This document shows, in pieces, positions 1-40,040 of a DNA stretch of 40,040 nucleotides. Under the pieces are notes generated by a model. The model was given only the letters and a program-made list of their open reading frames with translations. It did no database searches and was not told where the DNA came from. The stretch lies in NCBI GenBank assembly GCA_022801735.1, contig JAAWSW010000003.1, positions 1-40,040 of the forward strand, given 5' to 3'. Position numbers and translations under genes: made by a program. Positions within the stretch are counted from its first letter, which is position 1. Every line of letters begins with the position of its first letter. The stretch comes from Bacilli bacterium. GTDB lineage: Bacteria > Bacillota_I > Bacilli_A > RF39 > UBA660.

Positions 1-1175
1 CAGCAAGGACAAATATCTCCTTCTTCAATATTAATAATATCACCAGAAGCAAACACTTCAAAATCACTTAAATTAACATTTATATAATGATGATCAGTCT
101 TATTAGCACCAACAACAAAGTTATGCATTGTTTTAACTTCATTATCGATAACAATTTTAGCCTTTACCCCAACTGGACCTAATGACCCAAAAGAAGCATC
201 AGTAACTGTTTTTAACTCCTCTTCAGTAGCCATTAAAACTTCCTTAGCACCAAGTAACTTACGTAACTTAGTATCATTAAGTTCCCTATTACCTTTAACT
301 AAAGCAAACACAACTTCACCATCAACATTGCACACTAAAGTTTTAACAGTTTTATCTATACTTATATTAAGCATATCTACTATATCATTAATAGTATGAG
401 CACCAGGTGTAGACACTAACTCCATTTTTAAATTATCTTCATCACCAAAAGTTTTTCCTTTAACTTCAGCAATCTCAATATTAGAAGCAAAGTCACACTT
501 ATCACATAAAACTAATACATCTTCACCAATTTCAGTAACCGCCTGATATTCTTCAGATAATTTACCCCCCATAGCACCAGTATCAGCTTTAACAACACGA
601 TAATCAATACCCATACGATTAAACATATTATTATAAGCCTTAGCCATCTTATTATAAGTTATCTCTGTATGTTCACTATCTATATCAAAACTATAAGCAT
701 CTTTCATTGTAAATTCACGTGTACGAATAAGTCCATATCTAGGTCTAGTTTCATCACGATATTTATTGCCAATTTGATATAAATTAAGAGGCATATCTTT
801 ATATGACTTAACCATTTCTTTTGCAGCCATAACAAATAACTCTTCATGAGTAGGACCTAAAACATAATCCCTATCATAACGATCTTTCATGCTAAACATA
901 TCATTACCAAAAGCATTACGTCTGCCAGATTTTTCATAAATTTCACCAGCAATAAGCATAGGCATAGAAACTTCGTTAGCATCTGCCTTATTCATTTCAT
1001 CACGAATAATATTTTCAATTTTTTGTTTCACCCTAAGACCAAGAGGCATAAACATATAAATCCCACTAGCAGTCTTTTTTACCATTCCACTCTTAACTAA
1101 ATACTTTCCACTAATAGAATCCTCATCCTTAATATCATCTCTAATAGTATAGAAAAAACTATTACTTAACTTCAT
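1..1175 (-). CDS. proS: Proline--tRNA ligase, bacterial type with editing domain (runs off the left window edge)
   Basis: Manual translation from ATG at 1175: MKLSNSFFYTIRDD..., with motifs GIYMFMPLG, LGPTHEE, YQIGNKYRDETRPRYGLIRTREFTMKDAYSF, GAMGG and GSLGP. RBS AGGAGG at ~1182-1187. Absent from the ORF track because the stop lies outside the window. Confidence 0.97.
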   Translation of the reverse strand, partial: MKLSNSFFYTIRDDIKDEDSISGKYLVKSGMVKKTASGIYMFMPLGLRVKQKIENIIRDEMNKADANEVSMPMLIAGEIYEKSGRRNAFGNDMFSMKDRYDRDYVLGPTHEELFVMAAKEMVKSYKDMPLNLYQIGNKYRDETRPRYGLIRTREFTMKDAYSFDIDSEHTEITYNKMAKAYNNMFNRMGIDYRVVKADTGAMGGKLSEEYQAVTEIGEDVLVLCDKCDFASNIEIAEVKGKTFGDEDNLKMELVSTPGAHTINDIVDMLNISIDKTVKTLVCNVDGEVVFALVKGNRELNDTKLRKLLGAKEVLMATEEELKTVTDASFGSLGPVGVKAKIVIDNEVKTMHNFVVGANKTDHHYINVNLSDFEVFASGDIINIEEGDICPC

Positions 1176-1187
1176 AAAAATCCTCCT

Positions 1188-1390
1188 TTATATAACAAAA
1201 AAGAATCATACCATAAGGAGTGCATATAAGCACGGTACCATCCTTTTATTTACTTAATTTAGATAACGGCTATTAACCGGAAATGTTTTCATTTCACTCT
1301 GAAGGTAGGAATTAAATAACATCATAACTTGTTCTCACTATCCAAGTTCACTTTATATGAGAGATTATATAATATTCCTTCATTAACGTT
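1188..1390 (-). promoter_or_regulatory. T-box riboswitch with Pro (CCU) specifier, upstream of proS
   Basis: Minus strand has the T-box and antiterminator AAGGA-UGGUACC-GUGC-uuauau-GCAC-UCCUU (1215-1245), GCCGUUA of stem IIA/B, and stem I closed by GAAGG/CCUUC. The specifier CCU (1307-1309) is followed by A. Confidence 0.92.
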
Positions 1391-1400
1391 TTACAAATAC

Positions 1401-1429
1401 ATATTAACACACTTAAATACTTTTGTCAA
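1401..1429 (-). promoter_or_regulatory. SigA-type promoter for the T-box/proS transcript
   Basis: TTGACA-17 nt-TAATAT with extended TG on the minus strand. Confidence 0.8.
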
Positions 1430-1541
1430 AAACAAATATATTCTCGATTATAACATTAACTTCTAGTATAATATGTGTAGGATATATTTAATTAGCGTTA
1501 GGTGCACTCCTTTACAATCATTTGCAAAGGAGGTGATGTAA

Positions 1542-1628
1542 ATGACAAAAAGAGAAAAATTTCTTTCTTTTGTTATCTTACTCCTCTTTACTTTAGTATT
1601 TATACTAATGTATAAATTTCTACTTTAA
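1542..1628 (+). CDS. 28-aa hydrophobic peptide, putative type I toxin (MTKREKFLSFVILLLFTLVFILMYKFLL)
   Basis: Strong SD AAGGAGGTGA at 1527-1536, TATAAT at 1467-1472, single TM helix with a basic N-terminus. The SD sits in a hairpin (1507-1532). Confidence 0.75.
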   Translation: MTKREKFLSFVILLLFTLVFILMYKFLL

Positions 1629-1744
1629 AGAAAAAGCACACTAACGCTCAAGTCTGAGTATTAGTGTGCAAACCCAACGGAATGTACCTAACAAGCAGCA
1701 GTTAAGTATATCCTTTTATAGTGTATGCATTTCATCTGCTTACA
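1627..1744 (-). ncRNA. Putative antisense antitoxin RNA (~115 nt) overlapping the toxin 3' UTR
   Basis: Minus-strand promoter TTGACA...TAATAT at 1750-1779 with no ORF downstream. Hairpin GCACACTAA..CTCA/TGAG..TTAGTGTGC (1636-1669) is followed by a U-tract on the minus strand. Boundaries are inferred. Confidence 0.65.
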
Positions 1745-1749
1745 TACTA

Positions 1750-1782
1750 ATATTAACACACTTACCCCACTTTTGTCAAAAA
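1750..1782. repeat. Second copy of a ~32-bp direct repeat (first copy 1401-1432); both copies are minus-strand promoters
   Basis: atattaacacactta-aat-acttttgtcaaaaa versus atattaacacactta-cccc-acttttgtcaaaaa. Confidence 0.9.
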
Positions 1783-2277
1783 TTAATTAGCCTTATGAAT
1801 TTTAAATTTATAACTTATCTTATCAATAATTATATATGCAATTGACACAAAAAATATATTCATAATCAAAGACGAATAAATACTTCTAAATAAATTAAAT
1901 AAATCAAAAGATGCATTAGCAGTTATTAAAATAAGTCCATACGTTAATGATCTATATACAACAATTAAAATAATTCCCATAATAACTACATTAATAAAAT
2001 TATTCGCAAGTAATAAATTCATTCTTGTAATTATAAAACCTAAAAGTAAAAATAAAAATCCATGAATAACAATTGTATTAGTATATATTAAATCATAAAA
2101 TATACCTGTAATAAAACATGATAAATAAAACTTATTTCTTTTATTATTAAAATATGGATAAACAATAATCAGTGACATAACAGTAAACAAAGGCAAAAAC
2201 AAACCATTAATAGAAACTAAATTTGATATTATACTATCTAAGATAAAAGATATAATCAAAACTAAAATAACCATCAT
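1783..2277 (-). CDS. mreD: Rod shape-determining protein MreD
   Basis: 164-aa polytopic membrane protein with GIFYDLIYT motif, overlapping the mreC stop. Confidence 0.85.
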   Translation of the reverse strand: MMVILVLIISFILDSIISNLVSINGLFLPLFTVMSLIIVYPYFNNKRNKFYLSCFITGIFYDLIYTNTIVIHGFLFLLLGFIITRMNLLLANNFINVVIMGIILIVVYRSLTYGLILITANASFDLFNLFRSIYSSLIMNIFFVSIAYIIIDKISYKFKIHKAN

Positions 2278-3122
2278 TTGCTTTTCCTCTTTAAAATAGT
2301 CACATAATCAACCTTATCAAAATCAACTGAACTTTTAACTAAAGCAACTTTAGATAAATCAAAATTATCAGTCGTCACCTTTGTTACATGACCTATTAAT
2401 AAACCGCTAGGGAAAGTGCCACCCATTCCTGTGGTAACAACATCAGAACCTTTTGGAATATCAATATTTTCACTTATACCTTCAACCGTATATGTATTAG
2501 ATTTTGAACTATATTTTGAAATAAGGCCATATACATAAGTATCATTCGCTTTAATTTTAACACTTATTTTATCACTCATATTATCATTAGAAAGTAATTT
2601 AACTGTACTATAATAATTACTCACACTAGATACTTTTCCTACAAGACCATAACTATTTACAACTGCCATATCCTTTTCAATACCATTTTTCTTCCCCTTA
2701 TCAATCGTTACCTCATCATACCAATAGTCAATATTACGATTAACAATCGTTGCATGTTTATAAAATTGATCACTAAGAATAGTTTCTAATTCTAAATTTT
2801 TCTTAAGTTCATCTACTTCATTTCTTAAATTATCATTTTCAGCAGTAGTTTTATCCATACTTTTTTCTTTTTCTTTTAAATCCTTATACTTCTCATAAAT
2901 ATCATTTTTTTCTCTGCCCTCACGAATTATATCCTTAACAAAATTAACTGGTGTACTAACAACATTAATAATAAAAGTACCACTATCTTTAATCATTTTT
3001 TCAGGGAAACTTAAATTCCTATCACGTTTTAAAGCAACAGAAAGAACCACTAATACAATAGCAAGAACAATAACTGCAATAATAATCAAATATCTTTTAT
3101 CAAATTCTTTCTTTCTGTACAT
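2274..3122 (-). CDS. mreC: Rod shape-determining protein MreC
   Basis: N-terminal TM, coiled coil, IDKGKKNGIEKDMAVV..GLVGKV and VVTTGMGGTFPSGLLIG. Start placed at ATG 3122 behind a GGTGA RBS (ORF track starts at 3134). Confidence 0.95.
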   Translation of the reverse strand: MYRKKEFDKRYLIIIAVIVLAIVLVVLSVALKRDRNLSFPEKMIKDSGTFIINVVSTPVNFVKDIIREGREKNDIYEKYKDLKEKEKSMDKTTAENDNLRNEVDELKKNLELETILSDQFYKHATIVNRNIDYWYDEVTIDKGKKNGIEKDMAVVNSYGLVGKVSSVSNYYSTVKLLSNDNMSDKISVKIKANDTYVYGLISKYSSKSNTYTVEGISENIDIPKGSDVVTTGMGGTFPSGLLIGHVTKVTTDNFDLSKVALVKSSVDFDKVDYVTILKRKSK

Positions 3123-3168
3123 AGTATCACCCATCTAAAATTATAATACATTTTTTAAATAAAACCAA

Positions 3169-3849
3169 CTAAATTTTTCCATTTTCTAAAAAACTATAAT
3201 ACTTATTTTTACTAACAATTACATGATCAACTAACTTTATTCCCATTAAATAACCAATTTCATTTAATCTATCAGTAACAATAACATCCTCTTTACTGGG
3301 CCTAACATCACCAGTTGGATGATTATGTACACAAATAATTGCTGTAGCATTAACCAAATAAGCCTCTTTAAAAACATCACGAGGATGAACCATACTTTCA
3401 TTAACAGTCCCCATAAAAAGTAGTTTTTCACTTAAAACTTTTTTATTAGAATCTAAATACAAACAATAAAAATACTCCTGATATTCATTAACGATATTTT
3501 TGTAATAATCATAAACAACCTCTGGTGTTGTAATTTTAACATCAACAATTTTATCCTGCTTAATATTCATTCTTCTATTAAGTTCCTGAATAGCAAGTAT
3601 CAAACACGCTTTAGCAGTTCCTATCCCCTTTATTTGTGTAAGTGCATGAAATCCAATATTTTTTAAATTTTGTATAGTTCCTATTTTTTTCAAAAGTTCC
3701 ATTGCAAGCACTTTAGCCGAAACATCTTTAGTACCAGTTTTTAAAACAATAGATAACAATTCCTCATCACTTAAACTTTGGACCCCTTTATTAATAAGCC
3801 TTTCCCTAGGCCTATCATTAATAGGCAAATCTTTAATTTTAATACTCAT
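3169..3849 (-). CDS. radC: RadC family JAB-domain protein
   Basis: RPRERL...LSDEELL..L.TG, HhH GIG.AKA, VHPRDVF, HNHPTGD.RPS.ED, DHVIV. Confidence 0.96.
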   Translation of the reverse strand: MSIKIKDLPINDRPRERLINKGVQSLSDEELLSIVLKTGTKDVSAKVLAMELLKKIGTIQNLKNIGFHALTQIKGIGTAKACLILAIQELNRRMNIKQDKIVDVKITTPEVVYDYYKNIVNEYQEYFYCLYLDSNKKVLSEKLLFMGTVNESMVHPRDVFKEAYLVNATAIICVHNHPTGDVRPSKEDVIVTDRLNEIGYLMGIKLVDHVIVSKNKYYSFLENGKI

Positions 3850-4297
3850 TATTTACCAACTCCTCATACTTAGATAAAACCTGATTACAAATAACTTCAA
3901 TAGTCCCATCTTCACTTGTTTGCGCTAAAAGTTCATCATACTGACCAAGTATAGTTAAAAAACTAACATTATCAGTAATTTTTTCTTTTATATATGTATC
4001 ATAACCTTTGTTTTCATAAAATTTTTTTATTTTTTCAGCATTCTTTTTACTCTTACTAATTCCTATATATGTATAATACATGTTATCTTCAACATTATAA
4101 ATATAGTGCTGAAAATCCTTCATATTATTAGTCATATTTTCTTTGTTGGAATATACACCCTTTTGAACATAATAAATCGTTTCTGCATTTTTAGAAACTG
4201 TAATACTATCCGCCTTATCATAACCACTTATTAAAAAATAAGCCATCATTACTCCTAAAAGTAAAGAAAAAGTTACTGGGAAAAGATATTTTTTCAT
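3839..4297 (-). CDS. Membrane-anchored SPOR-like domain protein
   Basis: N-terminal TM, then YYVQKGVYSNKEN...KKNAEKIKKFYENKGYDTYIKE resembling SPOR repeats. Position upstream of radC echoes spoIIB in Bacillus. Start at ATG 4297 behind AAGGTGA. Confidence 0.5.
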   Translation of the reverse strand: MKKYLFPVTFSLLLGVMMAYFLISGYDKADSITVSKNAETIYYVQKGVYSNKENMTNNMKDFQHYIYNVEDNMYYTYIGISKSKKNAEKIKKFYENKGYDTYIKEKITDNVSFLTILGQYDELLAQTSEDGTIEVICNQVLSKYEELVNNEY

Positions 4298-4380
4298 ACT
4301 ATCACCTTTTACCATTTTATAATAAAATAGTTTCTAAAAATGTCGAAAAATAATAAAATATCTATATATTTATCACATTT

Positions 4381-5208
4381 CTACTTAATAAACATATTTA
4401 TCTTCTTTTCCTTTTCTATCTGTTTTAAACTTTTATCTGGTGTAAGTAAATCTTCTGGCATTGTTCCACCTTGCCCTTGAATAAACTTTCTAATATCCCT
4501 TCCCATATTATAATGAGTTTTATTTGCTTTATCTTCTCCATTAACATTGTCATTCTTTAACTTTTGCTGCGTCTGTGAAATTCTAAATAAGTTGGCAATT
4601 AATTCATCACTACCCATGTTATCCAAAATATCTTCTCTATATCTGAGTCCCTTTCTTTTTGCTATATCATTTGCACTCTCCCCATTGTATAATCCTTTAT
4701 ATCCTGCATTATGAAATTTATCAAAATTTTTAACTCCAGCATTTTTGGCAGTTTGATTTAATAAATAATTTCCTTTCTTAGTTAAACTTCTTTGGTATAG
4801 TCTTTTTTCATCCTCAGATAGTGAACTATATTCAATTTCACTAAGTTCTTGTTTTCTAGTTTGCACCGCAAAGTAAGTTTGTCCCAAAGCAATTACTTCT
4901 TTTTTTGAATCACCATTTTGAACAATTAAATAACAAGCATATCTAGATAATTTATAATCTTGCTGTACTCTTTGTGCACCTTTAGCAATTTCTATCATTT
5001 TGTTGAGTTCAACAAAATGATCAGAAGTATTATATTTACTAGAATTACAGGCAACCATTGCTTTTTCTAAAACCTTACGAAAATTTCTCCATTCTTTATA
5101 TTCTAATACTTTTTGAAGTTCTCTTGCTTCCCAATATTCATTTCCAAATTCATCAGTATGTCTAATTTTTTCAAATACACTTTCATTATATTTTTCAATT
5201 TCATTCAT
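4381..5208 (-). CDS. dinD: DNA damage-inducible protein D (Bro-N-like N-terminus plus DinD C-terminal region)
   Basis: EYWEAREL...LSRYACYLIVQNGD.KKEVIALGQTYFAVQTRKQE, GYKGLY, ILDNMGSDEL.ANLFR, GGTMPEDL. Likely start ATG 5208 with a GGAGG RBS. Confidence 0.92.
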   Translation of the reverse strand: MNEIEKYNESVFEKIRHTDEFGNEYWEARELQKVLEYKEWRNFRKVLEKAMVACNSSKYNTSDHFVELNKMIEIAKGAQRVQQDYKLSRYACYLIVQNGDSKKEVIALGQTYFAVQTRKQELSEIEYSSLSEDEKRLYQRSLTKKGNYLLNQTAKNAGVKNFDKFHNAGYKGLYNGESANDIAKRKGLRYREDILDNMGSDELIANLFRISQTQQKLKNDNVNGEDKANKTHYNMGRDIRKFIQGQGGTMPEDLLTPDKSLKQIEKEKKINMFIK

Positions 5209-5241
5209 AGTATTTCCTCCTTTTTGAAACAAATTTCTTAG

Positions 5242-5282
5242 CCCCTTATATGTAATATACTGCATCCATCTATCAAATTCCT
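5242..5282 (-). repeat. Conserved ~42-bp upstream element, copy 1 (before dinD)
   Basis: 33 of 42 aligned positions are identical to 14006-14047 (manual alignment). Confidence 0.85.
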
Positions 5283-5323
5283 GCATCAAACATAAAAAAA
5301 ATGCACAAAAGTACAATTTTAAC

Positions 5324-5346
5324 AAAAAAAGATAGATTTCTCTATC
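5324..5346 (-). terminator. Intrinsic terminator of ftsZ
   Basis: GATAGA/TCTATC stem plus U7 on the minus strand directly after the stop. Confidence 0.7.
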
Positions 5347-5347
5347 C

Positions 5348-6406
5348 TTAAATTCCTCTTCTTCTTAAGAATGCTGGAATAACATCATCACCATCTTCTT
5401 CAACTGCAATAGGATCAATTAAAGTGTCTTCTGCTGCATGAGCCGCATTTTCTACTTGTTTATTGTTAAATCCTGTAGCAATTACAGTAACGATAATTTC
5501 ATCAGTAAAATTCTCATTAATAACTGCACCAAATATAGTATTAATATCAGTATTTGCAGATTTTCTAATAGCCTCTACTGCTTCTTCAACTTCAAATAAA
5601 GTTAAATTTGGTCCACCAGTTACGTTAATAATAGCATCAGTAGCACCATCTATACTAGTTTCTAATAATGGACTAAATACCGCTTGATTAGCCGCTTCTA
5701 CTGCTCTATCTTCTCCAACACCAGCACCAATACCAATTAAAGCATCACCACGTTTTTCCATAACTGCTTTAACATCGGCAAAGTCTAAGTTGATAAGTCC
5801 AGCCACTGCAATTAAGTCAGAAATTGATTGAACACCACGTCTTAACACATTATCAACTTCTTTAAACGAATCTAAAAGTGGAGTTGATTTATCAATAATC
5901 TCTCTTAAACGATCATTAGGTACAACAATTAAAGTATCAACATGTTCTCTTAATTCTTCAATACCTGCTAATGCTTGCTCCATACGTTTTTTACCTTCAA
6001 AAGAGAATGGTTTTGTAACAATTCCCACTGTAAGAGCACCTAAACTTTGGGCAATATCAGCAATTACAGGAGCAGCACCAGTACCAGTACCACCACCCAT
6101 TCCACATGTGATAAATACCATATCAGAACCTTTTAAAGCCTCTTCAATTTCATTTTTTGATTCTAATGCAGCCTCTTTACCAACTTGAGGGTTAGCACCT
6201 GCACCTAAACCGTTAGTAAGTTCCTCACCAATTTGTATTTTAGTTTCTGCTAAAGATGCATTCAAAACCTGTGAGTCTGTATTTGCAACTATAAAATCTA
6301 CTGCTTGTACACCAGTTTCTATCATTCGGTTAACAGCGTTTCCACCACCACCACCGATTCCTATTACTTTTATTTTTGCTAATTGATCCATTTCTAATCC
6401 AAACAT
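5348..6406 (-). CDS. ftsZ: Cell division protein FtsZ
   Basis: [35 protein letters not shown]-terminal DVIPAFLRR. Confidence 0.99.
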
Positions 6407-6421
6407 TTTTATTTCCTCCTA

Positions 6422-7663
6422 TTACTCACCAAAAAAGTATCCAAATACTTTACCAAGCATTGTATCGCTTGATGCATTTATAAAATGTTTATTAGTAGAT
6501 GATAATGTCTCCATATCACTTTTACTAAGCATTGTATAATCTTGTCCTTTTAACTTAAGTGTACTAATAAAATAAATTATATTACCAAGTGCAGTACTAT
6601 ATTTATTATTACGTACACCAATTAATTTAATCTTCCCTACACTAGCATTATTACCAAATACACTAGCAAGTGCATATTCAAACCCTAGAGCATTACTTAC
6701 TCCACCAGTTACTATTATATACTGAATAGGCCTATTTGTTAAGAGGTTTATTTCATTTTTTGCAAGAGATAAGATTTCTTCTACCCTTGACATAACCACT
6801 TCTGAAACCTCTAATTGATTAATTTTTATTTTCTTTCCATCTAAATTTACTGTTTCATATATATCACTTACATTAGCACTTCGTTTATGTGCAAAAGCAA
6901 ATTTTTCTTTTATTTTCTTTGCCTCTAATGCATCTACCTTATACATATAAACAATATCATTATCAATGTCTTTACCACCCATACCAACTATCTTTGTTTG
7001 AGCAGGTATTCCTTTATTATAAAGATTAACAGTAGTAACCTCACTACCTACATTAATAACTACACCAATACTGTCATTAATTTCTTTAGTTTGAAAAGAA
7101 CTAATATCCCCTATACTACCTAAAGAGATATCGGCAATTTCCACGCCTAAGCTTTCCAAAATACTAGCAACTGAATATACATTTTTCTTAGGCACACTTG
7201 TCATCATTGCACGTGCCATTAATTTAGATCCAGGAAAATCTTTAGGATCCTTCATAATAGTTTTATCATTGATTTTAAAATCAATTGGCACTGTACAAAC
7301 AAATTCTTTATCCTCTTTTAAATTATGTACAATTCCATCCTTAAAGGCACGATTCATATCTCTTGCAGAAATAGTTTCACCTTCAACATCAGATATACCT
7401 TTAATTATTTTATACTCAGCAAAATAACTAGGTACAGAAGCAATTACTTTATTAATTTTAATTCCAAGCATTTCCTCTACCTCATTAAATGCTTTAGCAA
7501 TAGATTCTCTTGCTAAATTAGGATCAACAATCAAACCTTTTTTTATACCTAAAGCTGGAGTAGCGGTTGCCGCTAGCAAATTTAAATGATTTTTATGCAA
7601 TTCACAAACAACTAGTTTAATAGTATCGCTGCCGATATCAATGCTAGTGTACACATGCTCCAT
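6422..7663 (-). CDS. ftsA: Cell division protein FtsA
   Basis: IDIGSDTIK, GIKKGLIVD, IIVTGGVS, YSTALG, C-terminal amphipathic helix; directly upstream of ftsZ. Confidence 0.92.
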   Translation of the reverse strand: MEHVYTSIDIGSDTIKLVVCELHKNHLNLLAATATPALGIKKGLIVDPNLARESIAKAFNEVEEMLGIKINKVIASVPSYFAEYKIIKGISDVEGETISARDMNRAFKDGIVHNLKEDKEFVCTVPIDFKINDKTIMKDPKDFPGSKLMARAMMTSVPKKNVYSVASILESLGVEIADISLGSIGDISSFQTKEINDSIGVVINVGSEVTTVNLYNKGIPAQTKIVGMGGKDIDNDIVYMYKVDALEAKKIKEKFAFAHKRSANVSDIYETVNLDGKKIKINQLEVSEVVMSRVEEILSLAKNEINLLTNRPIQYIIVTGGVSNALGFEYALASVFGNNASVGKIKLIGVRNNKYSTALGNIIYFISTLKLKGQDYTMLSKSDMETLSSTNKHFINASSDTMLGKVFGYFFGE

Positions 7664-7728
7664 ACCATCATCTCCTACAGTATTAATACAATTATACTAT
7701 ATTTTTTTTAAAATGCAAAGTAAATGCC

Positions 7729-7751
7729 AAAAAAAATTGGGATATCCCAAT
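7729..7751 (-). terminator. Probable terminator after divIB
   Basis: Palindrome ATTGGGATATCCCAAT (7736-7751) followed by a U-tract on the minus strand. A TTGCAT-16-TATAAT ftsA promoter follows at 7691-7718. Confidence 0.6.
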
Positions 7752-7755
7752 AATT

Positions 7756-8430
7756 TTATTCAAATACTTTAAAGTATTCTCCAGAATCTAAATACAAGAT
7801 TCCTTTTTTATTATTAAACTCTTTTATAATCTCTACATAATGATTAATTTTATTAAATTTATTTAAAGTTAAATAAACATAATTCCCATCACTCATAGTA
7901 ATCAAAAATCTTTCTTCGTCCACCTCGTTAGGGTCATATTTAATCTCCGAAATACGTTTAACAATTTCATAATCTATATATTCCATTTCCTTAATAAAAC
8001 TAGTATAAACTTTATTTGGTACATAATTGACTAAAGTTGGAACTGAAAAATTACTTTCAGTTTCTGTGCCATCTTTCAAAATAGTTTTTTTATTAGGTAC
8101 ATAATAAAATAAAGGTAAATTTTCTTCAATTTCAATAGTTATATTAGTAAGAAACTTTTTATGTACTTTCGCCTTCTTTATATATGGATCTTTTTCTAAT
8201 CTATTTTCAATTAAACCAGATAAATTCTGCATGCTTCTAGGATAATCAGAAAGTCCAGCAAGTTTAATCACCTGCCATTCACTATATAAAGTATTCCCCT
8301 TAACTACAATAGATTTAATTTTTAAATCATAAATACATATTAAAATGAGCGCTAAAGCAACAATCCCAAGGAATAATAAAAATATATTTTTTCCTTTTAT
8401 TTTTCTTTTCTTTACCTTTTTCTTAGCCAT
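7756..8430 (-). CDS. divIB: Cell division protein DivIB/FtsQ
   Basis: Basic N-tail, TM, POTRA (IKSIVVKGN...PYIKKAKV..ITIEIEE); lies between murB and ftsA. Confidence 0.85.
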   Translation of the reverse strand: MAKKKVKKRKIKGKNIFLLFLGIVALALILICIYDLKIKSIVVKGNTLYSEWQVIKLAGLSDYPRSMQNLSGLIENRLEKDPYIKKAKVHKKFLTNITIEIEENLPLFYYVPNKKTILKDGTETESNFSVPTLVNYVPNKVYTSFIKEMEYIDYEIVKRISEIKYDPNEVDEERFLITMSDGNYVYLTLNKFNKINHYVEIIKEFNNKKGILYLDSGEYFKVFE

Positions 8431-8444
8431 AAATATTTCACCTT

Positions 8445-9314
8445 TTATTCAATAATTTCTTGTTCAACTAGTAGTTCTATATTATATTTTTCTAATACTT
8501 CATCTTTAATATTATTAATTAAACTAATAACCTCTTTTCCACTTGCGCCACCAACATTAATGATAAAATTAGCATGCTTATCACTCACCATAGCATCACC
8601 AATCTTCGTACCTTTAAATCCCAAACTTTCAATTAAAGCACCAGCAAATTCGCCTTCAGGATTTCTAAAAACCGAACCTGCTGAAGGATATTCAAGTGGT
8701 TGTGATATTAGTCTTTTTTGTTTTCGAAGATTCATTAAATTAAATATTTTTTCTTTATCAGCAAAAGATAACTTCAAAACAGCACCAATACAAATATAAT
8801 CTTCATGTTTAAAAATACTATCACGATAACCAAAATGCAAATCATCTAATTTGATTTTTTTAACTTCATAATTATCGTCAATAATTATAACCTCACAAAC
8901 AACACAGTCCATACTAGAACCATATGCACCTGCATTCATGTAAATAGCCCCACCAATAGTTCCAGGAATACCAGAAGCAAACTCTAAGCCACTTAGTCCC
9001 AAACTAGCACATTTCATCGATAACTTCATTAAATTATATCCCGCACCTACAGAAACATATTCATCATGAATTTCCAAATTATTAAGTTCATCAAGTTTTA
9101 TAATTACCCCATCATAATCATTCACAAAAATCAAATTAGAACCATTACCAATAACCTTATACTTAATATTAGCATCATTCAAATATTTTAACAATTGCTG
9201 TAAATCAATCACACTTTTAGGATAAACTACTTTACTAAGTTTACCAGATAATTTATAAGTTGTGTAGTCTTTTATTAAAACATTTTCTAAAACCCTACCA
9301 AAATTATCTATCAT
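8445..9314 (-). CDS. murB: UDP-N-acetylmuramate dehydrogenase
   Basis: IGNGSNL, GLEFASGIPGTIGGAIYMNAGAYG, QPLEYPSAGSVFRNP, SDKHANFIIN. Confidence 0.98.
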   Translation of the reverse strand: MIDNFGRVLENVLIKDYTTYKLSGKLSKVVYPKSVIDLQQLLKYLNDANIKYKVIGNGSNLIFVNDYDGVIIKLDELNNLEIHDEYVSVGAGYNLMKLSMKCASLGLSGLEFASGIPGTIGGAIYMNAGAYGSSMDCVVCEVIIIDDNYEVKKIKLDDLHFGYRDSIFKHEDYICIGAVLKLSFADKEKIFNLMNLRKQKRLISQPLEYPSAGSVFRNPEGEFAGALIESLGFKGTKIGDAMVSDKHANFIINVGGASGKEVISLINNIKDEVLEKYNIELLVEQEIIE

Positions 9315-10387
9315 TTTACTAACTCTTTTAACTCATCATAAATTATAGACGCACTATCATCTACCTTTAACTTTTTCAAATTATTTTTAATCACTCTAAG
9401 TTTAACACTATCATCGATAACAGAATCAATAGTTTTAATCAAAGTGTCAGAAGATAAATTCTTCTCCTCAATCATTAATGCTGCATCATTATCAATCAAA
9501 TCTAAAGCATTAATATATTGATGATTATTTGCAACATAAGGTGATGGAATTAAAATTGAAGGAACCTCAAGTGAAATAATCTCACTCAAAGTAGAAGCCC
9601 CTGCCCTTGTAATCATTAAATCAGTTCTCTTAATAACCCTAGATAAGCCTTCGTAAAAAGGTATCACTTTTACATTATTTGGAAAATCCTTGTCTTTAAC
9701 CTGTTCATAAATAGATTTACCAGTCACATATAAAACCTCATAATTTTTATTTTTAAATTTATCCATACTATCAAGCATTACTTTATTAACTGATGCAGAG
9801 CCCAAAGAACCACATGCTACTAAAATAAGTTTTTTATTAGAAGAAAGTCCAAGTTCAGTTTTTGTTACAGCCTTAGCCTTAAGTGCCATTTCACCACATG
9901 GATTACCAGTAAGAGTGACTTTCTCCTTAGGCAAGTATTCCATTGAAGAAGCAAAAGAAACACCAATTTTATCAGTATATTTGGCTAAATATTTATTAGC
10001 CTTTCCAGGAATACTATTTTGTTCATGAATAAAAGTTTTATACCCTAACTTTTTCGCACTAACAATAACAGGCACTGTTACATACCCACCAACACCAATT
10101 ACTATATCTGGATTAAATTCCTTAATCATCTTTTTACAATCGCTAAAACCTTTAAAAACACATTTTAAAGTTTTAAAATTCTTAAATAAATTTTTCTTAT
10201 TAAAACCATACATCTCTATAGACTTAAAAGGAATACCTCTTTCAGGAACAATATCCTTTTCCATCCTATTATGAGTTCCAATATATAAAAACTCACTATT
10301 AGGTTCTTTTTCTTTTATTTTGTCAATAATTGCCAAAGCAGGATATATATGCCCGCCTGTTCCTCCAGCACTTACAACTACTCTCAT
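9311..10387 (-). CDS. murG: Undecaprenyldiphospho-muramoylpentapeptide beta-N-acetylglucosaminyltransferase
   Basis: GGTGGHIYPA, GVGGYV, HEQNSIPG, GSLGS, RAGASTLSE, HQYINA. Confidence 0.98.
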   Translation of the reverse strand: MRVVVSAGGTGGHIYPALAIIDKIKEKEPNSEFLYIGTHNRMEKDIVPERGIPFKSIEMYGFNKKNLFKNFKTLKCVFKGFSDCKKMIKEFNPDIVIGVGGYVTVPVIVSAKKLGYKTFIHEQNSIPGKANKYLAKYTDKIGVSFASSMEYLPKEKVTLTGNPCGEMALKAKAVTKTELGLSSNKKLILVACGSLGSASVNKVMLDSMDKFKNKNYEVLYVTGKSIYEQVKDKDFPNNVKVIPFYEGLSRVIKRTDLMITRAGASTLSEIISLEVPSILIPSPYVANNHQYINALDLIDNDAALMIEEKNLSSDTLIKTIDSVIDDSVKLRVIKNNLKKLKVDDSASIIYDELKELVK

Positions 10388-10465
10388 GTGACCACATCCT
10401 TAAAAATATTATATCATAATTATATTCAAAAAAAAGCGAAAATAGAAACGAAGTGTAAAGCAAAA

Positions 10466-12400
10466 CTATATATTATCATTAGTAATCATTGACACTAAAT
10501 TACCACCATTAAATCTCCTATGAGTAAATAACATAGTTAAATACACAAGCAATAATAAAATAATAAAACTAAAAATGAGTTCCTTAAACGGATATATAAT
10601 TTCTATAGTAAGAATTCTATTTAAACTCTCACACAAAATATAATTAATAAAAAACACAAAAGGTAAAGCTAAAATAAAACCTTTAATCACAATATATAAA
10701 CTTTCATAAAATAACATTTCCCTAAGTTTACACTGTCTTAAACCAACACTTTTTAAAGTCGCAAATTCCTGTATACGTAAATTAGTACTAGCCCAAATAG
10801 TATTAATAATAGAACTAACACCAATTAATAAAACTAAAACAGTAATACCATACAAAATAATTTTAATTGCTACAATAATATTATTAGTAAGTAACGTAGC
10901 CTTTCTAACATCAACATAAGAAATATCACTTATATTATTATCCTTAGAAAATTTATTTAAACTTTCTTCTAAATCCTTACTGCCATTCATAAATAAATTT
11001 AAAGAAGTATTTTTACAATAATTCTTTATATTTTTAGTTACCAAAACCACATTATCTCTTGTCAAATAATTAGAAATACCAAATGGTACTTTATCCCTAG
11101 TAATAAATCCCTCTTCCCTATCATTAATAATTAACTTAATAGAATCCTTTAAATAAAGTTTATCAAGTTTTACTAACTTATCGCCTTCATTATAAACTTC
11201 TTTAACTCTATTAATAACATAATCATCATCACCACTAACAACATACAAATTATTATTTTTATATTTCCTATCTAAATAACTATCAGGTGCCACCGAAACA
11301 GTTTCTAGACAAGACTCAAATAAATTATATTTATCACTGTTAGCCTTGGCATATAATTTTAACTTTTTCTTCACCAAATCATCACTATTTTCCAAAATAA
11401 CTTCAGCATCATACTCAGGCAAATTATTAAAACTATTCATACTTTTAATTCCATAACTTAAATACATACTAAAAGTTGTATAAATAATTATACTAATAAA
11501 AATACATAAAATAATAGGTCTATACTTTTTCCTACACCTTTTATAATTATAAAAAGCAAGCCTTTTAGTAATACTAATTTTTTTAAATAACTTAGGCTCC
11601 TTTTTAAACTTATAATCATTATTACTTCTAATACTATCAATAATTGGTATTTTACTTGCCAATATAGCAGGTAAAAAAGCCGATAATAACACCACCACTA
11701 TTACAAAAATAAAAGGAACTAAAACAAACAACGGATAAATAGAAAGTTTCAAATCAGATGTAAATAACAAAGAAAGCAAATCATTAATAACCCTAAGTAC
11801 AATAAACATCAAATTTACACTAATAACAAATCCCAGTAAAAGACCAATTAATAAAATAATAACGCTTTCAAAAATAACCATATTTCTTATTTTCCTCTTA
11901 GTCATCCCTAACGCTTTCAATAAACTAAATTGCCGTCTTCTTTCCATCACCGAAATAGAAAATGAATTATAAATAATAATCATTACACCAACACTTAAAA
12001 TAGTTAAAATAATAAAAATCAAACTAATAAACGTATCCAAAACATTTTCATTTTTACTAACACCATATAAAGATAACAACGGCTCATTATACACAATCTC
12101 CTTACAATTACCATTACATATTTCGTCTGTATAATCATAAGTTTTTCTTATATCATCATAAGTAATATAAAATTTACCCGAAGAAGATACAACTTTCTTA
12201 ACATGACTCTTTGGAATATTATCAGATTTTAAACTAACATGATAACTCCCATTATTTTTTATTACATCACTAATCATATAATCCCTAATACTAGAAAAAA
12301 ATAACCCAATACACATAAATAAAATAGATGCCAAAGTAACACTACAAATAGTAATAAAAGTTCTTTTTTTATTTCTAATTAAAAATCTAATTGTCAGCAC
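10466..12400 (-). CDS. FtsX-family ABC transporter permease
   Basis: Two FtsX repeats (IYNSFSISVMERRRQFSLLKALG; RIQEFATLKSVG) and multiple TMs. Confidence 0.9.
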   Translation of the reverse strand: MLTIRFLIRNKKRTFITICSVTLASILFMCIGLFFSSIRDYMISDVIKNNGSYHVSLKSDNIPKSHVKKVVSSSGKFYITYDDIRKTYDYTDEICNGNCKEIVYNEPLLSLYGVSKNENVLDTFISLIFIILTILSVGVMIIIYNSFSISVMERRRQFSLLKALGMTKRKIRNMVIFESVIILLIGLLLGFVISVNLMFIVLRVINDLLSLLFTSDLKLSIYPLFVLVPFIFVIVVVLLSAFLPAILASKIPIIDSIRSNNDYKFKKEPKLFKKISITKRLAFYNYKRCRKKYRPIILCIFISIIIYTTFSMYLSYGIKSMNSFNNLPEYDAEVILENSDDLVKKKLKLYAKANSDKYNLFESCLETVSVAPDSYLDRKYKNNNLYVVSGDDDYVINRVKEVYNEGDKLVKLDKLYLKDSIKLIINDREEGFITRDKVPFGISNYLTRDNVVLVTKNIKNYCKNTSLNLFMNGSKDLEESLNKFSKDNNISDISYVDVRKATLLTNNIIVAIKIILYGITVLVLLIGVSSIINTIWASTNLRIQEFATLKSVGLRQCKLREMLFYESLYIVIKGFILALPFVFFINYILCESLNRILTIEIIYPFKELIFSFIILLLLVYLTMLFTHRRFNGGNLVSMITNDNI

Positions 12401-13073
12401 TCATCTCATCTCCAACTATTTTACCATCATTAATTGTAATCACCCTGTCTGCCATATTAGCAATCTTCGAATCATGAGTAACCATAACAATAGTTTGACC
12501 ATACTGCCTATTATAATATTTCAGCATATTAATAATTTTTTTACTATTCTTACTATCCAAATTACCCGTAGGCTCATCTGCCAAAATAATTTTAGGGTGG
12601 TTTATAATTGCCCTCCCAATTGCTACCCTTTGTTGCTGACCCCCAGATAATTCATTAGGTAAATGATTTAATCGTTTTCCTAAATCAAGTGTTTTAATAA
12701 CCTCATCAAAATATTCTTCATCAACCATAATCCCCTCTAAGGACACTGGTAAAATAATATTTTCTCTTACATCAAGTACAGGAATCAAATTATAAAATTG
12801 ATAAATAAACCCAATGTTTGAACGTCTAAAACTAGTAAGTTTATCATCCTTCATTTCATAAATATTAACACCATCGATACATACACTACCACTAGTTGGA
12901 ATATCTACACCACCCAAAAGATGTAATAAAGTACTTTTACCACTACCACTTTTTCCGGTAATTGCAACAAACTCACCTTTATTGATTACTAAATCTACAT
13001 TCTTAACAGCATAAACCTTATTATCATTATTTCCGTAAATTTTTACTAAATTACTTGCTCTTAAAATTTCCAT
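12387..13073 (-). CDS. ABC transporter ATP-binding protein (LolD/MacB-type)
   Basis: [38 protein letters not shown]. Confidence 0.96.
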   Translation of the reverse strand: MEILRASNLVKIYGNNDNKVYAVKNVDLVINKGEFVAITGKSGSGKSTLLHLLGGVDIPTSGSVCIDGVNIYEMKDDKLTSFRRSNIGFIYQFYNLIPVLDVRENIILPVSLEGIMVDEEYFDEVIKTLDLGKRLNHLPNELSGGQQQRVAIGRAIINHPKIILADEPTGNLDSKNSKKIINMLKYYNRQYGQTIVMVTHDSKIANMADRVITINDGKIVGDEMSADN

Positions 13074-13087
13074 TTTATCATCCTCCT

Positions 13088-13978
13088 CTAATTGTTTATA
13101 AGCTCATAAGTAGTAACAAAAACACCATCAGGTTTAATATATTTAAATACATAACCATCATTTTCTAAACACATTATAATTCCAATAGTTTTATTATTAA
13201 ATGACTCTTTTATATGATTATCTACATATCCCATATACTTCATAACTTGTCCTATATGTTCTGCCTTAAATTCAATCGCTTTAATTTCAACTACTACAAA
13301 ACAGTTAAACTTATAATTAAAAAGCAAAAAATCTATTGAATGCTTATTTTCACCTATTTGTATTTTTACTTCATGCCCTACATAAGTAAAACCAATACCT
13401 AATTGTTTTAAAAAGTTATCCATATCTTCCATTATAGAATTATGTACAAATAACTCAGTTACCTTATCTGGTACTTTTTTGGTATTTATAATAACTGGGT
13501 CTTTTATTAAAGTATTTACTTTAGGCTCACTTAGTTCTTCCTTATAACCAATTCTTTCATATTCGTTTGCTTTTATTCTTTTTCTAAGTTCACGTACAGA
13601 AAGGCTTTGATTTTTAGTTATATAAATATAATAATTGGCTTCTTTTATATCATCTATATAAATAATTTCTAACACTTGACTCCAATTTAAATGATACAAA
13701 TGGTCCGACAATGTCGGACTTTTTAAATATAATTGCCTCATTCCCTTTAAACTAGTAATGTTATATCCCTTCCCAAGTTCTCTAGTTAACCTTTCAGAAT
13801 AATCTTTAATCAGTTTATTTCCATACTTTGCCCTTTCTTCTCCGCCTTGCGCGTCTACTAACAATCTACCGACTTCATAATAACTATTCAAATCACTTCT
13901 ATTTTTAGAATAGTCTTTAGCCTTTTTATATACTTCGTTTCTAATTAATGTATCTTTTATTTCATCATAATAGTTCAA
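13088..13978 (-). CDS. YhcG/DUF1016 family PD-(D/E)XK nuclease
   Basis: YYEVGRLL..AKYG...L..ELGKGY..L..MRQ.Y, IKDP, F.YVG, IDFLLFN...FVVVEIK...HIGQV..Y. TTG start with a GGAGG RBS. Confidence 0.92.
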   Translation of the reverse strand: MNYYDEIKDTLIRNEVYKKAKDYSKNRSDLNSYYEVGRLLVDAQGGEERAKYGNKLIKDYSERLTRELGKGYNITSLKGMRQLYLKSPTLSDHLYHLNWSQVLEIIYIDDIKEANYYIYITKNQSLSVRELRKRIKANEYERIGYKEELSEPKVNTLIKDPVIINTKKVPDKVTELFVHNSIMEDMDNFLKQLGIGFTYVGHEVKIQIGENKHSIDFLLFNYKFNCFVVVEIKAIEFKAEHIGQVMKYMGYVDNHIKESFNNKTIGIIMCLENDGYVFKYIKPDGVFVTTYELINN

Positions 13979-14005
13979 TTTATACCTCCTTTCTAATAAT
14001 TATTA

Positions 14006-14047
14006 CCCCTTCATATGTATGGTACTGCGTCGGCCTACCAAATTCCT
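14006..14047 (-). repeat. Conserved ~42-bp upstream element, copy 2 (before yhcG)
   Basis: ccccttcatatgtatggtactgcgtcggcctaccaaattcct aligns to 5242-5282. Confidence 0.85.
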
Positions 14048-14153
14048 TCTTTTTATCCTAAATTTGTAAAATTTCCTTTTTTGCACTTTTTTTATTACAA
14101 ATTTCCCTTTTTAAAACATAAAATATGCTACAATAATACAAGGAGGGATAATT

Positions 14154-14816
14154 ATGCCATCATGGCCCATACACATTGCATTAGCGCATAAACTAAATAA
14201 ACAACTAAAATTAAATGACGATTTCATCTTAGGCAACATTATGCCTGATGTTTTAGATGGATATGTTATAAAACCTTCTAATAAAACCGAAAAAAAACAA
14301 AGTCACTATTATTCAAATAAAAAAATAAATCCTGAAAACTTTGTAAAAGAAAATAAAAATGAATTACATAATCCAATAATATTAGGATATCTAATTCATT
14401 TATTAACAGATAAATTTTATAACGAAGAAACCGCAAAACATTTTATTAATGAAAATAATAATCTTTATGTTGTTTTAAATGACAATACAAAAGCACCTAA
14501 AAATTTAGAAACATTTGGAATGAAACATCAAGACTTAGATAAATATGGAAAAATGCTTGCCCAAAACAACCTATTAGGTAATAAAATCATTCTAAATAAT
14601 AATACCTTCAATAATATAAAACACTTAAAACAATTTAACTATAATACTAGCGATATAGAAAGTACCATTAAAATTATAAATGATTGGATTTATAACAAAA
14701 TAAACATAGCTAATAAAGATTATAAACTATATAGCCAAAAAGAGTTAGATGAAATTTATGAAAATTGTTATCAATATATATTAAATTATCTAAAAAACTT
14801 AAAAGAGACTAAATAA
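14154..14816 (+). CDS. Zinc-dependent phospholipase C-like hydrolase
   Basis: MPSWPIH, FILGNIMPD, SHY and LGYLIHLLTD metal-ligand pattern. Confidence 0.65.
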   Translation: MPSWPIHIALAHKLNKQLKLNDDFILGNIMPDVLDGYVIKPSNKTEKKQSHYYSNKKINPENFVKENKNELHNPIILGYLIHLLTDKFYNEETAKHFINENNNLYVVLNDNTKAPKNLETFGMKHQDLDKYGKMLAQNNLLGNKIILNNNTFNNIKHLKQFNYNTSDIESTIKIINDWIYNKINIANKDYKLYSQKELDEIYENCYQYILNYLKNLKETK

Positions 14817-15200
14817 TTAACAGTCTCTTTTTTCTCTTTCCATTACCAAATTAAGCATATAAATACTATCATCACCAATACCAATTTCTTTATGCTTACA
14901 AATTAATCCCTTTCTTCGGCCTATTACTTTATAACAACCAGAATCTAATCCAGTAACAACAAAATTACCACAACAATTAGTCCTAGTTTCTTTAATCAAA
15001 CGCCTTCCTGAATATATACAAACGTTTACACAAGAAGCCGCTTTTATACATGGATCACAATCATTAATGATTACTGTCCCTACAATCGTAGAATTAGATA
15101 TATTCTCATTTTTAATTAAAAAATTGCTATCATATCTAACTTCTGGGGCATTAGCGCAAAACCTACCTAAAGGCATTGTAATATCATTATCCATATGCAA
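14817..15200 (-). CDS. Cys-rich hypothetical protein with a carboxypeptidase-regulatory-like beta-sandwich
   Basis: TIVGTV...P...V.IY...IKETRTN..GNFVVTGL.SG.YKV pattern; ~10 Cys; GGGGGA RBS. Exact start uncertain. Confidence 0.5.
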   Translation of the reverse strand: MHMDNDITMPLGRFCANAPEVRYDSNFLIKNENISNSTIVGTVIINDCDPCIKAASCVNVCIYSGRRLIKETRTNCCGNFVVTGLDSGCYKVIGRRKGLICKHKEIGIGDDSIYMLNLVMEREKRDC

Positions 15201-15335
15201 ATCCCCCTTTCAAAATATTATATGAAAACATAAAAATTAATTATGTTTAAATAACTAATCATAAAATAATATATTTTTTTATAAAAAAACATTCTAATTT
15301 ATAAAAAATGTGTTATAATTAATTATGTGAGATTT

Positions 15336-15411
15336 GTCTCCGTAGCTCAGTTGGTAGAGCAACAGACTCTTAATCTGTGGGTCCAGAGTTCGAGCCTCTG
15401 CGGGGACACCA
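15336..15411 (+). tRNA. tRNA-Lys (anticodon CTT)
   Basis: 76-nt cloverleaf: GTCTCCG/CGGGGAC acceptor stem, TAGCTCAGTTGGTAGAGC D arm, ACAGA-CT-CTT-AA-TCTGT anticodon arm, GTTCGAG T loop, encoded CCA. Confidence 0.98.
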
Positions 15412-15422
15412 TTTAAAAAATT

Positions 15423-15448
15423 AAATCCTTTCAAAAAAGGATTTTTTT
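15423..15448 (+). terminator. Intrinsic terminator after tRNA-Lys
   Basis: AAATCCTTT/AAAGGATTT stem followed by a T-tract. Confidence 0.75.
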
Positions 15449-15603
15449 ATTTTGGAAATATCGCCAAAAATTACCAATAACAAAACGCCCAAAAATACTG
15501 TAAAATATATTGTAAACCAAAGCCCAAAAGCAAATTAAACTCTATACGAAAAAACAAGGGTTTGGTATAATAAATATAAGACTTTAAATAGAGGTGAAGT
15601 AAA

Positions 15604-16866
15604 ATGAAAAGAGCAAGTTTAATAATGTTAACAATGATATTATCTTTTAGTTTTATTAGTAATACAAAGGCATTATATACTGATGCTAGTGTTGGCACAT
15701 ATGAACAAGAATTATCAAAATTTCCTTGTGATTACCAAACAAAAGTAAAACAATTGCACAATACATATCCAAATGCTGTATTTGTGGCCCAAAATTTATT
15801 CTTTGACTGGAGCAAATATAAAGAAGTTGCAGTCGCATGGAATGATATGGTAAAAGCAGAAACCGCATCTAATAAAAGTTGGATACCTAGTAATCAACCT
15901 GCAGCATATAGAACTTCAACCTGCAGACAATGGAGTGGCAGTACTTGTACATGGTATGAAGCATCAGAAGCCGGCGTTAAATATTATTTAAATCCATACA
16001 ATTTCCTAGATGAAAAATATGTATTTATGTTTGAATCACAACTTTATAATCCAAATCAAACAGAAGACGGAATTGAAAATATGTTTAATGGAAGCTCATT
16101 TTTATCACATAAAAACTGTCCAGGTTCAAATAAAACTTATGCACAGGTTATAATGGAAGCGGCTAAGACTCATGGCCTTAGTGCCTATATGTTAGCCGCT
16201 AGAATAAAGCAAGAACAAGGTTCAGGGACAAGCCCACTTGTTACTGGAAAATTCGCAGGTTATGAAGGTTATTACAATTACTTTAATATTAAAGCCAGTG
16301 GTAGTACTACTAACGAAATAGCAACAAATGGTCTAAAATATGCAAAAGAACAAGGATGGAATACCCCTTATAAATCTATAATTGGTGGCGCCAAATTTCT
16401 ACGTAGTAAGTATATTGGTGCTAATGATAAATATAATGTAAAAGGACAAATGACTGGATACCTACAAAAATGGGATCCATATGGACCACAATATGGAGGA
16501 CAACAATACATGCAAAATATTATGGCTCCATATTCTGAAGCATCTTCAACTTATAAAACATATGCTTCATTTAATAATTATAAAAATTTAAAATATGTAT
16601 TCTATATTCCAATATTTACAGGCGCACCTAACACTACAAATACTAGTTGCAATAATACTACCAATACAATAAAATATGGTGATTTAAATGGTGATGGCTT
16701 AATTAATTCAGCAGATTTATTAAAAATGAGACAACACCTAATTGGAACAGTTAAACTATCTGGAAACTATCTAACTGCTGCTGACATCAATAAAGATGGT
16801 ACAGTTAATTCAGCAGACTTATTAAGATTAAGACAACACTTAATTGGAACAAATATAATTAAATAA
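15604..16866 (+). CDS. Secreted GH73-like N-acetylglucosaminidase (autolysin) with C-terminal dockerin
   Basis: Signal peptide; [46 protein letters not shown]; duplicated dockerin loops [15 protein letters not shown] and [15 protein letters not shown]. Confidence 0.85.
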
Positions 16867-16881
16867 TAGGAGGTATAAAAT

Positions 16882-18240
16882 ATGAAAAAAATTATATATA
16901 TTATTTTACCAATAATAACATTTTTCATCTTAACACTTAAAGCCGATGCAGCAGCATCATTATCAGCCCCCTCTTCTGTTACAAATGGTTCATCCTTTAC
17001 AGTAACCGCAAACGTAAGTGGTGTTGCTGCTTGGGAAGTACATGTAAAAGCAACTGGCCCAGTAAGTGGCTGTGTTATTAATGTAGCAGATTCCGACGCA
17101 AATGCTAATAATACTTCAAAAAAATTCTCAGCAACATGTAGAGCAACAGGAACAGGTACTATTAAAATAACAATGTCTGGAAACACAACTACAGCAGCAG
17201 GAGCAACTTCAAATATATCTGGTTCTAGAACAGTTACAGTGAAAAACAAAACAACAAGTAACACTACAACTAATAACAATAACACATCTTCTTCTAAAAA
17301 CACACAAAAAAACACTACAACTGATAACAAATCAAATGACAATACATTAAAATCATTATCAGTTGAAGGCGGCTCAATAAACTTTAATAAAGATGTGGTA
17401 ACTTACAACATATCTGTTGGAAATGATATAAAGAAAATAAAAATAAACGCTGAAGCAAACAATTCAAAAGCAACCATAACTGGTACTGGTGAAAAAGATG
17501 TTAAAGAAGGAGACAATAAATTTGATATTGTTGTAACCGCTGAAAACGGTGATAAAAAAACATATACAATAAATATTAATGTTGATACAAAACCTATTAC
17601 AGTAACAGTCGGTGGTAAAAAATATACATTAATTAAGAAAAAAGAAGAACTTCCTGAATTAAGTATTGAACATGAAGATTTAATTTTAAATTTTGAAGGC
17701 CAAGATGTTCCTGCATATAGAATAGATAAAATTAATTTTGTTTTAGTAGCGCTTAGAGATGAAGACGGTAATATCAAACTATATAAATATGATTCATACA
17801 AAGATAATGAAAAACCAGACAAATATACCCTATTTAGACATTTCTCACTTCCACAAATGCTTGTATCATATTTAGAATTTCCAAAAAAATTAATTCCTGA
17901 AGGATATAAAAAATACACTGAAGAAATTAATGGAGAAAAAGTAACTGTTTATAAAACATCTAAAAATTCAAATTATAGTCTATTCTATGGAATAAATATA
18001 GAAACAGGAAAAAAACATGTATATAGATATGACAAAAGAGAAAATACAATGCAAATATATGATCAAGAAGAAAATCCTTTAAAACAAACATTAGAAGAAT
18101 ATGAATACATTATAGTAGGACTAATAGGAATAAGTGCAATATTACTATTAATCATAGTAATTCAAATGGGATCAAAAAGAAAATTTAAAAAGAAAGTATT
18201 ACAAAAAATACAAAATAAAGAAAACAGTTTCTTAGACTAA
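16882..18240 (+). CDS. Membrane-anchored surface protein: cohesin-like N-domain, Thr/Asn linker, cadherin-like beta-sandwich, C-terminal TM
   Basis: Signal peptide (ADA); SSVTNGSSFTVT...F...ATGTGTIKI beta-sandwich; KSNDNTLKSLSV...VTAENG.KKTYTINI cadherin-like motif; TM followed by a KRKFKKK tail. The cohesin call is by pattern only. Confidence 0.7.
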   Translation: MKKIIYIILPIITFFILTLKADAAASLSAPSSVTNGSSFTVTANVSGVAAWEVHVKATGPVSGCVINVADSDANANNTSKKFSATCRATGTGTIKITMSGNTTTAAGATSNISGSRTVTVKNKTTSNTTTNNNNTSSSKNTQKNTTTDNKSNDNTLKSLSVEGGSINFNKDVVTYNISVGNDIKKIKINAEANNSKATITGTGEKDVKEGDNKFDIVVTAENGDKKTYTININVDTKPITVTVGGKKYTLIKKKEELPELSIEHEDLILNFEGQDVPAYRIDKINFVLVALRDEDGNIKLYKYDSYKDNEKPDKYTLFRHFSLPQMLVSYLEFPKKLIPEGYKKYTEEINGEKVTVYKTSKNSNYSLFYGINIETGKKHVYRYDKRENTMQIYDQEENPLKQTLEEYEYIIVGLIGISAILLLIIVIQMGSKRKFKKKVLQKIQNKENSFLD

Positions 18241-18251
18241 GAAACTGTTTT
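18221..18251. terminator. Bidirectional terminator-like perfect inverted repeat spanning both convergent stop codons
   Basis: AAAACAGTTTCTTAG-A-CTAAGAAACTGTTTT. Confidence 0.7.
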
Positions 18252-18725
18252 TAAAATGCCTAATAACTTATCAATTGTTTTTTCTATAACTTCTAACTTA
18301 TTATCTTCTCTATTTTCTCTAGTAACAAATATATCTAAATCATAATATCTTTCACTAGTGCTTTCATAAATACTAACAAAAACCTCGTTGTCACTGCCCT
18401 CTTCATTATTTGAATCTGCCTTTTTTAACTTACCTGTTATCCCAATTCCATAATTACTATTAGTAAAATCACTAATATTTCTTGCCATCTCATGTGCAGT
18501 TTCTATACTATAAACACTATACACATCAATAATATCTTTAGATACACCCATTTTAACTTTAAATTCATTACAATAAGTAACCGCACTAAATTTAAATACC
18601 TCACTAGAACCAGAAACATTTGTAATTTTATCCGCAAGACCACCACCAGTACAAGATTCCATTGTACTAATAGTTTCTTTTTTTTCAGTTAAAATTTTAA
18701 CAATTTCCTTTAACTCCTTTTCCAT
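18237..18725 (-). CDS. CinA C-terminal domain protein / NMN deamidase (PncC-like)
   Basis: STMESCTGG, NVSGSSEVF, VTY.NE.K, GIGITG. Confidence 0.88.
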   Translation of the reverse strand: MEKELKEIVKILTEKKETISTMESCTGGGLADKITNVSGSSEVFKFSAVTYCNEFKVKMGVSKDIIDVYSVYSIETAHEMARNISDFTNSNYGIGITGKLKKADSNNEEGSDNEVFVSIYESTSERYYDLDIFVTRENREDNKLEVIEKTIDKLLGILKTVS

Positions 18726-19458
18726 TTTTATTCCTCCTTTTTACTTTTACAACGATAGACTTATGGTCACTAATAGAAACTTTTACAACATCCCTTTTTA
18801 ATACTTCCCAGTTATTAGAAATAAATACATGATCAATCGGATTTTTAAGTCCCCTGCATGTCGCAATATCATTATCAACTCTATTAATACCTAACTTTTC
18901 TAAAGCCTCAATAAAATTTCTAAAATTCTTATTCTTAACAGTCATATTAAAATCACCAGTTAAAATAACATCAAAACCACCACTAATAAAATCACTAATT
19001 AATTCATAAATACATTGCAGTTGATTTTTCTTAACCTTAGGATTAACATTATCCAAATGCGTATTTAAAAAGACAAGATTATCAAATTCTAAAATAGTCA
19101 CAATACGTGGAAATGAACTTCCAAGCCAAGGCATTTTTCTCACTAATACTCTACTAGAAGGTTGTAACCTAGTTACAATAGAATTAGTTTCATTAGTCAA
19201 ACTCACAGGATAAATATGTCCCATGGATCCAAATCTACCAGTGCCATAAACCTCATAACCATAATCAAATAATACACTCCTGCATAATTTCAAATTTCTA
19301 GATACCGTCTCTTGTGTCCCCAAAATATCAATATCATTTTCCATAATAAACTTAATAAAAGAATAACAATCTGTTTTATCTTTCAAAGTTTGATAAAGAT
19401 GATATTTATTCTGCCAATTAAATGTTGCAATAACTAATTCATCTTTCATTTTCATCAC
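18697..19458 (-). CDS. Endonuclease/exonuclease/phosphatase family protein
   Basis: ATFN, DILGTQE, NTHLD, ILTGDFN, IDHVF, SDH. Confidence 0.92.
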   Translation of the reverse strand: MMKMKDELVIATFNWQNKYHLYQTLKDKTDCYSFIKFIMENDIDILGTQETVSRNLKLCRSVLFDYGYEVYGTGRFGSMGHIYPVSLTNETNSIVTRLQPSSRVLVRKMPWLGSSFPRIVTILEFDNLVFLNTHLDNVNPKVKKNQLQCIYELISDFISGGFDVILTGDFNMTVKNKNFRNFIEALEKLGINRVDNDIATCRGLKNPIDHVFISNNWEVLKRDVVKVSISDHKSIVVKVKRRNKNGKGVKGNC

Positions 19459-19485
19459 CTACTTTTAGTATACTAAAAAAAGAAG

Positions 19486-20382
19486 TTAATGAAAATACTT
19501 TAAATAACTTTCAAATCCTTCTTCTTCCATTTTCTCCTTAGGAATAAAACGTAAAGCAGCACTATTAATGCAATAACGTTTACCCCCAAACTCTTTAGGA
19601 CCATCATTAAATACATGACCTAAATGATTCTTACTATTTTTAGAAAGGACCTCAGTTCTAATCATAAAATGACTTAAATCCTTTCGTTTTTCCAGTAAAT
19701 TTTCATCTAATGGTTTACTAAAAGTCGGCCACCCACATAAAGATTGAAATTTATCTTTAGACAAAAATAAAGGTTCATTAGTATCTATATCTACATAAAT
19801 ACCATCTTTAAAATTATTATAATACTTATTTTTAAAAGCAGGCTCAGTACCCTTCTTCTTTGTCACGTAAAAAGACATATCCTTATTAACAACTTCTCTA
19901 AACTTATAACTTGGAATATGACAATAACTAAATGGATACTTTTCCAAAAACTTTTGATGATACTTCTCTGCCCTAGTAAAATTTTTAAGTTCACTAACCT
20001 CAATTACAACTTGCTCTTTATATCTTTTTTGTAATCTTTCTAAAGAATTAACAATAACTTCTACATCTTTTTTATCTGTATAATATATTCCTGTCCTATA
20101 TTGAACCCCAGTATCATTTCCCTGTCTATTAACACTCGTTGGATCAATAATATCATAGTAATACTCAAGTAACCTATCCAATTTAATAACATCCGAATTA
20201 TAAATAATATGAACTACTTCAGCATGTCCACTACAATTACAAACAGTTTTATAGGTAACCTTTTTGCCCCTTCCGTTAGCATAGCCTACTTCAGTACCAA
20301 TAATTCCATCAACTAAATCAAAGTATTTTTGAACGCCCCAAAAGCATCCACCCGCTAAATATATATCTTTCATAGGCATCAC
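19486..20382 (-). CDS. msrAB: Bifunctional peptide-methionine sulfoxide reductase MsrA/MsrB
   Basis: AGGCFWG, QGND.G.QYRTGIY, AE.YHQ (MsrA); GTEPAF, GWPTF, HLGHVF.DGP, RYCINS (MsrB). Confidence 0.96.
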   Translation of the reverse strand: MMPMKDIYLAGGCFWGVQKYFDLVDGIIGTEVGYANGRGKKVTYKTVCNCSGHAEVVHIIYNSDVIKLDRLLEYYYDIIDPTSVNRQGNDTGVQYRTGIYYTDKKDVEVIVNSLERLQKRYKEQVVIEVSELKNFTRAEKYHQKFLEKYPFSYCHIPSYKFREVVNKDMSFYVTKKKGTEPAFKNKYYNNFKDGIYVDIDTNEPLFLSKDKFQSLCGWPTFSKPLDENLLEKRKDLSHFMIRTEVLSKNSKNHLGHVFNDGPKEFGGKRYCINSAALRFIPKEKMEEEGFESYLKYFH

Positions 20383-20494
20383 CCCTTTTTATTATGAGAA
20401 AAACAGTAAATAGTATTACAAATTATCGCCATCTATATTACCACTATCAAAACAAAAGGTCAATGCACCAAAAAGAAAAAAGACAAATTTGTCT

Positions 20495-22795
20495 TTATTC
20501 TGTTCTAAGCGACTCCACTGGATCTTTTTTAGAAGCAATATTAGCAGGTATTGCTCCACCAATTACAGTAAGTGTCATACTAATAATTATTAATACTAAT
20601 GAATGCCATATATTAAGTTTAGCCACATTAGGAAGTTCAGTCAAACTTTCAATAATAGTATTAACAGGTATTGTTAAAAGATAAGCAATTAAAACACCAA
20701 GTAAACCTGAAAAAATCCCAATAATTAACGTTTCTGCATTAAATACCCTTTTAATATCTTTTCTGCGAGCCCCAAGTGCCCTTAAAATACCTATTTCCTT
20801 AGTACGCTCAAGTACTGAAATATAAGTAATAATACCAATCATTATCGAAGAAACTATCAACGAAATAGAAGAAAATGCCACAAGAACAATCGTAATAGCA
20901 TCCATAATACTACCAGTAAGAGAAGAAACCATCTCAGCCATATCTGTATATTGAACTGTATCCTCTTCATTTTTATTTTCATTATAAACATCCAAATAAT
21001 CAGTTATATAATCCTTAGTATCAAAATCTTTTGGATAAATATAAATAATTATAGGTAAAGTATCCGCCCCCAAATAACCCATGATAGTATCCTTAGTATT
21101 CATGTTTTCATTTGTAAATTTTTGATGAGTCAAAATATTATAATCCACCTTGTCCTGTGCTTTTACTATTTCTGAATCCTTATTATTATCAATAACATAA
21201 TCTACTAAGGCATTAGTATAAGCAAGCCCACTACTATTCGTAACAACTTCCTTACCCTCTTTACCACGAATAATTGCTTCAACTTTAACGCTCATACTAT
21301 CTTTATCATTATATAATTTTTTATAATCTTGATTTGGTATAAAACTATCGCCATATTTTAAATAATAATTATCATTTAAAATAACTTTAATTTCCTTTCC
21401 CATAATATCATCAAAACTAATTTCATCTTTAGAATCAAAACCTAATTGTTTTAAAACAGAAGAGGAAATTTGATTACGACTATTTACCTGCAATATTAAC
21501 CCTGGCTTATCATTATCCAAAGTACCAGCCAAAACATCATAATTTTTCTCAATAACACCATCATTATCATTTGGATTAATAGGAAGTAAAGACCATAGTT
21601 GCATACCAGTACTATCTTCACCAGAAGTATTCACAAGTTCATACTTATCATTAACCATCGTAATAGATGTTCCTTTTTGATATGAATAACCAGAAATTTT
21701 AGACTTATCCATTTTTTCAAGATAATCAATATAATCTTTAGTTATCTTATTATTATGAAGCATAGCCTCCATCATATCATCTTGAACATAAACAGTTTTT
21801 TTAGATGGATATTTTTTAAGAGAATTATCACCAGCCATTTTATTCATCATCTCTTCATCCATCTTCATGGATTGTGTTGAAATTATAATCGGTGATTGCG
21901 CTAAAGAATTTTGTTCAAATTCATCAATCTTAATATTAAAACCATTAGACAATGATAAAATCAAAGCAATACCAATAATACCAATACTTGAAGCAAAAGC
22001 CGTTAAAGCCGTTCTTCCCTTTTTTGTTTTAATATTATTAAATGATAATCTTAAAGCAGTAAGAAAACTCATAGAAGTTTTTTTAATAGAAAAACCCTTT
22101 TCCTCCTTATCGCTTTTATTTATTGGATTAGAATCACTTATAACCTCTCCATCTTTCATATAAGCAATACGAGTTGCATATTCATTAGCAAGTTCTGGAT
22201 TATGAGTTACCATTATTACTAATTTTTCCTTAGCAATTTCCTTAATCAAATTCATAATCTGCTTACTAGTTTTAGAATCCAAAGCCCCTGTTGGTTCATC
22301 TGCTAATATAATATCAGGGTCATTTGCTAAAGCACGAGCAATTGCCACTCTTTGCATCTGCCCGCCAGAAAGTTGATTTGGTTTCTTATGACTATGTTCC
22401 GAAAGCCCCACTCTTTTAAGTAACTCTAGAGCCTTCTTTCTTCTGTTTTTAGTAGAATCACCACTTAAAGTTAAACCCATTTCAACATTTTCCAAAACTG
22501 AAATATGAGGAATTAAATTATAATTTTGAAAAATAAATCCAACCGAATTATTTCTATAAGCATCCCATTCACTCATTTTAAAACGTTTAGTAGATTTACC
22601 GTTAATAATTAAATCACCATTATCATAATTATCAAGACCACCAATTATATTAAGTAAAGTTGTCTTTCCACTACCACTAGGTCCTAAAATAGCCACAAAT
22701 TCATTTTCACGAAATTCTAAATCAATTCCTTTTAAAGCGTGTTGTGTAAAAGACCCTGTCTTATAACTCTTTTTAATTTTATTTAATTTAAGCAT
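20495..22795 (-). CDS. Fused ABC ATP-binding/FtsX permease (MacB-like)
   Basis: [22 protein letters not shown], and C-terminal [18 protein letters not shown]. Terminator-like palindrome at 20476-20496. Confidence 0.93.
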
Positions 22796-22843
22796 ATTAT
22801 CACCTCATTTTTATTATACTAAAATAAAAGCAAAAAAGAATCA

Positions 22844-24193
22844 TTAAGCAGCCATGCTATATGATTCTCTAACTGTTTTCTTAGGTATTTCTTGTAAATT
22901 AGTTTGAACTAAAGAACTAGAAACTCTTATCATATCATTATCACTACTTGGATTCATATATAATATATCATCACTCGGTGTAATTAAATCTATTTGTTTT
23001 GGTGTTACACATTTAATAACAGGATATCTCTCTTCACCCTTTGGTAAAACACTTCTAATATTTTCAGCAGTCTCAAAATCCATACACAAAATAGGATAAT
23101 AACTTCCATCTGCTAAAACATCACAAATCTTAAATGCTGATTCTACAGTCGTACTAACAACTTCTGGTTTATCTAAATGTTCATTAATATAATCATTATT
23201 AATTTCATATATAACTAATTTAGAAACACCACAATCATTAAGTAGTCTAAGCATACGTGTTGCTTCTTTAACTGCCTGTTCATCATTAACTGCCTTACCA
23301 CTTATAAATGATCCAATAGATACACTAGGAACATTTACTTTAAGCATATCAATATTATCTCTATAAGTTCCATCATTTTTAACACTGCTGCAAGTAGCAA
23401 CAACTAATGATTGCTCACGATATTTCTCGCAATCACTCCTGTCAAGTAACATATTCATCGGAATTTTTTGAATTTCCAATTGTTTACCTATGTTAATAGG
23501 TTTTTCTTGAGTTTCTTTTTGACGCTTATTAGCCATAGTCATTCTTACTGTATTTACGCGACGTTCATCATGTGACATTTCAACCTTTTTAGGTCTAATT
23601 ACAGTTGGTGTCTTTGGTTCCACAGCACCACCTGACATTAAACTACTTTGATTAACAACTGGCGCTACAGGAACTGATACAGTATTTATATTAGTTTTAA
23701 TACTAGATGCAACTTTATCAGGATTATCTATAGTTATGTGTGAAAGTTTTACAGAAATTGGATTATTTCTTTTTTTATTAACTTTCAATGTATTATATAA
23801 ATTTATAATTTTTTCTAAAGATCTAGCATAATTAACAGTCATATGATCGTCAGGAATTTTTACAGTTTCATCCCCAACTCTAACCTCATTTTGATTAACT
23901 TCTTCTATATGACCCTCTTTTTTTCCAATTCTATAAATAGAATTTACTTTCATCTGTAAAGCATATAAACACACTTCAAAAACATTTATCCATGCTTGTT
24001 GCCATTCAGTCATATTTTCCTTTGAAGGAATTACAACCTTTTTTTCTCCAACATCTGTTTTAATATAAACATCTCTATTTTTATAGCGAATAAAATCATT
24101 ATTAGGATCATTTAAGCGTTCACTAACAAAACGACTAATTTGTTCAAATTCAAAACTTACGCTTTTAGATGTATTATAATTTTGTTCTTCCAT
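22844..24193 (-). CDS. Hypothetical protein; C-terminal half resembles a degenerate GH25 barrel
   Basis: Long ORF, start ATG 24193 behind GGTGA. D..Y.DN...IGSF...A.N.EQA.KEA...L.....LVIYEI follows the GH25 pattern. Confidence 0.55.
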   Translation of the reverse strand: MEEQNYNTSKSVSFEFEQISRFVSERLNDPNNDFIRYKNRDVYIKTDVGEKKVVIPSKENMTEWQQAWINVFEVCLYALQMKVNSIYRIGKKEGHIEEVNQNEVRVGDETVKIPDDHMTVNYARSLEKIINLYNTLKVNKKRNNPISVKLSHITIDNPDKVASSIKTNINTVSVPVAPVVNQSSLMSGGAVEPKTPTVIRPKKVEMSHDERRVNTVRMTMANKRQKETQEKPINIGKQLEIQKIPMNMLLDRSDCEKYREQSLVVATCSSVKNDGTYRDNIDMLKVNVPSVSIGSFISGKAVNDEQAVKEATRMLRLLNDCGVSKLVIYEINNDYINEHLDKPEVVSTTVESAFKICDVLADGSYYPILCMDFETAENIRSVLPKGEERYPVIKCVTPKQIDLITPSDDILYMNPSSDNDMIRVSSSLVQTNLQEIPKKTVRESYSMAA

Positions 24194-24286
24194 GATTATC
24201 ACCCACACAATTATGTTTCTAATCTAATTATACATTGATTTGACACTTAAATCAATAAGTGTAAACAAAAAAGACTAAAATTTAGT

Positions 24287-25177
24287 CTATTTTTTATCTT
24301 CTTTGAACATTTCTTTTAAAGTAGTACCTAATGTTGCCAAATTCTGTAAATCAGACGGAACTATAATCTTAGTTGAATTTCCGTTAGCAACTTTTTCTAA
24401 AGCCTCAAAACTTTTTAAAGTAAGTACACTTTGATCAGCATTAGCCTCTTTAATCATTTTAATACTATCAGCCTCTGCTTTTTTAATTTTCAAAATTGCT
24501 TCCGCCTCACCTTCAGCAATTCTAATTTGTGATTCTTTATCTGCTTCTGCTCTTAAAATTGCACTTTGTTTATCACCTTCGGCAATTAAAATACTAGATT
24601 TTTTCTCACCCTCAGCACGTAATATAGCCTCACGACGTTCACGTTCAGCACGCATTTGTTTTTCCATTGCTTCTTGAATATCACGTGGAGGTAAAATATT
24701 CTTAACCTCAACACGATTAATTTTAATTCCCCAAGGATCAGTTGCCTCATCCAAAATAGATCTCATCTTAGTATTAATAACATCTCTTGATGTTAAAGTC
24801 TGATCTAATTCTAACTCACCAATAATATTACGTAAAGTAGTAGCAGTCAAATTTTCAATCGCACTTATAGGATTTTCTACCCCATACGTATATAATTTTG
24901 GATCAGTAATTTGAAAATAAACAACTGTATCAATTTGCATTGTAACATTATCCTTAGTAATAACAGGTTGCGGATCAAAATCCTTAACTTTTTCTTTTAA
25001 ACTAACCCTACAAGAAATTCTATCTATAAATGGAATTTTAAAATGTAATCCATTAGTCCATGTAGCAAAATAAGAACCAAGCCTTTCGATTATATAACAT
25101 TCAGATTGTGGAACTATTTTAACATTTGGAATTACAATTATAATAACTAAAATTAAAATAACTAAAAACACGCTCAT
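24287..25177 (-). CDS. SPFH/Band 7 (stomatin-like) protein
   Basis: IERLG, GLHFKIPFID, VITKDNV, TTLRNIIG.LELD, WGIKINRVEVK, AMEKQMRAERERR. Confidence 0.95.
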   Translation of the reverse strand: MSVFLVILILVIIIVIPNVKIVPQSECYIIERLGSYFATWTNGLHFKIPFIDRISCRVSLKEKVKDFDPQPVITKDNVTMQIDTVVYFQITDPKLYTYGVENPISAIENLTATTLRNIIGELELDQTLTSRDVINTKMRSILDEATDPWGIKINRVEVKNILPPRDIQEAMEKQMRAERERREAILRAEGEKKSSILIAEGDKQSAILRAEADKESQIRIAEGEAEAILKIKKAEADSIKMIKEANADQSVLTLKSFEALEKVANGNSTKIIVPSDLQNLATLGTTLKEMFKEDKK

Positions 25178-25180
25178 ATA

Positions 25181-25609
25181 CTATTCTCCCTCTACTTTCT
25201 CAACTTTTAATTTTACCCCGTTAATCTCCAGTACCTCAACTACCGAATTTTCTTTTATTACTTTATCTGCTACTGCAGTCCATCTCTTACCATCAACTTT
25301 AACCTCACCAGGTGTATTTTTTGTTATCTTTTCAGTTACAATACCTTCCATACCAATAATCCTATCAGCATTCGTTGCCTCATTTTTATGTTTAAGTAAC
25401 TTCTGAAGTAAAGGTCTTGTCGTAACTAATAATATTACCCCTAAAATAACAAAAACACCAAACTGAATCAAATAATTATCCGTAAAGAATGAAATAACTA
25501 ATGCGACAATCCCACTAAATACAAACCATATAGTAGTAAGTCCTACAGTAATCATCTCAAGAAACGTCAAAATAACAATAATTATAAGCCATACTATCCA
25601 CTGTTCCAT
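25181..25609 (-). CDS. NfeD family membrane protein
   Basis: Three TMs plus OB-fold G.VKVDG..W.A; adjacent to the SPFH gene. Confidence 0.92.
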   Translation of the reverse strand: MEQWIVWLIIIVILTFLEMITVGLTTIWFVFSGIVALVISFFTDNYLIQFGVFVILGVILLVTTRPLLQKLLKHKNEATNADRIIGMEGIVTEKITKNTPGEVKVDGKRWTAVADKVIKENSVVEVLEINGVKLKVEKVEGE

Positions 25610-25660
25610 AACATACCTCCTATAATAATTATACTATAATGATATAGAAAAAACAAGGAA

Positions 25661-27226
25661 TTATTCCTTGTTTAAAGCGTTCTTTTCACCTTTAACTTCT
25701 TTAACAATACCAAGTACTGTATTCAATTTTTCTTCAAAAACTTTTATTTTGTCAGATTGTTCACTTACTGTTTTTTCTAAATCTGCTATAGTATTATCTC
25801 TATTTTCAATAGTTTCTTTTAAACCAGCATTTTCATTTAATAAGTCCTCAATATGTGCTGCTTGTTCCTTAATATTTTCAGTTAAAGAATCATTTAATTT
25901 TTGAGTTTGAACTTTTTCAACTCTATCAATTTCAATTTGTTCTTTAGCCTTATTAACTTGAGCAGTTAAATCATCAGTAGTTTTAACATAGTCTTTTGAC
26001 AATTTATCAGAAGTTTTAGTAAATTCTTTACTTAATGAAACAATCTTCTTATTAAGACGTTTATTTTCATTAGTAATTTTCTTATATTGACTAGTTCTCT
26101 TAGTTTCAAATTCTTTCTCAGTTAAATAACTCTTAATTGTACCTAAAGCATTAATTTCATCCTGTTTTAACGCTTGTTTATCATAATGTTGTTCTGCAAA
26201 TGCAAATGTATAATCATTATAATCAACAAATAAAGTTAAATCTTTCAAATCTCTAATTTCTGTTTCAACAGGTAATTGTGGTTCAACATCTAATTCTTTA
26301 TAAATATCTTCTAATTTCTTTTCAGAATCCATAGGTGTTGGAACTTCAATTTCTGGAAATTCATTAGATACTTGCTCATGAATTTCGTTTTCAACTTTAG
26401 ATTTAATTTCTTCTTCTTTTACCTCTTCTACAGGTACCACTACAGGCTCTTCAGAAATAACAGCAGGTTCAATTATGCTATCTGATTCATTTGAAACCAT
26501 AGGTTCTGATGCACTAGTATGCATAGGTTCTATTATCATTGGTTCCTCCATTTTTTCTTCTTTTATTTCATTATTTTCTTCATATATTGGTTCAACTTGA
26601 GATTCATCTTCATAGATTGGCTTAACAACATCCTCTGAAATAGGTTCAGGTGTAACTGTCTCTTCTTTCTCATCAAATTTATGTAAATTAGCCCAAATCG
26701 CTTCAAGATCTTCTTGAGTCGGTTTTAATTCATGATCAATTTCTTCAACTGAAGGAAAATCGACAGGCACAAAAGACGCCTCTTCTTTATATTCACCAAT
26801 TGCTTCATTATTCACTGGCATAGAATTTTCAAGTGCAACCGAAACATTTTCATTTTCTTTTACTTCTTCTACTTTTTCAGGGAAAGTTTTTAATTGTACA
26901 CCACTCATATTAGCACTATTTTGTCTTCTTAATAAAATATCTCTCTTATTTTCAAAAGAAGCATTTGCCGAAATAAGTTTGTCAATTTCTTTTTGCAAAA
27001 TTTTTATTCTTTTATTAGCATCTTTAGATTCTCTTTTATCTTCACTATTAGACACAGATTCTAAAGATTTTACCTCATTTGTTTTTTCTTCTATTAATCT
27101 TTTATTATCTTTTTCTAAAACAGTATAGTTATTAATTTCATTTTTTCTTTGGTTATAAGCATCTAAATCGTTACGCATATCAGCAGTGATTTTTACTGCT
27201 TTACTACTAGCATATGATATTTTCAT
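25661..27226 (-). CDS. Hypothetical coiled-coil protein with an acidic Pro-rich central region
   Basis: 521-aa ORF with coiled coils at both ends and an E/P-rich middle; overlaps the upstream stop by 1 nt. Confidence 0.75.
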   Translation of the reverse strand: MKISYASSKAVKITADMRNDLDAYNQRKNEINNYTVLEKDNKRLIEEKTNEVKSLESVSNSEDKRESKDANKRIKILQKEIDKLISANASFENKRDILLRRQNSANMSGVQLKTFPEKVEEVKENENVSVALENSMPVNNEAIGEYKEEASFVPVDFPSVEEIDHELKPTQEDLEAIWANLHKFDEKEETVTPEPISEDVVKPIYEDESQVEPIYEENNEIKEEKMEEPMIIEPMHTSASEPMVSNESDSIIEPAVISEEPVVVPVEEVKEEEIKSKVENEIHEQVSNEFPEIEVPTPMDSEKKLEDIYKELDVEPQLPVETEIRDLKDLTLFVDYNDYTFAFAEQHYDKQALKQDEINALGTIKSYLTEKEFETKRTSQYKKITNENKRLNKKIVSLSKEFTKTSDKLSKDYVKTTDDLTAQVNKAKEQIEIDRVEKVQTQKLNDSLTENIKEQAAHIEDLLNENAGLKETIENRDNTIADLEKTVSEQSDKIKVFEEKLNTVLGIVKEVKGEKNALNKE

Positions 27227-27486
27227 TATTCTTGCTCATTCCTTATAATTTCACGCATAACTTCTTTAACTGCTTCCCAATCATCATCAGGCATCATATC
27301 TAATTTATAACCATCTTCTGTTTTAATAAGTTCTGAGGCATGAATAGTTTCCATCCTATTATCATCCACCTCACCAAAAGTATATAAAATATAATTCTTA
27401 TCTGTTTTATCTAAACTAAAATATAATAATACTTCTGCTTCTATTTCTTCCCCATTTTCATTAAGTACATTAATCCTATTACTCAT
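27226..27486 (-). CDS. DUF1292 domain protein
   Basis: I.VLNENGEEIEAEVL..F....K.YILY...DDDWEAVKEV. Start at ATG 27486; promoter TTGTCA-17-TATAAT at 27513-27541. Confidence 0.75.
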   Translation of the reverse strand: MSNRINVLNENGEEIEAEVLLYFSLDKTDKNYILYTFGEVDDNRMETIHASELIKTEDGYKLDMMPDDDWEAVKEVMREIIRNEQE

Positions 27487-27630
27487 TTTCAGCCCTCCTA
27501 TTCTAAAAGACATTATAACACATTTGTAAAGTTGTGACAACAAAAATCATCTTTTTTTCAATTTTTTTTATTCTAATACAAAATCACTTACCCACATTCA
27601 AAAATAAAGTCTAATAAAGCCTATATAAAA

Positions 27631-28137
27631 TTAAAATAAATTTTCAATATTTACTCCTTCTAATTCTAAAAGTTTCTCTTTTTTATCAATGCCACCAGCA
27701 TATCCAGTTAAACTCCCATTACTACCTACTACCCTATGACATGGAATAATAATAGAAATTGGATTATGTCCTACTGCTCCACCAACTGCTTGTGCAGACA
27801 CTTTCCTACCATATTTATTCTGTAATTTTTTTGCAATATCACCATAAGTTGTAACCATTCCATAAGGAATTTGAAGCAATATATTCCATACATCTTTCCT
27901 AAAATCACTACCTATAGGTTTTAAAGACAATTTAAAATTAGGTTCCTCTCCCTTAAAATAAATATCAAGCCACTTTTTAGTTTCCTTAAAAATAGGTAAA
28001 TCTTTGTTAATAAAATCGCCTTTAATATTACCTAAATAATATTTTTGTTTATCAAACCACAAACCAATTAAACTCTCGCCATCACTAGCCAGAGTTATAT
28101 TTCCCATTATTGTTTTAAACTTACAAATATACATCAT
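27631..28137 (-). CDS. ogt: Methylated-DNA--protein-cysteine methyltransferase
   Basis: IPYG...TYGDIA, AQAVGGAVGHNPISIIIPCHRVVG, LTGYAGG. Start near 28137 is inferred. Confidence 0.95.
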   Translation of the reverse strand: MMYICKFKTIMGNITLASDGESLIGLWFDKQKYYLGNIKGDFINKDLPIFKETKKWLDIYFKGEEPNFKLSLKPIGSDFRKDVWNILLQIPYGMVTTYGDIAKKLQNKYGRKVSAQAVGGAVGHNPISIIIPCHRVVGSNGSLTGYAGGIDKKEKLLELEGVNIENLF

Positions 28138-28150
28138 ATCACCACAAGTA

Positions 28151-28714
28151 TTATACACCATAATTATAATAATTTAATGATTCTAGGACATTAATTTCAT
28201 ATTCCGCCATTCGCTCCATATTAACAACTAAATGTCTCAGTCTAGGATCAATATCATATTTAAGTACATTTTCACAAAGTCTAACCATACCATTATTAAG
28301 TGCTAAAACTTCACTCACAAAATTCATATTTATATCAATACTCCTAAGACTATTAGTCATTTCATAAATCGTTTGGCGAGTTATATTCAAATAATCACTA
28401 ACATACATGTTATTATCATAAGATAAATTATTAAATCCTTTAACCGATTTTAAAATTCCCTTCATTTGCTTAATATTATCTTTACATTCATTAATCATAT
28501 TATAAGCCATTTGACCCAAAGGATAATTATCAGTATATTTAAGCAAATTTTCACATATATAAATAGACGCCTTCTGTAATGGAAGTACACATCTAATAAA
28601 ATCTACTGTAATATTATTAGACACCTTTCTTGAAAACATCTTATTACTCATTTCCCATAAAATTTGATCATATTCATACAAATAATTTTCAGCGCTCTTT
28701 ATTTCCGATTTCAT
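28151..28714 (-). CDS. DUF305-like (ferritin-like) protein, degenerate
   Basis: Two internal repeats (DFI..VLP....IYICENLLKY; NFVSEVL....VRLCENVLKY..DPRL) match the DUF305 layout. Confidence 0.55.
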   Translation of the reverse strand: MKSEIKSAENYLYEYDQILWEMSNKMFSRKVSNNITVDFIRCVLPLQKASIYICENLLKYTDNYPLGQMAYNMINECKDNIKQMKGILKSVKGFNNLSYDNNMYVSDYLNITRQTIYEMTNSLRSIDINMNFVSEVLALNNGMVRLCENVLKYDIDPRLRHLVVNMERMAEYEINVLESLNYYNYGV

Positions 28715-28780
28715 AATATCCCCCTTTTCTATATTATAGGCAAAAGGTAGTAAAAAAGTTCAAAAAAGATTAGAATTAAT

Positions 28781-40040: not shown

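Follow-up and report, generated by a model that had tools for sequence, protein, structure and literature searches.

Competence regulons of non-sporulating Firmicutes are read by SigH or ComX, as exemplified by S. aureus SigH and by streptococcal ComX with its cin-box TACGAATA, and Spo0A is a classic sigma-H target. Integrons combine a Pc promoter and an attI site with promoter-less cassettes that carry attC. For sigma-H promoters, the consensus given in PMC8510167 is RNAGGAWWW / RNNGAATWW with the two elements 11 to 12 nt apart, and the SigH targets named in PMC7438776 comprise spoIIAA, ftsZ, minC and frr. Concerning defence genes that carry DNA elements of their own, the text of Owen et al. 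(2021, PMC8585504) describes BstA as having a KilA-N-like DNA-binding N terminus, with a cognate aba element for each variant protein; aba is 63 bp long, overlaps the start of the gene and bears direct repeats at its ends, and the string "palindrom" is absent from the text of that article. Finally, the families of the PADLOC candidates represented here, namely, PDC-S13 (DinD-like), PDC-S02 (DUF1016/YhcG) and PDC-S05 (ORF6N/RhuM), are described in PMC9881135 as embedded in type I restriction-modification (R-M) loci.

The 40,040-nt stretch of DNA analysed here (the window) belongs to a genome, G000, whose assembly is 93.6% complete. On its minus strand it carries a dinD-like gene (4381..5208; 275 aa; Bro-N, Pfam E=2.1e-11; PDC-S13, 338 bits), the product of which is 52% identical to annotated E. 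coli dinD, and a yhcG gene (13088..13978; 296 aa; DUF1016_N plus YhcG_C PD-(D/E)xK nuclease, Pfam 3e-24 and 4e-32; PDC-S02, 205 bits). When the minus-strand leaders of the two genes were aligned (5282..5242 against 14047..14006), 33 of 43 columns were identical with one gap, far above chance, confirming the 33 matching positions claimed in a preliminary description of this DNA. The leader ends 15 to 19 nt before the AGGAGG ribosome-binding site (RBS) of both dinD (ATG at 5208) and yhcG (TTG at 13978), and it precedes no other gene of the window, as had been claimed, since an nhmmer scan placed only two copies there. Genome-wide, pattern AGGAATTTGRTAGNNNGAYGCAGTA with up to 3 mismatches gave 19 matches, compared to 0 with the reversed control; an nhmmer model of the leader returned 30 copies at E<=0.02, and looser scans added two more (C55:1033 and C83:1235), for a total of about 32 copies in the 1.24-Mb genome. 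The earlier framing of the leader as a two-copy element was thus wrong, the copies forming a genome-wide family, and a one-off duplication is ruled out by the same copy number. Most copies are preceded by a terminator-like hairpin with a T-run, and they lie 12 to 94 nt ahead of an RBS and start codon, with a single exception at 232 nt.

The leader is built like a promoter with two blocks, RNAGGAATT-N15-GTAnnnTA. Copy 1 (5233..5292, minus strand; nhmmer 49.9 bits) carries the -35 block GCAGGAATT at 5284-5276, the -10 block GCAGTATATT at 5263-5254 and a conserved downstream sequence, ACATATAAGGGGC, that extends to 5241; copy 2 (13998..14057, minus strand; 51.8 bits) carries GAAGGAATT at 14049-14041, GCAGTACCAT at 14028-14019 and GAAGGGG at 14012-14006. 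Across an alignment of 12 G000 copies that includes both of these, the -35 block G-C/A-AGGAATT is invariant (12/12) and fits the sigma-H element RNAGGAWWW, and the TAnnAT hexamer after GCAG keeps T1, A2 and T6 in every copy. The -35 block is separated from the R-N-N-G of the -10 by 12 nt in G000 and by 11 to 12 nt in relatives, which is the sigma-H spacing; in place of the sigma-H GAAT, the -10 core is GTA(T/C/G) in the G000 copies and (C)GTAT in those of relatives. With the generic expression RNAGGAWWW-N14-15-GTANNNTW, 25 intergenic-like matches were obtained in G000 versus 2 for the reversed control. Set against the Bacillus and Clostridioides promoters given in PMC8510167 and PMC7438776, the -35 R-N-AGGA-WWW is an exact match, AGGA and the G of the -10 are equally far apart (17 to 18 nt) and an R stands three bases ahead of that G; the C. 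difficile promoters that PMC7438776 lists for SigH (Table 3) likewise agree with the leader in geometry.

The genome encodes, after rlmB, a SigH-like sigma factor of 208 aa whose top NCBIfam matches are SigH models at 113 to 117 bits, below their cut-offs of 208 to 212; of 41 genus genomes, 37 have the gene in a single copy. Further sigma factors of G000 are a 707-aa RpoD-like protein and SigF-like, SigE-like and SigG-like ones. Additional points of likeness to sigma-H are that the SigH-like gene lies at rlmB and that the leader precedes the spoIIAA-sigF region as well as genes for cell division and cell shape. Unlike in sigma-H systems, the -10 is G-T-A(-T) instead of G-A-A-T, most of the regulon consists of candidate defence or nuclease genes, and the spacer and +1 region are conserved too in this species. 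No Spo0A gene (Spo0A_C) turned up in the 93.6%-complete assembly, and Spo0A was dropped as a target of the promoter. Taking the sequence features together, we consider it probable that the leader is the promoter of an alternative sigma factor, most likely a SigH-like one, and that the palindromes found inside the two genes constitute a separate, DNA-level layer. Both the identity of the sigma and the start position are what we infer from these features: the SigH-like sigma of the genome would be the most likely reader, the -35 would be R-N-AGGAATT with the G of the -10 GTA-nnn-TA 18 nt past AGGA, and transcription would probably start about 7 nt past the TAnnAT hexamer, near GAAGGGG.

In four metatranscriptome runs, both dinD and yhcG are covered by pieces of contigs. 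A contig of 195 nt and depth 23 (run X20) ends at 14012, which is 7 nt past the TACCAT hexamer; since contigs cannot show starts and a single study is concerned, this end was not counted as start-site evidence.

Conservation among the G000 copies extends beyond the two blocks. Within the spacer, 13 bases (TTGATAGGTGGAT) are shared in G000 only, as is ACATATGAAGGGGC further downstream: the extended 25-nt pattern matched once in 30 other genomes, at 3 mismatches, and the two-block consensus of the genus became visible only upon inspection of the regions upstream of orthologs. As this conservation exceeds what a sigma factor needs, a second factor or gene conversion must also be at work. One way to account for it is that the leader is an ordinary sigma-A promoter (-35 TTGATA/TTGGTA, spacer of 16 to 17 nt, -10 TACATA/ACATAT) combined with an overlapping operator for a repressor or activator specific to it, which would explain the AGGAA and GCAGTA blocks as well as the species-specific spacer. 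TTGATA or TTGGTA does occur in most G000 copies, with TA-rich hexamers 16 to 17 nt downstream, and a spacer conserved in G000 and missing in relatives asks for an extra binding factor. We nonetheless regard this explanation as improbable, since it is AGGA and GTAT that are kept in relatives and not the TTG-like hexamer (e.g., AAAGGAAAACAACAATAAAAATAGTATATA), and since its candidate -10 lacks an invariant final T, which TAnnAT has. Moreover, genuine sigma-A promoters of G000 are canonical and differ from the leader, namely, TTGCAG-17-TATAAT before frr and TTGACA with a LexA box before a third dinD copy (C84:10740). A LexA box lies inside the sigma-A promoter of that copy and of 8 genus homologs, and none (CGAAC-N4-GTTCG type) was found in the promoter of the window dinD.

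A cis-regulatory RNA, either riboswitch-like or a protein-binding 5' UTR present in both mRNAs, had been offered as another reading of the leader, to which the strong conservation over 45 nt and the GAAGGGG near the presumed 5' end of the transcript would lend themselves. This reading is not supported: an Rfam scan of 8 loci at E<=1 returned tRNAs only, RNAalifold predicted 0 pairs for the 12 copies, only the two short blocks are kept in relatives and the spacer varies freely there, and the larger part of the motif precedes the position where transcription is expected to start. We dropped it after the empty Rfam scan and the RNAalifold result and consider it extremely improbable. Of the proposed readings, it is the first, a dedicated sigma-H-like promoter or regulon, that the two-block geometry, the number of copies and their conservation support.

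The resident operons found behind G000 promoter copies comprise comEA-comEC, an ABC transporter, SPOR-radC-mreC and the gene preceding spoIIAA-sigF. Occurrence before diverse core genes, as of an ordinary sigma promoter, is what the preliminary description had named as refuting its proposal of an undescribed cassette or regulatory system, and comparison over 40 same-genus genomes showed such occurrence. The promoter type precedes comEA at 20 of 30 loci by a strict expression, most of the others being near-matches by eye, and it precedes the 403-aa gene upstream of spoIIAA-sigF at 13/30 loci; it lies 75 to 200 nt ahead of the SPOR gene (17/30) and 47 to 97 nt ahead of the ABC ATPase (17/30). 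In these genomes only AGGAWW, (C)GTAT and their spacing are conserved, including before yhcG arrays. More than half of the roughly 32 G000 copies precede accessory, nuclease-like or DNA-binding candidate defence genes, encoding YhcG, DinD, ORF6N, PD-(D/E)xK "Rpn-like" proteins and a MvaI/BcnI-like endonuclease, so that the enrichment before DinD, DUF1016 and ORF6N genes predicted for a motif scan was indeed found. The genes of PADLOC candidate type have in common with the known members that they give strong HMM matches and are all single-gene accessory cassettes; unlike the R-M-embedded members, they stand outside R-M operons, in gaps between housekeeping operons and behind promoters of the alternative-sigma type. 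Candidate anti-phage genes can thus sit in a transition-state or competence-type sigma regulon and not in R-M operons or under SOS control.

The regulon further includes a murein hydrolase (M23) and a C39 ABC exporter; together with comEA-comEC, radC and a -10 CGTATA that resembles CGAATA, they recall the SigH/ComX competence regulons. Unlike in those regulons, the type IV pilus/T2SSE genes are motif-free, no copy lying near any of the three T2SSE ATPase genes of G000, DprA was not found in this genome, and the sporulation sigmas and spoVA genes are retained. With comEA-comEC the only competence genes that have the motif, and given the motif-free T2SSE loci and the missing DprA, we rejected a full competence regulon and do not call it one. 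For an uncultured mouse-gut bacterium with a reduced genome, these results amount to a regulon map that comprises about 32 promoters and a consensus at genus level.

Both dinD and yhcG are single-ORF inserts between a resident promoter and the 5' UTR of a native operon, and they are therefore co-transcribed with those operons; they would be expressed whenever the sigma of the promoter is active. At the dinD slot, a terminator-like hairpin read from the sequence, GATAGA-gaaa-TCTATC followed by T7 (5324..5346, minus strand), immediately follows the stop codon of ftsZ and precedes promoter copy 1. The right edge of the insert is marked by a conserved box, TTTTTCGACATTTTTA (4335..4350, minus strand), in the 5' UTR of the resident operon (2274..4315, minus strand), which consists of SPOR (3839-4315), radC (3169-3849) and mreC (2274-3134), identified by Pfam SPOR, RadC and MreC; 65 nt separate the dinD stop codon from the next gene or UTR box. 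This box is present in the insert-bearing genomes G000, G042 and G048 and, just past the promoter, in relatives whose slot is empty. At the other slot, the yhcG stop codon is followed after 14 nt by the resident ABC transporter operon (10466..13073, minus strand), with an ATPase at 12387-13073 and a permease at 10466-12400 in the ORF list; the ATPase is kept in 37 of 41 genus genomes. The content of the slots is exchanged in a cassette-like manner: yhcG occupies in G042 and G048 the slot that holds dinD in G000, dinD occupies in G048 the slot that holds yhcG in G000, and in many relatives the resident gene follows the promoter directly. The promoter of the frr slot is not a resident one and came along with the ORF.

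The preliminary description had also considered the leader as the recombination end of single-gene cassettes. What stands of this proposal is that the genes behave as swappable single-ORF inserts in promoter-equipped slots; the recombination end itself is not supported as stated, given that the promoter precedes core genes without an insert and that neither an attC-like end nor a nearby recombinase was found. Tyrosine recombinases (PF00589) are absent from the contig of the window (C24), in agreement with the claim that no integrase is nearby, and the 4 of the genome, two of them Xer-sized, lie on other contigs. No Y1 HUH transposase (PF01797) of the REP/RAYT or IS200/IS605 kind was found in the 93.6%-complete assembly, and no attC-like or shared 3' element was seen in the 65 nt after dinD and the 14 nt after yhcG. 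RNA structure was not found either.

The motif or its downstream GAAGGGGC could still double as the attachment site of an integron-like capture system whose recombinase is encoded elsewhere and which places promoter-less defence ORFs just behind the promoter. The inserts begin right past the conserved +1 region and stop just before the resident 5' UTR, sister species have different genes in the same slots, and the promoter copies are homogenised within G000. In addition, the yhcG insert of G012, G034 and G050 is flanked by two promoter copies, as a Campbell-type insertion at the promoter would leave them; however, the two copies in G012 differ in their spacer and are therefore not a recent duplication. 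Further against such a system, the four tyrosine recombinases are all off the window's contig and the transposase is missing, the 14 to 65 nt after the stop codons have no common 3' element, the promoter is conserved before insert-free core genes, and the tandem yhcG arrays of relatives have motif-free spacers of 15 to 20 nt. Promoter-less single ORFs behind a resident promoter, with slot content varying among related genomes, are indeed reminiscent of integrons, but IntI by the slots, an attC-like 3' element and slot arrays were not found, and the promoter serves a native operon. We thus deem integron-like capture quite improbable. What the slots show is single defence ORFs swapped behind fixed promoters with no visible recombinase, a simple form of defence-repertoire turnover for small genomes.

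Both in-gene palindromes that had been reported exist, and each turned out to be a family-wide feature of its gene family. The dinD palindrome (4994..5021), ATCATTTTGTTGA-AC-TCAACAAAATGAT, has the form 13+2+13 and encodes DHFVELNKM; that of yhcG (13703..13719), GTCCGACA-T-TGTCGGAC, is 8+1+8 with the centre CA-T-TG and encodes S87-D92. No other 8-arm palindrome of the window has 4 or more G/C in each arm, the expectation from 30 Markov shuffles being 0.17. A palindrome is carried by 37 of 44 yhcG copies of the genus and by 66 of 81 from other phyla; among 112 full-length homologs, a palindrome lies within 60 nt of the site in 84 and elsewhere in the gene in 2, with 49 distinct inner arms. The homologous position of dinD is palindromic (arm of at least 6) in 25 of 30 same-genus sequences and, with an arm of at least 7, in 14 of the 20 further family-level and plasmid homologs covered. 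In-gene palindromes also occur in ORF6N (15/26) and RhuM (26/29), and, of the 15 strongest palindromes internal to G000 ORFs, 10 belong to the YhcG, DinD, ORF6N and RhuM families plus Fic. Palindrome arms differ between paralogs of both yhcG and dinD, yhcG being expanded in the genus with up to 11 matches per genome of about 1 Mb. Only 19 of 1019 yhcG arm pairs are non-Watson-Crick, 2 of them G:T, without G:U bias; arms that covary without G:U tolerance indicate that selection acts on the DNA. The palindromes are thus DNA-level dyads at one codon position across each gene family. A literature search over article texts found no published description of in-gene palindromes in these families.

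Several roles were ruled out. The mismatch spectrum excludes a sense-RNA hairpin, and a repeated genomic target is excluded because no G000 yhcG palindrome has a second copy elsewhere in G000. A point of recombination or domain shuffling was rejected because N- and C-terminal identity differ with no more scatter than at a control split (standard deviation of the difference 0.075 compared to 0.073). Inspection by eye revealed neither a proper slippery heptamer nor a 3' T-run, as a -1 frameshift stimulator or a sense-strand terminator would have.

Near-perfect symmetry is unusual for operators, and that of these palindromes could stem from template-switch correction. They might accordingly be functionless quasi-palindromes that such correction keeps perfect in protein segments tolerant of change. 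In line with this, 98% of the pairs are Watson-Crick without G:U bias, the yhcG palindrome encodes a loop, Bacteroidota copies of yhcG contain 2 to 3 tandem palindrome modules, and neither a second genomic copy nor recombination mosaicism is seen at the palindrome. Perfect inverted repeats in coding sequence are also reported in PMC6649704 from mitochondrial genes of Nematomorpha; unlike those described here, they are mitochondrial, reach up to 284 bp and, in that account, are not tied to DNA-binding families. Template switching, however, leaves unexplained why the palindromes hold a fixed codon position across phyla in four families with N-terminal DNA-binding domains, why these families plus Fic account for most of the strongest ORF palindromes, and why a helix face that lies outside the palindrome covaries with the bases of the arms, and we rate it as rather unlikely.

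This covariation concerns YhcG residues 74, 75, 78 and 79, which lie on one helix face and show normalised mutual information with arm bases of 0.59 to 0.88 (median 0.26), in a calculation that ignores phylogeny and in which the outer arm bases also encode residues 86-88. It suggests a cognate self-site, as with BstA-aba, which the present elements resemble in being short DNA elements inside a defence gene, with arms that appear paralog-specific and covary with the helix face. They differ from aba in being perfect palindromes of 17 to 28 bp, 190 to 280 nt into the ORF, in Bro-N/DinD and DUF1016 families. As for their role, our best guess from these patterns is that each palindrome is a candidate cognate site of the N-terminal DNA-binding domain of its own protein, and may act as a portable self-mark or operator that moves with the ORF. 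More broadly, and only tentatively, we propose that YhcG/DUF1016, DinD/Bro-N, ORF6N and RhuM each encode the DNA site of their own N-terminal domain and, in this gut lineage, form cassettes behind sigma-H-type promoters. As an aba-like self-mark or operator, the site would follow a readable helix-to-base code, in YhcG possibly between residues 75/78/79 and the outer bases of the arms; with such a site the ORF would be a cassette that is autonomous and independent of promoters, and a set of paralog-specific nucleases would be induced along with DNA uptake (comEA-comEC) at the transition state.

Of these observations, those on the in-gene palindromes reach further: the palindromes are position-specific, covary at the DNA level and are found in four or more widespread families. 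If they are cognate self-sites, they would give a direct experimental handle on the binding targets of uncharacterised proteins and would extend the self-recognition principle of BstA-aba to several large families. In the AlphaFold2 model of YhcG (mean pLDDT 87.6), the palindrome corresponds to the loop between helices 74-86 and 92-96. An A-run ahead of the palindrome hairpin would read as a T-run on the antisense strand.

The window is contig C24 of G000, a 1.235-Mb assembly (28% G+C, 101 contigs, 93.6% complete), and the sequencing runs containing this stretch are mouse-gut metagenomes. The minus strand carries ftsZ (5348-6406), then a terminator-like hairpin, a 42-nt motif (5282-5242), an RBS and a Bro-N/DinD-like gene of 275 amino acids (dinD, 4381-5208), and beyond dinD a SPOR-domain gene, radC and mreC. 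A second copy of the motif (14047-14006, minus strand) precedes a DUF1016/YhcG nuclease gene of 296 amino acids (yhcG, 13088-13978, minus strand), which abuts the genes of an ABC-transporter ATPase and permease. The preliminary description had reported that dinD and yhcG share a leader and that each contains a palindrome, and both observations were confirmed in G000: 33 of 43 aligned leader columns are identical, and the palindromes lie at 4994-5021 in dinD and 13703-13719 in yhcG, as described.

The leader turned out to be a multi-copy element. The originally proposed consensus gave, with up to 3 mismatches, 19 matches in G000 versus 0 for the reversed control. A profile built from these copies retrieved 30 copies at E<=0.02, and looser scans added C55:1033 and C83:1235, while very weak matches were seen directly before two further ORF6N genes (C56:16667 and C83:51908). 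All copies are intergenic and have an RBS and start codon downstream; a hairpin and T-run usually lie just 5' of them. In an alignment of 12 copies, AGGAATTTG, GCAGTA and TA were invariant, and the spacer TAG and GGG nearly so. No RNA fold was predicted for the motif, and it matched no Rfam family.

We then listed the genes behind the motif in G000. These comprise YhcG genes or pseudogenes on contigs C24, C60, C15, C65, C45 and C69, and probably a further one on C92, whose leader is shared by the contig-end copies on C90 and C50; DinD genes on C24 and C56; an ORF6N gene on C18; and PD-(D/E)xK genes of the PDDEXK_2 type on C67, C66, C17 and C55, with the same leader on contig-end copies on C3, C21, C41 and C86. 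The motif also precedes genes encoding an MvaI/BcnI-like endonuclease, an LPD3 protein, an M23 peptidase, a thioester-domain protein with sortase, a DUF6273 protein, a C39-peptidase ABC exporter and a 105-aa ORF, as well as comEA-comEC and the gene of a 403-aa secreted protein followed by SpoIIAA-like, SigF-like, pilin-like, sodA and spoVA genes. The motif is thus not mobilome-specific, although mobilome-type genes account for more than half of the targets.

The exact extended pattern is confined to the species of the window, with a single match, at 3 mismatches, in 30 related genomes. Upstream regions of orthologs in 40 same-genus genomes carry a two-block signal consisting of AAAGGAAWWW, about 11 free bases and (T)CGTAT(R)TT, after which TATAGAGG often comes. 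This signal was found before the first gene of yhcG arrays and some dinD genes, before comEA (20 of 30 loci by strict regex, most others being near-matches by eye), before the 403-aa gene upstream of spoIIAA-sigF (13/30), and before the SPOR gene and the ABC ATPase gene (17/30 loci each). In G000 itself, a generic regex returned 25 intergenic-like sites, all of them family members, versus 2 for the reversed control. Of the three options that the preliminary description gave for the leader, a promoter resembling sigma-H is the one that fits: the two blocks have sigma-H geometry. The sigma-H consensus RNAGGAWWW / RNNGAATWW, as given in PMC8510167, has the same -35 block and the same distance to the -10 G as the G000 motif, and the -35 block and spacing likewise agree with the C. 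difficile SigH promoters in Table 3 of PMC7438776; the -10 core, however, is GAAT in sigma-H promoters and GTA(T) in the G000 motif.

G000 encodes six sigma-70-family proteins, namely, SigA, a 707-aa RpoD-like protein, SigE with SpoIIGA, and SigG-like, SigF-like and 208-aa SigH-like proteins. The gene of the last (C18:31049-31672) adjoins rlmB and is present as a single copy in 37 of the 41 genus genomes. Sigma-A promoters in G000 are canonical. We conclude that the motif is very probably the promoter of an alternative sigma factor, belonging to the sigma-H promoter class as a new member or a mild variant, and we favor the SigH-like protein as the sigma factor that reads it. Sporulation genes are represented in G000 by SigE with SpoIIGA, SigF-like, SigG-like, spoVAC/AD/AEB and a CotZ-like protein; Spo0A_C and DprA domains were not found in the 93.6% complete assembly. 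The leader, a probable sigma promoter, is ordinary in kind yet informative, since its regulon would bring genes for DNA uptake, the cell envelope and sporulation entry under common control with many candidate defence nucleases, and the latter sit in swappable slots. Two genes downstream of the 707-aa sigma gene (C60:10396-12519; locus L032:118-2241) is a yhcG with the motif as its leader. The 707-aa protein combines an RpoD-like C-terminal half with about 430 N-terminal residues without assigned domain, and its best NCBIfam partial matches, far below cut-off, include the MZA anti-phage-associated sigma MzaA.

The spacer of the extended motif in G000 is TTGATAGGTGGAT, and that of the sister species G042 and G048 is AT-rich. 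Spacers of G000 promoters, those of the window (5233-5292 and 13998-14057) and that of the core gene comEA included, are homogenised (TTGATAGGTGGATGCA), and orthologous promoters of the two sister species share the other, AT-rich spacer. The dispersed 45-nt elements of G000 thus show concerted evolution. The extra conservation of the spacer and +1 region would be explained most readily by a second DNA-binding factor or by gene conversion among copies. A promoter sub-family lies within 60-160 nt of contig ends (C3:8242, C21:118, C41:3841, C50:2486, C86:11897, C90:10892 and C92:140), before PDDEXK_2 (Rpn-like) and yhcG genes that occur in multiple copies. In this sub-family a further AGGGAATTTGGTAAAT box is found some 27 nt upstream, and the leader contains a hairpin of the GAAGGGTAAGAAATACCCTT type. 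The breaks in the assembly are probably due to these repeats. A second, weaker AAAGGAAATTT box, resembling this sub-family, lies 5' of the yhcG promoter of the window (14058-14090, minus strand) and could be a tandem promoter or UP-like element.

We also compared the insertion slots between resident promoters and native operons. In many same-genus genomes the SPOR gene starts 120-150 nt after ftsZ and has the promoter 75-81 nt upstream, with a conserved UTR box (TTTCGACAAA-like) in between. This slot holds dinD in G000 and yhcG in G042 and G048, in each case between promoter and UTR box and with no second promoter before the SPOR gene. At the ABC ATPase slot, where 17 of 30 loci have the promoter 47-97 nt before the ATPase gene, we found yhcG in G000, G012, G038 and G050 and dinD in G048; in G012, G034 and G050 a further copy of the promoter remains at -47 or -48 of the ATPase gene. 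The third slot lies upstream of frr, which has its own sigma-A promoter. Here a promoter plus ORF is inserted in G000 (yhcG) and G014 (ORF6N); in the other 28 of 30 relatives four probes detected no insert, and the 400 nt next to frr lack the motif. Accessory ORFs thus either borrow a resident promoter of the sigma-H-type class or bring one along. Site-specific capture of these ORFs would place one junction point in the GAAGGGGC region, and ordinary homologous exchange would scatter the junctions. Since the slots displayed no target duplications and no shared 3' element, and no recombinase was present on C24 and no Y1 transposase seen in G000, we regard such capture as improbable.

A third dinD copy in G000 (C84:10740-11543) and eight genus homologs harbor a LexA box inside a canonical sigma-A promoter; the dinD family thus divides into members under SOS control and members behind the sigma-H-type promoter. 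LexA-box paralogs occur at genus loci L071, L073, L077, L082-L085 and L095, and their box is Firmicute-type (CGAAC-N4-GTT-like). The yhcG family is strikingly expanded: 31 of 41 genus genomes have it, and a genome of roughly 1 Mb can contain up to 11 matches, often in tandem arrays and often as pseudogenes. Arrays consist of 3-4 paralogs spaced by 15-20 nt (for example G006:C2:10216-13812 and G009:C1:579431-582119), and in-frame stop codons interrupt many of the copies. The genes belong to the PADLOC candidate defence families PDC-S13 (DinD-like), PDC-S02 (DUF1016/YhcG) and PDC-S05 (ORF6N/RhuM), which are known for embedding in type I R-M loci (PMC9881135).

The unusual part of the finding is the in-gene palindromes. 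In yhcG, the codons homologous to S87-D92 form a perfect palindrome (arms of 6 nt or longer) in 37 of 44 copies from G000 and same-genus loci, with a CA-n-TG centre and arms that vary between paralogs. Homologs from other lineages, including Bacteroidota, Ignavibacteria, Sulfurimonas and a Pasteurellaceae genome, have it in 66 of 81 cases, some as 2-3 tandem modules. Among 112 full-length genes, 84 had a GC-containing palindrome (arm of 7 or more) no farther than 60 nt from the site and only 2 had one elsewhere in the gene, and 49 distinct inner arms were present. The encoded peptide follows the symmetry, x1-x2-T/A-L/V/M-x2'-x1', and forms the loop between helices 74-86 and 92-96 in the AlphaFold2 model. 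In dinD, the palindrome is located at DHF-xxxx-KM. Of the genus homologs, 25 of 30 have it, as do 14 of 20 further ones among those listed, Bacteroidota and Zymomonas plasmid copies included; in E. coli it is degenerate.

Genome-wide, G000 has 19 ORF-embedded palindromes with arms of at least 12 nt, 4 of them terminator-like and at ORF ends; 10 of the other 15 fall in ORF6N (4), DinD/Bro-N (3), YhcG (1), RhuM (1) and Fic (1) genes. Across phylum-wide loci, 15 of 26 ORF6N and 26 of 29 RhuM genes carried one. The palindrome of the Fic-family gene (441 aa, C23:9-1331) has 14-nt arms; at C97:5527-6465, a RhuM-like 105-aa fragment whose palindrome has 13-nt arms lies directly 5' of a 203-aa ORF. 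Outside the defence families, a PBP transpeptidase gene (C26:40) contains a perfect 15+15 palindrome at aa 635 of 654, TTTAAACCTATCGAATTCGATAGGTTTAAA.

Non-Watson-Crick pairs were rare, at 19 of 1019 in yhcG (G:T, 2) and 22 of 488 in dinD (G:T, 5). Mismatches so few and without G:U bias rule out a sense-RNA helix and indicate a constraint on DNA symmetry or a DNA hairpin. The palindromes are robust, DNA-level and family-wide, and a full-text search found no publication on them in these families. Their nearest characterised analogue is aba, a cognate DNA-based element within the gene of BstA, a protein with a KilA-N-like domain (PMC8585504). Our leading hypothesis, held tentatively, is that each palindrome is a putative cognate self-site. 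The main rival, neutral maintenance by template switching, seems to us rather unlikely. No recombination mosaic was found at the yhcG site, and G000 held no second genomic copy of the palindrome.

Finally, we looked for YhcG residues, outside the palindrome codons, that covary with the arm bases. In 62 unique genes, residues 78, 128, 103, 75, 79, 104 and 74 shared the most information (normalised mutual information of 0.59-0.88 versus a median of 0.26, phylogeny being ignored), and residues 74, 75, 78 and 79 occupy one face of the helix before the loop. This covariation is suggestive of direct read-out, on an analysis that ignores phylogeny and in a gene where the same arm bases encode residues 86-88. 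The same combinations of outer-arm tetranucleotide and residue triplet recur where the inner arms differ, and the predicted code for residues 75, 78 and 79 would match TTGC with x-T/S-S/T-R, GGTG with x-T-K-R and TGGC with x-R-R-N.
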